In this document: positions 1-64,000 of the stretch, one piece after another
Position numbering within the stretch: the first letter of the stretch is position 1
Layout: the number at the start of each line of letters is the position of its first letter
NCBI RefSeq assembly: GCF_055900595.2
Contig: NZ_CM148325.1
DNA length: 64,000 nt
Direction: 5' to 3' (one strand)
Translations under genes and position numbers: made by a program
The notes under the pieces: model-generated
Databases searched by the model: none
Told to the model about the DNA's origin: nothing
Seen by the model: the letters and a program-made list of their open reading frames with translations, nothing else

Positions 1-2
1 TG

Positions 3-302
3 GCGCAATATATGGCACAAGGTGCCTGTATGGCGCTGGAAGATGCAGTAACGCTGGGTAAGGCGCTGGCGCAGTGTGAGGGTGATGCGGCGCAAGCTTT
101 TGCGCTGTATGAGTCGGTACGTATTCCGCGTACCGCGCGCATCGTCTGGTCGACCCGTGAAATGGGGCGGGTTTATCACGCCGCAGGGGTAGAACGTCAG
201 GTACGTAATCTGCTGTGGAAAGGGAAATCGCAGGCAGAGTTTTATCGCGGCATGGAGTGGCTGTACGGCTGGAAAGAAGATAACTGTCTGCAACCACGCT
301 GA
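3..302 (+). CDS. FAD-dependent aromatic-ring monooxygenase (salicylate/3-hydroxybenzoate hydroxylase-like), C-terminal part; 5-prime end outside window
   Basis: Open frame runs from the window edge to TGA at 300-302; the GxGxxxALEDA-type motif near the C-terminus is typical of flavoprotein hydroxylases. Not the gene expected next to dusC from K-12 synteny. Confidence 0.55.
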   Translation, partial: AQYMAQGACMALEDAVTLGKALAQCEGDAAQAFALYESVRIPRTARIVWSTREMGRVYHAAGVERQVRNLLWKGKSQAEFYRGMEWLYGWKEDNCLQPR

Positions 303-420
303 GTACTTCTTACCCAATCAGGTGCACGGACGGTCCCCTCGCCCCTTTGGGGAGAGGGTTAGGGTGAGGGGAAAAATCTTGCCCGAATTAATCAGTAAGT
401 CAGTTTGTCTGCAAACACCA

Positions 421-447
421 GAGGCGCTAACATAGCGCCTCATTTTT
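421..447 (+). terminator. Rho-independent terminator downstream of the monooxygenase gene
   Basis: Perfect 9-bp stem gaggcgcta/tagcgcctc with 3-nt loop, followed by ATTTTT. Confidence 0.6.
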
Positions 448-1160
448 GTGCACAGAAAACCCCCAGCTAGGCTGGGGGTTCCGGAAAGCTTTCAGCTTTG
501 AGCCAGTTATTAAAACCCCTTTTGATTTGTTAAAACACCTTGCGGTCTGGCAACTGCAAGTGTCAAACAAGAAATCAAAAGGGGGTCCCAATGGGGGACG
601 AAAAGAGCTTAGCGCACACCCGCTGGAACTGTAAATATCACATAGTTTTTGCGCCGAAATACCGAAGACTGGCGTTTTACGGAGAGAAGCGTAGGGCGAT
701 AGGCAGTATTTTGAGAAAGCTGTGTGAGTGGAAAAGCGTACGGATTCTGGAAGCAGAGTGCTGCGCAGATCATATCCATATGCTTGTGGAAATCCCACCC
801 AAAATGAGCGTATCCGGCTTTATGGGATATCTGAAAGGGAAAAGCAGTCTGATGCTTTACGAGCAGTTTGGGGATTTGAAATTCAAATACAGAAACAGGG
901 AGTTCTGGTGCCGAGGGTACTATGTCGATACGGTGGGTAAGAACACGGCGAAGATACAGGACTACATAAAGCACCAGCTTGAAGAGGATAAAATGGGGGA
1001 GCAGTTATCGATTCCATATCCGGGCAGCCCGTTTACGGGCCGTAAGTAACGAAGTTGAATGCAAATGTCAGATCGTATGCGCCTGTTAGGGCACGGCTGG
1101 TAACAGAGCCTTACAGGCGCATTTGAAAAACCTCCGGCTATGCCGGAGGATATTTATTTT
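445..1160 (+). mobile_element. IS200 insertion sequence (IS200/IS605 family), ends approximate
   Basis: 152-aa TnpA ORF; perfect left-end hairpin cccccagc-tag-gctggggg at about 460-478; stem-loop around the start codon (RBS sequestration); right-end hairpins at about 1088-1149. Length about 710 bp matches IS200. Exact ends not determinable by eye. Confidence 0.65.
591..1049 (+). CDS. tnpA: IS200 transposase TnpA (Y1 HUH transposase)
   Basis: 152 aa, MGDEKSLAHTRWNCKYHIVF... with the HxH motif (HIHMLVEIPP) and catalytic Tyr region; matches the IS200 TnpA I remember. ORF-track 540..1049 trimmed to the ATG at 591. Confidence 0.9.
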   Translation: MGDEKSLAHTRWNCKYHIVFAPKYRRLAFYGEKRRAIGSILRKLCEWKSVRILEAECCADHIHMLVEIPPKMSVSGFMGYLKGKSSLMLYEQFGDLKFKYRNREFWCRGYYVDTVGKNTAKIQDYIKHQLEEDKMGEQLSIPYPGSPFTGRK

Positions 1161-1173
1161 TGCGGGTGATGAT

Positions 1174-2121
1174 ATGCGTGTGTTACTGGCACCGATGGAG
1201 GGTGTACTCGACTCTCTGGTGCGTGAATTGCTGACCGAAGTTAACGACTACGATCTGTGCATCACCGAGTTTGTCCGCGTGGTGGATCAACTGCTGCCGG
1301 TAAAAGTTTTTCATCGCATTTGCCCGGAGCTACAAAACGCCAGCCGAACGCCATCCGGTACGCTGGTGCGCGTGCAATTGCTGGGGCAGTTCCCACAATG
1401 GCTGGCAGAGAACGCCGCCCGTGCGGTGGAGTTAGGTTCCTGGGGTGTGGATCTTAATTGCGGCTGTCCGTCGAAAACGGTTAACGGTAGCGGCGGCGGG
1501 GCGACACTACTCAAAGATCCTGAACTCATCTACCAGGGTGCAAAAGCGATGCGTGAAGTTGTACCGGCGCATTTGCCCGTCAGTGTGAAAGTGCGTCTGG
1601 GCTGGGACAGCGGTGAGAAGAAATTTGAAATCGCCGATGCGGTTCAACAGGCTGGCGCTACGGAGTTGGTGGTGCATGGGCGGACAAAAGAGCAGGGGTA
1701 CCGCGCGGAGCATATTGACTGGCAGGCGATTGGCGAGATTCGCCAACGGCTGAATATTCCGGTGATTGCCAACGGTGAAATCTGGGACTGGCAGAGCGCG
1801 CAACAGTGTATGGCGATCAGCGGCTGTGACGCGGTGATGATTGGTCGCGGAGCGCTCAATATTCCCAATCTGAGCCGAGTGGTAAAATATAACGAACCGC
1901 GAATGCCGTGGCCGGAGGTGGTTGCTTTGCTACAAAAATATACCCGTCTGGAAAAGCAGGGCGATACTGGGTTATATCACGTTGCGCGGATTAAACAGTG
2001 GTTGAGTTATTTGCGTAAAGAATACGATGAAGCAACGGAATTATTTCAGCATGTTCGGGTGTTGAATAATTCCCTTGATATTGCAAGGGCTATTCAGACC
2101 ATTGATATCGAGAAACTCTAA
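1174..2121 (+). CDS. dusC: tRNA-dihydrouridine(16) synthase DusC
   Basis: 315 aa from [13 protein letters not shown]..., TIM-barrel Dus family; ORF-track start trimmed from 1123 to the conserved N-terminus. Confidence 0.9.
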
Positions 2122-2185
2122 GAAACCATAGTGATGTTTTTTGACAATGTGTTAGCTCTTTATCAATAGGCCGCACGGTTGTTTG

Positions 2186-2374
2186 GTGGCGTCAAAATCG
2201 CCGAGGCGTTCCCTGAAGGCCGGGGCAGCCCATATGGATGTGGGCTGAGGGCGCGTTTTACAGGGATGTTACCTCGCGCCCGACCCGGTAGCCGTAAGGG
2301 ATAAGCCGAGGGCACCGCGCAGCGGCGATTTTGTTCGCCAGAGCCCGGGGGTGCAGGGGGCGGCGGCGACTGGT
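2186..2374. repeat. GC-rich multi-hairpin intergenic element with terminal inverted repeats (unclassified)
   Basis: Ends ggcgtcaaaatcgccg (about 2187) and cggcgattttgttcgcc (about 2324) are near-perfect inverted repeats; internal perfect hairpins cagccca/tgggctg and gggcgcg/cgcgccc; additional hairpin gggggcg...cgccccc at about 2356-2384. No ORF. Confidence 0.3.
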
Positions 2375-2493
2375 CGCCCCCTGCGCGCTCCTTGCGCTAG
2401 TGATTATATGAAGCAATGCACATGACAGGAGCGCAACAGGATGAGAGACTGAAATATTCTCGTTATTTTCGGATCTGATGACGTTAATTAATT

Positions 2494-2577
2494 TTAAAAT
2501 ATCATCTTAAATACGCCAGTCACCACCAGTAGTCCAATCAGGAAAATAATCAATACAGCCCAGAGTATAATTTTCAT
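2494..2577 (-). CDS. yohP: Small membrane protein YohP (27 aa)
   Basis: Minus-strand ORF MKIILWAVLIIFLIGLLVVTGVFKMIF with an AAGGA RBS about 8 nt upstream; matches the K-12 small protein as I remember it. Below the ORF-track size cutoff. Confidence 0.6.
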   Translation of the reverse strand: MKIILWAVLIIFLIGLLVVTGVFKMIF

Positions 2578-2800
2578 TGGCGTTCCTTTATTTGTGAGTG
2601 TCGAATAAGTATAGGAAAAAACGAAGCCCTTTGCCGTTACTCATAAGTGATTAAGATAAATCGGAGAATATCATTCACTTACTGTATATTTTTCTGAATA
2701 TGTCGTTTTATTGCCACTGATGTATTGCCACGCGAAACTAAAAAATATATTGCATCACACGGTAATCTCCGCGCACCTTTTCTTACCTGACTATTCCTCC

Positions 2801-4237
2801 ATGAATCGTGATTCCTTTTACCCAGCCATCGCCTGTTTTCCTCTGTTACTGATGCTGGCCGGGTGTGCGCCTATGCATGAAACCCGCCAGGCGTTAAGCC
2901 AGCAAACACCCGCTGCGCAAGTTGACACCGCATTACCTACGGCGCTGAAAAATGGTTGGCCAGACAGCCAATGGTGGCTGGAGTATCACGATAATCAACT
3001 CACTTCATTAATTAACTATGCACTGCAGAACGCACCGGATATGCAGGTGGCTGAACAGCGCATTCAGCTGGCTGAAGCCCAGGCGAAGGCAGTTGCCACT
3101 CAGGATGGCCCTCAGATCGATTTTTCTGCGGATATGGAGCGGCAAAAAATGTCGGCAGAAGGGCTAATGGGGCCGTTTGCTCTGAACGATCCTGCCGCAG
3201 GTACGACCGGTCCGTGGTACACCAACGGTACTTTTGGCTTAACGGCGGGCTGGCATCTCGATATCTGGGGAAAGAATCGGGCGGAGGTAACTGCTCGCCT
3301 GGGTACGGTTAAAGCACGAGCGGCGGAACGCGAGCAAACCCGCCAATTGCTGGCTGGCAGCGTTGCCCGCCTTTACTGGGAGTGGCAAACCCAGGCAGCG
3401 TTAAACACTGTTTTGCAGCAAATCGAAAAAGAGCAGAACACCATTATCGCGACCGATCGCCAGCTATATCAGAACGGGATTACTTCTTCAGTTGAAGGTG
3501 TGGAAACCGATATTAATGCCAGCAAGACCCGGCAGCAGCTCAACGATGTCGTGGGAAAAATGAAAATTATTGAGGCACGGTTAAGCGCACTTACAAATCA
3601 CCAGATAAAGTCATTGAAGCTTAAACCGGTTGAGTTGCCGAAAGTGGCAAGTCAGCTTCCTGATGAACTGGGGTATTCATTGCTGGCACGGCGGGCAGAT
3701 TTGCAGGCAGCGCATTGGTACGTTGAGTCATCGTTAAGCACCATTGATGCGGCAAAAGCGGCATTTTACCCTGACATCAACCTGATGGCCTTCCTGCAAC
3801 AGGATGCGTTGCACTTAAGCGATTTGTTCCGTCATTCCGCGCAGCAAATGGGCGTTACGGCAGGCCTGACGCTACCCATTTTCGATAGTGGTCGTCTTAA
3901 CGCCAACCTCGATATTGCAAAAGCCGAAAGCAACTTGTCTATCGCCAGCTACAACAAAGCGGTGGTTGAAGCGGTGAATGACGTGGCGCGGGCAGCCAGT
4001 CAGGTTCAGACGCTGGTGGAGAAAAACCAGCATCAGGCGCAAATTGAGCGCGATGCCTTGCGTGTGGTAGGTCTTGCGCAGGCCCGCTTTAACGCGGGTA
4101 TCATTGCTGGTTCCCGCGTCAGCGAAGCCAGGATCCCGGCGCTGCGTGAGCGGGCCAATGGCCTGTTATTGCAAGGGCAGTGGCTGGATGCCTCCATTCA
4201 ACTCACTGGTGCGTTGGGCGGGGGGTACAAACGCTGA
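2801..4237 (+). CDS. mdtQ: Outer-membrane efflux lipoprotein (NodT/OMF family), intact
   Basis: 478 aa from MNRDSFYPAIACFPLLLMLAGCAP (lipobox LAGC); ORF-track start 2711 is an upstream TTG extension. K-12 mdtQ (yohG) is a pseudogene by my recollection; here the frame is open. Confidence 0.8.
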   Translation: MNRDSFYPAIACFPLLLMLAGCAPMHETRQALSQQTPAAQVDTALPTALKNGWPDSQWWLEYHDNQLTSLINYALQNAPDMQVAEQRIQLAEAQAKAVATQDGPQIDFSADMERQKMSAEGLMGPFALNDPAAGTTGPWYTNGTFGLTAGWHLDIWGKNRAEVTARLGTVKARAAEREQTRQLLAGSVARLYWEWQTQAALNTVLQQIEKEQNTIIATDRQLYQNGITSSVEGVETDINASKTRQQLNDVVGKMKIIEARLSALTNHQIKSLKLKPVELPKVASQLPDELGYSLLARRADLQAAHWYVESSLSTIDAAKAAFYPDINLMAFLQQDALHLSDLFRHSAQQMGVTAGLTLPIFDSGRLNANLDIAKAESNLSIASYNKAVVEAVNDVARAASQVQTLVEKNQHQAQIERDALRVVGLAQARFNAGIIAGSRVSEARIPALRERANGLLLQGQWLDASIQLTGALGGGYKR

Positions 4238-4289
4238 TGATATACGCCTTCTATACTTAACGTTTATTCAGCGTTAAGTGGAGAACTCG

Positions 4290-5051
4290 ATGGTACAGGT
4301 CGCGATTATTACCGCTTCCGATTCGGGGATCGGCAAAGAGTGCGCGTTATTACTGGCGCAGCAGGGTTTTGATATTGGTATTACCTGGCACTCAGATGAA
4401 GAAGGGGCAAAAGATACCGCGCGTGAGGTGGTTAGCCACGGCGTACGTGCGGAGATGGTGCAGCTCGATCTCGGTAAACTGCCAGAGGGGGCACTGGCGC
4501 TGGAGAAACTTATTCAACGGCTGGGGCGCATCGATGTACTCGTGAATAATGCGGGCACAATGACCAAAGCGCCGTTTCTTGATATGGCTTTCGATGAGTG
4601 GCGCAAGATTTTTACCGTTGATGTTGATGGTGCATTTTTATGCTCGCAAATTGCGGCCCGCCAGATGGTGAAACAAGGGCAGGGCGGTCGCATCATCAAC
4701 ATTACGTCGGTACATGAGCATACGCCGCTGCCGGATGCCAGCGCCTATACAGCTGCTAAACATGCACTCGGTGGGCTAACCAAAGCGATGGCGCTTGAGC
4801 TGGTCAGGTATAAGATTTTGGTGAATGCAGTCGCGCCTGGGGCTATCGCCACACCAATGAATGGCATGGATGACGGCGACGTGAAGCCCGACGCGGAGCC
4901 TTCGATTCCCCTGCGGCGTTTCGGCGCAACGCATGAGATTGCCAGCCTGGTGGCGTGGTTATGCTCTGAAGGCGCAAATTACACCACCGGGCAGTCGTTA
5001 ATTGTCGATGGTGGCTTTATGCTGGCGAATCCGCAGTTCAACCCAGAATAG
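4290..5051 (+). CDS. yohF: Short-chain dehydrogenase/reductase YohF
   Basis: 253 aa; TASDSGIGKE cofactor-binding motif and YxxxK active-site motif (YTAAKHAL). Confidence 0.85.
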   Translation: MVQVAIITASDSGIGKECALLLAQQGFDIGITWHSDEEGAKDTAREVVSHGVRAEMVQLDLGKLPEGALALEKLIQRLGRIDVLVNNAGTMTKAPFLDMAFDEWRKIFTVDVDGAFLCSQIAARQMVKQGQGGRIINITSVHEHTPLPDASAYTAAKHALGGLTKAMALELVRYKILVNAVAPGAIATPMNGMDDGDVKPDAEPSIPLRRFGATHEIASLVAWLCSEGANYTTGQSLIVDGGFMLANPQFNPE

Positions 5052-5094
5052 CACAGTGAGGTGCGTGGTTATTTCAATGGGTAATATTTGGTAG

Positions 5095-5180
5095 GCATGA
5101 TAAGACGTGCAAGCGTCGCATCAGGCATGGTGCGACGGATGTCGGATGCGGCGCAAACCGCCTTATCCGAGGCAATGGTT
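5095..5180. repeat. REP (palindromic unit) sequences between convergent yohF and yohD
   Basis: GCGTCGCATCAGGC / GCCTTATCCG-type REP motifs. Confidence 0.5.
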
Positions 5181-5759
5181 TTACGCCTGATCATCCGGCT
5201 TTTTCTTCCCGCGCCGTTTCAGCCACCAGCGCACGCCAACCACCAGAACCACGACCAGAATCAACCAGACCCAGTGCTTCAAATGCTGGTCGAGATTGTG
5301 CAACCACGGCGCAATCACCTGACCACCAGCATAACCGATAGTGGTAAAAATCAACGCCCAGGCAAATGCGCCGAGAATATTCAGCGGCAGAAAGATTTTC
5401 GGCGGCAGCTGGCTGGCACCAATCAGCGTCGGGCCAATGACCCGAAAGCCATACATAAAACGCGTACCAATGACAAACAGATACGGATGGCGCTGGATAA
5501 GTTTCTGCGCCCGCTCAATTTTATCCTGATGTTTCGAGAAACGGCGTAATAGCTTGCCGCCAAAGCGCCGCCCGCACAGATAAAGCACCTGGTCGCCAAT
5601 CATGCCGCCAAGCGCCACAGAAAGTACCACCAGCGGGAACTTTAATAACCCCTGATGTGCCGCAACGCCTCCCAGCAACGTCACGGTTTCACCTTCCGCC
5701 AGACTTCCGAGCACCAGCGCAGCATAACCATATTGTGAGATGAGTGTATTGAGATCCAT
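5181..5759 (-). CDS. yohD: DedA-family inner membrane protein YohD
   Basis: 192 aa from MDLNTLISQYGYAALVLG...; ORF-track start trimmed. Confidence 0.85.
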   Translation of the reverse strand: MDLNTLISQYGYAALVLGSLAEGETVTLLGGVAAHQGLLKFPLVVLSVALGGMIGDQVLYLCGRRFGGKLLRRFSKHQDKIERAQKLIQRHPYLFVIGTRFMYGFRVIGPTLIGASQLPPKIFLPLNILGAFAWALIFTTIGYAGGQVIAPWLHNLDQHLKHWVWLILVVVLVVGVRWWLKRRGKKKPDDQA

Positions 5760-5928
5760 AGGCCCGTCTGTCTCCCTTTGGTTGCTTGTAAGCATACACC
5801 CTGTGAATCATTCACGCTGAAAAAGGACGCTCATCAGACGGTGCAAATTCTATGAATGCACAAAAAATAATCACAAGCTGACTTATACTTGAACTGTCAG
5901 GTTCATGAACTCACAACAAGGGGGCGGT

Positions 5929-6516
5929 ATGAGCCATGTCTGGGGACTGTTTTCCCATCCCGATCGTGAAATGCAGGTGATTAATCGCGAAAACGAAACG
6001 ATTTCTCACCATTACACCCACCACGTTTTGCTGATGGCGGCGATTCCGGTGATTTGCGCCTTCATTGGCACCACACAAATTGGCTGGAATTTTGGCGATG
6101 GCACCATCCTGAAGTTATCCTGGTTTACCGGACTGGCGCTGGCCGTCTTGTTTTATGGCGTTATGCTGGCTGGGGTCGCGGTGATGGGGCGGGTCATCTG
6201 GTGGATGGCGCGCAATTATCCGCAGCGTCCGTCACTTGCGCACTGCATGGTCTTTGCGGGCTACGTTGCAACTCCGCTGTTTTTAAGCGGTCTGGTGGCG
6301 CTTTATCCGCTGGTCTGGTTGTGTGCGCTGGTCGGCACGGTGGCGCTGTTTTACACCGGCTACCTGCTTTATCTCGGTATTCCGAGCTTCCTGAATATCA
6401 ACAAAGAGGAAGGCCTTAGCTTCTCCAGTTCGACGCTGGCGATTGGCGTGCTGGTACTGGAAGTGCTGCTCGCCCTTACCGTTATACTATGGGGCTACGG
6501 TTATCGTTTGTTCTAG
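5929..6516 (+). CDS. yohC: Yip1-family inner membrane protein YohC
   Basis: 195 aa from MSHVWGLFSHP..., multi-pass hydrophobic; GGGG RBS upstream. Confidence 0.85.
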   Translation: MSHVWGLFSHPDREMQVINRENETISHHYTHHVLLMAAIPVICAFIGTTQIGWNFGDGTILKLSWFTGLALAVLFYGVMLAGVAVMGRVIWWMARNYPQRPSLAHCMVFAGYVATPLFLSGLVALYPLVWLCALVGTVALFYTGYLLYLGIPSFLNINKEEGLSFSSSTLAIGVLVLEVLLALTVILWGYGYRLF

Positions 6517-6689
6517 CAAGTTCTTTTGCGTTGCATTGCTGGCGTAAATGTCAGCAATGCAGCATTTCCTCACGATTCTCCTTTGACGATCGCACTTTTT
6601 GCTCGTTATGATGGCGTTGCTAGCCTCAGTAAATCCTTACTCCGGCGGTGCGCAACCTGTGCGCGTGAACCACTATCTGAATGCTCATC

Positions 6690-7622
6690 ATGCCGAAATT
6701 TCGAGTTTCTTTATTTAGCCTGGCCCTGATGCTGGCTGTGCCTTTTGCACCGCAGGCCGTTGCGAAAACGGCAGCCGCTACCACCGCTTCACAGCCGGAA
6801 ATTGCCTCCGGTAGCGCGATGATTGTTGATCTGAATACCAACAAAGTGATCTATTCGAACCACCCGGATTTGGTGCGTCCGATTGCGTCTATCAGTAAAT
6901 TAATGACCGCGATGGTTGTGCTGGATGCACGATTGCCGCTGGATGAAAAACTGAAAGTGGATATCAGCCAGACGCCGGAGATGAAAGGGGTCTATTCGCG
7001 CGTACGACTGAACAGCGAAATCAGCCGTAAAGATATGCTGTTGCTGGCGCTGATGTCTTCAGAAAACCGCGCGGCGGCAAGCCTTGCGCACCATTATCCC
7101 GGTGGTTACAAAGCCTTTATTAAGGCGATGAATGCGAAAGCGAAATCGCTCGGAATGAACAACACGCGCTTTGTTGAACCGACCGGATTGTCGGTGCATA
7201 ACGTTTCAACTGCCCGTGACTTAACCAAACTGCTCATTGCCAGCAAACAATATCCGTTGATTGGTCAGTTAAGTACTACCAGGGAAGATATGGCAACCTT
7301 CTCTAACCCGACGTATACGCTGCCGTTCCGCAATACTAACCATCTGGTGTATCGCGATAACTGGAATATTCAGTTAACCAAAACGGGCTTTACCAATGCG
7401 GCGGGCCATTGTCTGGTGATGCGTACGGTTATCAATAATAAACCGGTAGCGTTGGTGGTGATGGACGCGTTTGGCAAATATACCCATTTTGCCGATGCCA
7501 GCCGCCTGCGTACCTGGATTGAAACCGGTAAAGTGATGCCTGTTCCGGCAGCAGCGTTGAGCTATAAAAAACAAAAAGCCGCCCAGATGGCGGCGGCGGG
7601 GCAGACGGCACAGAACGATTAA
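6690..7622 (+). CDS. pbpG: D-alanyl-D-alanine endopeptidase PBP7
   Basis: 310 aa; signal peptide; SxxK motif (SISKLMT) of class A/C serine peptidases. Confidence 0.9.
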
Positions 7623-7624
7623 GG

Positions 7625-7810
7625 GTAGGCAGGATAAGGCGTTTACGCCGCATCAGGCATTCGGAGCACAATGCCTGATGCGATGCTTGCGCATCTTATC
7701 AGGCCTACAAACGTGACGCGTCCGTAGGCAGGATAAGGCGTTCACGCCGCATCCGGCATTCGGTGCACGATGCCTGATGCGATGCTTCTATTTGCATCAG
7801 GCATCCAGCC
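7625..7810. repeat. BIME/REP cluster between pbpG and dld
   Basis: Several REP units (GCCGCATCAGGC, GCCTGATGCGATGC, TAGGCAGGATAAGGCGTT) in alternating orientation. Confidence 0.75.
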
Positions 7811-7814
7811 GTAT

Positions 7815-9530
7815 TTACTCCACTTCCTGCCAGTTTTTCCGCTTACTGGTTTTACCGATCCCCGGATTCATGCTGTTGGTCGGATCGTTCTCGCGATAGA
7901 ACTTCTGCAACGTCTCCGGTGCTTTATACAAATGACCGACGTTATGCTCGGCAGGGTATTGCGCGCCGCGCTGCTGTAGCAGTTCCAGCATCTGTTCTTT
8001 CAACGCATGCACATCCACGCCTTTTTTAACGATGTAATCCTGATGGAAGACATAGCACATAAAATGGCCGTAATAGAGCTTGTGCACCAACTGACTGTCG
8101 ATCTCCGGCGGTAAATGCTCATACCACTCGGTGTCGTTACGCCGCAGAGCGATATCCAGCGCCAGAATGTCTTCGACTTCATCGGAATGCACCGCCTGAT
8201 AACGAATTGCTGCGCCCGCAGCGGCGAAACGGTGTAAAAACGCTTTGCTGCCTTCCTCCGGCGTACAGACAAAGAAATCGCCCTCGGCCTGTTTGAAATA
8301 ATCCACCAGCCACGATTTTGCTTCACCGACGCCATCGCCCGCCATTTTTAACAGCAGATGATGTTCATATTTATCGCGCCAGTTTTTCATGCGCGGCGGT
8401 AAATGGCTGGGGAACAGGTGACCGAATTTTTGCATCGCACGGTCGGTAAAATGCGGACGGAAGAATTTCACTTTCTCCAGCATCGCATCGGTGCGTCCCT
8501 TGAGATTAAAGAAGAACGGCATCTTGTCGGTGCCTAACTTATCAATCATCAGGAAGGTGTCTTTGCCGTATTTTTCCGCAATATCGTAGATATCCCGGTG
8601 CATATATTCCCCGGCAACCGGCAGATTTTCGAAATTAGCCAGAATATGACGGCGGATTTCGGTCAGTACTTCCGGCTGGTTGGTGCCGATATAAAACACC
8701 TGCTGATTTTTTTCTGCTTCGAAGGTATCAAGACGTACCGCAAAGACGGCCAGTTTACCGGCGCAACCGGAGGATTCAAACAGGCGATCCGGGTCGGCGT
8801 TATAACGTGCTGGTGTGTCGGCTTCAATATCACGAACGCGGTGGACATAGTCATAATCGTGGGCGTGACGACCATCGTGGCGCACATCGTCATCTTTGAT
8901 GCGATCGTCATCCAGCTTGCTAAGGATCTGCTCCGGCGTTTCGCCGAGATCAATCCCCAGATGGTTCACCAGCGTCAGTTTGCCGTCTTCATTTATACGC
9001 GCGAATAACGACATTTCGGTATACGCCGGGCCACGCTGTACCAGCGAGCCGCCGGAGTTGTTACAAATACCGCCGATGACTGATGCGCCTATACACGATG
9101 ATCCAATCACTGAGTGCGGTTCGCGTCCCAGCGGTTTGAGAGCTTTTTCCAGCGAATAGAGTGTGGTGCCAGGATATGCCAGCACCTGTTCGCCCTTGCC
9201 GAGAACATGTAGTTTGTCGAGACGCAGGGTGCTGATGATCACGATATCGCGATCATAGTCGTTACCGTTTGGCGTCGAGCCTTCGGTCAGGCCGGTATTA
9301 GCGGCTTGCATCAGAATAATTTTGTCGGCGGTGACGCAGGCTTTCAGCACCCGCCACAATTCCAGTAGTGAGCCAGGGAAAACGACAGCCAGCGCGTCGC
9401 CCTGACCAGAACGGAAGCCCTTGCGATAGCGGGCCGTTTTTGCGGGATCGGTGAGCAGGTGTGAATGACCGACCAGACGGGCAAGTTCATTCAAAAAGGC
9501 TTTATTATCAGTTGTTGTCATGGAAGACAT
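7815..9530 (-). CDS. dld: FAD-dependent D-lactate dehydrogenase
   Basis: 571 aa from MSSMTTTDNKAFLNELARLVG...; length matches K-12 Dld; ORF-track start trimmed from 9563. Confidence 0.92.
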   Translation of the reverse strand: MSSMTTTDNKAFLNELARLVGHSHLLTDPAKTARYRKGFRSGQGDALAVVFPGSLLELWRVLKACVTADKIILMQAANTGLTEGSTPNGNDYDRDIVIISTLRLDKLHVLGKGEQVLAYPGTTLYSLEKALKPLGREPHSVIGSSCIGASVIGGICNNSGGSLVQRGPAYTEMSLFARINEDGKLTLVNHLGIDLGETPEQILSKLDDDRIKDDDVRHDGRHAHDYDYVHRVRDIEADTPARYNADPDRLFESSGCAGKLAVFAVRLDTFEAEKNQQVFYIGTNQPEVLTEIRRHILANFENLPVAGEYMHRDIYDIAEKYGKDTFLMIDKLGTDKMPFFFNLKGRTDAMLEKVKFFRPHFTDRAMQKFGHLFPSHLPPRMKNWRDKYEHHLLLKMAGDGVGEAKSWLVDYFKQAEGDFFVCTPEEGSKAFLHRFAAAGAAIRYQAVHSDEVEDILALDIALRRNDTEWYEHLPPEIDSQLVHKLYYGHFMCYVFHQDYIVKKGVDVHALKEQMLELLQQRGAQYPAEHNVGHLYKAPETLQKFYRENDPTNSMNPGIGKTSKRKNWQEVE

Positions 9531-9725
9531 TTTCCACTCCTTGTGGTGGCGAAAAAATATCACAAACTAGCATAGCGCCTTGTATGACAATTCAGCGAGT
9601 GAATATTTTGAAAATTCAGACAATAAACTGAGCATTCTTTTTCTCTCTCCATCATGCTTATGGCAAACTACGGTTTTTGCACCATTTTCGCTGCCTCGTC
9701 GGGCAACAGAGGAAGAATAATCCAT

Positions 9726-12023
9726 ATGAAATGGCTATGTTCAGTAGGTATCGCGGTGAGTCTGGCCCTGCAACCAGCACTGGCGGATGATTTATTCGGT
9801 AACCATCCATTAACGCCTGAAGCGCGTGATGCGTTCGTCACCGAACTGCTCAAGAAAATGACAGTTGATGAGAAAATTGGTCAGCTGCGCTTAATCAGCG
9901 TCGGCCCGGATAACCCGAAAGAGGCGATCCGCGAGATGATCAAAGACGGGCAGGTTGGAGCGATTTTCAACACCGTAACCCGTCAGGATATCCGCGCCAT
10001 GCAGGATCAGGTGATGGAACTGAGCCGCCTGAAAATTCCTCTTTTCTTTGCTTACGACGTGCTGCACGGTCAGCGCACGGTGTTCCCGATTAGCCTCGGT
10101 CTGGCCTCGTCTTTTAACCTCGATGCGGTGAAAACGGTCGGGCGTGTCTCTGCTTATGAAGCCGCAGATGATGGCCTGAACATGACCTGGGCACCGATGG
10201 TCGATGTCTCGCGCGATCCGCGCTGGGGACGTGCTTCCGAAGGTTTTGGGGAAGATACGTATCTCACTTCGATTATGGGTAAGACTATGGTGGAAGCGAT
10301 GCAGGGTAAAAGCCCGGCAGATCGCTACTCGGTGATGACCAGCGTCAAACACTTTGCCGCTTACGGCGCGGTAGAAGGTGGTAAAGAGTACAACACCGTC
10401 GATATGAGTCCGCAGCGCCTGTTTAACGACTATATGCCGCCGTACAAAGCGGGGCTGGATGCAGGCAGCGGCGCGGTGATGGTGGCGCTGAACTCGCTGA
10501 ACGGCACGCCAGCCACCTCCGACTCTTGGCTGCTGAAAGATGTTCTGCGCGACCAGTGGGGCTTTAAAGGCATCACCGTTTCCGATCACGGCGCAATCAA
10601 AGAGCTGATTAAACATGGCACGGCGGCAGACCCGGAAGATGCGGTGCGCGTGGCACTGAAATCCGGCATCAACATGAGTATGAGCGACGAGTATTACTCG
10701 AAGTATCTGCCTGGGTTGATCAAATCCGGCAAAGTGACGATGGAAGAGCTGGATGACGCTGCCCGTCATGTACTGAACGTGAAATATGATATGGGGTTGT
10801 TTAACGACCCGTACAGCCATCTCGGTCCGAAAGAGTCTGACCCGGTGGATACCAATGCCGAAAGCCGCCTGCACCGCAAAGAAGCGCGTGAAGTGGCACG
10901 CGAAAGCCTGGTGTTGCTGAAAAACCGTCTCGAAACGTTACCGCTGAAAAAATCAGCCACCATTGCGGTGGTTGGGCCACTGGCGGACAGCAAACGTGAC
11001 GTGATGGGCAGCTGGTCCGCAGCCGGTGTTGCCGATCAATCCGTGACCGTACTGACCGGGATTAAAAATGCCGTCGGTGAAAACGGTAAAGTGCTGTACG
11101 CCAAAGGGGCGAACGTTACCAGTGACAAAGGCATTATCGATTTCCTGAATCAGTATGAAGAGGCGGTCAAAGTCGATCCGCGTTCGCCCCAAGAGATGAT
11201 TGATGAAGCGGTGCAAACCGCAAAACAATCTGATGTGGTGGTGGCTGTGGTCGGTGAAGCTCAGGGGATGGCGCACGAGGCTTCCAGCCGTACCGATATT
11301 ACTATTCCACAAAGCCAACGTGACTTGATTGCGGCGCTGAAAGCCACCGGTAAACCGCTGGTGCTGGTGCTGATGAACGGACGTCCACTGGCGCTGGTGA
11401 AAGAAGATCAGCAGGCTGATGCGATTCTGGAAACCTGGTTTGCGGGGACTGAAGGCGGTAATGCGATTGCCGATGTGTTGTTTGGCGATTACAACCCGTC
11501 GGGCAAGCTGCCGATGTCCTTCCCGCGTTCTGTCGGGCAGATCCCGGTGTACTACAGCCATCTGAATACCGGTCGGCCGTATAATGCCGACAAGCCGAAC
11601 AAATACACTTCGCGTTATTTTGATGAAGCTAACGGGGCGCTGTATCCGTTCGGCTATGGTCTGAGCTATACCACCTTCACCGTCTCTGATGTGAAACTTT
11701 CTGCGCCGACCATGAAGCGTGACGGCAAAGTGACCGCCAGTGTGCAGGTGACGAACACCGGTAAGCGCGAAGGGGCGACGGTAGTGCAGATGTACTTGCA
11801 GGATGTGACCGCTTCCATGAGTCGTCCGGTGAAGCAACTGAAAGGCTTTGAGAAAATCACCCTGAAACCGGGCGAAACTCAGACCGTCAGCTTCCCGATC
11901 GATATTGAGGCGCTGAAGTTCTGGAATCAACAGATGAAATATGACGCCGAGCCTGGCAAGTTCAATGTCTTCATCGGCACCGATTCCGCGCGCGTTAAGA
12001 AAGGCGAGTTTGAATTGCTGTAA
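9726..12023 (+). CDS. bglX: Periplasmic beta-glucosidase (GH3)
   Basis: 765 aa from MKWLCSVGIAVSLALQPALA (signal peptide); glycoside hydrolase family 3. Confidence 0.92.
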   Translation: MKWLCSVGIAVSLALQPALADDLFGNHPLTPEARDAFVTELLKKMTVDEKIGQLRLISVGPDNPKEAIREMIKDGQVGAIFNTVTRQDIRAMQDQVMELSRLKIPLFFAYDVLHGQRTVFPISLGLASSFNLDAVKTVGRVSAYEAADDGLNMTWAPMVDVSRDPRWGRASEGFGEDTYLTSIMGKTMVEAMQGKSPADRYSVMTSVKHFAAYGAVEGGKEYNTVDMSPQRLFNDYMPPYKAGLDAGSGAVMVALNSLNGTPATSDSWLLKDVLRDQWGFKGITVSDHGAIKELIKHGTAADPEDAVRVALKSGINMSMSDEYYSKYLPGLIKSGKVTMEELDDAARHVLNVKYDMGLFNDPYSHLGPKESDPVDTNAESRLHRKEAREVARESLVLLKNRLETLPLKKSATIAVVGPLADSKRDVMGSWSAAGVADQSVTVLTGIKNAVGENGKVLYAKGANVTSDKGIIDFLNQYEEAVKVDPRSPQEMIDEAVQTAKQSDVVVAVVGEAQGMAHEASSRTDITIPQSQRDLIAALKATGKPLVLVLMNGRPLALVKEDQQADAILETWFAGTEGGNAIADVLFGDYNPSGKLPMSFPRSVGQIPVYYSHLNTGRPYNADKPNKYTSRYFDEANGALYPFGYGLSYTTFTVSDVKLSAPTMKRDGKVTASVQVTNTGKREGATVVQMYLQDVTASMSRPVKQLKGFEKITLKPGETQTVSFPIDIEALKFWNQQMKYDAEPGKFNVFIGTDSARVKKGEFELL

Positions 12024-12033
12024 TGCTTTAGTC

Positions 12034-12056
12034 AGGGCGCGACGTCTGCGCCCTTT
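12034..12056 (+). terminator. Putative terminator hairpin after bglX
   Basis: agggcgc-gacgtct-gcgccct stem-loop followed by TTT; weak T-run. Confidence 0.4.
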
Positions 12057-12160
12057 GCCTGATGCGTTGCGCTTATCAGGCCTTCAGGGGTTTTTAACCT
12101 CTTGAATTTTCGCTGTTTGTAGGCTGGATAAGGCGTTTACGCCGCATCCGGCAAGAAACG
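12057..12160. repeat. REP elements between bglX and osmF
   Basis: GCCTGATGCGTTGCGCTTATCAGGCC and TAGGCTGGATAAGGCGTTTACGCCGCATCCGGCA motifs. Confidence 0.6.
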
Positions 12161-12295
12161 ACGGGCAAAATATGCCCTTTAAGTATTTATCTGATTCTGC
12201 AACTGAATCCTTCCGCTCAGGCTAACCCCGCCATTATCAACTATGCTTTTCTCTTAATTCGCTGAAAACAACAGTAAAAGAATGAGGAAAGCATC

Positions 12296-13213
12296 ATGCC
12301 ACTCTCAAAGCTCTGGGCAGGTTCACTGGTTTTGTTGGCAGCCGTGAGCCTGCCGCTACAGGCGGCTTCCCCCGTTAAAGTCGGTTCGAAAATCGATACC
12401 GAAGGCGCGCTACTCGGCAACATTATTTTGCAAGTGCTGGAAAGCCACGGCGTACCGACGGTGAATAAAGTCCAGTTGGGAACCACGCCGGTGGTGCGCG
12501 GGGCGATTACTTCCGGTGAACTGGATATCTATCCGGAATATACCGGCAATGGCGCGTTTTTCTTTAAAGATGAAAACGATGCGGCGTGGAAAAATGCCGG
12601 GCAAGGCTACGAGAAAGTCAAAAAGCTCGATGCAGAACAAAACAAGTTAATCTGGCTGACGCCTGCGCCTGCAAATAACACCTGGACCATCGCCGTGCGT
12701 CAGGATGTTGCAGAGAAAAACAAACTCACTTCGCTTGCCGACCTGAGTCGTTATCTGAAAGACGGTGGCACCTTCAAACTGGCGGCCTCAGCAGAGTTTA
12801 TCGAACGCGCCGATGCCTTACCCGCTTTTGAAAAAGCCTATGGCTTTAAGCTCAGTCAGGATCAGTTGCTGTCACTGGCCGGTGGCGACACTGCGGTGAC
12901 AATCAAAGCTGCTGCCCAGCAAACATCCGGCGTTAATGCGGCGATGGCTTACGGCACTGACGGCCCGGTCGCGGCGCTGGGGCTGCAAACCTTAAGCGAT
13001 CCGCAAGGCGTGCAACCTATCTACGCGCCTGCACCAGTGGTGCGTGAATCGGTGTTGAAGGAGTATCCGCAAATGGCACAGTGGCTACAGCCAGTCTTCG
13101 CCAGCCTCGATGCAAAAACATTGCAGCAACTGAATGCCAGCATTGCTGTGGAAGGTCTGGATGCCAAAAAAGTGGCTGCCGACTACCTGAAACAAAAAGG
13201 GTGGACGAAGTAA
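12296..13213 (+). CDS. osmF: Glycine betaine-binding periplasmic protein OsmF
   Basis: 305 aa, signal peptide, substrate-binding fold; first gene of the osmF-yehYXW ABC operon. Confidence 0.9.
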   Translation: MPLSKLWAGSLVLLAAVSLPLQAASPVKVGSKIDTEGALLGNIILQVLESHGVPTVNKVQLGTTPVVRGAITSGELDIYPEYTGNGAFFFKDENDAAWKNAGQGYEKVKKLDAEQNKLIWLTPAPANNTWTIAVRQDVAEKNKLTSLADLSRYLKDGGTFKLAASAEFIERADALPAFEKAYGFKLSQDQLLSLAGGDTAVTIKAAAQQTSGVNAAMAYGTDGPVAALGLQTLSDPQGVQPIYAPAPVVRESVLKEYPQMAQWLQPVFASLDAKTLQQLNASIAVEGLDAKKVAADYLKQKGWTK

Positions 13214-13219
13214 TTTCCC

Positions 13220-14377
13220 GTGACTTATTTCCGTATTAATCCTGTTCTGGCGCTGCTGCTGTTGCTGACGGCAATCGCAGCGGCGCTGCCGTTTATCAGT
13301 TACGCGCCTAATCGTTTAGTCTCTGGTGAGGGGCGTCATCTCTGGCAGTTGTGGCCGCAAACGATCTGGATGCTGGTGGGCGTATGTTGCGCCTGGCTGA
13401 CAGCCTGTTTTATTCCCGGTAGAAAAGGCAGCATTTTTGCACTCATCCTGGCGCAACTCGTCTTCGTGTTGCTGGTATGGGGGGCAGGAAAGGCGGCGAC
13501 ACAACTGGCGCAAAATGGCAGTGCGCTGGCGCGTACCAGCCTCGGCAGTGGTTTCTGGCTGGCTGCGGCGCTGGCACTGCTGGCCTGTAGCGATGCCATC
13601 CGCCGAATTTCCACGCATCCGCTGTGGCGCTGGTTGTTGCATATGCAGATTACCATCATTCCGCTGTGGTTGCTGTACTCCGGCACGCTTAACGATCTTT
13701 CGCTAATGAAAGAATACGCCAACCGTCAGGATGTGTTTAATGACGCGCTGGCGCAACATCTGACGTTGCTGTTTGGTGCGGTGCTGCCTGCGTTAGTGAT
13801 TGGTGTGCCGCTGGGCGTCTGGTGCTACTTTTCCACTGCGCGGCAGGGGGCGATTTTTTCTCTGCTGAATGTCATTCAGACCGTGCCTTCGGTGGCGCTC
13901 TTTGGCCTGTTGATTGCGCCGCTTGCCGCGCTGGTTACGGCCTTTCCGTGGCTGGGTAAGCTCGGCATAGCAGGAACCGGAATGACACCCGCACTGATTG
14001 CGCTGGTGCTCTATGCCTTGCTGCCGCTGGTGCGCGGTGTGGTAGTCGGCTTGAACCAGATCCCGCGCGATGTGCTGGAGAGCGCCAGAGCGATGGGCAT
14101 GAGCGGGGCGCAGCGATTCCTGCATGTTCAGTTACCGCTGGCGTTACCGGTATTTCTGCGCAGCCTGCGGGTGGTGATGGTGCAAACCGTCGGCATGGCG
14201 GTGATTGCGGCGTTAATCGGCGCAGGCGGTTTTGGTGCGCTGGTTTTCCAGGGGCTGCTAAGCAGTGCCATTGATTTAGTGTTGCTGGGGGTGATCCCGG
14301 TAATTGTTCTGGCGGTGCTGATCGACGCGCTGTTCGATTTGCTTATCGCACTGCTGAAGGTGAAACGTAATGATTGA
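13220..14377 (+). CDS. yehY: ABC transporter permease YehY
   Basis: 385 aa polytopic membrane protein; GTG start; 8-bp overlap with yehX. Confidence 0.88.
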
Positions 14378-15296
14378 ATTTAGCCATGTCAGCAAACTGT
14401 TCGGCACACAAAAAGCCGTTAACGATCTCAATCTCAATTTTCAGGAGGGGAGTTTTTCGGTGCTGATTGGTACATCAGGCTCCGGTAAATCCACCACTCT
14501 GAAAATGATTAACCGCCTGGTGGAGCATGACAGTGGCGTGATCCGCTTTGCCGGAGAAGAAATTCGCTCGCTGCCAGTGCTGGAGTTACGCCGCCGGATG
14601 GGCTATGCCATTCAATCTATTGGCCTGTTTCCCCACTGGAGCGTGGCGCAAAACATTGCTACTGTGCCGCAATTACAAAAATGGCCTCGGGCGCGGATCG
14701 ACGACCGTATTGACGAATTAATGGCGCTACTGGGGCTGGAGCCAAATTTGCGTGAGCGTTATCCGCATCAGCTTTCCGGCGGTCAGCAGCAACGTGTGGG
14801 AGTGGCGCGCGCACTGGCTGCCGATCCGCAAGTCTTATTGATGGATGAACCCTTTGGCGCACTGGACCCGGTAACGCGCGGCGCGTTGCAACAAGAGATG
14901 ACGCGTATTCACCGTTTGTTGGGGCGTACCATTGTGCTGGTCACTCATGATATTGATGAGGCGCTACGGCTGGCAGAACATCTGGTATTGATGGATCACG
15001 GTGAAGTGGTGCAGCAGGGCAATCCGCTGACGATGCTGACTCGTCCGGCGAATGATTTCGTCCGCCAGTTTTTTGGGCATAGTGAACTGGGGGTCCGCCT
15101 GCTTTCGTTACGTAGCGTGGCGGATTACGTGCGTCGCGAAGAACGGGCAGAAGGTGAGGCACTGGCAGAAGAGATGACGCTACGCGATGCGCTCTCCCTG
15201 TTTGTCGCGCGGGGTTGTGAAGTGCTGCCGGTGGTGAACACGCAGGGCGAGCCTTGCGGCACGCTGCATTTTCAGGATCTGCTGGTGGAGGCGTAA
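14370..15296 (+). CDS. yehX: ABC transporter ATP-binding protein YehX
   Basis: 308 aa; Walker [13 protein letters not shown] signature LSGGQQQR, C-terminal CBS-like region. Confidence 0.9.
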
Positions 15297-15300
15297 GCGT

Positions 15301-16032
15301 ATGAAGATGTTGCGCGATCCGCTGTTCTGGCTCATTGCTTTGTTTGTGGCACTGATTTTCTGGCTGCCTTACAGCCAGCCGCTGTTTTCTGCCTTGTTCC
15401 CACAACTGCCACGCCCCGTTTATCAGCAAGAAAGTTTTGCTGCTCTGGCACTGGCTCATTTCTGGCTGGTGGGAATTTCGAGTTTGTTTGCGGTGATCAT
15501 TGGCACAGGTGCCGGAATTATTGTTACTCGCCCGTGGGGCGCGGAATTTCGCCCACTGGTGGAAACTATTGCCGCCGTTGGGCAGACTTTTCCGCCCGTT
15601 GCGGTGCTGGCGATTGCCGTTCCGGTGATTGGGTTTGGTCTGCAACCCGCGATTATCGCCTTGATCCTGTACGGTGTGCTGCCCGTCCTGCAGGCGACAC
15701 TTGCCGGGCTGGGAGCGATTGATGCCAGCGTGACAGAAGTTGCTAAGGGTATGGGAATGAGCCGTGGACAGCAACTGCGTAAGGTCGAGCTACCGCTGGC
15801 GGCTCCGGTGATTCTGGCGGGTGTGCGAACTTCGGTGATTATCAACATTGGTACGGCGACGATCGCCTCAACGGTAGGGGCCAGCACGCTGGGTACGCCC
15901 ATCATCATCGGGCTTAGCGGATTTAATACCGCGTATGTGATCCAGGGGGCGTTACTGGTGGCACTGGCGGCGATCATCGCAGACCGCCTGTTTGAAAGGC
16001 TGGTGCAGGCGCTTAGCCAGCACGCAAAATAA
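15301..16032 (+). CDS. yehW: ABC transporter permease YehW
   Basis: 243 aa polytopic membrane protein. Confidence 0.88.
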
Positions 16033-16120
16033 AGGTATAACCTGCGAGCATGACGCCACCAATTCCGCCTAACGCCATAAAAAGGAACAGGGCGATGACC
16101 CCAATTTTAGCTATGCGCAT
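16013..16120 (-). CDS. yohO: Small membrane protein YohO (35 aa)
   Basis: Minus-strand [38 protein letters not shown] with a strong AAGGAG RBS; its 3-prime end overlaps the yehW stop region by about 20 bp (convergent). Confidence 0.6.
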
Positions 16121-16179
16121 AATGCACTCCTTATGTTAACGAAAGGATTGTACAGTAAAGCGCATTTGTTAACGAATCA

Positions 16180-16911
16180 TTAAATGCCGAGTGGGAAAAT
16201 ATCATGGCCTTGTTCCTGCCAACTGGTAAGTTGCTGCTGTTGGGCAGAGGTTCGATTTTCACCGCACCACACCAGCAATGTACGGCCTTCGAACAGTTCA
16301 GGGCGTAGTTGATTGAGCGAGTGGGCGAGGACATCAATGCGCCATCCTTGTTGACTGGCAATCCAGCCCTCTAGCCACAGACGGGTGGTATCCTGAATAT
16401 TCCAGCCAACCACCAGCGCATCTTTACCTTGTTTTTTACGTGCCGAAGCCAGACAAATGGCGATGTAGTTGATCAGTACGCCGTCGAGGATCGCCAGCAG
16501 CGCCTGGAGAGTCGGTTGTTGGCACTGAAGTCGTCGGCGCAGAGGAATAAACAGGTGCGTGGTGAGTGTCTGGGCGGGGTAATCCTGACCGCGCTCTTTG
16601 ATCCACGTTCGCAGGCTATGCAGATTGCCGCTTTGCAGGTAAGTCAGTAATGTTTCTTGCTGATCGCGCCAGCCGTTCTGCACATCAACATTTTCATTAC
16701 TGAGCAGCATTTTAACTTTGCTGACCTGCACGCCGTTGTCGATCCAGCGTTTGATCTCGCGGATCCGGTCAATATCGGCATCATTGAACAGCCGATGACC
16801 GCCGTCTGTCCGTTGCGGTTTCAGCAATCCGTAACGCCTCTGCCACGCGCGTAACGTGACAGGGTTAATATCACAAAGCAACGCCACTTCACCAATTGTG
16901 TAAAGCGCCAT
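16180..16911 (-). CDS. mlrA: MerR-family transcriptional regulator MlrA (csgD activator)
   Basis: 243 aa; N-terminal MerR HTH (MALYTIGEVALLCDINPVTLRAWQRRYGL). Confidence 0.9.
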   Translation of the reverse strand: MALYTIGEVALLCDINPVTLRAWQRRYGLLKPQRTDGGHRLFNDADIDRIREIKRWIDNGVQVSKVKMLLSNENVDVQNGWRDQQETLLTYLQSGNLHSLRTWIKERGQDYPAQTLTTHLFIPLRRRLQCQQPTLQALLAILDGVLINYIAICLASARKKQGKDALVVGWNIQDTTRLWLEGWIASQQGWRIDVLAHSLNQLRPELFEGRTLLVWCGENRTSAQQQQLTSWQEQGHDIFPLGI

Positions 16912-17132
16912 CGTCTCACCCTTGCTCGCGAGGTCCCAGTTTAACTTTAGACGCAGTTTTGCGAACCAGGTAGTTTTGCCCGTTTTTTGTTCATCTATAG
17001 GGTGATTTTATTTTTGCCAGGCGATTTTGAGTGATCGTACTCACGAATTCTCATTTTTCTGCAAGAGTTCAAAGAAAGTTAAACGCAGGCAATGTATGTT
17101 ACGCGTTTTAAAGGGAAGTGTGGTTTGCGGGT

Positions 17133-18818
17133 ATGTACGATTTTAATCTGGTGTTGCTGCTGCTTCAGCAGATGTGCGTTTTTTTAGTCATTGCGTGGTT
17201 AATGAGTAAAACGCCATTATTCATACCGTTAATGCAGGTCACGGTTCGTCTGCCGCATAAATTTCTCTGCTACATCGTCTTTTCCATCTTCTGCATCATG
17301 GGCACCTGGTTTGGGCTGCATATTGACGATTCTATTGCCAATACCCGTGCGATAGGCGCGGTAATGGGCGGCTTACTCGGCGGTCCGGTCGTCGGTGGGC
17401 TGGTTGGTCTGACCGGCGGGTTACATCGATATTCGATGGGGGGCATGACCGCGCTAAGTTGCATGATCTCGACCATCGTTGAAGGATTGCTCGGCGGCCT
17501 GGTACACAGCATCCTGATCCGTCGCGGGCGCACTGATAAAGTCTTTAACCCCATTACCGCCGGTGCCGTCACGTTCGTCGCTGAAATGGTGCAAATGTTG
17601 ATCATCCTGGCGATCGCCCGACCTTATGAAGATGCGGTGCGTCTGGTGAGTAATATTGCTGCGCCAATGATGGTCACCAATACCGTCGGCGCGGCGCTGT
17701 TTATGCGTATATTGCTCGATAAACGCGCGATGTTTGAAAAATACACTTCGGCTTTTTCTGCTACTGCGCTGAAAGTGGCTGCCTCGACGGAAGGCATTTT
17801 GCGCCAGGGGTTTAACGAAGTGAACAGCATGAAAGTGGCACAGGTGCTGTATCAGGAGCTGGATATTGGTGCAGTCGCGATTACCGATCGAGAGAAATTG
17901 CTGGCCTTTACCGGAATTGGTGACGACCACCATTTACCCGGCAAACCGATTTCTTCGACTTATACCTTAAAAGCGATTGAAACCGGTGAAGTGGTCTACG
18001 CCGATGGCAACGAAGTGCCTTACCGTTGCTCGTTGCATCCGCAATGCAAACTGGGTTCGACGCTGGTAATTCCGTTGCGTGGTGAAAATCAGCGGGTGAT
18101 GGGTACCATCAAATTGTATGAAGCCAAAAACCGTTTATTCAGTTCAATCAACCGCACGCTGGGCGAGGGGATTGCGCAACTGCTTTCGGCGCAGATCCTC
18201 GCCGGGCAATATGAGCGGCAAAAAGCGATGCTCACCCAGTCAGAGATCAAACTGCTTCACGCCCAGGTGAACCCCCATTTTCTGTTCAATGCGCTTAACA
18301 CCATTAAAGCGGTGATCCGACGCGACAGCGAACAGGCCAGTCAGCTGGTGCAGTATCTTTCCACTTTTTTCCGTAAAAACTTAAAGCGGCCTTCGGAGTT
18401 TGTTACTCTCGCCGACGAAATTGAACATGTGAACGCTTATCTGCAAATTGAAAAGGAGCGCTTCCAGTCGCGGTTGCAGGTCAGCATTGCTATTCCGCAA
18501 GAATTATCCCAGCAGCAATTGCCCGCGTTTACCCTGCAACCGATTGTGGAAAACGCCATTAAACATGGGACATCACAACTGCTGGATACAGGGCGAGTAG
18601 CAATCAGCGCCCGACGTGAGGGGCAACATTTGATGCTGGAGATCGAAGACAATGCTGGCTTGTATCAACCGGTAACCAATGCCAGCGGGCTGGGGATGAA
18701 TCTGGTGGATAAGCGTTTACGTGAACGGTTTGGCGATGACTATGGGATAAGCGTCGCCTGTGAACCTGATAATTACACCCGAATAACGTTACGACTGCCA
18801 TGGAGGGACGAGGCATGA
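17133..18818 (+). CDS. btsS: LytS-type sensor histidine kinase BtsS (YehU)
   Basis: 561 aa from [15 protein letters not shown]...; 5TM-Lyt membrane domain, GAF-like region, histidine-kinase C-terminus. Confidence 0.9.
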
Positions 18819-19534
18819 TTAAAGTCTTAATTGTCGATGACGAACCGTTAGCACGGGAGAACCTGCGCGTATTTTTGCAGGAGCAGAGTGATATTGAAAT
18901 TGTCGGCGAGTGTTCAAACGCTGTAGAAGGGATCGGCGCGGTGCATAAACTGCGCCCGGACGTGCTGTTCCTCGATATCCAGATGCCGCGCATCAGTGGT
19001 CTGGAAATGGTGGGAATGCTCGACCCGGAACATCGTCCGTATATCGTTTTTCTCACCGCGTTTGACGAATACGCCATTAAAGCCTTTGAAGAACATGCAT
19101 TTGATTATCTCCTGAAGCCAATTGATGAAGCGCGGCTGGAGAAAACGCTGGCGCGTTTGCGTCAGGAGCGCAGCAAGCAGGATGTTTCGCTGTTACCGGA
19201 AAATCAACAGGCGCTGAAATTTATCCCTTGTACGGGGCATAGTCGGATTTATTTGCTGCAAATGAGAGATGTAGCATTTGTCAGCAGTCGGATGAGCGGT
19301 GTCTACGTTACCAGCCACGAAGGGAAAGAAGGTTTTACCGAACTGACTTTGCGCACCCTGGAGAGCCGTACACCACTACTGCGCTGCCATCGTCAGTATC
19401 TGGTTAACCTCGCGCATTTACAGGAGATTCGCCTGGAAGATAACGGTCAGGCTGAGTTGATTTTGCGTAATGGTTTAACCGTCCCTGTCAGCCGCCGCTA
19501 TCTGAAAAGTTTAAAAGAGGCGATTGGCCTGTAA
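18815..19534 (+). CDS. btsR: LytTR-family response regulator BtsR (YehT)
   Basis: 239 aa from [11 protein letters not shown]...; receiver domain plus LytTR DNA-binding domain; ATGA overlap with btsS. Confidence 0.9.
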
Positions 19535-19580
19535 AAGACTGCTAAAATGGCTTTTTGCCTCATCAACACCTGAAGGCCTC

Positions 19581-20051
19581 ATGCTTAGTAATGATATTCT
19601 GCGCAGCGTGCGCTACATTTTGAAAGCCAATAATAACGACCTGGTGCGCATTCTGGCGCTGGGTAATGTCGAAGCCACTGCGGAACAGATCGCCGTCTGG
19701 CTACGCAAAGAAGACGAAGAAGGGTTTCAGCGTTGTCCGGACATTGTTCTGTCTTCATTCCTGAATGGCCTGATTTATGAAAAACGTGGCAAGGATGAGT
19801 CAGCGCCGGCACTGGAGCCGGAACGTCGCATTAATAACAACATCGTGCTGAAAAAATTACGTATCGCGTTTTCGCTGAAAACTGATGATATTCTGGCGAT
19901 CCTTACCGAACAGCAGTTCCGCGTTTCGATGCCGGAAATTACGGCGATGATGCGTGCACCGGATCATAAAAACTTCCGCGAATGCGGCGATCAATTTTTA
20001 CGTTATTTTTTGCGTGGACTGGCAGCGCGCCAGCATGTGAAGAAAAGCTAA
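19581..20051 (+). CDS. yehS: DUF1456-family protein YehS
   Basis: 156 aa from MLSNDILRSVRYILKANNNDLVRIL. Confidence 0.85.
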   Translation: MLSNDILRSVRYILKANNNDLVRILALGNVEATAEQIAVWLRKEDEEGFQRCPDIVLSSFLNGLIYEKRGKDESAPALEPERRINNNIVLKKLRIAFSLKTDDILAILTEQQFRVSMPEITAMMRAPDHKNFRECGDQFLRYFLRGLAARQHVKKS

Positions 20052-20060
20052 GACGGGCAT

Positions 20061-20087
20061 GGCGGCCATGCGAAAAACATGGCCGCC
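20061..20087. terminator. GC-rich inverted repeat between convergent yehS and yehR (putative bidirectional terminator)
   Basis: Perfect 10-bp stem ggcggccatg/catggccgcc with 7-nt loop; no clean T-run, so terminator function is tentative. Confidence 0.4.
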
Positions 20088-20093
20088 GACAGA

Positions 20094-20555
20094 TTATTTC
20101 ACTTCTTTAAAACCAGCGGCTTTCATCACCAGTTCCATTTGCGCCATAGTGATACCTTTTTTGGCATCTTCAGCAGAAACGTTGATACCTGAAATACCCT
20201 GCAGGGCTTTAAAATCAACTTTTTCCATATCGATAGTCACGTTTTCCTGAGCATAAGTATCGGTAAAGGTTAATTTTTCTTCAACGCCAGGGATATTTTT
20301 ATATTTGGCACTTAACGGCTCAAGTGTCTTGGCAGCATCTTCTTTGGTGGTTGCACCAATGGAGGCAAATTGAATTTTGGTTTCAGAAGATTGCTTAAGA
20401 ACCTTGTCACCTTTGTAGACATAGGTAATAGCAATTTCAGTACCGTTCAGATTAGCGCTAAATTTCTTCGATTCTTCTTTGTCACCGCAGCCAGCAAGAG
20501 AGAAAACCAGAACAGATGCAACAACAAGGGAAAACAGCTTATTGAAAGCCTTCAT
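20094..20555 (-). CDS. yehR: Lipoprotein YehR (DUF1307)
   Basis: 153 aa from MKAFNKLFSLVVASVLVFSLAGCGD (lipobox). Confidence 0.85.
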   Translation of the reverse strand: MKAFNKLFSLVVASVLVFSLAGCGDKEESKKFSANLNGTEIAITYVYKGDKVLKQSSETKIQFASIGATTKEDAAKTLEPLSAKYKNIPGVEEKLTFTDTYAQENVTIDMEKVDFKALQGISGINVSAEDAKKGITMAQMELVMKAAGFKEVK

Positions 20556-20686
20556 GTAAAACTCCATTTTATTTAATCAAGGAACTGGTGACCACACCAG
20601 GGGCCATATAGGATATGCCTAATACCTTGGCGTGAGCAGTCCGGAACTGGAGTAGAACTCTTTGTAAAAAGCACTATTTGTCCTTG

Positions 20687-21172
20687 TTACTCAAGCAAGG
20701 TTAATAATTGTTCGCAAAGCAAAACGCAGTTATTCATTGCATCTCCCCGTGCCTCGCCTTCTGTATTACGAAATTGTCCCAACACATGTGCCAGCCGATA
20801 AAAACCCACCGCAGTGAGGTCATTCGCCAGCAACTCTGCCTGACCAATAGCACTCTGTTCCTGATAGCGCCAGCCGTTATGGAGCAGTTGAATAAGTAAC
20901 GCCTGGCAGCGCATCAGCAACTGATGAGCGGTAGACGGCACAGGCAAAACGCTGGCAGAAGGTAGCGGTGCCACAGGCGCAGTTTCTGCGTCCAGCGCCC
21001 AGGCGAGGGTTTGCGTCATCATTACTCGTGGTTCCAGTGTCAATTGCCCCTCAGCAAAATTGATAAACCCAGAAACCAGACTAACGGGATCTTCTGTTTG
21101 TTGTAACAGAGCTGCCATGCGTTCAACAGCAAAGGGCGCACTGGCTGAAGCTGGCAGTGATAACGTCAGCAC
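20687..21172 (-). pseudogene. C-terminal fragment ORF downstream of the WGR-domain gene (different frame, no credible start/RBS)
   Basis: 161-codon frame opens 7 bp after the upstream ORF stop; the only start is a tool-assigned GTG; this frame is open back to about 21215, overlapping the end of the upstream ORF. Confidence 0.45.
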
Positions 21173-21179
21173 ATTATCT

Positions 21180-23051
21180 TCACCTTCGCCACTGATTACC
21201 TGCGCATTCTGCTTTCAGCGCGGGGAAATCGAAACGTAACAGGGCCTCAACTGCGCTTTGTGGCATTATTTTTTTTTCGTATTGTTCTTCTCCGGTTCTG
21301 CTCCATTCCTTAAACCCCAGTAGCCAAAGGATTTGCTGTTCTGGCGTTAAAGGGATGAAAGACGTTTCCCAGCTTTCCTTTTCAATTAGTGGCAGATCGG
21401 TAAATAAGGTTTGCTGTGATGCCTGATATTTCGCGATTTCACTGAATCTGGATATGTCAGTGTGACTGATTAACTCTGTAATTCCAGGTGTGATGTCAGT
21501 GACGGAAGGGATGGGAAGTACCGGTAAATCAAATACGGGTATTACATTCTTTTTCTTATTTATTGCCCACGGTGGAGCGACAAGCAGCTCTGGCAACATA
21601 TCCGCAGTGGCATACTCACATTCTTCAGCGACTGACTGAGGACGACATTCAGATAATATGCCTGCCGCCTTAGCATTAACCCAGGGAATGACGTCGCATA
21701 CTAACTCTGGCGTGACGGTAACCAGTTTGACAAGCGCGTTGCGCCACTGTGCGTCTTCATGTATTGCCAGCAAAGTTGCATAAGCGGCAATAGCCGCAGC
21801 GGGATGTTTTTGGCAGGCTTTGCTTAAGTATTCCAGGTGCTTTTTCTTGCTATTTACACCGAGGATCAGAATTTGAATCGCATCCGGGTGATTCGTTTTC
21901 CATAGCCATTTGACAAGATCTTCAGTCTCGCTGATGCGCTCGAAGAGATAAGTGGGATTGTCAGAATGCTCTTCCACAAACTCAGTAAGTATCCGGCTTA
22001 CACCGCGCACGCCATTATTCGCCAGCAACATTGCCAGATAAGCGCGAAAATCACGATGCAATGGTGGGAAGTCGTATTTTTCGGTTGTAGTGGGAGCAGC
22101 GTCATTGGTTACCACCAGTCTTAACCAGGTCATCGCAGGGACGTTTTGATCTGCATAATGTAGCGCCATAGCATTGGCAATATCCGGGCGTTCAGGGATC
22201 AGTAATGCAGCAAAAGGTTGCCGTGCGGGGGATAGCGTCGGAATAGCAGTAAGCACTTTATCCACACAGCGTTGCCACTCATCTTCTGAAGCGAGTGAAA
22301 GATGATGACATAGACGTTGATGCCAACTCGGTAGCGATTCTGCTTCGTGATTAGGTGGAATGATGGTGGTTACTGCGCCTTTTACTGGTTTATATTTGAG
22401 TTGAAGAGCGAGAAGGGCGATTTCAACGGCACTTTCCAGACCACAGCGAATGACTAAGTCATCGACCAGTTCATCTTGAGAGTAAGAGTTCCAAAAGCCC
22501 CAGAGCAATGCTGCATCAGATTGCGCACTCCCTGTCGGTTGATTACCCTGAACTCGCATTTGTAACTCAGCAAAAGCCTGCTGCCAGTTTTCTGGATAAG
22601 AGCGGTAATTATTGTCGGGGTCATATGCCCTCGTGTTATTCGCGATGCGCTTCCATATTTGGCCATCTTTGTGCAGATAATTGATATCTCTGGGGCGAGA
22701 GCGATGTGGAAAAGCAAATCGGTTAATATCGTCGGTTAGCGGAATGGCTGCATCATCAGCCAGCCATGGGCGTTTGTTTTTACTCTCAGGTGAAGTTTCA
22801 ACTTCAGGAGTGACTTTGGTGACGGGGGGGATATGTACGTTTGCCGAAGCGTCTTCCACATAGCCTTTTTTCGTTTTCTCAGCGATAAGCTTCAGTTCCG
22901 CTTTTTCCGCCGCCGCAGCATCCGCAAAGCTTTTTATCTGGCTTTGCCCTTGGGTGCCAACTTTTCCCCAACTGATATGCAACTCGTTACCTTGCTGCCC
23001 CACCGCCCAGAATTTATGCGATTTTTCGTCCTGATAGATATAACTCTTCAT
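21180..23051 (-). CDS. WGR-domain protein (MolR/YehI-like), probably truncated
   Basis: 623 aa; N-terminal WGR domain (YQDEKSHKFWAVGQQGNELHISWGKVGTQGQSQIKSF); directly downstream of metG, where K-12 carries molR. Confidence 0.7.
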   Translation of the reverse strand: MKSYIYQDEKSHKFWAVGQQGNELHISWGKVGTQGQSQIKSFADAAAAEKAELKLIAEKTKKGYVEDASANVHIPPVTKVTPEVETSPESKNKRPWLADDAAIPLTDDINRFAFPHRSRPRDINYLHKDGQIWKRIANNTRAYDPDNNYRSYPENWQQAFAELQMRVQGNQPTGSAQSDAALLWGFWNSYSQDELVDDLVIRCGLESAVEIALLALQLKYKPVKGAVTTIIPPNHEAESLPSWHQRLCHHLSLASEDEWQRCVDKVLTAIPTLSPARQPFAALLIPERPDIANAMALHYADQNVPAMTWLRLVVTNDAAPTTTEKYDFPPLHRDFRAYLAMLLANNGVRGVSRILTEFVEEHSDNPTYLFERISETEDLVKWLWKTNHPDAIQILILGVNSKKKHLEYLSKACQKHPAAAIAAYATLLAIHEDAQWRNALVKLVTVTPELVCDVIPWVNAKAAGILSECRPQSVAEECEYATADMLPELLVAPPWAINKKKNVIPVFDLPVLPIPSVTDITPGITELISHTDISRFSEIAKYQASQQTLFTDLPLIEKESWETSFIPLTPEQQILWLLGFKEWSRTGEEQYEKKIMPQSAVEALLRFDFPALKAECAGNQWRR

Positions 23052-23150
23052 CCGCGTTCCCTGTATTTATATCCAGTTATAAGCGGATGCTAGCAGTTAA
23101 TGAAAAAAATTAAGAGCGTTGAACAAACAAGAAAACAACTTTAGGAATTC

Positions 23151-23182
23151 ATAAAGAAAAGGCGCTGTCGATGCAGCGCCTT
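23151..23182 (-). terminator. Rho-independent terminator of metG
   Basis: Stem aaggcgctg/cagcgcctt with 6-nt loop, followed on the minus strand by a T-rich run, just after the metG stop. Confidence 0.65.
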
Positions 23183-23191
23183 GAAGGGGGA

Positions 23192-25225
23192 TTATTTCAC
23201 CTGATGGCCCGGTTTAGCACCGGCATCCGGGCTTAGCAGGAAGATATCTTTCCCGCCAGGACCGGCAGCCATCACCATGCCTTCGGAGATACCGAAGCGC
23301 ATTTTACGTGGTGCCAGGTTAGCCACCATAATGGTGTGACGACCAATCAGTGCCTGCGGATCCGGGTAAGCAGAACGAATGCCGGAGAAGACATTGCGTT
23401 TTTCACCGCCGAGATCCAGCGTCAGGCGCAGCAGTTTGTCAGAACCTTCAACAAACTCTGCGTTTTCGATCAACGCCACGCGCAGGTCAACTTTGGCGAA
23501 GTCGTCAAAGGTGATGGTTTCCTGAATCGGATCATCTGCCAGCGGGCCAGTAACTGGTGCGGCAGTGGCTTTCACTTCTTCTTTAGATGCTTCCACCAGT
23601 GCTTCAACCTGCTTCATGTCAATACGGTTATACAGCGCCTTGAACGGATTCACTTTGTGGCCCAGCAGCGGTTGCTGGATACCATGCCAGGTCAGTTCCG
23701 TATTGAGGAATGCTTCTGCACGCTCGGTCAGTTTCGGCAGTACCGGCTTCAGGTAAGTCATCAGCACGCGGAACAGGTTTATGCCCATCGAGCAAATTGC
23801 CTGCAGGTCGGCATCGCGGCCTTCCTGTTTCGCCACCACCCACGGAGCCTGTTCATCGACATAGCGGTTAGCCAGATCAGCCAGCGCCATAATTTCGCGC
23901 ACTGCTTTACCAAATTCGCGGCTTTCCCATGCTTCACCAATCACTTCAGCGGCATCCGTGAAGGTTTTGTACAACTGCGGGTCAGCCAGTTCGCTTGCCA
24001 ACACGCCGTCAAAACGCTTGTTGATAAAGCCCGCGTTACGGGATGCCAGGTTTACAACCTTATTAACGATATCGGCATTCACGCGCTGGACGAAATCCTC
24101 GAGGTTGAGATCGATATCATCAATGCGCGAAGAGAGTTTCGCAGTGTAGTAGTAACGCAGGCTGTCAGCGTCAAAATGATTCAGCCAGGTGCTGGCTTTA
24201 ATAAAGGTGCCGCGAGACTTGGACATCTTCGCGCCGTTCACCGTTACATAGCCGTGAACAAACAGGTTGGTCGGCTTGCGGAAGTTGCTACCTTCCAACA
24301 TGGCAGGCCAGAACAGGCTGTGGAAGTAAACAATATCTTTACCGATGAAGTGGTACAGCTCGGCGGTGGAGTCTTTCTTCCAGTATTCATCGAAGCTTAC
24401 GCTGTCGCCGCGCTTGTCACACAGATTCTTGAAAGAACCCATGTAGCCAATCGGTGCGTCCAGCCAGACGTAGAAATATTTGCCCGGCGCGTTCGGAATT
24501 TCAAAACCGAAGTAAGGGGCGTCGCGGGAGATATCCCATTGTTGCAGGCCAGATTCAAACCACTCCTGCATTTTGTTTGCCACCTGCTCCTGCAACGCAC
24601 CGCTGCGGGTCCATGCCTGCAGCATTTCGCTGAAAGAGGGCAGATCAAAGAAGAAGTGTTCAGAATCACGCATTACCGGGGTAGCGCCAGAAACCACCGA
24701 TTTCGGCTCGATCAGTTCAGTCGGGCTGTAGGTCGCGCCGCAGACTTCGCAGTTATCGCCGTATTGATCCGGGGATTTACATTTCGGGCAGGTGCCTTTT
24801 ACAAAACGGTCCGGCAGGAACATGCCTTTTTCCGGATCGTACAGCTGAGAGATGGTGCGGTTTTTAATAAAACCGTTTTCTTTCAGGCGAGAGTAGATAA
24901 GTTCTGACAACTGGCGGTTCTCTTCGCTGTGCGTCGAGTGATAGTTGTCATAGCTGATGTTAAAGCCTGCGAAATCAGTCTGATGCTCCTGACTCATTTC
25001 GCCAATCATCTGCTCCGGAGTGATACCAAGCTGCTGAGCTTTCAACATGATTGGTGTACCGTGGGCATCGTCGGCGCAGATGAAGTTGACCTCGTGGCCG
25101 CGCATTCGCTGGTAACGGACCCAGACATCAGCCTGGATGTGCTCCAGCATATGGCCGAGGTGGATTGAGCCGTTAGCGTACGGCAGTGCGCACGTCACCA
25201 GAATTTTCTTCGCGACTTGAGTCAT
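23192..25225 (-). CDS. metG: Methionine--tRNA ligase
   Basis: 677 aa from [29 protein letters not shown] (HIGH motif), KMSKS motif present; ORF-track start trimmed. Confidence 0.95.
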
Positions 25226-25356
25226 AGTAGGCATTACTTCTTAATAGTGAAAAGGGGTTAGATAGTACCAAATGGGAAAATGTTAAGTAAGTACTTCTCT
25301 ATATTCTTCAGGTAAACTATCAGCTGATGGTTTATCTATACAAAAAAGGAGTCGGG

Positions 25357-26466
25357 ATGAACGAACAATCCCAGGCCAAATCACCAGAAGCCTTGCGCGC
25401 AATGGTCGCCGGGACACTGGCCAATTTTCAGCACCCAACCCTGAAGCATAACCTCACCACGCTGAAAGCGTTGCACCATGTCGCCTGGATGGACGACACG
25501 TTGCATGTGGAACTGGTTATGCCATTCGTCTGGCATAGCGCGTTCGAAGAGTTAAAAGAGCAATGTAGCGCTGAACTGCTGCGCATCACCGGGGCGAAAG
25601 CTATCGACTGGAAACTGTCGCACAATATCGCCACCTTAAAACGCGTGAAGAATCAGCCGGGAATTAACGGCGTGAAGAACATCATTGCGGTCAGCTCCGG
25701 TAAAGGCGGCGTGGGTAAATCCTCCACGGCGGTAAATCTGGCGCTGGCACTGGCGGCGGAAGGGGCGAAAGTCGGCATTCTGGACGCCGATATCTACGGC
25801 CCATCAATACCCACCATGCTGGGCGCAGAAAATCAGCGTCCAACTTCGCCGGACGGTACCCATATGGCACCGATTATGTCTCATGGACTGGCAACCAATT
25901 CAATTGGTTATCTGGTCACTGACGACAATGCGATGGTGTGGCGTGGTCCGATGGCGAGCAAGGCGTTAATGCAGATGTTGCAGGAAACCTTGTGGCCGGA
26001 TCTCGACTATCTGGTGCTTGATATGCCGCCAGGCACCGGTGACATTCAATTGACACTGGCACAAAACATTCCAGTAACTGGCGCGGTAGTGGTCACCACC
26101 CCGCAGGACATTGCGTTGATCGATGCGAAAAAAGGCATTGTGATGTTCGAGAAAGTCGAGGTTCCGGTGCTCGGTATTGTCGAGAACATGAGTGTGCATA
26201 TTTGCAGTAACTGTGGTCACCATGAACCGATTTTCGGTACCGGTGGTGCAGAGAAACTGGCCGAGAAATACCACACGCAGTTGCTGGGGCAGATGCCGTT
26301 ACACATCTCCTTACGTGAAGATCTCGATAAAGGCACGCCAACGGTTATCAGCCGTCCGGAGAGCGAATTTACTGCTATCTACCGCCAGCTGGCTGACCGC
26401 GTTGCAGCCCAGCTTTATTGGCAGGGAGAAGTCATTCCTGGCGAGATTTCCTTCCGCGCGGTCTGA
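25357..26466 (+). CDS. mrp: Fe-S cluster carrier ATPase Mrp/ApbC
   Basis: 369 aa from MNEQSQAKSPEALRAMVAG...; deviant Walker A GKGGVGKS; CxxC motif. Confidence 0.9.
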   Translation: MNEQSQAKSPEALRAMVAGTLANFQHPTLKHNLTTLKALHHVAWMDDTLHVELVMPFVWHSAFEELKEQCSAELLRITGAKAIDWKLSHNIATLKRVKNQPGINGVKNIIAVSSGKGGVGKSSTAVNLALALAAEGAKVGILDADIYGPSIPTMLGAENQRPTSPDGTHMAPIMSHGLATNSIGYLVTDDNAMVWRGPMASKALMQMLQETLWPDLDYLVLDMPPGTGDIQLTLAQNIPVTGAVVVTTPQDIALIDAKKGIVMFEKVEVPVLGIVENMSVHICSNCGHHEPIFGTGGAEKLAEKYHTQLLGQMPLHISLREDLDKGTPTVISRPESEFTAIYRQLADRVAAQLYWQGEVIPGEISFRAV

Positions 26467-26495
26467 CGCGTATTAACCTTTTTGGTTGTTTTTCG

Positions 26496-26537
26496 TACAC
26501 CGCAGAGATGTTACATTGATGCGGTGTATTTGTTTTT
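26496..26537 (+). terminator. Rho-independent terminator after mrp
   Basis: 9-bp stem tacaccgca/tgcggtgta with long loop, followed by TTTGTTTTT. Confidence 0.5.
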
Positions 26538-26728
26538 GCCGCATTAATGAACACTTATTTAATGCTGCGAATATTCTGCGGACCTTCGTCCGAAACTCTA
26601 TAAAGTCGATTGATTGTACAGGCAATGCTTCATTATCATCCTTCGTGGCTGTGTAGTGGATGTACAGCTATAGTTTGTTATGCACTCATTCTATCCAGGC
26701 ATAACCTTTACTACAGGGATAACGTTCA

Positions 26729-27010
26729 ATGAATAAGTACTGGCTGTCAGGAATTATTTTTCTTGCCTATGGAATGGCTTCTCCCGCGTTCTCTTTACAG
26801 ACTGCCACATTAACGATTAATGGCAGGATCAGTCCCCCAACATGCAGTATGGCAATGGTTAATGGTCAACCTCAACAGCATTGTGGTCAGTTAACGTATA
26901 ATGTTGATACTCGTCATCAGGTTTCTTCGCCAGTTAAAGGTGTGACGACAGAAGTGGTTGTTGCAGGTAGTGATAGCAAACGTCGAATCGTGTTAAATCG
27001 CTACGATTAA
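26729..27010 (+). CDS. yehE: Secreted DUF2574 protein YehE
   Basis: 93 aa with signal peptide; immediately upstream of the yeh fimbrial genes. Confidence 0.8.
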   Translation: MNKYWLSGIIFLAYGMASPAFSLQTATLTINGRISPPTCSMAMVNGQPQQHCGQLTYNVDTRHQVSSPVKGVTTEVVVAGSDSKRRIVLNRYD

Positions 27011-27305
27011 TTTGCCACCCTGGTTTTTTAAGCGGATTTAGAAAGCTGAAATCATTCGTGTGAATGATTTAAGCTTTTTTATTGATATTAATAATACCAT
27101 TTAAAAAAATCTGCATTAATTAATAGATGTGATAAATATTTAATATGCTTAAGTATTTGTTGTATTTATATTGCAATAGTTAATTTGTTTTAAATCAATA
27201 AAACAATATGTTTACATTGCGGCAACTTTTTTGATGTGAGAAATTTGTTTCCAAGAGATACAGACTCTTAACAACCAAAAAATAAATTTTATTAAGGAAC
27301 ATATT
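27011..27305 (+). promoter_or_regulatory. Highly AT-rich promoter/regulatory region of the yehDCBA fimbrial operon
   Basis: About 300 bp at roughly 20-25% GC with phased A/T tracts, as in H-NS-silenced fimbrial promoters. Confidence 0.5.
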
Positions 27306-27848
27306 ATGAAACGTTCAATTATTGCTGCCGCTGTCTTTTCTTCTTTTTTTATGAGCGCTGGGGTATTTGCCGCAGACGTTGATACCGGAACATTAACCAT
27401 TAAAGGGAATATTGCAGAATCTCCGTGTAAATTCGAAGCGGGTGGTGATTCAGTAAGTATTAATATGCCAACTGTACCAACCACTGTCTTTGAAGGTAAA
27501 GCTAAATACTCGACCTATGATGATGCAGTCGGTGTAACCAGCAGCATGTTAAAAATTAGCTGTCCGAAAGAAGTTGCTGGTGTAAAACTCTCGTTGATTA
27601 CCAACGATAAAATAACCGGAAACGATAAGGCGATAGCCAGTAGCAACGATACCGTGGGGTACTATCTCTATTTAGGTGATAACAGCGATGTCCTGGATGT
27701 TTCTGCACCTTTTAACATTGAGAGTTATAAAACAGCGGAAGGTCAATATGCTATTCCGTTTAAAGCAAAATACCTGAAGCTGACAGATAATTCAGTGCAA
27801 TCAGGTGATGTGTTATCTTCTCTGGTTATGCGTGTGGCGCAGGATTAA
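27306..27848 (+). CDS. yehD: Fimbrial major subunit YehD
   Basis: 180 aa, signal peptide, Cys pair, fimbrial-subunit C-terminal beta-strand pattern. Confidence 0.88.
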   Translation: MKRSIIAAAVFSSFFMSAGVFAADVDTGTLTIKGNIAESPCKFEAGGDSVSINMPTVPTTVFEGKAKYSTYDDAVGVTSSMLKISCPKEVAGVKLSLITNDKITGNDKAIASSNDTVGYYLYLGDNSDVLDVSAPFNIESYKTAEGQYAIPFKAKYLKLTDNSVQSGDVLSSLVMRVAQD

Positions 27849-27884
27849 TAAATAAAATTTCAAATTTCTCCAGGTAATAAACAT

Positions 27885-27911
27885 GGCCGCTATCCCCATG
27901 GCGGCCTTTTA
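27885..27911 (+). terminator. Intra-operon attenuator/terminator after the major subunit gene yehD
   Basis: Stem ggccgctat/atggcggcc with CCCC loop followed by TTTT; usual position for a chaperone-usher operon attenuator. Confidence 0.6.
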
Positions 27912-27928
27912 ATTTAAGAGGCATTAAG

Positions 27929-28603
27929 ATGAAAGGATTATTAGCTTTACTCATTTCTTCTATGGTCCTTCCTGCGCATGCCGGAATTGTTATCTACGGG
28001 ACGCGCATTATTTACCCGGCAGAAAATAAAGAAGTGATGGTGCAGTTGATGAACCAGGGAAACCGTTCTTCGCTGCTGCAGGCGTGGATTGATGATGGCG
28101 ATACGTCGTTACCACCAGAAAAAATTCAGGTTCCTTTCATGTTAACGCCACCAGTGGCCAAAATAGGGGCAAATTCCGGGCAGCAAGTAAAAATCAAAAT
28201 TATGTCGAATAAACTGCCCACTAATAAAGAGAGCATTTTTTATCTGAATGTTCTGGATATTCCACCAAATAGTCCAGAGCAAGAGGGCAAGAATGCACTG
28301 AAATTTGCAATGCAAAACAGAATCAAATTGTTTTACCGGCCTGCGGGTATTGCACCGGTAAATAAAGCGACATTTAAAAAGTTACTGGTAAATCGCAGTG
28401 GCAATGGATTGGTGATAAAAAATGACTCAGCAAATTGGGTAACGATTTCGGATGTCAAAGCTAATAATGTCAAAGTCAATTATGAAACTATTATGATTGC
28501 CCCCTTAGAAAGTCAGAGTATTAATGTCAAAAGTAATAATGCGAATAACTGGTATCTGACCATTATCGATGACCATGGCAACTATATTAGTGACAAAATT
28601 TAA
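27929..28603 (+). CDS. yehC: Periplasmic fimbrial chaperone YehC
   Basis: 224 aa, signal peptide, PapD-like chaperone. Confidence 0.88.
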   Translation: MKGLLALLISSMVLPAHAGIVIYGTRIIYPAENKEVMVQLMNQGNRSSLLQAWIDDGDTSLPPEKIQVPFMLTPPVAKIGANSGQQVKIKIMSNKLPTNKESIFYLNVLDIPPNSPEQEGKNALKFAMQNRIKLFYRPAGIAPVNKATFKKLLVNRSGNGLVIKNDSANWVTISDVKANNVKVNYETIMIAPLESQSINVKSNNANNWYLTIIDDHGNYISDKI

Positions 28604-28618
28604 TTGCAGGAGCTGCCT

Positions 28619-31099
28619 ATGTTGAGAATGACCCCACTTGCATCAGCAATCGTAGCGTTATTGCTCGGCATTGAAGCTTATGCAGCTGAAGAAACCTTTG
28701 ATACCCATTTTATGATAGGTGGAATGAAAGACCAGCAGGTTGCAAATATTCGTCTTGATGATAATCAACCCTTGCCGGGGCAGTATGACATCGATATTTA
28801 TGTCAATAAGCAATGGCGCGGGAAATATGAGATTATTGTTAAAGACAACCCGCAAGAAACATGTTTATCAAGGGAAATTATCAAGCGGTTAGGCATTAAT
28901 ACCGATAACTTTGCCAGCGGTAAGCAATGTTTAACATTTGAGCAACTTGTTCACGGTGGGAGCTATACCTGGGATATCGGAGTTTTTCGTCTCGATTTCA
29001 GTGTACCGCAGGCGTGGGTGGAAGAACTGGAAAGTGGCTATGTTCCACCGGAAAACTGGGAGCGGGGTATTAATGCGTTTTATACCTCTTATTATGTGAG
29101 TCAGTATTACAGCGACTATAAAGCGTCGGGTAATAGCAAGAGTACATATGTACGTTTTAACAGCGGGTTAAACTTACTGGGGTGGCAACTGCATTCTGAT
29201 GCCAGTTTAAGTAAAACAAATAGCAATCCAGGGGTGTGGAAAAGCAATACCCTGTATCTGGAACGTGGATTTGCCCAACTTCTCGGCACGCTTCGCGTGG
29301 GTGATATGTACACATCAAGCGATATTTTTGATTCTGTTCGCTTCAGCGGTGTGCGGTTGTTTCGTGATATGCAGATGTTGCCTAACTCGAAACAAAATTT
29401 TACTCCACGGGTGCAGGGGATTGCTCAGAGTAACGCGCTGGTAACTATTGAACAGAACGGTTTTGTGGTTTATCAGAAAGAGGTTCCTCCTGGCCCGTTT
29501 GCGATTACAGATTTGCAGTTGGCCGGTGGTGGAGCAGATCTTGATGTCAGCGTGAAAGAGGCGGACGGTTCGGTAACCACCTATCTGGTGCCTTATGCAG
29601 CAGTGCCGAATATGCTGCAACCCGGCGTGTCGAAATATGATTTTGCGGCAGGTCGTAGCCATATTGAAGGGGCGAGCAAACAAAGTGATTTTGTTCAGGC
29701 GGGTTATCAGTATGGTTTTAATAACTTATTGACGCTGTATGGCGGATCGATGGTCGCGAATAATTATTACGCGTTCACTTTGGGGACTGGCTGGAATACA
29801 CGCATTGGTGCCATTTCCGTCGATGCCACGAAGTCGCATAGTAAACAAGACAACGGCGATGTGTTTGACGGGCAAAGTTATCAAATTGCCTACAACAAAT
29901 TTGTGAGCCAAACGTCGACGCGTTTTGGTCTGGCGGCCTGGCGTTATTCGTCGCGTGATTACCGGACATTTAACGATCACGTTTGGGCAAACAATAAAGA
30001 TAATTATCGCCGTGATGAAAACGATATCTATGACATTGCCGATTATTACCAGAACGATTTTGGCCGTAAAAATAGCTTTTCTGCCAATATGAGCCAGTCA
30101 TTGCCAGAAGGCTGGGGTTCTGTGTCCTTAAGTACGTTATGGCGAGATTACTGGGGGCGTAGCGGCAGCAGTAAGGATTATCAGTTGAGTTATTCCAACA
30201 ACCTGCGACGGATAAGCTATACCCTCGCGGCAAGCCAGGCTTATGACGAGAATCATCATGAAGAGAAACGTTTTAATATTTTTATAGCGATTCCCTTTGA
30301 TTGGGGTGATGACGTTACGACGCCTCGTCGGCAAATATATATATCTAACTCAACGACGTTTGATGATCAGGGGTTTGCCTCAAATAATACGGGATTATCG
30401 GGAACCGTTGGAAGCCGGGATCAATTTAACTATGGGGTCAACTTAAGTCATCAGCATCAGGGAAATGAAACGACAGCTGGCGCGAATTTGACCTGGAACG
30501 CGCCGGTTGCGACAGTGAATGGCAGTTATAGTCAGTCGAGTGCTTATCGACAAGCTGGAGCCAGTATTTCAGGGGGCATTGTCGCCTGGTCGGGTGGCGT
30601 TAATCTGGCGAACCGTCTTTCCGAAACGTTTGCTGTGATGAATGCGCCAGGAATTAAAGATGCTTATGTCAATGGGCAAAAATATCGCACAACAAACCGT
30701 AATGGAGTGGTGGTATACGACGGAATGACACCTTATCGGGAAAATCACCTGATGCTGGATGTGTCGCAAAGCGATAGCGAAGCAGAATTACGTGGCAACC
30801 GGAACATTGCCGCCCCTTTTCGCGGCGCGGTTGTACTGGTTAATTTTGATACCGATCAGCGCAAGCCCTGGTTTATAAAAGCGTTAAGAACGGATGGGCA
30901 ACCATTAACGTTTGGTTATGAAGTCAATGATATCCATGGTCATAATATTGGCGTTGTCGGCCAGGGAAGCCAGTTATTTATTCGCACCAATGAAGTACCG
31001 CCATCGGTTAATGTAGCAATTGATAAGCAACAAGGGCTTTCATGCACAATCACCTTCGGTAAAGAGATTGATGAAAGTAGAAATTATATTTGCCAGTAA
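28619..31099 (+). CDS. yehB: Outer-membrane fimbrial usher YehB
   Basis: 826 aa from MLRMTPLASAIVALLLG...; usher family; start trimmed from 28604. Confidence 0.88.
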   Translation: MLRMTPLASAIVALLLGIEAYAAEETFDTHFMIGGMKDQQVANIRLDDNQPLPGQYDIDIYVNKQWRGKYEIIVKDNPQETCLSREIIKRLGINTDNFASGKQCLTFEQLVHGGSYTWDIGVFRLDFSVPQAWVEELESGYVPPENWERGINAFYTSYYVSQYYSDYKASGNSKSTYVRFNSGLNLLGWQLHSDASLSKTNSNPGVWKSNTLYLERGFAQLLGTLRVGDMYTSSDIFDSVRFSGVRLFRDMQMLPNSKQNFTPRVQGIAQSNALVTIEQNGFVVYQKEVPPGPFAITDLQLAGGGADLDVSVKEADGSVTTYLVPYAAVPNMLQPGVSKYDFAAGRSHIEGASKQSDFVQAGYQYGFNNLLTLYGGSMVANNYYAFTLGTGWNTRIGAISVDATKSHSKQDNGDVFDGQSYQIAYNKFVSQTSTRFGLAAWRYSSRDYRTFNDHVWANNKDNYRRDENDIYDIADYYQNDFGRKNSFSANMSQSLPEGWGSVSLSTLWRDYWGRSGSSKDYQLSYSNNLRRISYTLAASQAYDENHHEEKRFNIFIAIPFDWGDDVTTPRRQIYISNSTTFDDQGFASNNTGLSGTVGSRDQFNYGVNLSHQHQGNETTAGANLTWNAPVATVNGSYSQSSAYRQAGASISGGIVAWSGGVNLANRLSETFAVMNAPGIKDAYVNGQKYRTTNRNGVVVYDGMTPYRENHLMLDVSQSDSEAELRGNRNIAAPFRGAVVLVNFDTDQRKPWFIKALRTDGQPLTFGYEVNDIHGHNIGVVGQGSQLFIRTNEVPPSVNVAIDKQQGLSCTITFGKEIDESRNYICQ

Positions 31100-31114
31100 T
31101 AGTCAGGTGGTTCT

Positions 31115-32149
31115 ATGAAAATTCGCATAATGCTATTTATATTAACGATGATGGTTATGCCTGTGAGCTATGCAGCATGTTATAGTGAGTTATCTGTTCA
31201 GCACAATTTGATTGTTCAGGGGGATTTTGCACTTACTCAAACACAAATGGCAACATATGAGCATAATTTTAATGATTCGTCATGCGTGAGTACAAATACT
31301 ATCACCCCTATGAGCCCGTCGGATGTTATTGTTGGACTTTATAACGATACCATTAAATTAAATTTACATTTTGAATGGACCAATAAAAACAACATCACGT
31401 TGTCAAATAATCAGACCAGTTTCACCAATGGTTATTCGGTAACGGTGACACCTGCGGCCAGTAATGCAAAAGTGAATGTTTCTGCGGGGGGCGGCGGTTC
31501 AGTGATGATTAATGGTGTTGCGACATTATCCAGTGCTTCATCATCGACACGCGGGAGTGCTGCAGTACAATTTTTACTGTGTTTATTCGGTGGCAAGTCA
31601 TGGGATGCATGTGTAAATAGCTACAGAAATGCATTGGCACAAAATGCAGGTGTCTATTCCTTTAATCTGACATTGTCATACAACCCGATAACCACAACCT
31701 GCAAACCGGACGATTTATTAATTACTTTAGAGAGTATTCCCGTTTCACAATTACCTGCTACAGGTAACAAAGCAACAATAAATAGTAACAAAGGGGATAT
31801 TGTTCTGCGTTGTAAAAACTTATTAGGTCAACAAAATCAAACATCACGGAAAATGCAGGTGTATTTATCAAGTTCTGACTTGTTAACCAACAGCAACACA
31901 ATACTGAAAGGTGCGGAAGATAATGGTGTAGGATTTATTCTTGAAAGTAATGGTTCTCCAGTCACACTTTTAAATATCACTAACAGCAGTAAAGAATACA
32001 CAAATTTAAAAGAAATTGCGGCAAAGTCAATACTTACAGATACAACGGTTTCAATTCCGATAACTGCCAGTTACTACGTCTACGATACAAATAAAATTAA
32101 ATCTGGCGCACTGGAGGCAACCGCATTAATCAACGTGAAATACGACTAA
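31115..32149 (+). CDS. yehA: Fimbrial tip adhesin-like protein YehA
   Basis: 344 aa, signal peptide, two-domain adhesin-like fimbrial protein. Confidence 0.85.
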   Translation: MKIRIMLFILTMMVMPVSYAACYSELSVQHNLIVQGDFALTQTQMATYEHNFNDSSCVSTNTITPMSPSDVIVGLYNDTIKLNLHFEWTNKNNITLSNNQTSFTNGYSVTVTPAASNAKVNVSAGGGGSVMINGVATLSSASSSTRGSAAVQFLLCLFGGKSWDACVNSYRNALAQNAGVYSFNLTLSYNPITTTCKPDDLLITLESIPVSQLPATGNKATINSNKGDIVLRCKNLLGQQNQTSRKMQVYLSSSDLLTNSNTILKGAEDNGVGFILESNGSPVTLLNITNSSKEYTNLKEIAAKSILTDTTVSIPITASYYVYDTNKIKSGALEATALINVKYD

Positions 32150-32205
32150 TAACAAGCAAGACGAGCAAGTGGCTAATAATAAAAAATAACAAGGTGTCTG
32201 CATTT

Positions 32206-32232
32206 CCCCCTCATGATGAGGGGGCTTTTTTT
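32206..32232 (+). terminator. Rho-independent terminator of the yeh fimbrial operon
   Basis: Perfect stem ccccctca/tgaggggg with 3-nt loop followed by a run of 7 T; the T-run overlaps the rcnB stop codon on the other strand. Confidence 0.75.
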
Positions 32233-32569
32233 AGCGATGATAAAAAATCTCACCATCGTAGGCTTTAATGATTTTACCGTCGGTGTCGCTGATCAACACA
32301 TACGCGCCACCCATATAGGTCCAGTGCGTCCCGGCATCAGGCGCGGGCAGGTTACGTAACTGCCACTGCTTAATGTTGTACTCATCGGTGCGGTACATCT
32401 CTGGGACGGTATCGCCTGGTTTGAAATGCTTAAAGTCAGCAATGAAACTGCTTAACTCATACTTAGAAATTCCCGAGGTATTGGTCGAACCCGCGGTGGC
32501 TGGTGCGGCCCAGGCGGCACTGGTAACCAGCAAAAGCGCACCCAGCAACATCTTATTTTTAATGGTCAT
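32231..32569 (-). CDS. rcnB: Periplasmic nickel/cobalt homeostasis protein RcnB
   Basis: 112 aa from MTIKNKMLLGALLLVTSAAWA (signal peptide); ORF-track start 32749 is an N-terminal extension. Confidence 0.85.
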   Translation of the reverse strand: MTIKNKMLLGALLLVTSAAWAAPATAGSTNTSGISKYELSSFIADFKHFKPGDTVPEMYRTDEYNIKQWQLRNLPAPDAGTHWTYMGGAYVLISDTDGKIIKAYDGEIFYHR

Positions 32570-32773
32570 ATACTCTCCACTTTGGGGATCTGTAATATCA
32601 GTCGCATATCTTTCCTGCCATACAATATAACTGACAAGCGATATTTTGTTAGTGATCCCATGATTTCGTAAAAAGTGTAAATGAAAGGATGCCCTAAAAG
32701 CATCCTTAGCGAGCAGAGAGCCAGCGGAAATAGCTGATTTAAGAATCATCCTGGGCTGAAGATAACATGCAGC

Positions 32774-33595
32774 CTATCGCATAATGCCCATAAAGCCATG
32801 CACGCCCATATACACCCCAACTAAGCCAATCAACAGACTGGAAAAATAGGGGGCACGTTTAGCGAGAGTGTTAAATCCGCTCCAGCGTTTTGCGACCTGC
32901 TGAACGCTGATTGCTGCGCCAACGCCTACGGTGACTAGCGTTAACGCCAGGCCAATGCTGAAACTGACGACCAGTGTTGCGCCTAGTGTCAGGGCTTTCA
33001 ACTGAATACAAATCAACAGCACGGTAATTGCTGCCGGGCAGGGGATCAGTCCACCTGTTAACCCAAACAATAAAATTTGCCAGTTGGTCACTTCTCTGCC
33101 ATTGAAGCGTCGTTTGATGTCATTGGCATGGGCTCGTGCATGAGCATCCTGATACTCCCCATGTTCGTGATGGTGATGATGTCCATGGTCGTGGTGATCT
33201 TCGTGATCGTGATGATACTCATGATCATGCCCGTGCATATTCTCCAGCCAGTTACGTTCGCCGCGCCAGGTACGCCAGAACATCCAGAACGCGGTGCCAA
33301 TAATGATCACCGCGGAAATCAACTGGAGCCACGGTTCTGCAGATTGAGCAGTAAAACGTTTGCTGATCACCATCCCGCCAAAGGCAATCAACCAGACCAC
33401 CGCGGTATGCGAAATGGTTGCTGCCAGTCCGAGCATCACCGCCTGTTTAATGGTGCCTTTGATGGCGATGATAAACGCCGCCATCATCGTTTTTGAGTGC
33501 CCTGGTTCCAGGCCATGAAGCGCACCAAGTAAGATGGCGCTGGGAATGAAGAACCAGGCGTTTCCTTGCTGAAGAAGAGTGGTAAATTCAGTCAT
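32774..33595 (-). CDS. rcnA: Nickel/cobalt efflux protein RcnA
   Basis: 273 aa membrane protein with a long His-rich loop (HGHDHEYHHDHEDHHDHGHHHHHEHGEY). Confidence 0.92.
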   Translation of the reverse strand: MTEFTTLLQQGNAWFFIPSAILLGALHGLEPGHSKTMMAAFIIAIKGTIKQAVMLGLAATISHTAVVWLIAFGGMVISKRFTAQSAEPWLQLISAVIIIGTAFWMFWRTWRGERNWLENMHGHDHEYHHDHEDHHDHGHHHHHEHGEYQDAHARAHANDIKRRFNGREVTNWQILLFGLTGGLIPCPAAITVLLICIQLKALTLGATLVVSFSIGLALTLVTVGVGAAISVQQVAKRWSGFNTLAKRAPYFSSLLIGLVGVYMGVHGFMGIMR

Positions 33596-33632
33596 GATAA
33601 TAATTCTTAGTATTAATTCGACAATCTGATTC

Positions 33633-33667
33633 TACTCCCCCCCAGTACATGATACTACCCCCCAGTA
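33633..33667. promoter_or_regulatory. Two RcnR operator sites (TACT-G6-N-AGTA type) in the rcnR-rcnA divergent intergenic region
   Basis: tactcccccccagta and tactaccccccagta, 20 bp apart; matches the established RcnR recognition motif. Confidence 0.8.
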
Positions 33668-33715
33668 GATTAATAGTGCTATGATTTTTCATGTTCTTGT
33701 TAACCAGGTGTTGCC

Positions 33716-33988
33716 ATGTCTCATACAATCCGTGATAAACAGAAACTGAAAGCGCGTGCCAGTAAGATTCAGGGCCAGGTCGTGGCGCTCAAGAAAATGC
33801 TCGACGAGCCGCACGAATGCGCAGCTGTTCTACAACAGATTGCTGCTATCCGTGGCGCGGTAAACGGCCTGATGCGCGAAGTGATTAAGGGGCATCTGAC
33901 GGAACACATCGTTCACCAGGGGGATGAGCTAAAACGTGAAGAAGATCTGGATGTCGTTCTGAAGGTGCTGGATTCTTATATCAAATGA
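33716..33988 (+). CDS. rcnR: Ni/Co-responsive repressor RcnR (CsoR/RcnR family)
   Basis: 90 aa; conserved H-C-H-H metal-ligand pattern of the family. Confidence 0.92.
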
Positions 33989-34097
33989 AAGTGCCTAATA
34001 TGGCCGTAGTTGAGGCAATAAATAGAGGGACAAGTGACGTTAAGCTGAATTAGAGTAAATGGCGTGAGGACACACGCCATTCGAGGATATAGTTTGA

Positions 34098-34412
34098 TTA
34101 ATTTTCGAAAAATTGCTTCACAGCCCAGCCACCATGACCACCTGGAGTTATGAATGAAACAAAACCTTTGTCATCGACGCTCTGGATTTCTACTGTCATT
34201 GATTCATCTAACACGCGACATTTATTGGATGTAATGAGACTCAGCATAGCCTGTTGGTCATTGTCCTGAATGTAACTGATCATCTCGTAAAAGTCAGTTA
34301 ACTTTTTACAGTTAAATGTACCTTCTTTAAGTGTTGCGCTGTCTCCGTGACTTAGTGCGAATGCATTTGGCATCATTGCCACAAAGATGACGGTAACGAG
34401 TAGTTTTTTCAT
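34098..34412 (-). CDS. Small secreted protein, unknown function (signal peptide, 2 Cys)
   Basis: 104 aa, MKKLLVTVIFVAMMPNAFA signal peptide; low-GC context; function not recognisable by eye. Confidence 0.6.
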   Translation of the reverse strand: MKKLLVTVIFVAMMPNAFALSHGDSATLKEGTFNCKKLTDFYEMISYIQDNDQQAMLSLITSNKCRVLDESMTVEIQSVDDKGFVSFITPGGHGGWAVKQFFEN

Positions 34413-34421
34413 TGTAGCCTC

Positions 34422-34769
34422 TTATAATTCAGAACATTCACTGATGTTGTAAGTGCCTTTTCTACCATCATCGTTTACGAGATGTAGCACGAAGATGATG
34501 GGATTGGCATCAATGAAAGATACAGAGACGTTCCCGCTTTCGGTGCTATACATCTTTGCAATCTGTTTTTCACCAATATATGAAAGATCCCAACTCACTC
34601 CGTTCAAGCTAAAATGCATCTGTTTGCCGTCAATATCGATGGAGGATTGTGCCGTAACGGTTTTCCCATTGCTGCCAATTTGACCCTGCTGAAGAGCATC
34701 ACATTTATAGGAGCTTGCATAAGTAAATAGAGGTAGTAGCAGAAGTGCAGCAAAAATTTTACTCTTCAT
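34422..34769 (-). CDS. Small secreted protein, unknown function (signal peptide, 2 Cys)
   Basis: 115 aa, MKSKIFAALLLLPLFTYASS signal peptide; tandem with the 104-aa ORF 9 bp downstream. Confidence 0.6.
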   Translation of the reverse strand: MKSKIFAALLLLPLFTYASSYKCDALQQGQIGSNGKTVTAQSSIDIDGKQMHFSLNGVSWDLSYIGEKQIAKMYSTESGNVSVSFIDANPIIFVLHLVNDDGRKGTYNISECSEL

Positions 34770-35137
34770 ATTTTCCCTTTGCTTGGATTTGAGTTACCTA
34801 TTTTGGGGTAGTCATTATAAAACTATTAATTAGTAAAATGAACAAGTTTTCATTTGTTTAGTAATGGTATTGTTTAGGTTTGAAATTATTACGTACTTTC
34901 ATAGCAATAGGTTGGATAAACAGCAGTTCAGGGAACAAGTTGCACTATCTACATACTTTCCCGCTTTCCATTGTATGTTAGGTAATAGATAGCCTTTGCC
35001 CGTAAGACTAAAAATATTAGAAATGACTCATTCGAATACCTTCTATTCACCTTAATATAGGTTTGATTATTGTAATCGTTTAATGTGTCTTATGGATTTT
35101 TTCCTACTTTTCATTTGCATAATATAGGGGGCACAGC

Positions 35138-35257
35138 ATGCTCTTGAAATTAATTATTAAGATATTTAAATTTTACAGCACACAACTACTTTTCGTTGTC
35201 TTATGTGTTGAACGTACTTCGAGTATAGGTAGGGTTGTATATATATTGCGTGGGTAG
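35138..35257 (+). CDS. Candidate small hydrophobic peptide (39 aa)
   Basis: ORF MLLKLIIKIFKFYSTQLLFVVLCVERTSSIGRVVYILRG preceded by TAGGGGG about 7 nt upstream; lies in the AT-rich islet; below the ORF-track cutoff; could be spurious. Confidence 0.25.
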   Translation: MLLKLIIKIFKFYSTQLLFVVLCVERTSSIGRVVYILRG

Positions 35258-35822
35258 AGTTAGAATAGAGGAGGCATCATTTATAGAATATTCAAGAACG
35301 TTAACCTGTGATCAATAAATAAAAATATCAAATGGTGTTCAAACATATTTTTCTATGAAAAATCCAGCCATCTATGATGAATTTTTAGATCCATTTTAAT
35401 TAAAGTATGATTATGAACCAATATTTAGCCAAGAATGGTGGTATAGCGCGTATCCAATGACACCGGAAAACGCATCTATGAAGTCCTTGTTTATCTCTAT
35501 AAGAGGAAATCAACACTAATAAAATATAGTGATGTAACACATCGAGCAGGTTGCTCTGATGCTGGTCTTCAACTGTGGCTTAAACAGCTATCAAACTTCG
35601 GTGTTATTGAGATGAAAGAATTATCTTTCTCAACTTTCAATCTCAAAAAGCTAGAGGAAATAGACCTTAATTATTCCACTCTCTAAACTTATCTCTTTAT
35701 TTAAAGTAAAAATGAAAATATTATGGTATCAGCTACGTGGTGGTAACTGGTGTTTATGATCATAGGTACACATATACAGGGAACCCTGGAAAACAAAAGT
35801 AATATATTGATGATTTCGTTTG

Positions 35823-36062
35823 TTATAACTTCGTGGTATCAAGTCCGGCGGCTTTGAGTCGCTCGGTAAGATTTCTCATTTTGCTGAACTCTGTACCAAA
35901 GCTGGCTTTAAGTCCTACACCTTCGCAAAACTCTTTTGCCGTGACGTTTTTAAGATGGTCAGCGTATTTGATCATCTGGAGGTGCATTTCCATCGTTTGG
36001 CTATTTCGTGGTGCGCTGCTAATGGCTTGCTTAATGTTCTCGTAGATCTGGGTTTCTGTCAT
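35823..36062 (-). CDS. Small putative DNA-binding protein (79 aa), unknown family
   Basis: ORF with a GGTGAGA RBS; central helix-turn-helix-like segment (VTAKEFCEGVGLKASFGTEFSKMRNL); AT-rich upstream region with 12-bp direct repeats. Confidence 0.55.
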   Translation of the reverse strand: MTETQIYENIKQAISSAPRNSQTMEMHLQMIKYADHLKNVTAKEFCEGVGLKASFGTEFSKMRNLTERLKAAGLDTTKL

Positions 36063-36269
36063 TTTTTATCTCACCTATCAAATTTAGATAAATAATATAA
36101 ATTAGATAAATAAGATAATCAATAGTTTTTACCATATGAATAATGGATGTGGATTGTTTCTTTTTCATTTCTGATATGGAGTACAAAATGGGGTCACAAT
36201 GAAGAAGCGATGAATGGAGGCGAGCTTGCATCTGCAAGCCTCTTCCCCTAATCTGGCACAAAATATAGA

Positions 36270-36407
36270 GATTCAACCAAACGACTCGGGGTGCCCTTCT
36301 GCGTGAAGGCTGAGAAATACCCGTATCACCTGATCTGGATAATGCCAGCGTAGGGAAGTCACGGACCACCAGGTCATTGCTTCTTCACGTTATGGCAGGA
36401 GCAAACT
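36270..36407 (+). promoter_or_regulatory. TPP (thi-box) riboswitch in the thiM leader
   Basis: Sequence AACCAAACGACTCGGGGTGCCCTTCTGCGTGAAGGCTGAGAAATACCCGTATCACCTGATCTGGATAATGCCAGCGTAGGGAAGTC... matches the E. coli thiM aptamer and expression platform; the anti-SD region overlaps the thiM RBS. Confidence 0.9.
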
Positions 36408-37196
36408 ATGCAAGTCGACCTGCTGAGTTCCGCGCAATCTGCGCACGCGTTACACCTTTTTCACCAACATTCCCCTCTTGTGCATTGCATGACCAATGAT
36501 GTGGTGCAAACCTTTACTGCCAATACCTTGCTGGCGCTCGGTGCATCGCCAGCGATGGTTATCGAAACCGAAGAAGCCAGTCAGTTTGCGGCTATCGCCA
36601 GTGCCTTGCTAATTAACGTCGGCACGCTGACGCAGCCACGCGCACAGGCGATGCGTGCTGCCGTTGAACAGGCAACACACTCTCAAACCCCCTGGACGCT
36701 TGATCCGGTCGCGGTTGGCGCACTCGATTATCGTCGCCGTTTTTGTCATGAACTTTTATCTTTTAAACCGGCAGCGATACGTGGTAATGCTTCGGAAATC
36801 ATGGCATTAGCTGGCGTTGCTAATGGTGGACGGGGAGTGGACACCACTGACGCCGCAGCTAATGCGATACCCGCTGCACAAACACTGGCACGGGAAACTG
36901 GCGCAATCGTCGTGGTCACAGGCGAGGTGGATTATGTTACCGATGGTCGTCGCACCGTTGGCATTCACGGCGGCAATCCGTTAATGACCAAAGTGGTAGG
37001 AACTGGCTGTGCATTATCGGCAGTTGTCGCTGCCTGTTGTGCATTACCTGGCGATATGCTGGAAAATATCGCATCTGCCTGTCACTGGATGAAACAAGCC
37101 GGAGAACGCGCCGTCGCCAGAAGTGAAGGGCCTGGCAGTTTTGTTCCCCATTTTCTTGATGCGCTCTGGCAATTGACGCAGGAGGTGCAGGCGTGA
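36408..37196 (+). CDS. thiM: Hydroxyethylthiazole kinase
   Basis: 262 aa; 4-bp overlap with thiD. Confidence 0.92.
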
Positions 37197-37993
37197 AACG
37201 AATTAACGCTCTGACAATTGCAGGCACTGATCCCAGTGGTGGCGCAGGAATTCAGGCAGATCTCAAAACGTTCTCGGCACTTGGCGCTTATGGTTGCTCA
37301 GTGATTACTGCACTGGTGGCGCAAAATACCCGTGGCGTACAGTCGGTGTATCGCATTGAGCCTGATTTTGTCGCCGCCCAGCTCGATTCGGTGTTCAGCG
37401 ATGTGCGAATCGATACCACTAAAATCGGTATGTTGGCGGAAACTGATATTGTTGAAGCGGTGGCAGAACGGTTGCAACGTTATCAGATCCAAAACGTGGT
37501 GCTCGACACCGTTATGCTGGCAAAAAGCGGCGACCCGCTGCTTTCACCTTCGGCGGTTGCTACGCTGCGCAGTCGATTATTGCCACAGGTTTCATTAATA
37601 ACGCCAAACTTGCCCGAAGCAGCCGCCTTGCTCGACGCGCCACACGCGCGCAACGAACAGGAAATGCTGGAACAAGGGCGATCGCTGTTGGCGATGGGCT
37701 GTGGCGCAGTGCTAATGAAAGGTGGTCATCTGGATGATGAGCAAAGCCCGGACTGGCTGTTTACCCGCGAGGGTGAACAACGGTTTACCGCACCGCGCAT
37801 TATGACCCAAAACACCCACGGCACTGGTTGTACGCTCTCTGCGGCGTTGGCTGCACTGCGCCCGCGCCATACAAACTGGGCTGACACCGTACAGGAGGCA
37901 AAAAGCTGGCTTTCATCGGCATTAGCCCAGGCCGACACGCTGGAAGTTGGTCACGGTATTGGTCCGGTTCACCACTTCCACGCCTGGTGGTGA
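37193..37993 (+). CDS. thiD: Hydroxymethylpyrimidine/phosphomethylpyrimidine kinase
   Basis: 266 aa; GTG start; ribokinase-like fold. Confidence 0.92.
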
Positions 37994-38057
37994 GCACCGT
38001 ACTATAGCTGCTTTGGTTATTGTCAGTCTTTGGCGCTGACATTCAGGGATGAAACCA

Positions 38058-50843: not shown

Positions 50844-51743
50844 TTAACGCAATAATGGACAATCCGGTGGTAATCGACAGCGCAACGCCGCCGGAAGTAT
50901 TTCAATATGAAAGTTTTGCCCACTCAACGGTTCGCCATCAAGATTAAAGGTAATTTCGTGTGGTGCTTGTATATCGAACCACGCCGAAGCACCTTCGATA
51001 ATATTCGGGTTATCTTCGTCAGATTTTAAGGTTGATACGAGAGCCGGAAGAATTTCATCGCCGGTGAAAATGCGCAGTTGCAGTAAGCCGTCGTTAATTA
51101 ATGCGTTCGGGCACAATTGCTGACCGCCACCTGCCTGACGGCCGTTACCAATACCAATGACTAGTGCGTCACCTTGCCAGTGAAAGTTTTCACCGCGGAT
51201 TTCACAACGGTCCGGTTGCAGTGTATCCATGCGCATTAAGCCGTGAATGATGTAAGAGACGCCACCCAGCGCGGCTTTTAATTTTTCCGGCGTTTCTGTG
51301 GTAATACGTGTCCCAAACCCACCCGTTGCCATATTAATAAAACAGGTTTGCTTGTTGACCTGCGCCATATCAATCGCAATAGCGTCACCAGCAATTGCTA
51401 GTTTCAGCGCCTTATCCAGTGCCTCAGGTATACCCACGCTGGTCGCGAAATCGTTCGCTGTACCTAGTGGCAAAATCCCCAGCGCGGGTATGTCATCGCC
51501 CTCACACTGAATCAGCGCCGAGGAAACTTCATTAATAGTGCCATCGCCACCACCGGCAATTACCGTTGCGACGCCCAGCTTCCGGGCCTCTTCTACAAAT
51601 CGGGCGGCATCGCCTTTCTCCCAGGTGACCCGCACATGGATCGTCATTCCTTCCTCGCGCAACAGCATAATTGCTTCGCGCAAGGGTTGATTGTCAGTAC
51701 TTTTGCCGTTAAGAATCAGTAAGCTGGCGGGAAATTCTGCCAT
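50844..51743 (-). CDS. yegS: Lipid kinase YegS (diacylglycerol-kinase catalytic domain)
   Basis: 299 aa; GGDGT motif ([13 protein letters not shown]). Confidence 0.9.
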
Positions 51744-52225
51744 AATCGTATGCCTTTATGATTGGTCTGTAGATAGTGTAGAGCAGAAAAGAAAAGGCGG
51801 AGTCAGAACAGGATGAAAATCGGAGGATAAAAAATCAGTTCAAGGATGGGGAATTCAGTGGTTACCAGTAAGGGGGGCAACGGTACACTCGGTTTTTATC
51901 GGCATAAATGATCACTGAAAGCACTTAAGCATTATTTTACTGTGGATTCAGCGTGGCAGCGAACATTAACGGTAGTCAGGGACAAACTTCAAAAGAGCAT
52001 ATGCATCATATTCAACAAAGCAATGGCATCCTCAATGTACGATTCCAATTATATTAAATAATTCCTATGAGGTTATCTGTGATAGGCCTCCATGTCTGTA
52101 TTTCCTACTTATGTAGGAAATTCTGCACAAAACATTTATTATAATCCTATTCAATAATGACAATGATGTCATTATTATATTTCAACACTAGAGAGTGTCG
52201 TTGGTGTTTAATGGGGGAAGGTGAG

Positions 52226-52543
52226 ATGAAAAAGACAGCTGCTATATCATTAATTAGTGTTTTTCTTATGTCTGGTTGTGCTGTGCATAATGATGAGACA
52301 AGTATCGGTAAATTCGGTCTTGCCTATAAAAGTAATATCCAGCGTAAACTCGATAACCAATACTACACTGAAGCCGAAGCATCTTTAGCCAGGGGCAGAA
52401 TATCTGGTGCGGAAAATATAGTGAAAAATGATGCAGCTAATTTCTGTGTTACTCAGGGCAAAAAAATGCAGATAGTTAACCTGAAGACTGAAGGGGCAGG
52501 ATTACATGGCGTCGCGCGTCTGACATTCAAATGTGGAGAGTGA
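52226..52543 (+). CDS. yegR: Lipoprotein YegR
   Basis: 105 aa from MKKTAAISLISVFLMSGCAV (lipobox); GGAAGGTGAG RBS; ORF-track start 52157 is an extension. Confidence 0.8.
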   Translation: MKKTAAISLISVFLMSGCAVHNDETSIGKFGLAYKSNIQRKLDNQYYTEAEASLARGRISGAENIVKNDAANFCVTQGKKMQIVNLKTEGAGLHGVARLTFKCGE

Positions 52544-52891
52544 GAATAGATTCAAGACTACCATGGACACATCCATTTTTATCTCTGATAAGGTATTCTT
52601 CAACACCATTATTGAATGTGAGTAATAATGACAAGCAGATAGATGAAACTACAGCAGAATTTTTATTTTATGCGGCTATCAGAAAATGATGGCATAAATA
52701 TTCCTATGCTTTAGCTTCATTTTTTGTAAGCGTCAAACATGCGCGTTCTGGCTGTGCGTAGCCGGACCCTGTGCGAGCACGATGCCGTTAAGTGAAAGGC
52801 ATCGTGCTATGAAGGGGAATTCTATCGATATGGTCAATGGAAGGAGGTAACCAGGTATGAATCCTTCCTTCTGTTTCATTGAATTACGCAT

Positions 52892-52978
52892 AAAAAATAA
52901 GCCCGTGTAAGGGAGATTACACAGGCTAAGGAGGTGGTTCCTGGTACAGCTAGCATTTTATGGGTTATGTTTTTCAGC
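52892..52978 (-). ncRNA. cyaR: CyaR (RyeE) Hfq-dependent sRNA
   Basis: Minus-strand sequence GCTGAAAAACATAACCCATAAAATGCTAGCTGTACCAGGAACCACCTCCTTAGCCTGTGTAATCTCCCTTACACGGGCTTATTTTTT matches CyaR as I remember it, including the terminator hairpin and U-tail; located just downstream of yegQ as in K-12. Confidence 0.85.
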
Positions 52979-53062
52979 GGAACGGATGATAACCTTAATA
53001 ACTGCAGCTGTATGTGATCGGTTTCTAAGAATTTTCCATCCGGGAAAAATAATCGAAATTAA

Positions 53063-54424
53063 TCACTTACCGTGGGGGTTACGCGTGGTTTCCCCGGAGA
53101 AATTACGCATCAGCAGCGCGTAATTTAGCTCAAGATCCTGCGGGACCGGGATCCACACAGTATAACCATCGCCCGGTGCGACCGGCATTGCTTCGCCTTT
53201 GGCGTTTTCCATATGCTCAAGGGTAAAGTTAATGTTCCCTTGCGGCGTCATCAGCTCAAGGCTGTCGCCAACGGAGAATTTATTTTTCACCGCTACCGCC
53301 GCGAGGTCGCCCTTGCGCTCACCGGTAAACTCACCAACAAACTGCTGGCGGTCAGAAACTGAATAACCGTATTCGTAGTTCTGATAATCGTCGTGAGTAT
53401 GACGACGCAGGAAACCTTCGGTATAGCCACGATGCGCCAGACCTTCCAGAGTTTCCAGCAGGCTGGTATCGAATGGTTTTCCCGCAGCTGCGTCATCGAT
53501 AGCTTTACGGTAAACCTGCGCGGTGCGTGCGCAATAGTAGAAAGATTTTGTACGACCTTCGATTTTCAGCGAATGCACGCCCATTTTGGTCAGGCGTTCA
53601 ACGTGGGCAATGGCGCGCAAATCTTTTGAGTTCATGATGTAAGTGCCGTGCTCATCTTCAAACGCGGTCATATACTCGCCCGGACGCTGGGCTTCTTCGA
53701 TCATAAACACTTTGTCGGTTGGCGCGCCGATACCCAGCGTCGGCTCAACGTTTTGCACCGGAATTGGTTCGTACTTGTGAACGATGTTGCCAACGTCATC
53801 TTCTTTACCTTCCTGGACGTTGTACTCCCAGCGGCAGGCGTTGGTGCAGGTGCCCTGGTTCGGGTCGCGCTTGTTGATATAGCCAGAGAGCAGGCAGCGA
53901 CCGGAGTAGGCCATGCACAGCGCGCCGTGAACGAAGATCTCTACCTCCATATCCGGCACCTGATTGCGGATCTCTTCAATCTCTTCCAGCGACAGCTCGC
54001 GAGAGAGGATCACACGGGTCAGGCCCATTTGCTGCCAGAATTTCACCGTCGCCCAGTTCACGGCGTTAGCCTGTACCGAGAGATGGATCGGCATTTCAGG
54101 GAAGTGCTCACGCACCAGCATAATCAGCCCTGGATCGGACATAATCAGCGCATCCGGCCCCATTTCCACCACCGGTTTCAGGTCACGGATAAAGGTTTTC
54201 AACTTAGCGTTGTGCGGTGCAATGTTGACCACAACATAAAACTTTTTCCCCAGCGCGTGGGCTTCATTAATGCCGAGCTGGAGATTTTCGTGGTTGAATT
54301 CGTTGTTGCGCACACGCAGGGAGTAACGCGGCTGGCCCGCATAAACAGCATCTGCGCCATAAGCGAAAGCGTAACGCATATTTTTCAGCGTTCCCGCCGG
54401 GGAAAGGAGTTCCGGTTTAAACAT
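53063..54424 (-). CDS. yegQ: Peptidase U32-family protein YegQ (TrhP, tRNA ho5U34 hydroxylation)
   Basis: 453 aa, same length as K-12 YegQ; U32 family. Confidence 0.9.
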   Translation of the reverse strand: MFKPELLSPAGTLKNMRYAFAYGADAVYAGQPRYSLRVRNNEFNHENLQLGINEAHALGKKFYVVVNIAPHNAKLKTFIRDLKPVVEMGPDALIMSDPGLIMLVREHFPEMPIHLSVQANAVNWATVKFWQQMGLTRVILSRELSLEEIEEIRNQVPDMEVEIFVHGALCMAYSGRCLLSGYINKRDPNQGTCTNACRWEYNVQEGKEDDVGNIVHKYEPIPVQNVEPTLGIGAPTDKVFMIEEAQRPGEYMTAFEDEHGTYIMNSKDLRAIAHVERLTKMGVHSLKIEGRTKSFYYCARTAQVYRKAIDDAAAGKPFDTSLLETLEGLAHRGYTEGFLRRHTHDDYQNYEYGYSVSDRQQFVGEFTGERKGDLAAVAVKNKFSVGDSLELMTPQGNINFTLEHMENAKGEAMPVAPGDGYTVWIPVPQDLELNYALLMRNFSGETTRNPHGK

Positions 54425-54629
54425 AATTCTCTCGTTCTGATGACAGGTCAGATCCGCTTCACCTGATGAAGCGGTTAGGGGAGTGCCCCCACTTTAAGGG
54501 CGGGCATTGTAGCGCAATCGGTGGGGTTGACTCCAGTGACAATGTTAAGGGAAAGACTGAGCGCATTTATTTCGTTTTGATTCCGATAGTCGTCAGGTTC
54601 AATTGTTATCAGTTGACCTTAATTTGGTG

Positions 54630-56030
54630 TTAAAGAAAGGGAATATAACCCCATAACTTGTTGTGAAGTTCCGGATTGCAGGTAAAAAGCGCCTGAAGTT
54701 GCTGACGCTGAGGAGCATTTGGTTGAATGTCCGAAAGATTGAAATTGCGTTGCCATATCGCGAGCTGTTTACCTGCAAATTCTTCAGTTAGCTTGTGTTG
54801 CGATTGCAGAAGAAGAATTAAACAGGCCCATTTGTTCAAGTTATGATACAGCCGACAATATGCGCAAGCATGTTTAACTGATGGTGCGTTTTCCAGCAAC
54901 TGACGTATTTCCTCGAACGTGAGCGGAACTCGACACCATACACAGATGTTAACCATAAATCGAAGCCCGGAGGCGTCCGGGTTAGCCAGTGTGGTCAGAA
55001 TAATCCCTTTGACACCACCATCAGGATTGGCTTTCGCAAGAATATACATAGCGGCTAATCGCAGTGGGAATACATCCTGTGATAATCCCCATTCTGCCAG
55101 TTTTAAAATATTGGCATCATGAATGGAGTCCAGCCCGTATAAAGCTGCCCGGCGCTGTGAGGGAGTATATTCAGTCGAGGTGACAACATGACGCCAGAAT
55201 TGCACAACATCCATGACGTCATTAAGCATGTTTTTAGCGCGTAGACGGATCAACATATTGTTATCCAGCAGTAATGCGCTGTACAACGCCGGAGGAATTT
55301 CTATAGCTCGGTCAGTAAGGCTAAACAACGTTGCTTGTCGAATACGCGGCCAGCGGTCTTTTAACAGACGAGTTAATACCGCTTCGCTTAACGGTAATTG
55401 TTGACGCAGCCAGTGGGTGACCGCCAGCATTCGTAAACCTTCGTCGGGCTGCTTGAGTATTAAAAGCAGCGAAGATTCATCATTAAAGTAGCCATATTCA
55501 ATCAGCGTTTGTAATACTGCGCGGGAGAGTTTTTTATCAGGGCAAGTAAGCCAACACGTTAATTGTGGACGGCTATTTTCTGTCAATAAAAATCTAAGTA
55601 TCTCGTCTACAAATGCACGGTGATCGTAACGCTGGCATTGGAGAAGGTTACGTATCAAGGGAAGATTAACGGCAAATGCCGCTGCATTCTTATCCTTCTT
55701 TAAATGACGTAACGCTATGGTTGCAGCAAGGCGAACCTCTTTTACCCAGTCATTAGCTGCAAGTAATAATTCTTCTATAGCTGCAACATCCTCTTTTTGT
55801 CCCAGACATTGCACGGCCTTTTCTCGTATATATCCATTGTGGTGATGGGTAAGCTGGCAAAGAACCAGAGTATCGTTGAGATCACAATCATGCGCTATAT
55901 AATTGCCTGGATCGGCTATCATCGACTGGAGTTGTTGCTGGATAAGAAATAATTCACAGTCAACAGAATTATTCATTTCGACGTTAAACAAAACCCTGCG
56001 TGTAAATAATGTACGCAATCCTTTGAGCAT
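54630..56030 (-). CDS. HEAT-repeat protein of unknown function (466 aa), likely accessory
   Basis: Uninterrupted 1401-nt ORF with an AAGGA RBS; at least three PBS-lyase/HEAT-like repeat pairs; Cys-rich segment CVWCRVPLTFEEIRQLLENAPSVKHACAYCRLY; by-eye GC content below the flanking genes. Confidence 0.75.
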   Translation of the reverse strand: MLKGLRTLFTRRVLFNVEMNNSVDCELFLIQQQLQSMIADPGNYIAHDCDLNDTLVLCQLTHHHNGYIREKAVQCLGQKEDVAAIEELLLAANDWVKEVRLAATIALRHLKKDKNAAAFAVNLPLIRNLLQCQRYDHRAFVDEILRFLLTENSRPQLTCWLTCPDKKLSRAVLQTLIEYGYFNDESSLLLILKQPDEGLRMLAVTHWLRQQLPLSEAVLTRLLKDRWPRIRQATLFSLTDRAIEIPPALYSALLLDNNMLIRLRAKNMLNDVMDVVQFWRHVVTSTEYTPSQRRAALYGLDSIHDANILKLAEWGLSQDVFPLRLAAMYILAKANPDGGVKGIILTTLANPDASGLRFMVNICVWCRVPLTFEEIRQLLENAPSVKHACAYCRLYHNLNKWACLILLLQSQHKLTEEFAGKQLAIWQRNFNLSDIQPNAPQRQQLQALFTCNPELHNKLWGYIPFL

Positions 56031-56110
56031 AATTTTCCTTATCAGTTATGAGGAGAAAACTCATTTCATGATTAATAATTTCCTGAGGGATAGTAACTCT
56101 GTGATGAGAG

Positions 56111-56145
56111 AAAATAAAGCCGGACGCCAACAACCTACGCCCGGC
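56111..56145 (-). terminator. Rho-independent terminator of yegP
   Basis: Minus-strand hairpin gccgggcg...gcgtccggc followed by TTTATTTT, immediately after the yegP stop. Confidence 0.55.
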
Positions 56146-56152
56146 ATCGTAA

Positions 56153-56485
56153 TTACGTATTGTCTTTCACCGTCTGGCTTGTGCCATTGGCTTTAACGGA
56201 GGCAATTCCGGTTTCACGAGATTGCGCGGTGGCGTACATCTGGCTGGAGCCGATAATTTGATGATTGGCGGCTTTCAGATTGAAATAGAATTTGCCGTTG
56301 CTTGCTGTTTTTTTCTCATAGCGTTCTTCTTGTGGGCTGTTGCTACGCACTGACGCGATGCCCTTTTCCGCAGAGGCTTTTGAGGTATACAGCTCGCTGG
56401 TGAGGATAGTCTCACCATTGCCCGCTTTTAGCACAAACCGGAATTGATTATCACTGCTCCTACTGAGTTCAAACCAACCAGCCAT
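56153..56485 (-). CDS. yegP: UPF0339/DUF1508 tandem-domain protein YegP
   Basis: 110 aa from MAGWFELSRSSDNQFRFVLKAGNGETILTSELY...; internal tandem repeat of the DUF1508 unit; ORF-track start trimmed. Confidence 0.88.
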   Translation of the reverse strand: MAGWFELSRSSDNQFRFVLKAGNGETILTSELYTSKASAEKGIASVRSNSPQEERYEKKTASNGKFYFNLKAANHQIIGSSQMYATAQSRETGIASVKANGTSQTVKDNT

Positions 56486-56664
56486 AATGACTCCTTGATT
56501 GAAATTGCGTATCGAAAACAGCATCTAAAAGGACTGTTTGCCGATTAAAGTATGAGCGATTTTCAGGTGCTTGCCAGGGCGGAGAGATAATGTCAGATAG
56601 CCGACAATGCGCGGGATAATGCTGCCGGATGTGGCGTGAATGCCTTCTCCGGCAGGTAAAAATG

Positions 56665-57387
56665 TTAAACGATGCGGCAGGCGTCGGCTTCCCAGCGATA
56701 ACCGACACCGTAGACGGCGCGGATAAAAGACTGCTCTTCGTCCAGAGCTTCCAGCTTGCGACGCAGGTTTTTAATGTGGCTGTCGATGGTGCGGTCAGTT
56801 ACTACGCGGTAGTCGTCATAAAGGTGGTTCAACAACTGCTCACGGGAGAATACTTTTCCCGGTTCATGAGAGAGCGTTTTCAGCAGACGAAATTCCGCAG
56901 GCGTCAGGTCAAGCATTTTACCGCGCCATGAAGCCTGAAAACGACCTTCGTCGATAATCAACGGGCTTTCGGCATCCTGTTGCTGCAACTCGCGCTGCGG
57001 TTTGCAACGGCGCAAAATGGTTTTGACGCGCGCTACCACTTCCCGTGGACTGTACGGCTTACAGATATAATCATCTGCGCCAATCTCCAGCCCGAGCAGG
57101 CGGTCGATCTCTTCGATTTTTGCTGTCACCATCACGATCGGAATGTCAGAAAAACGACGAATTTCCCGACACAACGTCAGGCCATCGGTGCCAGGGAGCA
57201 TCAGATCCAACAGGATCAGATCCGGTGGTGTCTGGCGCACATATGGCAGTACCTGATCGCCGTGGCTGATAAGCGTCGGCGCATAGCTCGCAGCACGCAG
57301 ATAATCAATAAGCAACTGCCCCAGCTTCGGTTCATCTTCCACGATCAAAATACGTGGCGTGTTTTCGTCGATTGGTAACTCGGTCAT
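56665..57387 (-). CDS. baeR: OmpR-family response regulator BaeR
   Basis: 240 aa; receiver domain ([14 protein letters not shown]) plus winged-helix output domain. Confidence 0.92.
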
Positions 57388-58787
57388 ACTTCTCTCTGTA
57401 AATCCCGTTCCAGCGGTAACTCTACTGTAATGCTTACCCCGCCAAAAGGCGAATGAGCGGCAACAATGCGACCATTATGTGCTTCAACAATGTTAAGACA
57501 AATCGCCAGCCCCAGGCCGGAACCGCTGCTGGCACGGTTGCGGGAACCTTCAGTGCGATAAAAACGCTCAAACAATTTTTGCAGTTGATCGTCACTAACG
57601 CCCGGTGCACTGTCGGCAAAGGTCAGGCGCACCGTTTTGTCATGTTGCTCGGCAGAGATATGCAGGCTGCCGCCGCTGTCGGTATAGCGCAGGCTGTTTT
57701 CCAGTAAGTTATTGAACAACTGCATTAAACGATCGCGATCGCCAAATACGGTAATGCTGTCTGGCAGGGAAAATTGCAGTTTCAGCCCGCGGCTGGCGAA
57801 ACGCTCACGAAATGCGCCACCCGCGACTTCCAGTAGCGGGATCAGATCCACCGACGATTTCTGGTAGGCGAGAGCGCCTTCATCAGACATCGACAATTGA
57901 TGAAGATCATCCACCAGTTTGGTCAGTGTACCGACCTCTGCCTGTAAAGAAGCCACCGTCTCCGGCGTGAATTTACGCACGCCATCCTGAATAGCTTCCA
58001 GTTCGCCGCGCAGTACCGCTAAAGGCGTGCGCAGCTCGTGGGAGATATCGGCCATAAAATCGCGGCGCATCTGTTGGTTTTTCTCCAGCGTGCTGGCGAG
58101 CTGGTTGAAGTCTTGCGCCAGTTTGCCCAATTCATCTTCACTGGTGGGCGTCACGCGAGTAGTGAAATCGCCCGCTGCCAGTTTGTGTGTACCGTCCACC
58201 AGTCGTTTGACCGGAGCCAGCAAACCGCGCGCCAGTGGGAATGTCGCCAGCGCCGCTAACAAGGTAGATAAAGCGACAATCAGCCAACTGGTTTGCCTCT
58301 GTTGTCTGTCAAAATTGATATCGGTATTGCGGGTCAGTCGTTCAACAGGGGAGGCGATCACCGCACCCACTTCCGCCCCATTGACCATAATGGGCCGCCG
58401 TGTGCCGTCTGGTGGAATCGGTGCTCGCGGGCCAACCAGCACTTTGTTGTTTTGATCAACCACCCAGAATTGCGTGCGCCAACCGTGTGGCGGCATACCG
58501 GGGCCGGGCTTATCTTCGTTGTTATCATGCTCCAGCGAACGTAGGATCTGAAATACAAAGCGATCGTTATTACGCAGGAAGCGCCAGTTCCCGTGCTGGG
58601 CGTACTGCTCACCAAGCGCATCGCCGAGCATTTGCAGCCGTTGTTCATTACCATGCTTGATGTAATCGATAAAGCCGCGCTCAAAACTGATACGTACCGC
58701 CCAGTGCATCGTGATCAATAAGACAATGCAGGTGGCGAAAATCGCCAGAAACAGTTTGCCGGTAATACCGGGTCGCCAGAACTTCAT
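57384..58787 (-). CDS. baeS: Envelope-stress sensor histidine kinase BaeS
   Basis: 467 aa; two TM segments, HAMP, H-box ([11 protein letters not shown]), ATPase domain; 4-bp overlap with baeR. Confidence 0.92.
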
Positions 58788-60199
58788 TGCGCGCTCCTTT
58801 TTCGCCGCGAAATAGCGACATTTTGATGCGTATCGTTTGGCACTCTGGCAAAGATAAACGCCGGAAGGGCGATGATAAACGCCATGCTAAGCCAGGTGTA
58901 CATAAAGACGGTTTGTGTGGTGCCGCTGTCGACGCTGACATGCTGTGAACCAAAAAGTCCCAGCAACAGCCCGGCGATAGTGACGCCGATACTCATCGAC
59001 AATTGCATAATCATCGACAGCAGGCTGTTTCCGCTGCTCGCCAGATTGTCCGGGAGATCTTTCAGCGTCAGGGTGTTCATGGAGGAGAAACGCGTCGAGT
59101 TGACCATCCCTTGTAAAAACAGGACGAACGGCAAAACATAGTACCAGCCCAGCAGAGCAGTGGTCATAAATAGCAGGGTGACCAGCGACAGACCCAGCGT
59201 GGTCGCCACCAGTACCCGACGATAACCAAAGCTATTCACTACCTGTACCACAATTCGCTTCATCCCCATGCTGCCGAGCACCATCGGGATCATCATCAGT
59301 CCGGCATGAAACGGTGAGAAGCCAAGGCCAATTTGCAGGAAAACCGGCGTCATAAAGGGCAACATGCCGCTACCGATACGTCCGGCAAAACTCCCCGCCA
59401 GACCCAGCGAAAAAGTACGAGTACGGAACAGTTTCAGACTGAAAAGAGCGCGGTTGTTATTTCTGGCGTGCAGCAGATAAAGCACCAGTGCTACCACGCC
59501 AATCGCTGCCAGTCCGGCAATCGCCAGCGGTGAAAGTCCCGTGCCTTTACTGCCATCCAGCGCCAGCGTTAATACCGCCATGCCGACCGCCAGCAATAAA
59601 AAACCGGAGAGATCGAAACGCCGCGTCTGCATGGTGTAGTTTGGCATTAACATCAGCGTGGCGATCGCACCGATAATCCCTACCGGTATGTTGATCAAAA
59701 AGATCCAATGCCAGGACGCGTATTCCACCAGCAGGCCGCCGAGCGCCGGACCCAATAGTGGGCCGACCTGACCGGGCAGCGTAACAAAGGTCATCGCCGC
59801 CATATATTGCTCGCGCGGTACAATTTTCATCACCGTAAGCCTGCCGACCGGCACCATCATCGCGCCGCCAACGCCCTGTAACGCGCGTGCCAGCAACAGT
59901 TCGTTTAGCGTGGCAGAAAGCGCGCAAAACAGCGAACCGAGGGTAAACAGCACGATGGCGGTAAAGAAGATATTGCGTACGCCGACTTTGTCCGCCAGCC
60001 AGCCGCTGGCGGGCAGCATCACCGCCACGGTCAGTACATAAGATACGATGACCATGTGCATATGCAGCGGGCTTTCCCCGAGGCTTTGCGCCATTGAGGG
60101 AAGCGCGGTGTTAACGATGGTGGTGTCCAGCGACTGCATAAAGAAGCCGAAAGCCACAATCCACAATTGCCAGCGGGTGCTGTCGGGAAGATCTGTCAT
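58784..60199 (-). CDS. mdtD: MFS transporter MdtD
   Basis: 471 aa, 14-TM MFS pattern; 4-bp overlap with baeS. Confidence 0.9.
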
Positions 60200-63100
60200 T
60201 TACTCGGTTACCGTTTGTTTAGGTTTACGCGAAAAACGCAGCCGCAGACGGTCAAAAAAGAGATACACCACTGGCGTGGTATACAGCGTCAGGAGCTGGC
60301 TCATTACCAGACCGCCGACAATGGTGATCCCCAGGGGTTGGCGCAGCTCCGAGCCGTCACCGCCCGACAATACCAACGGCAGCGCACCAAACAGCGCCGC
60401 CAGGGTAGTCATCATAATCGGGCGAAAACGCAGCAGACAGGCCTGGAAAATAGCTTCCTGCGGCGTCAGGTTACCGTGCCGTTGGGCTTCGAGCGCAAAA
60501 TCGACCATCATAATGGCGTTTTTCTTCACGATGCCGATTAATAGCATGATCCCTATCAGGGCGATTAGGCTGAACGGGGCATTGAATAGCTCCAGCGCCA
60601 GCAGCGCCCCAACGCCCGCCGAGGGCAGGGTGGAGAGAATCGTCAGTGGATGCACGTAACTCTCGTAAAGGATACCCAGCACGATATACACCGTGGCGAT
60701 GGCTGCGATAATCAGGATTACCTGCGAGTTCATCGTCTCCTGGAATACCTGCGCTGTTCCGGCAAAACTGCCACGCACCGTCGAAGGCACACCAAGCTGG
60801 GTCATTGCGCGGTCGATCGCCGCACTGGCGTCCGAGAGCGATTTCCCGGTCGGCAGGTTAAACGAGATGGTCGAGGCCGCCGATAATCCCTGATGATTCA
60901 CCGACAGCGGGGCATTCGCCGGTTGCCATTTAGCGAAATATGACAGAGGGATCGCTTTTCCTTCGTTATTAATGACGAACATTTTTTCCAGTGCACTAAT
61001 GTCCTGGGTATAGCGTGGATCCACTTCCATCACCACTTTATACTGGTTCATGGGCTGGTAAATGGTCGAGATTTGCCGCTGACCGAAGGCGTTATTCAAC
61101 AGGCTGTTGGCGGCCTGCACGTCGATTCCCAGCCGTGCCATAGTGTCGCGGTCGTAAACCAGATTCATCTCCGCGCCGTTATCTTGCTGGTCGGAATTCA
61201 CGTCCGCCAGTTCCGGCAATGTCGCCAGTTTTTTGCGGATTTTCGGCTCCCATTCGCGCAGCGCCGCCAGGTCGTCGGAGAGCAACGTATACTGGTAACT
61301 GGCGTTCGACTGACGTCCGCCAACGCGAATATCCTGCACCGCCATCAGGAACAGATTCGCTCCCGGTTCTTTCGCCAGCTTCACCCGTAGACGGTCGATA
61401 ATTTGCTGCGCCGTTTCGCTGCGTTCGTCGCGTGGTTTGAGAGTGATAAACATCATCCCGCTGTTCACCCGCGAGCCACCGGTAAAGCCGGTGACATTAT
61501 CCACTGCCGGATCGTCACGGATAATTTTCATGAAATCCTGCAATTTGCCGCGCATCGCCTGAAACGAAATACTCTGATCCGCCTGTATCCCGCCCATCAG
61601 TACACCAGTGTCCTGCTCCGGGAAGAAGGTTTTCGGGATCGAGATATACAGCCAGATATTCAGCGCAATGGTGCCAAGCAGCACCACGCCCACCAGACGG
61701 GTATGATTGAGCACCCATTTCAGCGACTTGCCGTAGCCTTGTTGCAGAGCAACCAACATGCGACCAAAACCACGCAGACGCTTTTGCTCGCGCGGCTTGC
61801 TGGCTTTTAGCATCCAGCCGCACATCATCGGCGTTAACGTCAGGGAAACCAGCAACGAAATACCAATGGCGACAGAAAGCGTCACGGCAAATTCGCGTAA
61901 CAGTCGGCCCGGCAATCCGCCCATCAACAGCAGCGGCAGGAACACCGCCACCAGTGACAGACTCATCGACAGTACCGTAAAGCCGACTTCGCGAGTACCT
62001 TGCAGCGCGGCCTGTAGCGGTTTCATCCCCGCTTCCAGATGACGGGCAATGTTTTCCAGCACTACGATGGCGTCATCCACCACGAAACCAGTAGCGATGG
62101 TGAGCGCCATTAACGAAAGATTATTGAGACTGAAACCGCACAGGTACATCGCCGCAAACGTACCAATCAGCGAAACCGGCACCGCAACGGCGGGAATAAT
62201 AGTGGCGCGACCCGAGCGCAGGAATAAAAAGACCACCAGAATCACCAGCGCCACCGAGATAATCAGCGTTTGCTCGACTTCCTCCAGCGAGGCGCGAATG
62301 GTGGGGGAGCGATCCTGGGCAATTTGCAGATCAATCGCCGCCGGAATGGTCTCCTGCAACTCCGGTAATTTTGCCCGGATGCTGTCAACCGTCTGGATAA
62401 TATTGGCTTCCGGCAGCTTGCGGATCATCAGCAAAATAGCCGGTTTGGCGTTGGTCATCCCGGCGTTGCGCACATCCTGCACTGAGTCGGTCACCGTCGC
62501 TACATCGCCCAGACGAACCGCGCCGCCGTTGTTGTAATGAATAATCAGCGGTTGGTATTCGGTAGCGGTTTTTAGCTCATCATTGGTCTGTATCTGCCAG
62601 CGGTGAGTGCCATCTTCCAGCGCGCCCTGCGGTTTACGCACGTTGGCATTGCTGATGGCAGTGCGTACGTCGTCCAGCGACACGCCCTGATTAAACAGCG
62701 CCTGCGGGTTCAGCCCAACGCGCACGGCGGGCAACGAGCTGCCGCCGACATCGACATCACCGACACCGTCGATTTGCGAAATTGTCGGAGCCAGTTGCGT
62801 CGAGGCGAAATCGTACAGTTCACCCTGCGAATAAGTATCGGATGTCAGCGTGAGGATCATAATTGGCGCATCCGACGGGTTCGCTTTGCGATAGGTCGGA
62901 CGGCTGGGCATCCCACTGGGCAGCAAACTTTGTGCAGCGTTGATCGCCGCCTGCACATCGCGCGCTGCGCCGTTGATATCCCGATCAAAATCAAACTGCA
63001 AAATAATGCGCGTGCTGCCGAGCGAACTGCTGGAGGTCATTTCACTGACCCCGGCAATGCGCCCAAGTGAGCGCTCCAACGGAGTGGCAACGGAAGACGC

Positions 63101-63277
63101 CATTGTCTCCGGCGACGCACCGGGCAGCGAGGCGCTGACCATAATCACCGGAAAATCGACCTGTGGCAGCGGGGCGACCGGCAGCATACGGAAGCCCAGT
63201 ATGCCGCACAGGGTAATGGCGACCGACAGTAAAATCGTCGCCACCGGGCGGTAAATGAAGAGGGCAAAAAACTTCAC
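60200..63277 (-). CDS. mdtC: RND multidrug efflux permease MdtC
   Basis: 1025 aa; AcrB-like RND transporter. Confidence 0.92.
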
Positions 63278-64000
63278 TTACGCCTCCTCTTCATGACGAG
63301 CAAAGCGGCTTTTGGTCCACAATGCCAGGCGGTCGAATAGCAGATAAATCACCGGCGTGGTAAACAGCGTCAGCACCTGGCTAACAATCAGACCGCCGAC
63401 CATGCCGATACCTAACGGACGACGCAGTTCCGCGCCGACCCCGGTACTTAACATCAGCGGCAACGCGCCAAGCAGAGCCGCCAGAGTGGTCATCAGGATC
63501 GGGCGAAAACGCAGCAAACAGGCCTGGTAAATAGCATCGCGCGGCGACATGCCTTGCTCGCGCTCGGCAGCCAGCGCGAAGTCGATCATCATGATGGCGT
63601 TTTTCTTCACAATACCGATCAGCAAAATAATGCCGATGATGGCGATCACATCCAGCTCACTTCCGGCAATCATTAGCGCCAGCAGTGCGCCAACACCTGC
63701 CGTTGGCAACGTCGAGAGAATGGTGATCGGGTGAATAAAACTTTCATACAGAATGCCGAGCACGATATACATCGCCACCACCGCCGCGACAATCAGCCAG
63801 ACAGTGCTGCCCAATGCCGACTGGAAGGCGAGGGTGCTACCCTGGAACTGCGTGGTGATATCCACCGGCAGATTCAGCGTCTTTTCGGTGTCCATAATCG
63901 CCTGCACCGCATCGCCCAGCGAATAGTTATCCGGCACGTTAAAGGAGATGGTCGTTACCGGGAACTGATCCAGATGGTTGATGGAGAGCGGCGCAAAACG
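63278..64000 (-). CDS. mdtB: RND multidrug efflux permease MdtB, C-terminal part (5-prime end outside window)
   Basis: Frame open from the window edge to the stop at 63278; C-terminal RND TM bundle, paralogous to the adjacent mdtC C-terminus. Confidence 0.88.

Follow-up and report, generated by a model that had tools for sequence, protein, structure and literature searches.

In Escherichia coli K-12, yohJ and dusC are divergent neighbours only 238 bp apart, and the K-12 annotation bears out what a preliminary description of the present DNA had stated for yohJK. In the stretch analysed here, 64,000 nucleotides of contig NZ_CM148325.1 (assembly GCF_055900595.2) and in the following called the window, the position to the left of dusC is taken instead by the end of a different gene and by an IS200-type insertion sequence. 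The locus raises three questions: which gene is cut by the window edge, where yohJK are to be found, and which of the two arrangements is the older one. The preliminary description had read the cut gene as the C-terminus of a FAD-dependent aromatic hydroxylase and had placed it either in an accessory aromatic-catabolism island or at a rearrangement joint. We come to the view that bases 1-302 are very probably the 3' end of mhbM, the last gene of a cluster mhbR / mhbT-mhbD(gtdA)-mhbH-mhbI(maiA)-mhbM that stands in its native place between yohJ and dusC, and that this cluster is an old resident of the locus which has been replaced in most E. coli. The features on which this view is built are collected in Table 1. 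Loci fetched for comparison are cited by L numbers, with L001 standing for the locus of E. coli Z0117EC0005 and L003 for that of K-12.

Table 1 Features at the left end of the window, with positions in window coordinates
Feature	Position	Strand	Basis and remarks
mhbM 3' end	1..302	+	frame from base 3, stop codon TGA 300-302; residues 299-397 of a 397-aa protein
Variable intergenic segment of 112 nt with BoxC/PIT/TMECO repeat	309..420	no strand	comparison with L007, L008 and other genera
Intrinsic-terminator-like hairpin	421..447	+	stem 421-429 with 433-441, loop ACA, then A and T-run; terminator scan and fold
IS200C-type insertion sequence, ~712 bp	448..1159	+	alignment with uninterrupted sites in L001 and L002; ends uncertain by a few T residues
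5'-UTR/STnc490 region	458-581		within IS200C; Rfam STnc490, 146 bits
tnpA	591-1049		within IS200C; Pfam Y1_Tnp, E 7.9e-37
IS200C terminal hairpins	458-480 and 1131-1149		terminator scan and fold
dusC (tRNA dihydrouridine(16) synthase)	1174..2121	+	ORF list and annotation of co-linear genomes; conserved right-hand neighbour of the mhb cluster

The frame at the left edge is open over 99 codons (3-299) without a break; the 96 residues of the ORF list are counted from the first ATG, at base 12. The truncation of the gene is due to the window edge and does not exist in the genome. Over its whole length, the 99-residue fragment can be aligned with positions 300-397 of the NCBIfam equivalog model NF006021 for 3-hydroxybenzoate 6-monooxygenase, which has 398 positions (177 bits, E 4.6e-52). 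The curated cutoff of this model, 459 bits, is out of reach for 99 residues alone, and the family assignment was made with the full-length MhbM protein of E. coli Z0117EC0005 (397 residues, identical over the overlap), which scores 758 bits. At the DNA level, bases 1-302 are 100% identical to L001:12001-12302, annotated as 3-hydroxybenzoate 6-monooxygenase in that genome. The full-length ortholog also matches Pfam FAD_binding_3 (E 1.5e-25), so that the class A flavoprotein monooxygenase domain is present; a Pfam search with the 99-residue fragment, which is too short for FAD_binding_3, returned no match. The fragment opens inside the last FAD-binding (GD) motif, of which the window holds the tail AQYMAQGACMALEDA, aligned to the motif in 4bjy, while the N-terminal motifs lie outside the window. 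The reading as the C-terminus of a FAD-dependent aromatic hydroxylase is thus confirmed. The solved structures nearest to the full-length ortholog form the series 4bjy/4bjz/4bk1-3 (best 4bjy, E 6.7e-79), which we take to be the Rhodococcus jostii 3-hydroxybenzoate 6-hydroxylase.

That the protein is instead a hydroxylase of other specificity, e.g., a salicylate 1-monooxygenase or a urate hydroxylase, is highly improbable. The depositors of the closest structure named it 'probable salicylate monooxygenase', and the fragment weakly matches PRK06475 (2e-15), HpxO (2.9e-9) and salicylate_mono (9.5e-5), but NF006021 is ahead by about 120 bits for the fragment and by about 500 bits for the full-length protein and is the sole model above its own curated cutoff. 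The genetic context also argues for 3-hydroxybenzoate as the substrate, since mhbM resides in an operon with an annotated 3-hydroxybenzoate transporter gene, mhbT, and genes for three enzymes of the gentisate pathway. In addition, the ortholog at the same locus in the Klebsiella oxytoca group is 91% identical, and the mhb cluster of Klebsiella M5a1 is a characterised reference (PMC3572157). Over the last 100 codons of mhbM, E. coli alleles at the native locus differ by 12-21 synonymous and not a single non-synonymous substitution; for mhbM and its O157 counterpart, codon differences amount to 55 synonymous and 8 non-synonymous ones. These counts indicate that the gene for the 3-hydroxybenzoate 6-monooxygenase is under purifying selection, i.e., an intact and selectively maintained catabolic gene.

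Among 5426 complete E. coli genomes, that of Z0117EC0005 is the closest to the window (98.9% over 12.8 kb). It is 100% identical over positions 1-447 and 99.96% identical for 7.8 kb after the insertion sequence. Its annotated gene order is cdd-yohK-yohJ-mhbR-mhbT-gtdA-FAH-maiA-mhbM-dusC. One strand carries preA-preT-yeiS-sanA-cdd-yohK-yohJ together with the gene for the LysR regulator, and the opposite strand carries mhbT, gtdA, the gene for a FAH-family hydrolase, maiA and mhbM. On the right-hand side, mhbM is followed by dusC, yohP, mdtQ, yohF, yohD and yohC, and exactly these right-hand genes are present in the window. The cluster is arranged in the same way in E. coli O157:H7 SS52, EC21Z-048, 2014C-3338 and 1504D004, and mhbM was found in the context of a gentisate-pathway operon in Z0117EC0005 and four further E. 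coli lineages as well as in about 25 species from other genera. Within the window, mhbM is represented by its last 99 codons, the rest of the gene and of the cluster being taken from the near-identical genome, and on this basis we infer that the remainder of the mhb cluster continues beyond the left edge, with yohJK following at a distance of about 6 kb. The point at which the window starts within mhbM is arbitrary. As an aside, mdtQ (yohG, window positions 2711-4237) is an intact open reading frame of 508 codons; it is a 1437-nt gene in the annotation of relatives and an annotated pseudogene in K-12.

These comparisons also bear on the proposed rearrangement joint, i.e., on the idea that dusC has moved beside an unrelated aromatic-catabolism region, with yohJK residing elsewhere. 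What speaks for such a joint is the departure from the K-12 gene order and the IS200 at the junction, and nothing more. In the genome with 100% identity, however, yohJ-yohK-cdd lie directly beyond the 6.2-kb cluster, and they come directly after mhbR in every native-locus genome examined. Furthermore, removal of the IS200 yields the uninterrupted mhbM-dusC spacer base for base, as expected for a simple insertion and not for a recombination scar. A rearrangement is therefore extremely improbable, and this part of the preliminary description has to be given up in favour of a co-linear locus with the mhb cluster between yohJ and dusC.

The distribution of the cluster within the species is uneven. 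mhbM is carried by 612 of the 5426 complete genomes, i.e., by 11%, a share that would be too high across lineages if O157:H7, to which many of the listed carriers belong, is over-represented among complete genomes. It lies within about 650 bp of dusC in 503 genomes, and some 100 E. coli genomes have the cluster at other places. The K-12-type yohJ-dusC junction is present in 4918 genomes. The mhb cluster is thus variable in E. coli in the sense of presence and absence, and the possibility, considered in the preliminary description, that the hydroxylase gene is conserved beside dusC in most E. coli is contradicted by these counts.

In principle, a presence/absence polymorphism of this kind can arise in two ways: Either a minority of E. 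coli has gained the cluster by insertion into a K-12-like yohJ-dusC spacer, or the majority has lost it. The first reading, a horizontally acquired island, draws on the low number of carriers (612 of 5426) and on the existence of mobile copies. On the ETEC-type plasmid pOkiPb01690_1, the cluster is situated between IS1 and IS1414 near the ST-I enterotoxin gene (L006 4350-10296), and in the chromosome of E. coli LAU-OXA it is part of an IS66/ISEc60/CP4-like island beside yghD-gsp (L090 3239-9354). When the chromosomal mobile copy is aligned with the native locus, the match spans L001 6239-12354 and starts no more than 6 bp from position 6233, the K-12 breakpoint. It could be that some native-locus copies are re-acquisitions by recombination and do not go back to uninterrupted descent. 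Against an island at the native locus stands the annotation of the cluster and its surroundings in Z0117EC0005, O157:H7 SS52 and two further E. coli lineages, which shows neither mobility genes such as an integrase or IS nor a tRNA gene. The G+C content of the cluster, 55% as compared with 50-52.5% for the flanks, also counts against an island. When mobility genes, a tRNA boundary, composition and absence from sister taxa were considered together, the locus did not qualify as a genomic island.

Further evidence against the island reading comes from other genera. Orthologs of MhbM with 87-98% identity are present in many Enterobacteriaceae (one genome per species was scanned). With flanking genes placed by tblastn, the order cdd-yohK-yohJ-mhbR-mhbT-mhbD-mhbH-mhbI-mhbM-dusC was found in about 25 species representatives from at least 10 genera of the Enterobacteriaceae, among them several Citrobacter species, the Klebsiella oxytoca group, Pseudocitrobacter, Kluyvera, Pluralibacter, Pseudenterobacter, Shimwellia and unnamed Enterobacteriaceae. 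Escherichia albertii shows the order of the cluster on a contig that ends before dusC, and the stretch fetched for Salmonella enterica subsp. diarizonae covers the right-hand part, mhbH-mhbI-mhbM-dusC-mdtQ. Serratia and more distant genera have the cluster without the yohJ and dusC flanks. Across genera, the Mhb proteins are 81-94% identical, in the same range as Cdd, YohK, YohJ and DusC, and within E. coli the 3' ends of mhbM are 93-96% identical, the adjacent dusC-pbpG backbone 95.5-96.2%. Position and orientation are the same in E. albertii, Citrobacter, Salmonella, Klebsiella, Kluyvera, Pseudocitrobacter, Pluralibacter and Shimwellia, and the divergence of the cluster tracks that of its flanking genes. 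A further observation concerns a 9-kb contig (L009, JAIJJM010000061.1) labelled as a metagenome-assembled genome of Collinsella sp., which carries mhbR-mhbT-mhbD-mhbM; the encoded proteins are 97-99% identical to those of E. coli, and the contig almost certainly comes from Escherichia and was mis-binned.

The K-12 sequence itself carries a trace of the cluster. On the yohJ side, the sequence common to K-12 and Z0117EC0005 extends to 72 nt upstream of this gene; on the dusC side, it resumes shortly before the hairpin. The stretch in between measures 121 nt in K-12 as opposed to 6184 nt in Z0117EC0005. The exact position of the right breakpoint can be read from alleles with a short mhbM-dusC spacer of 61 nt after the stop codon, TGA-GTA-CTTTAATCCGCTGACC-…-hairpin-T7-GCGGGTGATGAT-ATG, which were found in E. 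coli EC21Z-048 and 2014C-3338, Citrobacter werkmanii, C. braakii, C. portucalensis and a genome of an Escherichia clade. K-12 keeps CTTTAATCCGCTGACC-hairpin-T7, a stretch that begins 6 nt after the mhbM stop codon in the short-spacer alleles, and the right K-12 breakpoint consequently lies 6 nt after this codon. Since K-12 retains the sequence next to mhbM including the terminator, and since synteny extends across genera, its layout is most likely derived by loss or replacement and would not be a still unoccupied insertion site. A clean deletion does not account for this layout, because a filler of about 108 nt without detectable source takes the place of the cluster: blastn-short against all fetched loci and the window matched only the last 24 nt, which correspond to the sequence just downstream of mhbM. 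In the K-12 yohJ-dusC spacer (L003 6432-6552), these roughly 108 nt correspond to nothing in the genomes with the cluster or in the fetched loci of other genera; they contain a hairpin, AGAGGGATTGC-AGTT-TGCAGCAATCCCTCT.

Taken together, the sequence comparisons make it most likely that the mhb cluster is an old resident of the yohJ-dusC locus in the Enterobacteriaceae, ancestral rather than inserted, and an island acquired by a minority of E. coli is unlikely. Of the accessory aromatic-catabolism island in the preliminary description, the aromatic-catabolism cluster and its variability in E. coli hold. Its status as acquired DNA is doubtful in view of the synteny in at least 10 genera, the lack of annotated mobility genes and the 3' sequence kept by K-12.

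We now turn to the DNA between mhbM and dusC. The hairpin GAGGCGCTA-ACA-TAGCGCCTC (421-441) has a stem of 9 bp, six of them G-C pairs, and a loop of 3 nt. Its energy is -16 kcal/mol, and none of 200 shuffled sequences folded as well (z -4.7 to -6.2). The T-run that follows is T7 in intact alleles, T6 in O157 and T5 here, where it is shortened by the IS200. A G+C-rich hairpin, a U-tract and a gene upstream on the same strand, the hallmarks of a rho-independent terminator, are all found at 421-447, and hairpin and T-run are likely the terminator of the mhb operon, as predicted from these features. The hairpin is 119 nt away from the mhbM stop codon here and 22 nt in short-spacer alleles. In uninterrupted alleles, 12 nt separate its end from the dusC start codon; in the window, the same 12 nt are positions 1162-1173. 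Between mhbM and dusC, the stem is nearly invariant and the loop variable in every genus examined that has a compact spacer, including E. albertii, Citrobacter, Salmonella, Klebsiella, Pseudocitrobacter, Pluralibacter, Shimwellia and others. The same hairpin precedes dusC in K-12 (L003 6399-6426), which has no mhbM. The hydroxylase gene had initially been credited with a terminator of its own; the terminator-like hairpin is real, but it is not specific to this gene and belongs to the conserved backbone.

Because the stem is almost unchanged in at least 10 genera and survived the loss of mhb in K-12, the hairpin may be more than a terminator of the mhb operon. One could imagine that hairpin and T-run form a conserved cis element that sets or insulates dusC expression, e.g., by control of read-through, and that they serve at the same time as a recurrent landing site for IS200, in which case the insertion described here may have uncoupled or silenced dusC. 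We put this forward tentatively and consider it rather doubtful. In a simple scan of three sequences (the window, K-12 and a short-spacer allele), no sigma-70-like promoter for dusC was detected between hairpin and dusC or upstream of the hairpin.

The segment at 309-420 stands where the short 61-nt spacer, taken as the ancestral form, has 14 nt, TAATCCGCTGACCG. It is also present in O157 and Z0117EC0005. Table 1 of PMC4666352 lists the core of its repeat, CCCTCGCCCCTTTGGGGAGAGGGTTAGGGTGAGGGG (336-371), in identical form as TMECO no. 7 (type A mm). TMECO elements are BoxC/PIT repeats forming intrastrand triplexes, and such motifs have been linked to local genomic variability (PMC4666352). The core is dispersed: E. 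coli genomes have it at about 8 places (median), and the window contains one copy. We note that the repeat at 336-371 sits at the edge of a presence/absence polymorphism.

The insertion sequence resides in the T-run of the terminator, and excision of 448-1159 restores the uninterrupted site with T7. It has a Y1 (HUH) transposase and subterminal hairpins and shows no target duplication, in line with the IS200/IS605 family (PMC4513863), whose members lack terminal inverted repeats. The pairing of the cluster with this IS200C insertion was not found in any of the 5426 complete E. coli genomes, and integration of the element between the operon terminator and dusC is the only strain-specific event at this locus. 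A sequence-distinct IS200C occupies the same T-run upstream of dusC in the unrelated strain B19374, which does not have the cluster, and in strain 7/2 a further copy is found just downstream of creD, behind the T-run of another terminator-like hairpin. In both comparison copies (L004 9026-9744; L005 about 4025-4737), tnpA is annotated as 'IS200C family transposase'. As a terminator-like hairpin precedes all three IS200C copies, which sit within its T-run or immediately behind it, we suggest that the element prefers T-runs 3' of hairpins. Also note that the IS200C in the window places two more hairpins between any upstream promoter and dusC.

Class A flavoprotein monooxygenases of the MhbM type use FAD and NAD(P)H and hydroxylate 3-hydroxybenzoate para to its hydroxyl group, at C6, which yields gentisate. 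By analogy, 3-hydroxybenzoate would be imported by MhbT and converted to gentisate by MhbM with FAD and NAD(P)H, an activity that is predicted for this strain. Gentisate 1,2-dioxygenase (mhbD/gtdA) would then open the ring, MaiA/MhbI would isomerise maleylpyruvate, and hydrolysis of fumarylpyruvate by MhbH would provide fumarate and pyruvate. These roles in the mhb/gentisate pathway have been described for Klebsiella M5a1 and Salmonella (PMC3572157). The operon would be activated by the LysR regulator MhbR, and its transcription would end at the hairpin and T-run at 421-447. In most E. coli including K-12, the cluster would have been replaced by about 108 nt of unrelated sequence while the terminator was kept, with loss as the probable direction of the event. 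In the genome studied here, the BoxC-bearing segment and, later, IS200C would have been added between mhbM and dusC.

For the E. coli mhb cluster, literature searches returned only indirect references, and 'mhbM' mostly led to the abbreviation of an unrelated urinary metabolite. The cluster as such is already known and routinely annotated. The refinements offered here are its ancestral status at the locus and the recognition that the terminator is part of the shared backbone. K-12 should not be regarded as the reference state at yohJ-dusC: the 3-hydroxybenzoate/gentisate cluster probably is the older arrangement in the Enterobacteriaceae and appears to have been lost by most E. coli.

Among known systems, the mhbRTDHIM cluster of Klebsiella M5a1 has the same gene order, with a divergent gene for the LysR regulator followed by mhbT-D-H-I-M, and the pathway roles assigned above are as given in PMC3572157. 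Representatives of the Klebsiella oxytoca group have the cluster at the same yohJ-dusC locus, and their MhbM proteins are 91% identical. In comparison with Klebsiella M5a1, we are dealing with an E. coli allele, known in the window from its last 99 codons and with predicted activity. The gentisate cluster of E. coli O157:H7 is the same cluster at the same locus. The DNA of its mhbM 3' end is 96.3% identical, without any amino-acid change in the last 100 codons, and its gentisate 1,2-dioxygenase GtdA matches PDB entry 2d40 (E 2.8e-241), so that a structure is available. O157 differs in having a run of six T residues and no IS200 between terminator and dusC. The 3-hydroxybenzoate 6-hydroxylase of Rhodococcus jostii RHA1 (4bjy/4bjz) is a distant ortholog from an actinobacterium. 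It aligns over residues 5-393 including the motif GDAAHP...QG(A)xMAxEDA, in which the fragment in the window begins. With IS200 elements of the IS200/IS605 family (IS200C type), the insertion shares the Y1 transposase, the left-end hairpin, the STnc490/5'-tnpA RNA region and the absence of a target duplication; here, it only separates mhbM and the terminator from dusC.

Follow-up and report, generated by a model that had tools for sequence, protein, structure and literature searches.

One question raised by the intergenic DNA upstream of dusC is whether a guanine-rich tract with the potential to fold into a G-quadruplex (G4) and a copy of IS200 lying a short distance downstream of it are functionally connected, or whether they are neighbours by chance. 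The locus lies at the beginning of a stretch of 64,000 nucleotides of contig NZ_CM148325.1 (assembly GCF_055900595.2), which is referred to here as the window. A reading made from the sequence alone had drawn attention to the tract and to its proximity to IS200, and had proposed that G4 or hairpin structures could be targets for single-stranded DNA transposases of this family. In this analysis we find that the stretch at 320-375 is very probably an ordinary copy of the BoxC repeat, that IS200 inserted independently of it at the adjacent terminator so that their proximity is coincidental, and that the persistence of the repeat is likely neutral or selfish.

Locus and identity of the repeat

The ORF list and the terminator scan agree with the sequence-only reading in placing the tract between the stop codon of the 3-hydroxybenzoate 6-monooxygenase gene and the terminator (see the table). 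BoxC thus belongs to the 3' untranslated region of this gene, the G-rich strand being the sense one. Some 45 nt separate it from the right edge of the island in which it lies, a strain-variable group of 3-hydroxybenzoate/gentisate genes found in 351 of 5426 complete E. coli genomes. Homology to the island-less strains restarts at about position 417, just 5' of the terminator, and the DNA fold of the latter has a free energy of -10.5 kcal/mol (z -5.4). The IS200 copy that follows has 99.9% identical counterparts in E. coli. Its right end lies 15 nt upstream of the dusC start, such that the element together with its right-end hairpin (1131-1149) parts dusC from its native upstream region.

Table. 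Coordinates of the features at the locus (positions of the window)
Feature	Position	Strand	Basis
3-hydroxybenzoate 6-monooxygenase gene, 3' end; stop codon 300-302	12..302	+	ORF; annotation in matching genomes
BoxC repeat unit (PIT element / TMECO type 'A mm' / HPG1 motif), about 56 nt	320..375	+	multi-locus matches and alignment
BoxC C-rich arm (pyrimidine block), CCCCTCGCCCC	335..345	+	sequence
G-tract GGGGAGAGGGTTAGGGTGAGGGG, canonical G4 motif with four G-runs and three 3-nt loops; contains HPG1 21-mer GGGAGAGGGTTAGGGTGAGGG	349..371	+	
BoxC G block 1, Watson-Crick partner of the C-arm in the published triplex model (Holder 2015)	349..358	+	
BoxC G block 2, reverse-Hoogsteen third strand in the published triplex model (Holder 2015)	362..371	+	
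Intrinsic terminator: 9-bp hairpin 421-441, then ATTTTT (T-run 443-447)	421..447	+	terminator scan
IS200, ends uncertain by about 3 nt owing to the T-run	448..1159	+	empty-site comparison; ends compared over 14 sites
IS200 art200/STnc490 region	458-581		Rfam STnc490, 146 bits
IS200 tnpA	591-1049	+	
dusC, tRNA-dihydrouridine(16) synthase, ATG at 1174	1174..2121	+	ORF and homologous genomes

The G-tract comprises the runs GGGG, GGG, GGG and GGGG separated by the loops AGA, TTA and TGA. It is connected to the C-arm by a TTT spacer (346-348) and is directly followed by the first A of an A-run at position 372. The number of G-runs is accordingly four and not five, as had been counted from the letters; in other respects the initial description holds. 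The loops are of 3 nt, the 23-mer obeys the canonical G3+N1-7 rule and scores 2.26 in G4Hunter, and the preceding C-rich arm is indeed partly complementary to the tract, 9 of the 10 positions pairing with the first G block with one G/A mismatch. G4 prediction on both strands finds no other canonical G3+N1-7 motif in the 64-kb window, nor any other 25-nt stretch with a G4Hunter score of at least 2.0; the 23-mer is single-copy in the window at up to three mismatches and occurs in none of 100 shuffles. As far as the sequence can tell, the G4 potential of the tract is genuine.

Whatever this potential, the tract has a family. With a 161-nt query over the site, matches are obtained in 5134 of 5426 complete E. 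coli genomes, with a median of 8 places in each and never more than 14, the whole locus including BoxC being matched in 351 of these genomes; a 76-nt query delimits the part common to other E. coli loci to the approximately 56 nt of the repeat unit. Eight other copies were retrieved, from between yihR and yihS, recA and recX, pstB and pstA, tldD and aaeR, cpxA and yiiM, yraQ and dolP, zntA and tusA, and lptG and yjgR. All eight are intergenic, between annotated coding sequences, and none adjoins IS200. In an alignment of the nine loci conservation extends from about 325 to 373, with an invariant G-tract, a nearly invariant C-arm and unrelated flanks. The 36-mer at 336-371 (CCCTCGCCCCTTTGGGGAGAGGGTTAGGGTGAGGGG) is identical over all 36 nt to TMECO nos 7, 11 and 15 (type A mm) in Table 1 of Holder 2015 (PMC4666352), and positions 350-370 are the exact HPG1 21-mer of Kaplan 2016 (PMC5100583).

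These names denote a repeat which, according to Holder 2015, was noted as BoxC in the 1990s and became the PIT element in 2000; TMECO is the name given to it by the authors themselves, who cite earlier work by Maher and colleagues, list 23 copies in K-12 in their Table 1 and catalogue 63 loci across 56 strains (PMC4666352). The HPG1 family, with the core GGGAGAGGGTTAGGGTGAGGG, was found independently by Kaplan 2016; K-12 contains 52 canonical G4 motifs, of which 16 belong to this family and 23 are BoxC copies (PMC5100583). The copies lie on either strand and in either orientation with respect to the neighbouring genes, including between divergent genes, and at inconsistent distances from them (PMC5100583, PMC4666352). 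The tract is therefore already known: the publications of 2015-2016, which extend descriptions from the 1990s and 2000, cover the motif, its capacity for G4, hairpin and triplex folds, the number of its copies and their intergenic distribution.

Compared with the BoxC/PIT/TMECO family, the window copy shows no difference of substance. It has the same core of one C-rich and two G-rich blocks, 34-37 nt long in the published consensus, the same intergenic position and dispersed multi-copy distribution, and shares both the TTA second loop, which defines type A, and the G mismatch in the C-arm ('mm'); being located in an island absent from K-12, it falls outside the 23 K-12 copies. With the HPG1 motif, described as a 'G-quadruplex-hairpin-duplex switch', it has in common the exact 21-mer, the upstream complementary arm and a position between ORFs near the 3' end of a gene; the switch function itself is a proposal, and the circular dichroism (CD) was performed on HPG2, which has a CC/CCG loop, and not on HPG1 (PMC5100583). 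The REP/BIME elements of enterobacteria are, like BoxC, short, GC-rich, imperfectly palindromic, intergenic and dispersed, often in 3' untranslated regions, but the two sequence families are unrelated and the literature lists BoxC as a separate repeat class (PMC4666352). Unlike REP/BIME, BoxC possesses a third G block, from which its triplex and G4 potential derives. REPs are linked to the RAYT transposases, which are IS200/IS605-like; to our knowledge there is no mobilising enzyme for BoxC.

Some further observations concern the surroundings of the repeat and its numbers. The E. coli strains best matching the locus (e.g. NZ_CP098223.1 and NZ_CM128605.1) contain only 1-2 BoxC places detectable by megablast against the median of 8, so that BoxC copy number varies strongly between lineages; NZ_CP098223.1 carries 17 IS200 places. 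A 41-aa ORF (MRRYVSASGVCRQTDLLINSGKIFPLTLTLSPKGRGDRPCT; 318-443, minus strand) crosses BoxC; it could be mis-called as a gene, but almost certainly exists only as a side effect of the repeat. An Rfam scan of positions 1-3000 at E<=1 returned nothing at BoxC, the only matches being STnc490/art200 inside IS200 and a sub-threshold match to AgvB on the minus strand at 2411-2471, whose 22.9 bits (E 0.26) fall short of the gathering score of 56. Between dusC and yohP/mdtQ the DNA is GC-rich and unannotated (2160-2475), with a G4Hunter peak of 1.8 at 2345-2373.

Folding of the element in DNA and RNA

The folding computations agree with a competition between alternative folds. In them the DNA hairpin formed by the C-arm and G block 1 has a free energy of -8.9 kcal/mol (z -1.9). 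The C-arm can also pair with 362-371 via one G-T/U wobble, and it is the 'mismatch' G at 341 that lets it pair with either G block, at the price of one G/A mismatch in the one case and of one wobble in the other. This dual pairing through G341 may explain why 'A mm' is the commonest type. For DNA, the computed values are -8.9 to -10.1 kcal/mol for the hairpin against -12.6 kcal/mol for the G4, using the G4 term of ViennaRNA in a model which does not encompass triplexes. For RNA, the order is reversed, with about -21 (to -25) kcal/mol for the hairpin against -12.6 kcal/mol for the G4, and the pairing preferred by RNAfold is that of the C-arm with the distal G block via one G-U wobble. The fold of the whole 3' untranslated region has a z of -2.7.

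Experimental data are available for published oligonucleotides identical or nearly identical to the window copy, from which the structural statements on this locus are transferred. In Holder 2015 the 1H-NMR spectrum of the full-length oligonucleotide displayed 18 imino signals, which were read as an intrastrand triplex and not as a G4; the type A mm oligonucleotide, for which CD was published as well, had a Tm of 74 C, addition of the complementary strand yielded a duplex, and in vivo DMS footprinting gave no protection of the triplex guanines and hence no support for a stable non-duplex structure (PMC4666352). Kaplan 2016, by contrast, inferred from the CD of HPG2 a K+-dependent G4-like state in competition with a hairpin of similar stability, although here too the duplex alone formed when the complement was present (PMC5100583). 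Since the literature is in conflict, with NMR read as triplex and the CD of HPG2 read as G4, the G4 folding of BoxC is unsettled. The best available evidence suggests that the full element would be a duplex in vivo, and that as a single strand it would prefer a hairpin or triplex.

On these grounds the behaviour of the element can be envisaged as follows. In double-stranded DNA, BoxC would be a plain duplex. Were the G-rich strand to become single-stranded, the C-arm and the first G block would pair in a hairpin, and the second G block could then be accommodated in the hairpin groove, generating a purine-motif intrastrand triplex. A three-tetrad G4 would offer another fold, one to be favoured solely where the C-arm is unavailable. 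In the mRNA, BoxC is predicted to form a strong hairpin of about -21 kcal/mol, which would lie 5' of the terminator. An element of this kind requires no function specific to the locus, and would most likely persist as a neutral or selfish structured sequence.

IS200 at the terminator upstream of dusC

Within the 64-kb window BoxC (searched as type A and as type B, with up to 2-3 mismatches) and IS200 each occur once, and the evidence on their association comes from other genomes. The G-tract of BoxC ends 76 nt before the left end of IS200, so the tract is close to the insertion point, as the sequence-only reading had noted, but the sequence that actually abuts IS200 is the T-run of the terminator and not BoxC. 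In strain 2013C-4282 the same locus occurs without IS200 and reads ...GAGGCGCTAACATAGCGCCTCATTTTTTTGCGGGTGATGATATG(dusC), the match ending at the terminator. In the empty site the same terminator hairpin is followed by 7 T, and hence both hairpin and T-run pre-exist the insertion, by which the T-run was split into 5 T on the left and 2 T on the right. The repeat was already in the monooxygenase 3' untranslated region before the arrival of IS200, and it is retained in all 351 island-bearing matches. The BoxC-IS200 junction of the window was not found in any genome of the collection of 5426 E. coli genomes, including these 351.

The terminator 421-447 is the real insertion site of IS200 at this locus. 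At all 14 IS200 sites compared, the left end of the element (GTGCACAGAAAACCCCC...) lies directly 3' of a GC-rich hairpin and T-run resembling an intrinsic terminator. A fixed hairpin plus T-run rule is positive at 13 of the 14 sites (12 distinct loci) as against 0.23% of all window positions, and at the fourteenth an imperfect stem is visible by eye. This pattern suggests that IS200 targets the 3' side of terminators. As with other members of the IS200/IS605 family, such as IS608 and ISDra2, insertion occurs without duplication and with the relevant sequence or structure immediately 5' of the left end. The target of IS608 is TTAC and that of ISDra2 a pentanucleotide; IS200, unlike these, abuts a terminator-like hairpin with its T-run, which is neither BoxC nor a G4. 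An explicit statement that IS200 inserts at terminators outside itself was not found in the literature. Sequences resembling terminators are, according to a 2025 preprint, present upstream of ISs and most pronounced for IS200/IS605, but part of this signal may come from the terminator inside the IS200 left end. Of the original proposal that a hairpin or G4 is the target of the single-strand transposase, the hairpin component is thus reasonable, but it concerns the terminator and not BoxC.

The terminator upstream of dusC is also a recurrent IS200 site, occupied in island-less strains too. Two strains devoid of both island and BoxC (L010, L011) carry IS200 at this same terminator, and up to 148 genomes match the terminator/IS200 junction upstream of dusC. 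The split of the T-run differs, with 6 T on the left in L010 and 5 T plus 2 T in L011 and the window, which could reflect either independent insertions or homopolymer slippage.

The converse expectation, that BoxC motifs should recur in the flanks of other IS200 copies, was not borne out. In the 400 bp to the left and right of 13 other IS200 sites (11 further loci), no BoxC-like motif was present. For the whole collection we used chimeric queries consisting of BoxC, 200 nt of an IS200 end and the reverse complement of BoxC, which join BoxC of either orientation within about 650 bp; with the left and right IS200 ends, these gave 0 joined places in 5426 genomes containing about 10,000 IS200 places. 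In a positive control with the 5' end of dusC in place of IS200, two-piece joined places were obtained and ranked first, so the design detects adjacency where it is present. A cut-off of at least 80% of the query proved slightly too strict, only 15 island genomes passing it in the control because BoxC matches are often shorter than 56 nt, and ranking was used instead. Being conducted by megablast, the test covers type-A copies that are well conserved, whose median number in a genome is 8 as against 23 motifs of all types in K-12, and degenerate or type-B copies beside IS200 would escape it. Independently, Holder 2015 describes BoxC as lacking association with transposons, phages or plasmids (PMC4666352).

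It is against these data that the notion of the BoxC G4 or hairpin as a structural target drawing the IS200 transposase to this site has to be judged. The distance of 76 nt, the fact that the family acts on single-stranded DNA and recognises hairpins, and the report of more rearrangement around BoxC loci (Holder 2015, PMC4666352) speak for it. Yet BoxC does not abut the insertion, it does not recur at other IS200 copies at either the scale of 13 sites or that of 5426 genomes, occupancy of the terminator is independent of it, as the strains without BoxC demonstrate, and the published survey likewise saw no transposon association (PMC4666352). We consider such a role extremely improbable. The sequence-only reading had itself stated that the idea would fall if the motif proved to be part of a common intergenic repeat not associated with IS200 sites, and this is the situation encountered, BoxC being present in 5134 of 5426 genomes and the tests with IS200 being negative. 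IS200 inserted independently into the terminator T-run, and its proximity to BoxC is therefore coincidental.

Possible functions and the spread of the family

If BoxC did not attract IS200, could it still serve the locus in some other way? Following the proposal of Kaplan 2016 for HPG1/HPG2, the tract could act as a functional G-quadruplex/hairpin/duplex switch which modulates the monooxygenase 3' end or read-through into dusC. Such a function would be in keeping with the canonical motif and its G4Hunter score of 2.26, the strongest of the window, with the identity to HPG1, with the dependence of the HPG2 CD spectra on K+ versus Li+/Mg2+ (PMC5100583), and with the invariance of the G-tract in nine E. 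coli loci and its exact copies in many phyla. Nevertheless, we regard it as quite unlikely at this locus, given that the NMR of the full oligonucleotide indicates a triplex and not a G4 (PMC4666352), that only duplex is seen with the complementary strand (PMC4666352, PMC5100583) and no DMS protection in vivo (PMC4666352), and that in the transcript the predicted hairpin (-21 kcal/mol) would outcompete the G4 (-12.6). In addition, the distance and orientation of BoxC relative to genes are inconsistent (PMC5100583, PMC4666352), and PIT elements, in earlier work as cited by Holder 2015, neither acted as promoters or terminators nor affected RNA polymerase (PMC4666352).

The predicted strength of the RNA hairpin, which weakens the case for a switch, leads to another possibility, namely that BoxC forms a stable stem-loop shielding the monooxygenase mRNA. 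There is a precedent in REP elements, which protect mRNA from 3'-to-5' exonucleases. The placement of BoxC 3' of the stop codon and 5' of the terminator, its G-rich strand being sense, the modelled hairpin of -21 to -25 kcal/mol together with the z of -2.7 for the 3' untranslated region, and the occurrence of many BoxC copies just downstream of genes would all be compatible with such a REP-like role. The terminator hairpin, however, already supplies structure at the 3' end, and BoxC copies occur in both orientations, including between divergent genes, while RNA of the C-rich strand folds more weakly; a stabilising role is in our view unlikely. Equally unlikely, we think, is the suggestion, derived from the proposal of Holder 2015, that BoxC is a hot spot of recombination or instability which marks the island edge and contributed to the variability of the junction. 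The repeat does lie about 45 nt inside the right boundary between island and core, with homology restarting at about 417, the island occurs in only 351 of 5426 genomes, and TMECO loci were more rearranged than controls (Holder 2015, PMC4666352). But this is a single locus, of which the right boundary alone falls inside the window, and the correlation gives no direction: repeats may simply build up in dispensable, variable intergenic DNA, and BoxC is kept in all 351 island-bearing matches. The location near the island edge agrees with the tie of BoxC to variable regions noted in Holder 2015 (PMC4666352).

An ordinary repeat, present before IS200 and persisting without a function specific to the locus, is hence the reading we prefer, 'neutral or selfish' being its default component. 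The distribution of the family outside E. coli adds a qualification. Among species-representative genomes the exact 23-mer occurs in at least 120 stretches, Alpha-, Beta-, Gamma- and Deltaproteobacteria as well as Firmicutes MAGs being represented among the matches listed. In these (L023-L142), a CCCCTC(G/T)CCCC arm and a variable loop lie 5' of the 23-mer almost without exception, and the flanks are lineage-specific. Pseudomonas sp. dw_612 contains at least 29 copies, in which the 23-mer makes up the 3' portion of a lineage-specific repeat of greater length (TCAGGTCGATGTAGCTC...CTCGGTCAGT-core). This wide distribution agrees with the report of Holder 2015 of the motif in more than 260 genomes (PMC4666352). 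The exact conservation of the core across phyla hints at a constraint for which the neutral or selfish reading does not account. The core might conceivably be the recognition module of a widespread protein that mobilises or binds it, in the way that RAYTs recognise REPs. We hold this to be highly unlikely; if true, BoxC would be a cross-phylum non-autonomous mobile element.

For the interpretation of the tract itself the consequences are mainly cautionary. Its value as a discovery is small and its practical value negative, in the sense that intergenic G4-motif hits in E. coli are to a large extent BoxC copies (23 of the 52 canonical motifs in K-12), which should be recognised as such before any local interpretation is attempted. 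The neighbouring IS200, in turn, should be attributed to a preference of the element for terminator hairpins and not to the presence of BoxC.

Follow-up and report, generated by a model that had tools for sequence, protein, structure and literature searches.

An intact IS200 element behind a terminator-like hairpin before dusC in Escherichia coli, and the target sites of the IS200 group

IS200 and other elements that insert beside hairpins

[quoted passage not shown] Termination at the left-end hairpin has been documented in both directions (PMC4513863). Members of the wider IS200/IS605 family show a lagging-strand bias (PMC5371812), and IS608 is directed to the 3' side of a tetranucleotide by base pairing between that target and a guide sequence, which lies at the 5' foot of its left-end hairpin (PMC7290912). 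Two other kinds of element also settle beside hairpins. Group IIC introns insert behind intrinsic terminators or attC stem-loops, and ISPpu9 and ISPpu10, found in REP sequences, are small insertion sequences that choose intergenic hairpins as safe sites.

We analysed a 64,000-nt stretch of an E. coli genome (NCBI RefSeq assembly GCF_055900595.2, contig NZ_CM148325.1), hereafter the window; coordinates refer to its + strand unless stated otherwise. Between the mhb island and dusC lies IS200 (448-1158; 711 bp), an ordinary and intact tnpA-only member of the IS200 group within the IS200/IS605 family and the single IS200 copy in the 64-kb window. It has no terminal inverted repeats and made no target duplication. 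The bounds were set by comparison with the empty site and with copies that stand in unrelated sequence, placing the termini at GTGCACAG... on the left and ...GATATTTATT on the right, each end being ambiguous by 1-2 nt because both flanks are T-rich. An earlier note, made from the sequence alone, had put the element at 445-1160, which is correct to within 3 nt. The same note described a complete IS200-type element with a 152-aa TnpA, a left-end terminator hairpin and a start-codon stem-loop; this was confirmed, and each of the three parts was found (591-1049, 458-480 and 516-584, respectively).

The transposase gene, tnpA (591-1049), is intact and encodes a Y1 HUH transposase of 152 aa that matches NCBIfam NF033573 (transpos_IS200; 2e-42, 144 bits against a cutoff of 55), and Pfam PF01797 (Y1_Tnp) is listed for an identical protein. 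The HUH motif is H61-I62-H63, and Y125 is the candidate catalytic tyrosine by analogy with IS608 and not from an alignment. No other open reading frame of the element has a family match, and there is no tnpB. At the left end, a perfect hairpin (458-480; DNA fold -11.7 kcal/mol, z -3.9) corresponds to the IS200 terminator at nt 12-34 and opens a full-length match to Rfam RF01405 (STnc490, the IS200 5' region) at 458-581 (146.4 bits against a gathering score of 56, E 3e-31, model positions 1-124 of 124). A stem-loop in the 5'UTR (516-584; RNA fold -43.8 kcal/mol, z -4.6), which follows the Rfam structure line, pairs with the tnpA Shine-Dalgarno sequence GGGGG (580-584). The right end holds a long imperfect hairpin (1076-1122; the RNA fold of 1050-1173 has -47.4 kcal/mol, z -4.4) and a shorter one, CCTCCGGC-TAT-GCCGGAGG (1131-1149), which is terminator-like on both strands and is followed by 9 nt, ATATTTATT, up to the end of the element. 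The IS200 hairpins fold far better than shuffled controls, and those at 458-480 and 1131-1149 are alike in shape, with a GC-rich stem of 8-10 bp and a 3-nt loop. The reading frame and both ends are intact, and the empty site in the closest relative implies that this copy moved recently.

In all of this the window copy resembles IS200 of Salmonella and E. coli, IS200C and IS1541, with which it shares a length of about 710 bp and a single 152-aa Y1 transposase. [quoted passage not shown] The 711 bp compare with 707 bp quoted for Salmonella IS200, and the subtype is about 4% off IS200C; otherwise we found no substantive difference. The PGAP label for transposases of the window type is only 'IS200/IS605 family transposase'. 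With IS608 and ISDra2 the element shares an HUH/Y1 TnpA, a subterminal hairpin at either end, and an insertion point on the 3' side of a short target that is not duplicated; going by the GC skew, its top strand may also lie on the lagging-strand template, as theirs would. However, IS608 uses the bare tetranucleotide TTAC and carries tnpB, whereas the window IS200 has a T-rich target and no tnpB. Unlike that of IS608, the target of the IS200 group lies almost always behind a GC-rich hairpin at 6-9 nt, and it may be the hairpin itself that is recognised. The resemblance to group IIC introns is convergent: these are retroelements with a ribozyme and a reverse transcriptase, whereas IS200 transposes as DNA by means of a Y1 transposase. 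ISPpu9 and ISPpu10 belong to another family (ISPpu10 to IS110, with bridge-RNA recombination), and their targets are REP sequences rather than the T-runs of terminators.

The insertion site before dusC, its age and the mhb island

The element stands directly behind a GC-rich, terminator-like hairpin, GAGGCGCT-AAC-ATAGCGCCTC (421-441; DNA fold -10.5 kcal/mol, z -7.2). From the stem foot at 441 to the insertion after 447 is a distance of 6 nt, and the insertion splits a T-run, of which five T remain on the left (443-447) and three on the right, followed by GCGGGTGATGAT and the dusC start codon at 1174. Comparison of the filled site (T5, element, T3) with empty sites carrying T7 (L002, L005 and L008) reveals no duplication beyond a 1-nt T ambiguity. 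The flanking T add up to eight (5 + 3) in the window, against T7 in the closest empty site, which would mean ends misplaced by one base or a run that changed in length; T counts are off by one base in some genomes whichever definition of the left end is used. The target hairpin is kept in the empty sites of genomes both with and without the mhb island. Hairpin and T7 (421-447 in the window, 1478-1505 in L005, 10530-10557 in L008) lie 20 nt before the dusC ATG. In K-12-type genomes they precede dusC without any co-oriented gene upstream, and a second strong hairpin, AGAGGGATTGC-AGTT-GCAATCCCTCT, is present about 45 nt further upstream.

We consider it very probable that this is an ordinary, recent IS200 insertion into a preferred target of hairpin plus T-run, and that the nearby break from K-12 is not its doing. 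IS200 would have entered the chromosome of this E. coli lineage recently by single-strand 'peel and paste' transposition, and the place where it landed, in a T-run and 6 nt beyond the stem foot of a terminator-like, GC-rich hairpin, would be its preferred target. Such a target is strand-specific and would therefore fix at once the closeness to dusC (at most 15 nt), the shared orientation and the position of the top strand on the lagging-strand template that skew indicates. GC skew on the + strand is positive in seven of the eight bins, a measure that covers the 64 kb only and from which the direction of replication was inferred. It agrees with the top strand and the target hairpin both lying on the lagging-strand template, as the bias of the family would predict (PMC5371812).

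The window is E. coli sequence. Identities of only 95-97% for the dusC region in one sample of matches had raised the possibility of another species, a reading that was rejected because the low values were due to the sampling: positions 30000-34000 of the window are 99.9% identical to several complete genomes, and the flanks of the element are 99.8-99.9% identical to those of the closest relative, strain E200086, in which the site is uninterrupted and empty (...GAGGCGCTAACATAGCGCCTCATTTTTTTGCGGGTGATGATATG, T7). Since the relative's site is empty despite this identity, the insertion is recent. The earlier note had asked whether the same sequence precedes dusC in all E. coli; an IS200 of any kind occupies the site in 6 of 5,426 complete genomes, and the window's subtype in none of the 5,426, so the insertion is also private to its lineage. 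Among near-identical relatives that carry the island, of which there are eight, the one inspected directly is empty, and the other seven are inferred to be empty, as none of them belongs to the six genomes with a match across the insertion site.

A rival reading is an ancient, vertically inherited insertion that was precisely excised in most lineages, and two observations are in keeping with it: Y1 transposons do excise precisely, and the window IS200 and the IS200C copies at dusC are about 4% apart (96% identical), near the flank divergence of 4-5%. However, copies at unrelated loci reach 99.86% identity to that of the window, which differs at one position from a copy downstream of fdnI (710 of 711 identical) and at two from a copy downstream of the prophage gene lom (709 of 711), both in other E. 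coli. The site is empty in genomes with flanks of 99.9-100% identity (by direct inspection in one, by inference from coverage counts in seven). The junction offsets, moreover, vary at dusC (7/0, 6/1 and 5/3, given as T left and right of the element), as they do at the fdnI terminator (8/0 and 7/1), where the variation fits repeated hits. We regard an ancient origin as very unlikely.

IS200C occupies the same dusC T-run in all six E. coli genomes (of 5,426 complete ones) that have an element there. Its junctions are 7/0 in three genomes (a single one of them carrying the island), 6/1 in one and 5/3 in two, and the window IS200 also has 5/3. The differing subtypes and offsets imply at least three or four independent insertions, and the dusC-proximal T-run is thus a recurrent IS200 hot spot. 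Such a concentration, in one 3-nt interval directly upstream of one gene, might also reflect selection for altered dusC expression, the insertions being adaptive, rather than target preference. Yet only 7 of about 5,427 genomes carry one, many unrelated terminators receive such insertions in the same way, and target preference by itself accounts for the recurrence. To our knowledge, dusC is a non-essential tRNA-modification gene, and we know of no growth phenotype tied to it. Adaptive recurrence, too, we regard as very unlikely.

The earlier note had also placed the element exactly where gene content departs from K-12, which was not borne out: the break is the right edge of the mhb island, some 25-31 nt away, and K-12-type sequence, namely the hairpin and T-run, extends for that distance to the left of IS200 (about 417-447). 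The window opens with the 3' end of a gene for 3-hydroxybenzoate 6-monooxygenase (1-302; NCBIfam NF006021, 4.6e-52, profile positions 300-397), annotated in the same way in related genomes. This is the last gene of the mhb (3-hydroxybenzoate/gentisate) island, which lies between yohJ and dusC and comprises a LysR regulator, mhbT, gtdA, a fumarylacetoacetate hydrolase gene, maiA and the monooxygenase gene.

IS200 lies only about 30 nt from the end of K-12-type sequence and about 145 nt from the last island gene, which raises the question of whether it made or mediated the break, through gain or loss of the island beside dusC. Four findings speak against this. A search with the last island gene found the island in about 611 of 5,426 complete genomes of E. 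coli (about 11%), and only one of these has an IS200 at dusC; O157:H7 and E200086 have the island and an empty site; five island-free genomes have an IS200 in the same T-run; and the K-12-type hairpin and T-run continue on the left of the element. As the island is nearly always without IS200, and IS200 also occurs where the island is missing, the element is near the break but not its cause, a role we consider extremely improbable. The apparent adjacency arises because the target hairpin and T-run lie between the island and dusC; there is no causal link between IS200 and the island edge, and their proximity is coincidental.

Between the last island gene and the target hairpin is a segment of about 118 bp (about 303-420) with a GC-rich repeat (about 318-375), of which the part at 351-371, GGGGAGAGGGTTAGGGTGAGGGG, resembles a boxC element. 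The repeat is present in a single copy in the window, and the segment occurs also in O157:H7 and E200086. In strain DETEC-S792, the mhb island is present and 16 nt of K-12 type (TAATCCGCTGACCATA) take the place of the segment.

Target sites across the IS200 group

For a survey of target sites, one genome per species was scanned for the exact 23-nt left-end hairpin, which yielded at least 120 stretches from Yersinia pestis (IS1541), Vibrio, Mailhella, a Bacillota MAG, Oxalobacter, Brenneria, Dickeya, Edwardsiella, Pluralibacter and others. In the 70 nt that precede the stretches, almost all of them presented a similar picture, and 122 non-redundant, non-tandem left flanks, E. coli included, formed the analysis set, which is dominated by IS1541 of Y. 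pestis (about 50 of the 122 sites). Among the matches listed, 111 of the 122 left flanks (about 91%) had a stem of 5 bp or more with a G:C pair at its foot, and in 96 of 122 (79%) the insertion lay 6-9 nt past the foot of the stem; controls at the same loci gave 6.4% for random positions, 5.6% for T-rich positions and 4.6% for the ends of intergenic T-runs. A strict terminator rule picked out 83 of 124 sites among the matches listed, compared with 7 of 1,200 controls. Across the 122 flanks listed, T prevails from -7 to -1 and G or C from -16 to -8. The final two flank bases are TT at almost all 122 of these listed sites, a feature that is partly built in because the junction-placing script searched for TT.

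The same arrangement holds for the closest copies of the window element. Those at fdnI and lom likewise lie directly behind a GC-rich hairpin and a T-run, as do all ten further copies with exactly the window's TnpA, which represent nine distinct loci. Each of these ten stands at the end of a co-oriented upstream gene; judged from Pfam domains, the upstream genes appear to be purL, pgsA, htpX, fdnI, paaY, dsbA, hrpA and nuoN. In the fdnI-yddM intergenic region (L132 and L136), the window's subtype follows the fdnI terminator with 8 T before ATTGCG in one case and 7 T before TATTGCG in the other. The total number of T is equal and the offset shifted, as at dusC, which suggests repeated hits or local re-insertion.

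The hairpin requirement is read here from surviving copies rather than from de novo transposition, and selection could contribute to the pattern. The T-run-matched and intergenic controls argue against selection alone. As to how the target might be recognised, nearly all left-end variants among the matches listed have A-rich bases (...GAA) on the 5' side of the left-end hairpin. These bases, at the foot of the hairpin, may recognise the T-rich target in the manner of the IS608 guide tetranucleotide, and the target hairpin with its 6-9 nt would mimic the element's own right end (a hairpin and 9 nt). We tentatively propose that the IS200 group is dedicated to terminators, TnpA and the A-rich guide together recognising a GC-rich ssDNA hairpin and T-run that mimic the right end of the element and integrating 6-9 nt past the foot, so that single terminators, those before dusC and after fdnI among them, are hit repeatedly and independently; at present we hold this for possible but somewhat doubtful. 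On such terminator homing, each insertion would exchange the tail of the host terminator for the terminator-like right end of IS200. If recognition of the hairpin is direct, IS200 would offer a simple model of structure-guided safe-site choice by a Y1 transposase.

The practical consequences concern how IS200 copies are read in genomes. Where the position and orientation of a copy are predictable from terminator hairpins, its adjacency to gene starts or island edges should not be over-interpreted, and where the same terminators are hit repeatedly, a shared insertion site need not mean common descent, a point of relevance to IS200-based strain typing. We found no paper stating this target rule in the accessible literature, and older papers on IS200 and IS1541 may already describe it. 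The only comparable statement that we found is in a 2025-26 preprint, where it is read as damping of transposase expression.

Tandem IS1541 copies were observed in Y. pestis NCTC5923 (L074 about 290-360; L075 2661-3393; L077 12605-13337; L121). In these, the right end ...CCTCCGGCTATGCCGGAGGATATTTATT abuts the next left end GTGCCCAGAA... and the hairpins are 710 bp apart, which suggests that the right end of the element is itself used as a target. The 23-nt left-end hairpin, AACCCCCAGCTAGGCTGGGGGTT, is exact in genomes and MAGs of very distant groups among the matches listed (L009-L128), namely Enterobacterales, Vibrio, Oxalobacter, Mailhella/Desulfovibrio, Bacillota, Peptococcaceae, Elusimicrobia and Saccharibacteria bins, and the 10 nt to its left differ between lineages. 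This spread points to a strong constraint on the hairpin, to wide horizontal spread, or to mis-binned MAG contigs.

Predicted effect on dusC and the adjoining sequence

The element ends 15 nt before the dusC ATG (1174) and in the same orientation as the gene, in agreement with the 15-25 bp and co-orientation claimed beforehand. The right flank, TTTGCGGGTGATGAT (1159-1173), consists of the remaining T-run and the ribosome-binding region of dusC and is the same as the empty site from GCGGG on. Neither the ribosome-binding region nor the reading frame is touched by IS200: dusC (1174-2121), for tRNA dihydrouridine(16) synthase, is intact at 315 aa (NF007838, 692.8 bits), with 99.9% DNA identity to L008.

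Transcription that arrives at dusC from upstream would have to cross both the left-end terminator and the terminator-like right-end hairpin, and a polar reduction of dusC expression is therefore predicted; on sequence grounds it is plausible. Even without the insertion, a terminator-like hairpin stands 20 nt ahead of the dusC ATG. For K-12, a dusC promoter has been predicted by genomic SELEX about 200 bp upstream, beside yohJ (PMC3946193). In our search for a published dusC transcription start, this predicted promoter and a bare Reg-Seq table entry were all that we found. A promoter scan of positions 250-1300 returned no sigma-70-like promoter, outward or hybrid, facing dusC in or near IS200 that reached the threshold. 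A hand-picked candidate (TTGTCT or TTAATC, N16-17, and TAACAT in the hairpin loop) scored 8 of 12 only and was dropped.

In sum, an established element occupies a site of the type it usually takes, and the finding is of minor importance for this locus. Of more interest are two by-products, namely how very cleanly the insertions of the IS200 group follow terminator hairpins and how the hairpin next to dusC has been used several times independently.

Some features further downstream were also noted. In the gap between dusC and yohP lies a GC-rich, unannotated repeat of about 270 bp with internal inverted repeats (about 2172-2450), which occurs at a median of three and up to eight places per E. 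coli genome and gave no match in Rfam. O157:H7 has it at the same locus in reversed orientation, at 87.5% identity. On the - strand, an AgvB-like match in Rfam at 2411-2471 is weak (22.9 bits, E 0.26; gathering score 56) and probably due to chance. The outer-membrane efflux gene mdtQ (2711-4237) forms a long open frame and is apparently intact in the window; it is annotated as frameshifted in the laboratory-source E. coli strain 'tolC-' and has an internal stop in DETEC-S792.

Follow-up and report, generated by a model that had tools for sequence, protein, structure and literature searches.

What kind of element occupies the short region between dusC and yohP, and does it act through a transcript, as a mobile repeat or as DNA? 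Positions 2186-2384 of the window (the whole stretch of 64,000 nucleotides analysed here) contain 68% G+C, against 37-39% in the flanks, and the GC-rich block overall lies at 64-68%. An earlier note, made from the sequence alone, had placed about 200 bp of very GC-rich DNA here between two convergent genes, and both the composition and the placement stand. The upstream neighbour is dusC (1174..2121, + strand), which encodes tRNA-dihydrouridine(16) synthase according to its 316-aa translation and the annotation of homologous K-12/RefSeq loci, and its sense is that of the G-rich strand of the element. On the other side lies yohP (2494..2577, - strand), a gene for a 27-aa small membrane protein assigned from its translation (MKIILWAVLIIFLIGLLVVTGVFKMIF) and annotation, and mdtQ starts beyond it, at 2711.

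The inner architecture largely follows the earlier description. Two perfect 7-bp hairpins (2226-2232/2241-2247 and 2249-2255/2275-2281), a short CCGC/GCGG hairpin (2315-2318/2322-2325) and, as the "further GC hairpin" of the earlier note, a perfect 10-bp hairpin (2353-2362/2375-2384) are all present. The inverted repeat of 16-17 bp that was thought to bound the element is also present (2193-2208/2318-2333; 16 nt, 14 of 16, or 88%, complementary, with an 11-bp perfect core, CAAAATCGCCG/CGGCGATTTTG), but it does not mark the ends. Homology between copies begins at about 2165 (with a weak signal from 2150), continues to about 2437-2447, well past the span first noted, and takes in an extra conserved hairpin (2386-2391/2428-2433) outside 2186-2384. 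The 16-nt inverted repeat is an internal closing helix and not the termini of the repeat unit.

The position between convergent genes would suit a transcription terminator or a cluster of mRNA-stabilizing hairpins serving dusC and yohP, and GC hairpins of such stability might hinder 3' exonucleases in the way known for REP/BIME elements. However, a scan of 1900-2800 for terminator-like sites (a GC hairpin followed by a T-run) returned 0 on either strand, so that the terminator role suggested in the earlier note is not supported. At other loci, moreover, the repeat lies upstream of genes and antisense to its neighbours, and 273 bp with 11 covarying helices go far beyond what a terminator needs. 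We consider this explanation highly improbable.

The DNA upstream of dusC differs from K-12, whose yohJ/yohK are missing at this place in the window. Positions 1-447 match BoxC and the 3' end of a gene for 3-hydroxybenzoate 6-monooxygenase, an arrangement shared with strain 148 (locus L015), and 448-1156 gave no match in four comparison loci (K-12-like, UPEC129, ATCC 11775 and strain 148).

Identity with TRIP1c and RRS-dusC

The element is TRIP1c, which is also RRS-dusC; the original observation was real and concerned a sequence already known. TRIP1c was named by Rudd in 1999 and re-surveyed by Li et al. in 2024, who give it as a 273-bp repeat beginning 43-44 bp after the yohI/dusC stop (PMC10888264). 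In the window dusC ends at 2121 and homology begins at about 2165, which reproduces the published gap of 43-44 bp, and by this definition and by homology to the K-12 copies the full unit covers 2165..2437 (+). It has the same neighbours as the K-12 element (dusC and yohP/mdtQ) and is 98.2% identical to the K-12 dusC-yohP copy (NC_000913.3, 2229.1 kb) over 273 bp and 98.4% over 311 bp, compared with 93.2% for the K-12 lysO paralogue and 87.4% for the putP paralogue. Locus, 273-bp length class, 98% identity and paralogue set thus agree with TRIP1c (Rudd 1999; PMC10888264). What separates the window copy from that of K-12 is of strain level and nothing essential: a C-to-T change that produces a G.T wobble in hairpin 5 (2233/2240), and, in the loop and stem of the GC hairpin, GACTGGTC where K-12 has GATTGGCC.

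The same DNA is the subject of the papers on "replication risk sequences" (RRS; Pham 2023, 2024; Kusi-Appauh 2026; PMC10287960; PMC11194060/PMC10592627; PMC13308219), so that the element has been named or studied since 1999 and again in 2023-2026. RRS-dusC and RRS-lysO are described as two 222-bp replication risk sequences (PMC11194060). The 222-bp "nearly perfect repeat" corresponds approximately to 2183..2402 (+), an extent that we took from the near-identity of the K-12 dusC and lysO copies in the alignment and not from coordinates given by the RRS authors (PMC11194060).

The earlier note had allowed for an E. coli intergenic repeat family and proposed a BLAST search for further copies, and both proved apt. 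Among 5426 complete E. coli genomes searched by BLAST, 5425 carry the copy at this locus, and TRIP1 occupies between 1 and 10 places per genome (median 3). Paralogous sites are aqpZ-lysO, putP-efeU (often with a 125-bp internal deletion) and alx-sstT; in K-12 the partner copy lies at 914.9-915.3 kb, on the opposite strand, between aqpZ and lysO. The 150-bp RSA repeat was considered as an identity and set aside: K-12 has 6 RSA copies, whereas the element occupies 2-3 places there (3 by sensitive blastn, 2 by megablast), and the TRIP1/RRS papers settled the matter.

The 125-bp deletion that defines TRIP1b (putP-efeU) is also found at aqpZ-lysO in some strains (L004 2486-2617, L007 2501-2639, L013 2856-2998). 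Its ends fall in a direct repeat, GGCCGGGG/GCCCGGGGG (window 2218-2225/2343-2351), which suggests recurrent slippage or recombination between short repeats.

Conservation of the fold

We examined whether the hairpins belong to a larger structure, as the earlier note had allowed when it offered an RNA closed by a long-range helix as one option. With RNA parameters, 2180-2400 (+) folds at -126.2 kcal/mol against -102.0 +/- 4.5 (z = -5.33), and 0 of 200 dinucleotide shuffles fold as well; the - strand reaches z = -3.3. With DNA parameters, 2165-2437 gives z = -4.9 (+) and -5.5 (-). Under the latter the two strands fold about equally, and thermodynamics is therefore uninformative on the strand concerned.

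Pattern scans added 48 further loci from one-genome-per-species contigs and 120 from metagenomes, their source taxa being Escherichia spp., Pseudescherichia, Pseudocitrobacter, Kluyvera, Leclercia, Enterobacter and Klebsiella. Near-identical enterobacterial copies also turned up on short contigs labelled Desulfacinum MAG, Sporobacter MAG and Bacillus sp. (L017, L040, L057); contamination or mis-binning is the most likely source of these non-enterobacterial assembly copies. An alignment of 51 distinct copies yielded a consensus fold of 66 pairs in 11 helices. Standard pairs fill 99.0% of its cells in these copies, compared with 37-44% when the partners are slid by 1-3 columns, and the covariation score reaches 0.213 where the controls stay at or below 0.05; 0 of 500 shuffles reach the observed values. 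Both-side changes occur at 24 pairs, against 2-7 in the slid controls, and the pairs predicted from both strands hold 27 G.T but only 4 A.C wobbles, where the 51 copies are related sequences and neither pair-change nor wobble counts equal independent events. The structural covariation for which the earlier note had called is thus present. It extends to every helix that varies, including the long-range closing helix and the terminal hairpin.

All helices are given for the + strand. Helix 1, the long-range closing helix that contains the 16-nt inverted repeat, pairs 2187-2200 with 2326-2340 (12 pairs, 6 with both-side changes, 97.7% paired), and helix 2, stacked on it, pairs 2201-2213 with 2298-2311 (10 pairs, 3 compensatory, 99.4% paired). 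Helices 3 and 4 form the stem of the inner Y junction (2218-2224 with 2284-2293; 7 pairs) and are nearly invariant, hence uninformative for covariation. Hairpin 5 (CAGCCCATA/TGTGGGCTG, 2226..2247) has 4 compensatory pairs out of 8, with A-T replaced by G-C in 23 copies and GCGACGCGC/GCGCGGCG variants. Hairpins 6 and 7 (GGGCGCG...CGCGCCC plus an inner 2-bp stem, 2249..2281) comprise 8 pairs, 3 of them compensatory. The small hairpin 8 (CCGC GCA GCGG, 2315..2325; 4 pairs) has a single compensatory change, G-C to A-T, in 10 copies. Hairpins 9 and 10, which include the 10-bp GC hairpin GCAGGGGGCG/CGCCCCCTGC (2353..2384), have 11 pairs, 5 compensatory. Finally, hairpin 11 (GCGCTCC...GGAGCGC, 2386..2433), with a variable loop of about 35 nt, has 6 pairs and 2 compensatory changes: CC/GG becomes CT/AG, and the whole helix is swapped for ACGTTCAC/GTGAACG in Pseudescherichia and Leclercia.

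Counted on the pairs of the C-rich strand's own consensus fold, the wobbles number 29 G.T against 14 A.C. The asymmetry of the wobbles indicates that selection acts on the G-rich strand folded by itself, a state that fits single-stranded DNA and also RNA. From the pattern of substitutions we infer that the whole fold, and not just the G-runs, is probably the selected unit. The comparative evidence for selection on a complete one-strand, multi-helix fold across several enterobacterial genera is new here.

Covariation with a G.U-type asymmetry is a classic signature of RNA too, and the element might accordingly encode or belong to a structured RNA, either a module of the dusC 3'-UTR or an independent noncoding RNA, with the 11 helices as its RNA fold. 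Strong compensatory change, the wobble bias on one strand and the better RNA-parameter fold of the + strand are all what such an RNA would leave behind. The G strand of the window is the dusC sense strand and begins 43 nt past the stop; an intrinsic terminator is absent between dusC and the element, so that read-through from dusC would transcribe the G strand. Li et al. have also predicted a conserved "double-Y" RNA structure (PMC10888264). However, no Rfam family reaches threshold: in a scan at E <= 10 the best overlapping match was a microRNA model at chance level (16.9 bits, gathering score 70). Neither a conserved promoter-like site nor a terminator belonging to the unit was found, and its orientation relative to neighbouring genes is not fixed, the K-12 lysO copy being antisense to both neighbours and the dusC copy antisense to dusC in about 37% of genomes. 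Both strands fold equally with DNA parameters, as noted above. The G.T bias can also be explained by tolerance of mismatches in DNA, as G.T is the most tolerated mismatch in DNA hairpins, and the published effects of the element came from cloned DNA in M13 and a purified replication system. An RNA role therefore appears unlikely to us, and of the earlier suggestion the covarying long-range helix is the part that survives.

A sub-threshold Rfam match to AgvB (an anti-GcvB sRNA) was also seen at 2411-2471 on the - strand (22.9 bits, E = 0.079, gathering score 56). The match covers part of the spacer before yohP together with the 3' margin of the element and is probably due to chance.

The G-run motif and its hairpin

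The published "G4-forming sequence" of the RRS, GGGGGTGCAGGGGGCGGCGG (PMC10592627/PMC11194060), is matched exactly at 2347..2366 (+), with G-run 1 at 2347-2351 and G-run 2 at 2356-2360. It occurs once on the + strand of the 64-kb window and 0 times on the - strand, with 0 occurrences expected by chance in the window. A regular-expression scan of the element for the canonical motif, (G3+N1-7)x4, found none; the G-run motif consists of two G5 runs followed by GG and GG, and it may form a non-canonical or two-tetrad G4.

The second half of the motif is at the same time the 5' arm of the 10-bp hairpin 2353-2362/2375-2384, and this hairpin exists in at least 4 distinct compensatory states among the copies. 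GGCGG/CCGCC changes to GGAGG/CCTCC, or to GGTGG/CCACC in Pseudescherichia; GCA/TGC changes to ACA/TGT; and one Klebsiella lineage has GGGGGAGG/CCTCCCCC. Because the hairpin covaries, its C-rich arm must be constrained by pairing, which a G4 alone leaves unexplained. With the motif non-canonical and half of it in a covarying hairpin, a hairpin, a triplex and a G4 are all compatible with the data. The covariation of the hairpin that overlaps the proposed G4 is likewise new here; in the RRS papers searched, neither hairpins nor circular dichroism nor cation dependence is mentioned.

Both G-runs and the C-run have changed jointly, to GGGAG (run 1), GAGGG (run 2) and CCCTC, in one Klebsiella lineage represented by at least 8 distinct sequences. 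The changes lie at mirror positions and are always linked, as would be predicted by an antiparallel purine-motif triplex (A*A.T for G*G.C) or by a shared tetrad layer, although a triple substitution in a single lineage gives only a hint of either. A covariation in length among run 1, run 2 and the C-run, hinted at by four genome copies, was not upheld in 148 distinct copies. Many of the differences in run length amount to one homopolymer change each and could stem from errors of assembly.

Replication, orientation and dispersal

A role at the level of replicating DNA is not considered in the earlier note, yet it is here that the published evidence lies. In K-12, RecA/SSB-ssDNA peaks were found at lysO and dusC (PMC10287960), and the RRS papers place the two RRS about 650 kb on either side of dif, with the inverted partner on the other replichore. 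Pol I, II and IV halted in vitro at the G-run site on the G strand; Pol III-dependent M13 replication was about two-fold lower with the G strand; ectopic RRS copies generated new gaps; a double RRS deletion was obtained only alongside a 200-kb amplification; and psoralen mapping revealed altered supercoiling (PMC10592627/PMC11194060). In single-molecule experiments in vitro, nearly every encounter left a gap if the lagging-strand template was the G strand (PMC13308219). The GC skew of the + strand of the window is positive in 7 of 8 bins of 8 kb; the + strand therefore has leading-strand composition, and the + (G) strand would, as judged from composition, serve as lagging-strand template, as in K-12.

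The best explanation of the element, and in our judgement a probable one, is that it is an RRS that works at the DNA level by stalling polymerases and leaving lagging-strand gaps. By analogy we infer that the window copy would behave like that of K-12. It would then act as DNA and not as a gene. Unwinding by the replisome would expose the G-rich + strand as lagging-strand template, and the exposed strand would collapse into a very stable array of hairpins whose 3' module is G-rich; for this module the RRS authors propose a G-quadruplex. The lagging-strand polymerase would stall at this fold and restart downstream, so that up to about 2 kb would stay single-stranded and be covered by SSB and RecA. 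The RRS authors propose that such a transient gap near the boundary of the Ter macrodomain serves as a topological relief valve or swivel. RRS-dusC and its aqpZ-lysO partner are the two RRS on either side of the E. coli terminus region.

The natural variants do not all share this arrangement. When complete E. coli genomes were queried with flank plus element, the dusC locus was collinear with the window in 3317 of 5425 genomes, whereas in 1999 (about 37%) the element is inverted in place, in an allele that is 87.5% identical and has unrelated spacers. At lysO the K-12 arrangement is found in 4028 genomes; SCU-171 and E69 are among those with the inverse. The type strain ATCC 11775, in which one place of the element was found in the genome record, has a 45-kb region syntenic with the window and a + strand of positive GC skew (5 of 5 bins), but its G-run motif lies on the - strand, that is, on what composition suggests to be the leading-strand template. 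Among the seven genomes or lineages in which the orientation at both loci was compared (two of them resolved at one locus only), both loci are flipped in E. coli E69, dusC alone in E. whittamii and Escherichia sp. E1V33, and neither in K-12 and SCPM-O-B-8794; in some lineages the two copies are direct repeats of each other, or one copy alone is present. These variants indicate that an arrangement with the G strand on the lagging template at dusC and lysO alike holds for K-12 but is not conserved. Forward and reverse TRIP1 counts had already been tabulated by Li et al. (PMC10888264), and the orientation polymorphism is therefore only partly new. The published RRS model must nevertheless accommodate both orientations at one locus in natural populations, and the RRS authors report that inverted RRS still complement.

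Copy number raises a similar point. The repeat occupies 13 places in one K. pneumoniae chromosome and 5 in Klebsiella ATCC 13883, and at least 7 copies were found in one Enterobacter. Many dispersed or tandem copies in Klebsiella and Enterobacter fit poorly with a strictly Ter-flanking role. Taking orientation and the 3' hairpin together, one may tentatively ask whether it is the whole branched fold of the G strand that is selected, and not a G4, with G-run 1 docked on the 3' hairpin by triplex or lateral G-G contacts, and whether its role works in either orientation or as RNA and perhaps does not consist in lagging-strand gaps at the Ter boundary. We regard this joint reading as possible but doubtful.

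Dispersal of this kind could also mark a miniature mobile element (MITE-like or a mobilized repeat), whose structure would consist of transposition signals and whose effects on replication would be incidental. Besides the multiple places per genome, the alx-sstT site is polymorphic for presence (filled in 1669 of 5425 genomes), both orientations are found at the same locus, tandem copies exist in Klebsiella, and copies at different loci in different genera are 82-90% identical. However, the two ends of the unit (about 2150/2165 and 2437/2447) do not form an inverted repeat, and a comparison of filled and empty alleles at three loci (dusC, lysO and alx-sstT) revealed neither a duplicated flank, as a target-site duplication would leave, nor a clean empty site, the alternative alleles being unrelated spacer or other repeats. 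A partner transposase was not found either, and one strand's fold is under selection along the entire length. The MITE option of the earlier note, which took the internal inverted repeat for the ends, is thus not borne out, and we think mobility of this kind quite improbable as the explanation of the element.

Several observations were made on the surroundings of other copies. Two different copies in Kluyvera genomosp. 3 YDC799 (L042 723-2104, L043 ~1522-2904) are split at the same position, in the loop of hairpin 6/7 (equivalent to about 2266 in the window), by an insert of about 1.38 kb with an IS110-family transposase (PF01548, PF02371) and AT at both junctions; it looks like an IS110-type element that targets the repeat site-specifically. 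In Klebsiella, tandem direct copies lie a few hundred bp apart (L008 2064-2276 and 2501-2713; L070, 3 matches about 653 bp apart; L075), and on their 5' side the Klebsiella copies have about 40 bp of additional homology in common (GACCTACGG...GCCTGCCTTTAAT...), pointing to a larger composite repeat there. Genomes lacking TRIP1d at alx-sstT have one or two BoxC-like repeats there instead of an empty site (L064/L065 compared with L006), and this intergenic region has at least 3 unrelated alleles.

With the DNA-level RRS role as the preferred reading, the element matters as the first sequence described in bacteria as programming post-replication gaps, one that is conditionally essential in K-12 and affects supercoiling genome-wide. 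The window copy resembles the K-12 RRS in being the same DNA, with the exact G-run motif and with its G strand on what composition suggests is the lagging-strand template. The covarying multi-helix fold and the natural orientation variants, not analysed in the RRS papers, are analysed here.

Other repeats share some of these features. The window itself contains a BoxC/PIT/"TMECO" repeat of the kind in PMC4666352 (336-371, +, CCCTCGCCCCTTTGGGGAGAGGGTTAGGGTGAGGGG), whose G-rich half (349-371) is the sole canonical G4-type motif in the 64 kb. Repeats of this intrastrand-triplex family are likewise GC-rich and intergenic, with a hairpin and an extra G-run, and they stop polymerases in vitro and are associated with variable intergenic regions (PMC4666352). 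They differ from the RRS in their unrelated sequence, in length (36-56 bp against about 270 bp) and in strand order (C-G-G against G-G-C). REP/BIME and ERIC/IRU elements are also short, structured, intergenic and multi-copy, and BIME-2 elements are tied to topology as gyrase sites. However, no sequence relationship to the element was seen, their copies run to hundreds as opposed to 3-10, and TRIP1 is the longer repeat, with a branched fold.

Follow-up and report, generated by a model that had tools for sequence, protein, structure and literature searches.

Intact mdtQ, a candidate orphan outer-membrane channel gene that is frameshifted in Escherichia coli K-12

Introduction

MdtQ (YohG) presumably belongs to a set of four TolC-like channels in E. 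coli. K-12 carries a naturally mutated mdtQ, and conclusions on the pairing of pumps and channels in E. coli, almost all of them drawn from K-12, have never tested MdtQ. An open mdtQ frame in the window, as we call the 64,000-nt stretch of DNA analysed here (NCBI RefSeq assembly GCF_055900595.2, contig NZ_CM148325.1), raises two questions: whether this copy is anything other than the wild-type gene, and which pump a channel encoded at this locus would serve. Our best explanation, to which we assign a probability of about 0.85, is an ordinary functional MdtQ allele: its product would be an orphan outer-membrane-factor (OMF) lipoprotein with a partner encoded elsewhere, and the loss of the gene in K-12 would be recent.

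The mdtQ frame and its product

2801..4237, + strand: mdtQ (formerly yohG) coding sequence, intact, 478 aa (open reading frame, NF008524, OEP, AF2 fold, dN/dS)
2801..2866, + strand: lipoprotein signal peptide with the lipobox L-A-G-C at its end (read from the sequence; Cys22 in the alignment)

The first-pass annotation had described an intact frame of 478 aa that has both a lipoprotein signal and the architecture of a complete OMF, and this description holds for the frame, the L-A-G-C lipobox, the two OEP stretches, the match to NF008524 and the predicted fold alike. The frame runs from the ATG at 2801 to the TGA at 4235–4237, and its 1437 nt comprise 478 codons and the stop, with no internal stops. 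The product scores 1018.3 bits against NF008524, the NCBIfam equivalog model for MdtQ (cutoff 650), and aligns with it from end to end (1–478 of 478). Hence, no frameshifts are hidden in the window copy; neither this alignment nor a gap-free alignment with mdtQ of E. coli strain C revealed any frameshift or stop. A longer frame is open for 90 nt 5' of the annotated ATG (TTG at 2711, in-frame ATG at 2720). The start at 2801 is favoured by the alignment of residues 1–478 to model positions 1–478 and by the same start in the RefSeq annotation of three strains.

The N-terminus, MNRDSFYPAIACFPLLLMLAGC, has Arg3 in its n-region and a hydrophobic core that precedes the lipobox L19-A20-G21-C22 (Cys22 codon at 2864–2866). 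In an alignment of 40 relatives just 16 columns are invariant, Cys22 among them, and this Cys is the predicted lipidated first residue of mature MdtQ. By the lipobox and +2 rules, the Ala at position +2 would be expected to direct the protein to the outer membrane. Pfam OEP (PF02321) matches two stretches (E 8.8e–31), which form the two tandem repeats across the mature protein that characterize OMFs. The NodT subfamily model TIGR01845 matches residues 16–475 with 271.9 bits (cutoff 210.05), and the N-terminal signal peptide with a lipobox cysteine, predicted to be lipidated, is that of a NodT protein. MdtQ is thus classified, on its sequence, as a probable OMF lipoprotein (TC 1.B.17) of the NodT subfamily.

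The AF2 model, built from the 40-sequence alignment (mean pLDDT 82.8, pTM 0.76), has four beta-strands (105–116, 139–153, 325–336 and 348–357) and long alpha-helical hairpins in a duplicated helix-strand-strand-helix layout, the fold of a channel-tunnel protomer. Foldseek matched it with a probability of 1.00 to VceC, OprN, CusC, OprJ, SilC, OprM, MtrE and TolC; the top PDB matches were VceC (1yc9), OprN, CusC, OprJ, SilC and OprM (E ∼1e–21 to 1e–23, TM 0.70–0.88). Among solved chains, VceC is nearest in sequence (E 2.8e–39), compared with ∼1e–21 to 1e–23 for the channels of RND pumps. VceC of Vibrio cholerae (PDB 1YC9), the OMF of the MFS-type system VceCAB, is also the best solved match overall (TMt 0.85) and, like MdtQ, a lipoprotein OMF. 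However, the two share only ∼25% identity, and VceC is encoded with its own adaptor and MFS pump whereas MdtQ is an orphan. CusC (3PIK) is 23% identical and, unlike MdtQ, is encoded in an operon with an RND metal pump, while TolC (1EK9) is 12–13% identical and is no lipoprotein.

Gene order and expression signals

2494..2577, – strand: yohP, divergent, a 27-aa small membrane protein (RefSeq coordinates transferred from a 99.9%-identical strain)
2578..2800, no strand: yohP/mdtQ intergenic region, 223 bp between divergent genes, expected to hold the mdtQ promoter
4290..5051, + strand: yohF, an SDR-family oxidoreductase gene 52 nt 3' of mdtQ (NF009384, 482 bits)
5160..5173, + strand: terminator-like hairpin with a T-run 3' of yohF (consensus scan; the number of matches is not above that in shuffles)

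The gene order is dusC–yohP (divergent)/mdtQ–yohF–yohD–yohC–pbpG–dld. K-12, strain C, the nearest strain and Salmonella all share this order around mdtQ, with yohP beside mdtQ also in K-12, strain C and Salmonella, and the gene occupies the orthologous position (dusC–yohP/mdtQ–yohF–yohD–yohC–pbpG). No gene for a partner pump or adaptor lies within 10 kb of mdtQ.

The intergenic region is ∼94% identical to that of K-12 and strain C (15 differences in a 253-bp alignment). A sigma-70 consensus scan of 2578..2800 gave no match, and counts for the window were not above those in shuffles; by eye, TTGCCA (2725–2730) and TATATT (2746–2751), separated by a short spacer of 15 nt, make a possible weak promoter. 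There is no Shine-Dalgarno sequence directly 5' of the mdtQ ATG (…TATTCCTCCATG), which is preceded by CCTCC, and translation initiation looks weak. As neither a consensus sigma-70 promoter nor a Shine-Dalgarno sequence is present, expression of mdtQ may be low or conditional. The lack of consensus sites agrees with a 2025 review, according to which the mdtQ promoter is without experimental confirmation (PMC11762307).

Downstream, the consensus scan found no terminator-like site between mdtQ and yohF, and the two genes may be co-transcribed; the hairpin at 5160–5173 could mark the end of their transcription unit. The adjacency of mdtQ and yohF is kept in Salmonella, and a 59%-identical ortholog on a short metagenomic contig also lies next to an SDR gene.

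Intact and frameshifted alleles

2948..2952, + strand: A5 run in codons 50–51 (gene nt 148–152); A4 in K-12 (alignment)

In K-12, one A is gone from the A5 run, and the shifted frame reaches a stop at codon 70. RefSeq flags the K-12 gene as ‘frameshifted’; this flag and the A5 to A4 change at window positions 2948–2952 confirm what the first-pass annotation had stated for K-12, namely a frameshifted pseudogene. The run is kept in the window, and this sets the window copy apart from that of K-12. Between K-12 and strain C, mdtQ differs by one SNP and the single-base deletion and by nothing else, so the pseudogene arose recently, and in the K-12 lineage only, when a single base was lost. Rescue of the A4 allele by translational or transcriptional slippage was rejected from the sequence, as the run is too short and no slippery heptamer is present.

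Among 5,426 complete E. coli genomes, 5,420 have a match to mdtQ, and in 5,390 a single match spans no less than 80% of the gene. A 62-mer across the intact A5 run is present exactly in 4,588 of the 5,426 genomes, and the 61-mer of the K-12 A4 allele in 355. All of the A4 carriers that were listed (60/60) are K-12 laboratory derivatives, among them MG1655, DH5alpha, C600, J53, BW25113-type strains and DH1. Likewise, in a spread sample of 39 genomes a 1-bp shorter mdtQ span occurred in three K-12-derived records only. Full-length orthologs named MdtQ are found in E. albertii (94% identity) and in Citrobacter and Salmonella (80–82%). The 2025 review places mdtQ in the conserved core genome, though annotated as a pseudogene, and states that its function has not been elucidated (PMC11762307).

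Overall, an intact mdtQ is the norm in E. coli, disruption of the gene is particular to the K-12 laboratory lineage, and the window allele is the wild type. The special status that the first-pass annotation had implied for an intact copy is thus unsupported, given the 5,390 of 5,426 genomes, the 4,588 exact A5 matches and the published account (PMC11762307). The point was already known: RefSeq and EcoCyc both record a frameshift in the K-12 gene, and core conservation is noted in that 2025 review. Allelic divergence, typical of a rare deep-branching lineage, is the sole difference between the window copy and mdtQ elsewhere in E. coli.

Divergence and selection

Compared with strain C, the window mdtQ has 46 synonymous and 6 non-synonymous differences (dS 0.150, dN 0.0055, dN/dS 0.037). 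This ratio is indistinguishable from those of the neighbours dusC, yohF, yohD and yohC (0.026–0.055), and mdtQ is under strong purifying selection and selectively maintained. The opposite reading, that mdtQ is a decaying, irrelevant gene that is by chance still open in the source strain, could draw on the K-12 pseudogene, on the lack of a recognisable good promoter or ribosome-binding site, and on truncations gained independently by isolates of S. Typhi and Paratyphi A (PMC9241588). However, a dN/dS of 0.037 at ∼15% synonymous divergence, like that of housekeeping neighbours, effectively refutes it. Full-length orthologs at no less than 80% identity in Salmonella and Citrobacter, the presence of mdtQ in >99% of E. 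coli genomes and the retention of the invariant family residues in MdtQ speak against it as well, and we give decay hardly any credence. 

K-12 grows and effluxes normally without MdtQ. Together with the S. Typhi and Paratyphi A truncations (PMC9241588), this means that the protein is dispensable in some niches.

Across the 5,426 genomes, mdtQ is 98.7–99.9% identical to the window copy in 17 and at most 96.9% identical in all others, which points to a rare, deep-branching Escherichia lineage as the source of the window, perhaps a cryptic clade that carries the E. coli label. The nearest relatives of this lineage were isolated from humans, dog, goat, cattle, Tibetan pig and food of animal origin. 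We considered a special or recombinant mdtQ allele and rejected it, since the 3.6% divergence from K-12 is shared by the neighbourhood and the window: the 6.3-kb mdtQ neighbourhood is 96.2% and the whole window 93–97% identical to K-12. The divergence of mdtQ hence reflects the lineage, not the gene.

Partner type suggested by relatives

Relatives of MdtQ were searched for in a representative library of 1.84 billion proteins. Identity drops from at least 59% for the orthologs to 35–41% for the next relatives, and we compared the gene context of the ten best full-length non-orthologous ones:

P0125, P0127, P0128, P0129 and P0130 (n = 5): directly 3' of a FUSC (PF04632) gene
P0131, P0134 and P0136 (n = 3): with an MFS transporter, VceCAB/EmrAB type
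P0126 and P0133 (n = 2): on short contigs that do not allow the upstream gene to be identified
With an RND pump: n = 0 (8 resolved contexts of the ten)

Of the five relatives next to FUSC, three lie in complete YtcA–AaeA-like adaptor–FUSC–OEP operons, the architecture of E. coli ytcA-mdtNOP, and an EmrA-like adaptor was identified beside P0131 and P0134. Against paralog models, MdtQ scores 351 bits for MdtP, 93 for the CusC type and 54 for TolC. MdtP (YjcP; YtcA-MdtN-MdtO-MdtP, NF007390) is thus its closest paralog family in E. coli, a NodT lipoprotein of similar length, and operons of this very type encode the nearest non-orthologous relatives of MdtQ. The 351 bits are, however, below the MdtP equivalog cutoff of 597, and in contrast to MdtP no adaptor, FUSC or YtcA gene adjoins mdtQ. 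The context counts, the MdtP family score and VceC as the closest solved sequence jointly point away from an RND partner: for MdtQ, a PET/FUSC (MdtNO-, AaeAB- or YdhJK-like) or EmrAB-like MFS pump appears more likely than an RND pump such as MdtBC, as judged from 8 resolved paralog contexts at 35–41% identity, the orthologs themselves being orphans in Escherichia, Salmonella and the 59%-identical relative (short contig). The search for a partner is thereby narrowed to FUSC/PET and EmrAB-like pumps, away from RND.

In the mechanism that we propose, MdtQ would be exported by Sec, lipidated at Cys22 and sorted by Lol according to its +2 Ala. Three protomers would form a barrel of 12 strands and, in the periplasm, an alpha-helical tunnel; docking of this tunnel on the tips of the hairpins of a periplasmic adaptor would then open the exit duct. 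The adaptor would belong to an inner-membrane pump encoded elsewhere; speculatively, this may be a PET/FUSC system that lacks an OMF gene (AaeXAB, YdhIJK) or an EmrAB-like system.

AaeXAB and YdhIJK are E. coli pumps of the PET/FUSC type without an OMF gene of their own. MdtQ could be their missing OMF, a detached MdtP paralog that went unnoticed because efflux genetics is nearly all K-12 work. A 2021 Chem Rev review gives the outer-membrane partner of AaeAB as ‘?’ (‘AaeAB-?’). We regard this specific assignment as rather unlikely; an obligatory role of MdtQ in AaeXAB, YdhIJK or EmrAB-like systems is disfavoured, as these pumps were characterised in K-12, without MdtQ.

Other roles for MdtQ

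56665..63937, – strand: baeR, baeS, mdtD, mdtC and the 3' part of mdtB (NCBIfam equivalogs)

At the far end of the window, NCBIfam equivalogs identify MdtC (2212 bits), the C-terminal 219 aa of MdtB, MdtD, BaeS and BaeR, and the first-pass annotation was right to place MdtBC pump genes there (partial mdtB-mdtC-mdtD-baeS-baeR, 56665–63937). It had also suggested that the orphan channel could serve RND or MFS pumps such as MdtBC. The strongest form of that idea, in which MdtQ is the dedicated outer-membrane exit duct of the RND pump MdtABC, gains some appeal from the presence of both loci in the window, from the MdtABC operon having no outer-membrane gene of its own, and from NodT-family OMFs often serving RND pumps, with OprM, OprN and CusC among the fold matches. 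However, mdtQ and mdtBCD-baeSR are on opposite strands and separated by ∼56 kb that hold dozens of unrelated genes, and we found neither linkage nor shared BaeR regulation. The BaeR-box consensus (reportedly from work by Nishino and co-workers in 2005) had no match at three or fewer mismatches in the whole window, a scan with no positive control as mdtA is outside the window. MdtABC was, moreover, characterised in a strain with a broken mdtQ, K-12; no RND gene is linked to any of the nearest relatives in the 8 resolved contexts, VceC, which partners an MFS pump, is much closer in sequence than the channels of RND pumps, and MdtABC is listed as a TolC-dependent pump in two reviews. A duct dedicated to MdtABC is therefore very improbable, and of the pairing suggested earlier the RND part falls while pairing with an adaptor-dependent pump from another locus, of the MFS or some other type, stays plausible.

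MdtQ might also form a two-gene module with yohF, in which the channel would export or admit the substrate or product of YohF independently of tripartite pumps. The common strand, the 52-nt gap free of terminator-like sites and the adjacency conserved in Salmonella and at the 59%-identical ortholog would fit such a module. YohF, however, has no signal peptide and is by family a cytoplasmic SDR, and the adjacency is perhaps simple inherited synteny in Enterobacteriaceae. We further know of no OMF that works without an adaptor and a pump, and consider the module quite improbable, although less so than the MdtABC duct. Among the alternatives, a promiscuous back-up channel that replaces TolC with several adaptors under stress or when TolC is limiting, and that has no single partner, deserves most weight. 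It would account for the orphan state of mdtQ, for strong purifying selection on a gene yet dispensable in K-12, for reported multidrug phenotypes that are only weak, and for a fold shared with TolC-like ducts. On the other side, mutation of tolC makes E. coli hypersusceptible to a broad range of compounds, though this comes mostly from work in K-12, where MdtQ is absent, and the sequence affinity of MdtQ is to a specific MdtP/VceC-like subgroup. We hold this role to be doubtful and prefer an orphan channel whose partner is encoded elsewhere.

The orphan channel that we favour has to be set beside the reported mutant. The 2025 review cites Sulavik 2001 for an mdtQ/yohG null mutant sensitive to puromycin, acriflavine and tetraphenylarsonium (PMC11762307). 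If obtained in K-12, these phenotypes are hard to reconcile with a gene whose frame is lost at codon 50 even without the deletion; they might stem from a polar effect on yohF.

Other features of the window

Identity to K-12 varies along the window. The yegP-baeR-baeS-mdtD-mdtC stretch (56119–61819) is 93.1% identical compared with ∼96% for the rest of the window, and the yegR region (51957–52548) is only 87% identical.

Directly 5' of dusC, the source lineage carries gentisate-pathway genes (maiA, 3-hydroxybenzoate 6-monooxygenase; window 12–302 and beyond). Salmonella likewise has genes for a cupin dioxygenase, an FAA hydrolase, a GST/MaiA protein and a monooxygenase 5' of dusC, while K-12 and strain C have yohJK-cdd at this position. 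This suggests that the gentisate arrangement is ancestral, was retained in the source lineage and was lost in mainstream E. coli.

Three further segments differ in content from K-12. At 21207–22855, 1.6 kb stand in place of the ∼14 kb K-12 yehH/molR-yehI-yehK-yehL-yehM-yehP-yehQ cluster; here an open frame (21180–23051, – strand, 623 aa) encodes a protein in which an N-terminal WGR domain (PF05406) is the only one recognised. A 2.3-kb segment absent from K-12 (33986–36274), located between rcnR and the thiM TPP riboswitch, encodes signal-peptide-like proteins of 104 and 115 aa, which have no family match, and a 79-aa HTH_73 protein. Another 1.6 kb absent from K-12 (54515–56119), between trhP (yegQ) and yegP, contain an open frame (54630–56030, – strand) for a 466-aa HEAT-repeat protein with no NCBIfam match.

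Finally, the galactitol (gat) region (44500–50800) is continuous and is free of the insertions of K-12 GM4792, an IS3 in gatR and an IS1 in the gatZ-like gene. Both gatR and gatZ therefore appear intact in the window.

Follow-up and report, generated by a model that had tools for sequence, protein, structure and literature searches.

The yohO gene and its product

The window analyzed in this study is the whole 64,000-nt stretch of contig NZ_CM148325.1 (assembly GCF_055900595.2), in which the genes of interest are arranged in the order osmF-yehY-yehX-yehW (+), yohO-mlrA (-) and btsS-btsR (+). The yehW gene (15301..16032, + strand) encodes a 243-aa ABC permease (BPD_transp_1, PF00528) and closes the osmF-yehY-yehX-yehW operon, which encodes a glycine betaine ABC transporter. 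The mlrA gene (16180..16911, - strand), whose product matched the MlrA profile with 550 bits, is the upstream, co-directional neighbor of a small minus-strand ORF at 16013..16120 that starts with ATG and consists of 35 codons plus a stop. Because an ORF listing of the surrounding 4.5 kb contained 63 ORFs of at least 20 aa, a length of 35 codons is uninformative on its own; this ORF is set apart as a gene by an equivalog match, a RefSeq annotation and purifying selection. The predicted protein scored 80.1 bits (cutoff, 57; E = 8.8e-23) against the NCBIfam equivalog NF010225 ("protein YohO"), with residues 1-35 aligned over the full length of the profile (positions 1-35 of 35), and RefSeq annotates yohO at coordinates matching those of the ORF. 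A Pfam-A profile search yielded no match for YohO, and the contig index labels the protein PF27791 UPF0387_membrane. Its profile match, its genomic position (as in K-12), the constraint on its coding sequence and its single predicted helix all place it in the YohO/UPF0387 family. The feature is therefore yohO, a genuine translated gene that is found mainly in Enterobacteriaceae.

In E. coli K-12, yohO is b4542, and the RefSeq entry for MG1655 places it at 2215657..2215764 (+), with yehW at 2215745..2216476 (-). The YohO proteins of the window and K-12 are identical, and between the yohO promoter and a point 190 nt beyond the stop codon the two sequences differ at a single, synonymous base (position 16082). 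Because the locus is nearly identical, published K-12 data on yohO apply directly to the window. When the yehW-yohO junction was used as a 401-nt query, matches of 95-100% identity were obtained for 5423 of the 5426 complete E. coli genomes, and all matched genomes were annotated with yehW, yohO and mlrA in this order. For E. coli K-12, annotation or earlier publications already cover the gene, its translation, the coding overlap with yehW, the transcript that extends antisense into yehW and the excludon label of the pair. New here are the survey of the overlap, the fixed position of the yehW stop codon, the dN/dS analysis together with a conserved TATAAT-like box belonging to yohO itself, and the existence of stand-alone homologs.

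The strong ribosome binding site that had been claimed for yohO was confirmed as a Shine-Dalgarno (SD) sequence, AAGGAG (16127..16132, - strand), separated from the ATG by the 6-nt spacer TGCATT. At the same spacing, (A/C/T)AGGAG or a close variant occurred in the 79 genome loci with an intact yohO. The gene is under purifying selection. Across 83 distinct orthologous CDS, codons 1-29, which lie outside the overlap with yehW, had a mean dN of 0.20, a dS of 1.16 and a dN/dS of 0.17, and for the core (codons 12-29) dN/dS was 0.10. Residues G19, I20, G22, V23, M24, L25, G27, Y28 and I31 were invariant.

The structure of YohO was predicted with AlphaFold2 from a 65-sequence alignment and was found to consist of one helix spanning residues 3-33 (pLDDT 92.4); the N-terminus bears R2 and K5. 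YohO is a 35-residue single-pass inner-membrane protein. In the model, a face of small residues (G18/G19, G21/G22 and A26/G27) appears to resemble a helix-packing motif. Published work on K-12 cites YohO as a membrane-bound small protein with Ribo-seq coverage, and it has also been seen by top-down MS. The equivalog match, the RefSeq annotation and the single predicted helix bear out the original prediction of a hydrophobic 35-aa YohO, and the Ribo-seq coverage and top-down MS detection document the translation on which that prediction depended. A published Shigella table includes yohO among the genes lowered under anaerobiosis. A literature search for the function or interactions of YohO returned no paper. 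The family is narrow: among 1.84 billion representatives, only 17 clusters (50% identity) were retrieved at E ≤ 0.001, many of them frameshifted copies. Searches of YohO against PDB chains (E up to 10) and against defense-system families (PADLOC) gave no match.

Promoter and transcript ends of yohO

The 140 nt upstream of yohO were aligned for 78 loci, and a TATAAT box was found to be nearly invariant (TACAAT in E. coli; TATAAT or TATACT in other genera). It is followed by approximately 7 nt, a conserved (C)GTTAACA and the SD sequence. This TATAAT-N7-TTAACA-SD layout was retained in L082, a locus from which mlrA is absent, and in other loci lacking mlrA. In the window the -10-like hexamer, TACAAT, occupies 16147..16152 (- strand), 27 nt before the yohO ATG, and is the putative -10 box of a promoter belonging to yohO. 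The alignment thus suggests that yohO most likely has its own sigma-70-type promoter, from which transcription is predicted to start near 16140, at a conserved CGTTAACA, which would leave a 5′ UTR of approximately 20 nt. The -35 element is ill-defined since the best -35-like hexamer, TTAACA, sits only 14 nt from the -10 box, and a consensus promoter scan did not call this promoter. The motif CGTTAACA occurs twice in the mlrA-yohO spacer (16134-16141 and 16167-16174, - strand), one copy just upstream of the SD sequence and the other 14 nt upstream of the -10-like box, and the copy next to the SD sequence is kept across genera. The spacer itself (59 nt) contained no terminator-like site by scan, so read-through from mlrA is possible and may add to yohO transcription. 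On the plus strand, a promoter-like site at 16095-16123 was discounted, as one such site was found where 1.2 were expected by chance.

Downstream of the yohO stop codon and downstream of the yehW stop codon, no intrinsic terminator (hairpin plus U-run) was found. A terminator-like site within yohO (16103-16088, - strand) contained three G-U pairs, lay inside the CDS and was rejected as a chance occurrence. In the Term-seq data of Adams et al. (2021; Supplementary file 1), in which yohO is represented by three entries, a dominant 3′ end lies at MG1655 2215813 (+) and is classified as "primary: yohO; antisense: yehW" (PMC7815308). Mapped onto the window, this end corresponds to position 15964 (- strand), which is 49 nt past the yohO stop codon and 69 nt inside the yehW CDS. 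The bicyclomycin data of the same study (Supplementary file 2) place a Rho termination region at MG1655 2215995 (+), antisense to yehW, with a Rho score of 5.6 and a significance of 9e-16 (PMC7815308); its equivalent in the window is 15782 (- strand), approximately 230 nt past the yohO stop. Over 280 nt beyond this stop codon the RNA is rich in C and poor in G (C/G of 1.3-2.0), which fits the published Rho dependence. Together with the published listing of the pair as an excludon, and given the near-identity of the window to K-12, the Term-seq 3′ end and the Rho region substantiate the convergent, overlapping transcription that had been proposed for yohO and yehW.

Folding with ViennaRNA placed a candidate stem-loop, GGCGGTC-TGCGAT-GATCGCC (15969..15988, - strand), in the yohO 3′ UTR, antisense to yehW codons. 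The published 3′ end falls 5 nt after this 7-bp stem-loop; if the stem pairs in an alternative register, the distance is 2 nt. In 83 sequences, 78% of cells were paired, compared with 75.7% in shuffles. The covariation score was 0.183 versus 0.150, was reached by none of 500 shuffles and was lower in slid controls; RNAalifold did not predict the stem from the aligned yohO 3′ region. The stem is made of the conserved yehW codons A-I-I-A-D-R, which explain most of the pairing, and the evidence for conservation of the stem-loop as such is weak.

Several other observations were made in the neighborhood. The first 13 codons of mlrA contain a terminator-like hairpin and T-run (16873-16907, - strand; stem 16907-16885, tail GCGTTGCTTT). 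A published Term-seq 3′ end classified as "internal" to mlrA (MG1655 2214904, window position 16873), 38 nt into the ORF, coincides with this hairpin, which points to premature termination, or attenuation, within the first codons of mlrA. The start of btsS is given as GTG at 17118 in the ORF list (566 aa) and, in RefSeq, 15 nt downstream of 17118 (L001 4734), at window position 17133 (+; 561 aa), an ordinary start-codon ambiguity. Genomic SELEX has located an RpoE-holoenzyme peak within yehW (type D, i.e., inside an ORF; intensity 4.0; W3110 coordinate 2214150, flanked by yohO and yehX; PMC5493296). An Rfam search of 15200-17200 returned nothing at E up to 1.

Conservation of the overlap and of the yehW stop codon

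The convergent coding overlap between yohO and yehW had been estimated at about 20 nt and is exactly that: it covers 16013..16032 and includes both stop codons. On the yohO side it comprises five sense codons and the stop codon, and on the yehW side six sense codons, the first of them partial, and the stop codon; 88 of the 108 nt of yohO lie outside yehW. RefSeq shows the same 20-nt overlap for a 100%-identical strain and for K-12 MG1655. In the wider survey, an overlap of 17, 20, 23 or 26 nt was kept in 153 loci from approximately 20 enterobacterial genera.

Three sets of loci were used. In the first, MlrA served as the anchor for a survey of 80 species-level Enterobacteriaceae genomes, which included Escherichia, Citrobacter, Salmonella, Enterobacter, Leclercia, Lelliottia, Kosakonia, Phytobacter, Pluralibacter, Buttiauxella, Atlantibacter, Franconibacter, Cedecea, Yokenella, Silvania and others. 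All 80 genomes possessed yohO together with a convergent yehW, and the coding sequences overlapped in 79, by 20 nt (33 loci), 23 nt (4 loci) or 26 nt (42 loci). The exception is Citrobacter amalonaticus AUH_CA_2023_1 (L009 3293-3400), where an extra T in a T-run (CTCTTTTTTACTG) breaks the yohO frame; this is probably an assembly error at a homopolymer and not a pseudogene. The second set consisted of contigs encoding two divergent YohO proteins (P0014 and P0015), in which a set of genes of the metG side or a TonB-dependent receptor gene, and not mlrA, lies upstream. In eight such loci without mlrA, yohO overlapped a yehW-type permease gene by 20 nt. Since the overlap is kept where mlrA has been replaced, yohO travels with yehW and not with mlrA. 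For the third set, metagenome contigs were scanned with a back-translated, degenerate DNA pattern of the YohO core, i.e., independently of the neighbors, and 73 loci were obtained. The overlap was present in 66 of the 69 evaluable loci, with lengths of 20 nt (41 loci), 26 nt (19), 23 nt (5) and 17 nt (1); four further loci were too short downstream. The overlap persists while YohO identity falls to ~50-55%. A homolog search with YehW, which addressed whether yohO might have arisen by overprinting the yehW 3′ region, gave relatives of at least 77% identity among the 120 matches listed. Taken together, the overlap is ancestral, vertically inherited and stable across Enterobacteriaceae.

Three of the 73 metagenome loci carry a yohO homolog with neither yehW nor mlrA nearby (L106 3762-3866, in yohO sense on the reverse-complemented locus; L141 211-315; L150 1307-1411). 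The encoded variant has 34 aa and the same core, begins with MN[LW]QKIGV[IV]FIFLLMA[LV] and ends with FIVRS. A TATACT-type box lies upstream of the stand-alone genes, and the stop codon is directly followed by a GC-rich hairpin in two of them, L141 and L106. Their neighbors, as judged by eye from translations, are a gene for a DUF3833-like lipoprotein, an Xre-like and RES-like pair, and idi; from the neighboring idi gene one might guess that the carriers are Erwiniaceae. Because such homologs occur without yehW, YohO does not need the overlap.

The yehW stop codon, TAA (16030..16032, + strand), is antisense to positions 2 and 3 of yohO codon 30 and position 1 of codon 31. All 87 genome loci had the stop codon at this homologous site. 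Residue 31 of YohO is invariably Ile (ATH) and residue 30 is Phe (TTY) or another residue encoded by NTY. Because codons 30-31 thus read NTY ATH, the antisense triplet is TAA or TGA in every case. In 19 distinct sequences codon 30 is GTN or CTN, and in each of these its third base is T or C, whereas among the other GTN and CTN codons of these genes 52% have a purine in third position. The nominal P value of this pyrimidine bias is 1e-6, calculated over sequences that are phylogenetically related, and a constraint on the third base of codon 30 is accordingly no more than suggested by the alignment. Such a constraint on synonymous choice would show selection on the yehW stop site, and would mean that the arrangement matters to yehW rather than being neutral.

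The length of the overlap equals 5 + 3 × (YohO length - 30), i.e., proteins of 34-37 aa give overlaps of 17-26 nt. Because this formula holds, all variation in overlap length stems from the C-terminal tail of YohO. The inner boundary of the overlap would be fixed by dual coding, the yehW stop being the reverse complement of the junction between YohO codons 30 and 31, and the outer boundary would move only with the length of the C-terminal tail. A stop codon locked in this manner would be sufficient to explain the persistence of the overlap without regulation. The constant phase of the overlap (2 mod 3) was also considered as evidence for selection and was set aside, as stop shifts and codon indels keep the phase; it speaks for common descent only.

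Possible roles of the overlap and comparison with known systems

We consider it probable (about 0.6) that yohO is an autonomous gene and that its overlap with yehW is chiefly a by-product of the compact junction that has been tolerated. The course of transcription that we propose is simple. With no intrinsic terminator on either strand at the junction, yohO transcripts would enter yehW, running antisense into its last 70-250 nt until Rho stops them ~230 nt downstream, and a stable yohO mRNA species would end 49 nt past the stop codon, beside the stem-loop. Transcripts of osmF-yehYXW would in turn run antisense through yohO and probably through its promoter as well. Whenever both genes are transcribed, antisense overlap is unavoidable, and interference or dsRNA formation is physically possible; any regulatory role of the overlap would amount to modest dampening at most. 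A boundary set by dual coding offers a simple, non-regulatory explanation for the persistence of such overlaps. The survey also contains observations that weigh against a mere by-product, namely that the overlap is kept over considerable divergence and the adjacency is kept despite changes of neighbor, and selection for linkage, rather than inertia, could be involved. The suggested constraint on codon 30 weighs in the same direction.

An alternative, which we regard as unlikely, is that the two genes form an excludon whose coupling has been selected, with transcriptional interference and cleavage of dsRNA by RNase III lowering the two genes mutually and so conserving the overlap. Several properties of the locus agree with this view: the yohO mRNA covers 69 nt or more of the yehW CDS in antisense, with an upper value of ~250 nt, no terminator separates the two genes, and the arrangement is kept in approximately 20 genera. 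RpoS dependence, which is common to mlrA and the yeh operon, speaks against mutually exclusive use. The overlap is confined to the very last bases of a four-gene operon, homologs of yohO occur on their own, and dual coding already accounts for the conserved boundary. A search of the literature for reciprocal-expression, dsRNA, RNase III or mutant data on yohO-yehW found none, and the original suggestion that the overlap could couple expression of the two genes gained no support from the evidence gathered. In the ExcludonFinder results, yohO-yehW is listed among 165 convergent excludons detected in half or more of 58 MG1655 RNA-seq samples (PMC12288877). Such a listing is nearly automatic, because overlapping CDSs force a coverage-based caller to score an overlap. 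The same source gives excludon pairs, as a class, a higher synteny than non-excludon neighbors (PMC12288877), which fits a selected regulatory role.

It is also conceivable, although quite doubtful, that YohO serves the adjacent OsmF-YehYXW ABC transporter as accessory subunit or regulator and that the linkage of the genes, including the overlap, reflects this partnership. Such a role has precedents in KdpF, AcrZ, MgtS and CydX, small membrane proteins that associate with transporters or membrane complexes, and the invariant small-residue face on the predicted helix of YohO is typical of helix-helix packing. In addition, yohO stays at the yehW 3′ end even where its other flank changes to metG-side genes or to a TonB-dependent receptor gene. 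Against this, yohO lies outside the operon on the opposite strand and, for this reason, is not co-transcribed with it. Neither co-transcription nor strict co-occurrence with the transporter genes was observed, as the adjacency seen in 153 loci stands next to three loci that carry a close homolog with neither yehW nor mlrA. No chain of solved structure matches YohO, and the literature search yielded no functional or interaction data that would connect it to the transporter. Less likely still is the stronger version, in which YohO is a dedicated partner or regulator of OsmF-YehYXW and the shared 3′ end, with the yehW stop lying within YohO codons 30-31 and the yohO mRNA bound to end in yehW, is a selected device for keeping the genes linked and setting their ratio by antisense transcription. 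If YohO proved to be a partner of the transporter, the locus would be a tidy case of linkage by overlap.

Finally, short ORFs are abundant in all frames of the region and Pfam-A gives no match, but the probability that the minus-strand ORF is a chance, untranslated ORF antisense to the yehW 3′ region is negligible in view of the curated equivalog HMM match, the 88 of 108 nt outside yehW, a dN/dS of 0.17 with saturated synonymous change, an ATG and SD sequence kept in the 79 genome loci with intact yohO, and the published Ribo-seq coverage, membrane-protein citation and top-down MS.

The yohO gene can be compared with several known systems. In size, in its single hydrophobic helix with small-residue motifs and in its position next to a transporter operon, YohO is similar to KdpF, AcrZ, MgtS and CydX. 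Proteins of the KdpF/AcrZ type that are genetically linked to their partner are usually co-transcribed with it or controlled by the same signal; yohO differs from the genes of these four proteins in being antisense-oriented and in having stand-alone homologs, and the likeness is one of form only. As in the convergent excludons reported with ExcludonFinder, where the pair is itself an entry, the transcripts of the two neighbors overlap (by virtue of the 20-nt CDS overlap and the published 3′ end) with no terminator between them (PMC12288877). What differs here is that the CDSs of yohO and yehW themselves overlap, and not the UTRs only, and that a small-protein gene of 108 nt is one of the partners. 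Excludons are defined by reciprocal expression and RNase III-dependent processing, and it is by transcript overlap that yohO-yehW is classed with them. The yohO transcript is itself one entry in the dataset of Rho-terminated antisense transcripts, from which it does not differ (PMC7815308). Compared with yohO of K-12, the gene in the window encodes the same protein of the same length, has the same neighbors (mlrA upstream and yehW in convergent orientation) and the same 20-nt overlap, and differs only by one synonymous base.

Follow-up and report, generated by a model that had tools for sequence, protein, structure and literature searches.

The compact metG-yehR interval of an Escherichia genome as the probable scar of a single 16.5-kb deletion

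The metG-yehR interval in the window, by which we mean the whole 64,000-nucleotide stretch analysed here (contig NZ_CM148325.1 of RefSeq assembly GCF_055900595.2), is very probably the scar of one chromosomal deletion of about 16.5 kb. The ancestor had the usual island between the two genes, consisting of three tandem WGR/DUF4132 paralogs, yehK, yehL, yehM, yehP and yehQ. In one event, nt 1844 of the metG-proximal paralog (paralog 1; codon 615, 2nd position) was joined to the 2nd position of yehQ codon 491, with loss of the rest of paralog 1, the two other DUF4132 paralogs, yehK, yehL, yehM, yehP and most of yehQ. The earlier note, made from the letters of the window, had left the choice between a deletion or recombination scar that removed the MoxR-ATPase and VWA genes and a simpler ancestral state with a fresh frameshift. 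The first option agrees with our results, as 16,554 bp including yehL and yehP are gone.

Two open reading frames from two different genes

The interval measures 2,624 bp here, compared with 14,891 bp in K-12, close to the 2.6 kb and 15 kb given in the earlier note, and with 19 kb in the closest intact relative. Both flanking genes are intact according to the ORF list and the matching loci: metG (methionine-tRNA ligase; 23192..25234, minus strand; annotated in the matching RefSeq loci) on the left and yehR (DUF1307 lipoprotein; 20094..20567, minus strand) on the right. Just 3' of metG, a consensus scan found a terminator-like hairpin with a T-tract (23159..23182, minus strand; 9-bp stem with 6 GC pairs), which is a pattern match only. 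A sigma-70-like site upstream of the WGR ORF was not found at the chosen scan stringency, a scan result that is uninformative.

Two ORFs lie on the minus strand between these flanks, one of 623 aa (21180..23051) and one of 161 aa (20687..21172). As the earlier note described, they are separated by 7 bp and the second is in another frame (+1 relative to the first). After a TGA at 21217-21215 the second frame stays open from 21214 onward, and both frames overlap at 21214-21183. A 1-nt deletion inside this overlap gives a computed ORF of 787 aa, in line with the predicted fusion of roughly 790 aa.

The upstream ORF contains the 5' remnant of paralog 1 (21208..23051, minus strand), as established by BLASTP, the WGR match and the breakpoint alignment. 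The remnant comprises nt 1-1844, or codons 1-614 plus 2 nt, in which the native start and the WGR domain are kept and DUF4132 is gone. The WGR domain (PF05406) is at aa 8-69 of the ORF (E = 7e-18), and aa 1-617 are 95% identical to paralog 1 of MFDS1022581 by BLASTP. A domain search for DUF4132 (PF13569) gave no match in the 623-aa ORF; in the intact ortholog this domain occupies about aa 999-1182, beyond the breakpoint at codon 615. Proteins with WGR and DUF4132 (YehI / MolR-type) are normally ~1210-1273 aa long, and full-length homologs of the 623-aa ORF run on for another ~650 aa with DUF4132, so that the ORF falls short of a full length of about 1265 aa. Its last codons (21180..21207, minus strand; ..E CAGNQWRR stop in the codon table) are yehQ sequence read in the wrong frame, 8 aberrant codons followed by a stop.

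The label 'MolR-like' used in the earlier note is right in a loose sense, but close kinship did not hold: identity to K-12 YehF/MolR is only 38% over 246 aa and is high only in the WGR domain. Judged from these alignments, the 623-aa ORF is not orthologous to K-12 MolR (yehF/yehH), and K-12 YehF resembles paralog 2 of MFDS1022581 instead. For the ~40 diverged codons before the junction, gene conversion from paralog 2 or 3 was considered and rejected, since no similarity to either paralog of MFDS1022581 was found; for the same reason we regard this stretch simply as a hypervariable part of paralog 1.

Two homopolymers in the WGR remnant vary among related genomes. The A9 run (T9 on the plus strand; 21269..21277, minus strand) shows secondary length variation, with 594-aa and 601-aa variants whose C-termini are ..EKK and ..EKNNNATKRS, each followed by a stop, and with one related locus of +1 length. 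The C7 run (G7 on the plus strand; 22824..22830, minus strand) is 1 nt shorter in E400634, whose WGR gene is labelled 'frameshifted' by PGAP, and likewise in E500002, judged by alignment length; both differ from the window in this extra deletion. The 1-nt length difference in 2 of the 8 carriers of the junction was examined as a possible restorer of the frame and rejected, being located in this C7 run, 1.6 kb from the junction.

The downstream ORF belongs to yehQ. According to BLASTP and PGAP, the remnant starts with the 2nd nt of codon 491, ends with the stop (20687..21207, minus strand) and covers the C-terminal 173 codons, 491-663. The 161-aa ORF aligns with 94% identity to aa 491-652 of YehQ in MFDS1022581, which is 663 aa long. 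Alignment to K-12 proteins, which the earlier note had proposed, was successful for this ORF, with 91% identity to K-12 YehQ aa 491-614; for the 623-aa ORF and MolR it gave only the 38% above. The SWIM motifs of intact YehQ (aa 60-88 and 160-183) are weak matches (E = 0.0036 and 0.24), and the remnant, beginning at codon 491, has neither these motifs nor the native start. PGAP names the product in two carrier loci 'SWIM zinc finger family protein, missing N-terminus'. Within YehQ, the GTG at 21172 encodes an internal Val (..NVLTLSL..), which bears out the suspicion that the 161-codon ORF has no credible start. The 161-aa ORF is thus best described as a mechanically called subset of the yehQ remnant, taken from an internal GTG. 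GTG 21172 is preceded at 7 nt by an SD-like AAGGTGA, which overlaps the first ORF's stop, and the YehQ tail may be translated fortuitously by this route.

The deletion junction and the ancestral island

The junction is between 21207 and 21208 and is out of frame. It was located by a megablast split and base-level alignment. In the search of 5,426 complete genomes the interval breaks sharply at query 2193/2194, with metG and the first DUF4132 gene matched on the left and the yehQ 3' end with yehR and yehS on the right. Paralog 1 ends with base 21208 (18193 in the MFDS1022581 locus), and yehQ begins with 21207 (34748), exactly where alignment to intact yehQ sets in. Relative to MFDS1022581, 16,554 bp are absent and both flanks are collinear with intact loci. 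MFDS1022581 is the best intact reference; P0004, an intact member of the 90% cluster that was also compared, is only 86% identical.

In the alignment to MFDS1022581 the junction is blunt, with no microhomology evident. Across the 60 bp on each side of it, the longest shared k-mer has 6 nt and lies out of register, and neither an IS copy, nor a target-site duplication, nor extra sequence was found at the junction. The sequence here does not have the features of an IS- or repeat-mediated deletion. There may be a microhomology of 1-2 nt, as the closest intact paralog 1 is only 95% identical and is most diverged just before the junction. We infer that the event was an illegitimate (non-homologous) end-joining or strand-break repair. 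The 1-nt frame offset makes the first ORF stop after the 8 aberrant codons and leaves the yehQ tail as a start-less +1-frame ORF. Both pieces would be non-functional pseudogene remnants, and transcription and translation of the 5' remnant from its native start may persist and give a truncated WGR protein without DUF4132.

The intact island in MFDS1022581 contains three WGR/DUF4132 paralogs of ~3.8 kb each, yehK, yehL (MoxR AAA+ ATPase), yehM (DUF5682), yehP (VWA) and the 663-aa yehQ (SWIM). We take the long form as ancestral because yehL-yehP are present in most genomes (5,337 of the 5,426 complete genomes, 98%) and because the 90% cluster of the remnant also contains intact proteins of 1273 aa from both E. 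coli and E. fergusonii. Outgroup support appears to come from the intact E. fergusonii proteins in this cluster. When the 8 proteins of the intact island were searched with PADLOC, no defence system was matched and only a marginal WGR_XIII hit (E = 0.006) appeared; with NCBIfam, only the WGR region gave a match, far below its cutoff.

Carriers, lineage and a nearby crossover

The identical junction occurs in 8 of the 5,426 complete E. coli genomes. The typing in PMC13064198 places at least 5 of these 8 carriers in cryptic clade I, ST485. On public contigs the exact products are more numerous, with 348 contigs for the 623-aa ORF and 409 for the 161-aa ORF. A separate assembly from an SRA run has the same junction and matches the window at 100% identity along 8.5 kb. 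Both pieces are already called partial pseudogenes by PGAP, for example NBY12_RS14490 / NBY12_RS14495 in Z0117EC0005. We infer that the deletion allele originated within Escherichia cryptic clade I (ST485 and relatives).

Z0117EC0005 and the cryptic clade I ST485 isolates of GEMS (Global Enteric Multicenter Study), e.g. E400634, share the junction of the window and are identical to it over a stretch that runs from apbC across metG and the WGR remnant and takes in ~210 bp of yehQ sequence. Below 20996, on the other hand, the window differs from these genomes by 19 mismatches in about 315 bp. From the mismatch maps, a homologous-recombination crossover is placed inside the yehQ remnant at 20996..21006 (no strand), above which the window and the deletion-bearing ST485-type haplotype are identical and below which the window follows an R32_14_1F-like haplotype. 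The mismatch pattern shows homologous recombination at the deletion allele; this would have taken place after the deletion, with the crossover about 200 bp downstream of the junction. The locus is an ordinary lineage-specific deletion, its pseudogene pair already annotated by PGAP, and the only extra detail is this nearby crossover.

Alternative readings, significance and comparison with related lesions

The two frames could also be read as one WGR (MolR-like) gene of ~790 aa that a 1-nt frameshift has recently broken in two, in which case the compact locus would be a simpler, ancestral state. The overlap at 21214-21183, from which a 1-nt deletion yields the 787-aa ORF, and a second ORF without a credible start would fit such a history, but we consider it highly improbable. 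The downstream frame matches the C-terminus of an unrelated SWIM-family protein, YehQ, at 94% identity, and the upstream homologs continue for ~650 aa with DUF4132 and not with this downstream sequence. Among the members of the remnant's cluster there is no natural fused protein, and the intervening genes are found in 98% of complete genomes. A single frameshifted gene was rejected, the ORFs aligning to different proteins (paralog 1 and YehQ) that are encoded 16.5 kb apart. The 'split WGR-domain gene' of the earlier note was therefore mistaken in its downstream half, which is the YehQ C-terminus, and the frame overlap is an accident of the out-of-frame junction 21208/21207. Resequencing of 21170-21220, as once suggested, would restore no natural protein because the overlap is a product of the deletion junction and not of a recent indel. 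Neither finding that the earlier note named as a refutation was obtained: the 161-aa ORF has no start of its own and is no independent gene, and the compact arrangement is missing from K-12. A programmed +1 ribosomal frameshift was likewise discarded, with the downstream frame being a fragment of an unrelated gene and the CGA-AGG-TGA context apparently fortuitous. An assembly or sequencing artefact, in which the tandem DUF4132 paralogs were collapsed as a repeat and a false junction arose, has a practically negligible probability. Three paralogous genes of ~3.8 kb can indeed confuse short-read assemblers, but paralog 1 and yehQ share no repeat (longest k-mer 6 nt, out of register), and the same junction is found in 8 complete genomes from different laboratories, 6 of the 8 being hybrid ONT + Illumina assemblies (PMC13064198), as well as in the independent assembly from an SRA run, with its 100% identity to the window.

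It is very unlikely that the remnants are alive, with the 614-aa WGR protein and/or a YehQ C-terminal fragment, the latter produced through translational coupling or a +1 ribosomal shift at CGA-AGG-TGA, expressed and serving a retained or a new function, or that the loss of the MoxR/VWA/SWIM genes was selected. The WGR gene retains its native start and an intact upstream region, an SD-like AAGGTGA lies near GTG 21172, and the stop follows a rare codon, AGG (CGA-AGG-TGA). K-12 likewise keeps an annotated truncated WGR protein, YehF, and the locus has been lost or disrupted repeatedly in other lineages (PMC9334617, PMC12795559, KFu022). The 623-aa ORF is also unbroken in most carriers (348 contigs), but this is expected of a young deletion as well, and the open frame is uninformative on selection because there are zero substitutions across the remnant between the window and the ST485 genomes. 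Secondary frameshifts have arisen in the C7 and A9 runs of sublineages, the name-giving domains of both proteins (DUF4132 and SWIM) are gone, and the position of the junction is arbitrary, as independent deletions cut the WGR gene elsewhere, e.g. in KFu022. The H-NS/StpA silencing of yehL and yehM in K-12 (PMC3686432) fits neutral loss. Put more broadly, there is a small chance that the scar is not neutral, either by selection for module loss in the cryptic clade I ST485-type lineage or by residual or dominant-negative activity of the 614-aa WGR fragment. Such a fragment would perhaps be accompanied by a fortuitously translated YehQ tail. If the scar were non-neutral, the repeated loss of the island in Escherichia/Shigella would mark a costly, conflict-type system.

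Under the preferred reading, a single deletion, the scar matters little by itself. It gives an annotation-level correction, in which each ORF is what remains of a separate gene and the pair is not one frameshifted gene. It also provides a well-sampled Escherichia lineage without YehL, one of the two K-12 MoxR AAA+ ATPases, and without its VWA and SWIM partners, and the junction sequence is a convenient lineage marker. Along with the KFu022, ST131 L1a and S. sonnei lesions, it is further evidence for the dispensability of this function-unknown, H-NS-silenced island.

When compared with known loci, the intact MFDS1022581 island has flanks collinear with the window and holds the 16,554 bp that the window lacks. 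K-12 MG1655 has the same flanks and the same island type, with yehF, yehH (pseudogene), yehI, yehK, yehL, yehM, yehP and yehQ between metG and yehR. This gene content is as listed in the earlier note, with molR now represented by yehF and the yehH pseudogene. Its first gene is likewise a broken WGR/DUF4132 gene (yehF + yehH, the former molR), but it corresponds to paralog 2, and paralog 1 is absent. Unlike the window, K-12 retains yehI through yehQ, its YehQ being a 614-aa short form. Other lesions are known in the same locus, and no phenotype is reported for them (PMC9334617, PMC12795559). KFu022 carries an independent deletion that joins another gene pair, the WGR gene, cut at about nt 1257, and yehP. 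ST131 sublineage L1a has an insertion of TnMB1860 and not a deletion (PMC9334617), and Shigella sonnei lineages 2 and 3 have a ~7-kb yehM/yehL deletion (PMC12795559). All three differ from the window in breakpoints and mechanism, whether by the gene pair joined, the transposon or nearby IS elements.

Identity of the two reading frames

The interval between metG (23192-25234) and yehR (20094-20567) is 2,624 bp long in the window and contains an upstream ORF of 623 aa (21180-23051) and a downstream ORF of 161 aa (20687-21172), all four on the minus strand. The ORF list and the sequence bear out this geometry, which an earlier note had described. A WGR domain occupies aa 8-69 of the 623-aa ORF (E = 7e-18), and the domain search of this ORF returned no other domain. 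A TGA at 21217-21215 precedes the downstream frame, which is +1 relative to the upstream one and open from 21214; the earlier calculation that a 1-nt indel in the zone of frame overlap would give a protein of roughly 790 aa is correct as arithmetic, the fused ORF being 787 aa. The gene content given there for K-12 was also essentially right, as in MG1655 metG and yehR are separated by 14,891 bp containing yehF, the yehH pseudogene, yehI, yehK, yehL, yehM, yehP and yehQ.

When the interval and its flanks were compared by megablast with 5,426 complete E. coli genomes, the alignment split at query position 2193/2194. The left part matches the 3' end of metG and the first "DUF4132 domain-containing protein", while the right part matches the 3' end of yehQ, yehR and yehS. 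The closest intact locus is that of MFDS1022581 (L003), in which three tandem WGR/DUF4132 paralogs of 1265, 1264 and 1216 aa (numbered from metG) are followed by yehK, yehL, yehM, yehP and yehQ, the last encoding a 663-aa SWIM protein. Paralog 1 (aa 1-617) matches the 623-aa ORF at 95% identity; for the downstream frame, identity is 94% to aa 491-652 of L003 YehQ and 91% to aa 491-614 of K-12 YehQ. The two ORFs are thus pieces of two unrelated genes. The reading as two halves of one split gene is ruled out, as the upstream ORF is paralog 1 and the downstream one is YehQ.

The surviving paralog is not the one formerly called MolR in K-12. Outside the WGR domain, identity between the 623-aa ORF and K-12 YehF (former MolR) is only 38%, and the L003 counterpart of K-12 yehF/yehH is paralog 2, so the paralog surviving in the window is absent from K-12. 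K-12 has two WGR/DUF4132 paralogs (2975-6770 of its locus, L002), whereas L003 has three (16350-23954), which suggests that the K-12 lineage lost paralog 1 in an older event, possibly by way of the nearly identical 5' ends that code for WGR. YehQ differs as well: the K-12 protein (L002 15601-17445) is a 614-aa short form ending in IGQA, while L003 (33277-35268) and the remnant in the window have a long form with about 49 more residues, and therefore the C-terminal length of YehQ is polymorphic.

The deletion junction

The junction was placed by a three-way DNA alignment, with L003 as the reference for the coordinates and the size of the loss. The switch point is at window 21208|21207. Position 21208 corresponds to L003 18193 (nt 1844 of paralog 1, the second position of codon 615) and 21207 to L003 34748 (the second position of yehQ codon 491), giving a loss of 16,554 bp relative to L003. 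Within 60 bp on either side there is no contiguous microhomology, the longest shared k-mer being 6 nt and out of register, although 1-2 nt at the breakpoints may have been shared, as the closest intact paralog 1 is only 95% identical. No IS or other foreign sequence is present at the junction, which appears to be a blunt, illegitimate join. Because of the 1-nt phase difference, the 623-aa ORF ends in CAGNQWRR before a stop at 21182-21180; what is left of yehQ is the +1-frame ORF, and the GTG at 21172, its mechanical "start", encodes a valine inside YehQ. Both DUF4132 (roughly aa 999-1182 in the intact paralog) and the SWIM motifs (aa 60-88 and aa 160-183 in intact YehQ) fall within the deleted sequence.

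Distribution, ancestry and recombination

Eight of the 5,426 complete genomes have the identical junction, each aligning in a single piece at 99.4% identity. In these carriers the NCBI pipeline PGAP labels the WGR piece "WGR domain-containing protein, missing C-terminus" and the yehQ piece "SWIM zinc finger family protein, missing N-terminus". The unrelated public run SRR28778367 yields a contig that matches the window at 100% identity across 8,486 bp. Exact copies of the 623-aa product are encoded on 348 public contigs and of the 161-aa product on 409, under GenBank names including "WGR domain protein" and "putative yehQ protein". The scar is real but ordinary, and it already stands in public annotation as two partial pseudogenes. 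A lineage shares one deletion junction, blunt and out of frame, at which two gene fragments meet, and the intervening 16.5 kb is present in nearly all relatives.

The alternative that the compact interval is a simpler ancestral state, also raised in the earlier note, is refuted by this distribution. The yehL-yehP segment was found in 5,337 of the 5,426 genomes, and intact 1273-aa proteins of E. coli and E. fergusonii share a 90% cluster with the WGR remnant (the one member compared, P0004, is 86% identical to it); the compact state is therefore derived. On this evidence the ancestral state is the long form.

Of the eight carriers, at least five (100117, E200086, E400634, E500002 and E600003) come from the Global Enteric Multicenter Study and were typed as cryptic clade I, ST485, OND:H45 (PMC13064198), which accounts for an identity of only about 87-96% between this region and typical E. 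coli. The metG-side 20 kb of the window is 99.9% identical to the eight carriers, the next best match being 98.1%. On the other side of the scar the relationship changes. Against the carrier L001 there are 0 mismatches from 26400 down to 20997, followed by 19 in 20996-20682 (about 315 bp) and scattered ones farther on. The alignment of R32_14_1F, in which the island is intact, begins exactly at 21207, with 9 mismatches in 21092-21006 and then only one down to 20365. This switch places a homologous crossover between 21006 and 20996, which lies inside the yehQ remnant and separates an ST485-type deletion haplotype above from an R32_14_1F-like haplotype below. Either the deletion allele was imported with its left flank or the right flank was replaced, and these comparisons fit both directions. 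Farther along, window 17000-20680 (btsS, btsR, yehS and yehR) has a best identity of at most 99.3% among the complete E. coli genomes in the collection, and its mismatches to both reference haplotypes are clustered (e.g. 19486-19399 and 18997-18991), suggesting that several recombination tracts make up a mosaic on that side.

Fate of the remnants and other lesions at the locus

We attribute the deletion to illegitimate recombination; both remnants would be non-functional and loss of the island probably neutral or nearly so. There is a low probability that the truncated WGR protein is expressed or that the YehQ tail is fortuitously translated. Within window 21173-21190 (minus strand), an SD-like AAGGTGA overlaps the stop codon (TGA) of the 623-aa ORF, 7 nt 5' of GTG 21172, and the rare Arg codon AGG directly precedes this stop, a CGA-AGG-TGA context that might in principle promote a +1 slip. 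Although fortuitous, this context might permit a degree of coupled or shifted translation.

The WGR remnant also varies among carriers. In E400634 a C7 run (minus strand, window 22824-22830) has lost 1 nt, and PGAP calls the remnant of this strain "frameshifted"; the same deletion is probable in E500002, judged by alignment length. Length changes in an A9 run (minus strand, window 21269-21277) account for variants of 594 aa, which end in EKK* and occur on 85 contigs, and of 601 aa, on 7 contigs (AP025754.1 among them). Some of these A9 variants could be homopolymer sequencing errors rather than real decay.

No island protein matches the PADLOC defence models significantly, a marginal WGR_XIII hit (E = 0.006) aside; E. 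coli K-12 encodes two MoxR ATPases, of which YehL is one (PMC3893208). The yehL-yehP segment is wholly missing from 89 complete genomes. KFu022 (L006; NZ_CP091677.1, 3252-6900) carries an independent deletion at the metG-yehR locus, in which the WGR gene is cut at about nt 1257 and continues directly into the final 417 nt of yehP, followed by a frameshifted yehQ. Other damage has been reported here, with a piece of about 7 kb containing yehM and yehL missing in S. sonnei lineages 2 and 3 (PMC12795559), and TnMB1860 located in the "metG/DUF4132/yeh region" of ST131 sublineage L1a (PMC9334617).
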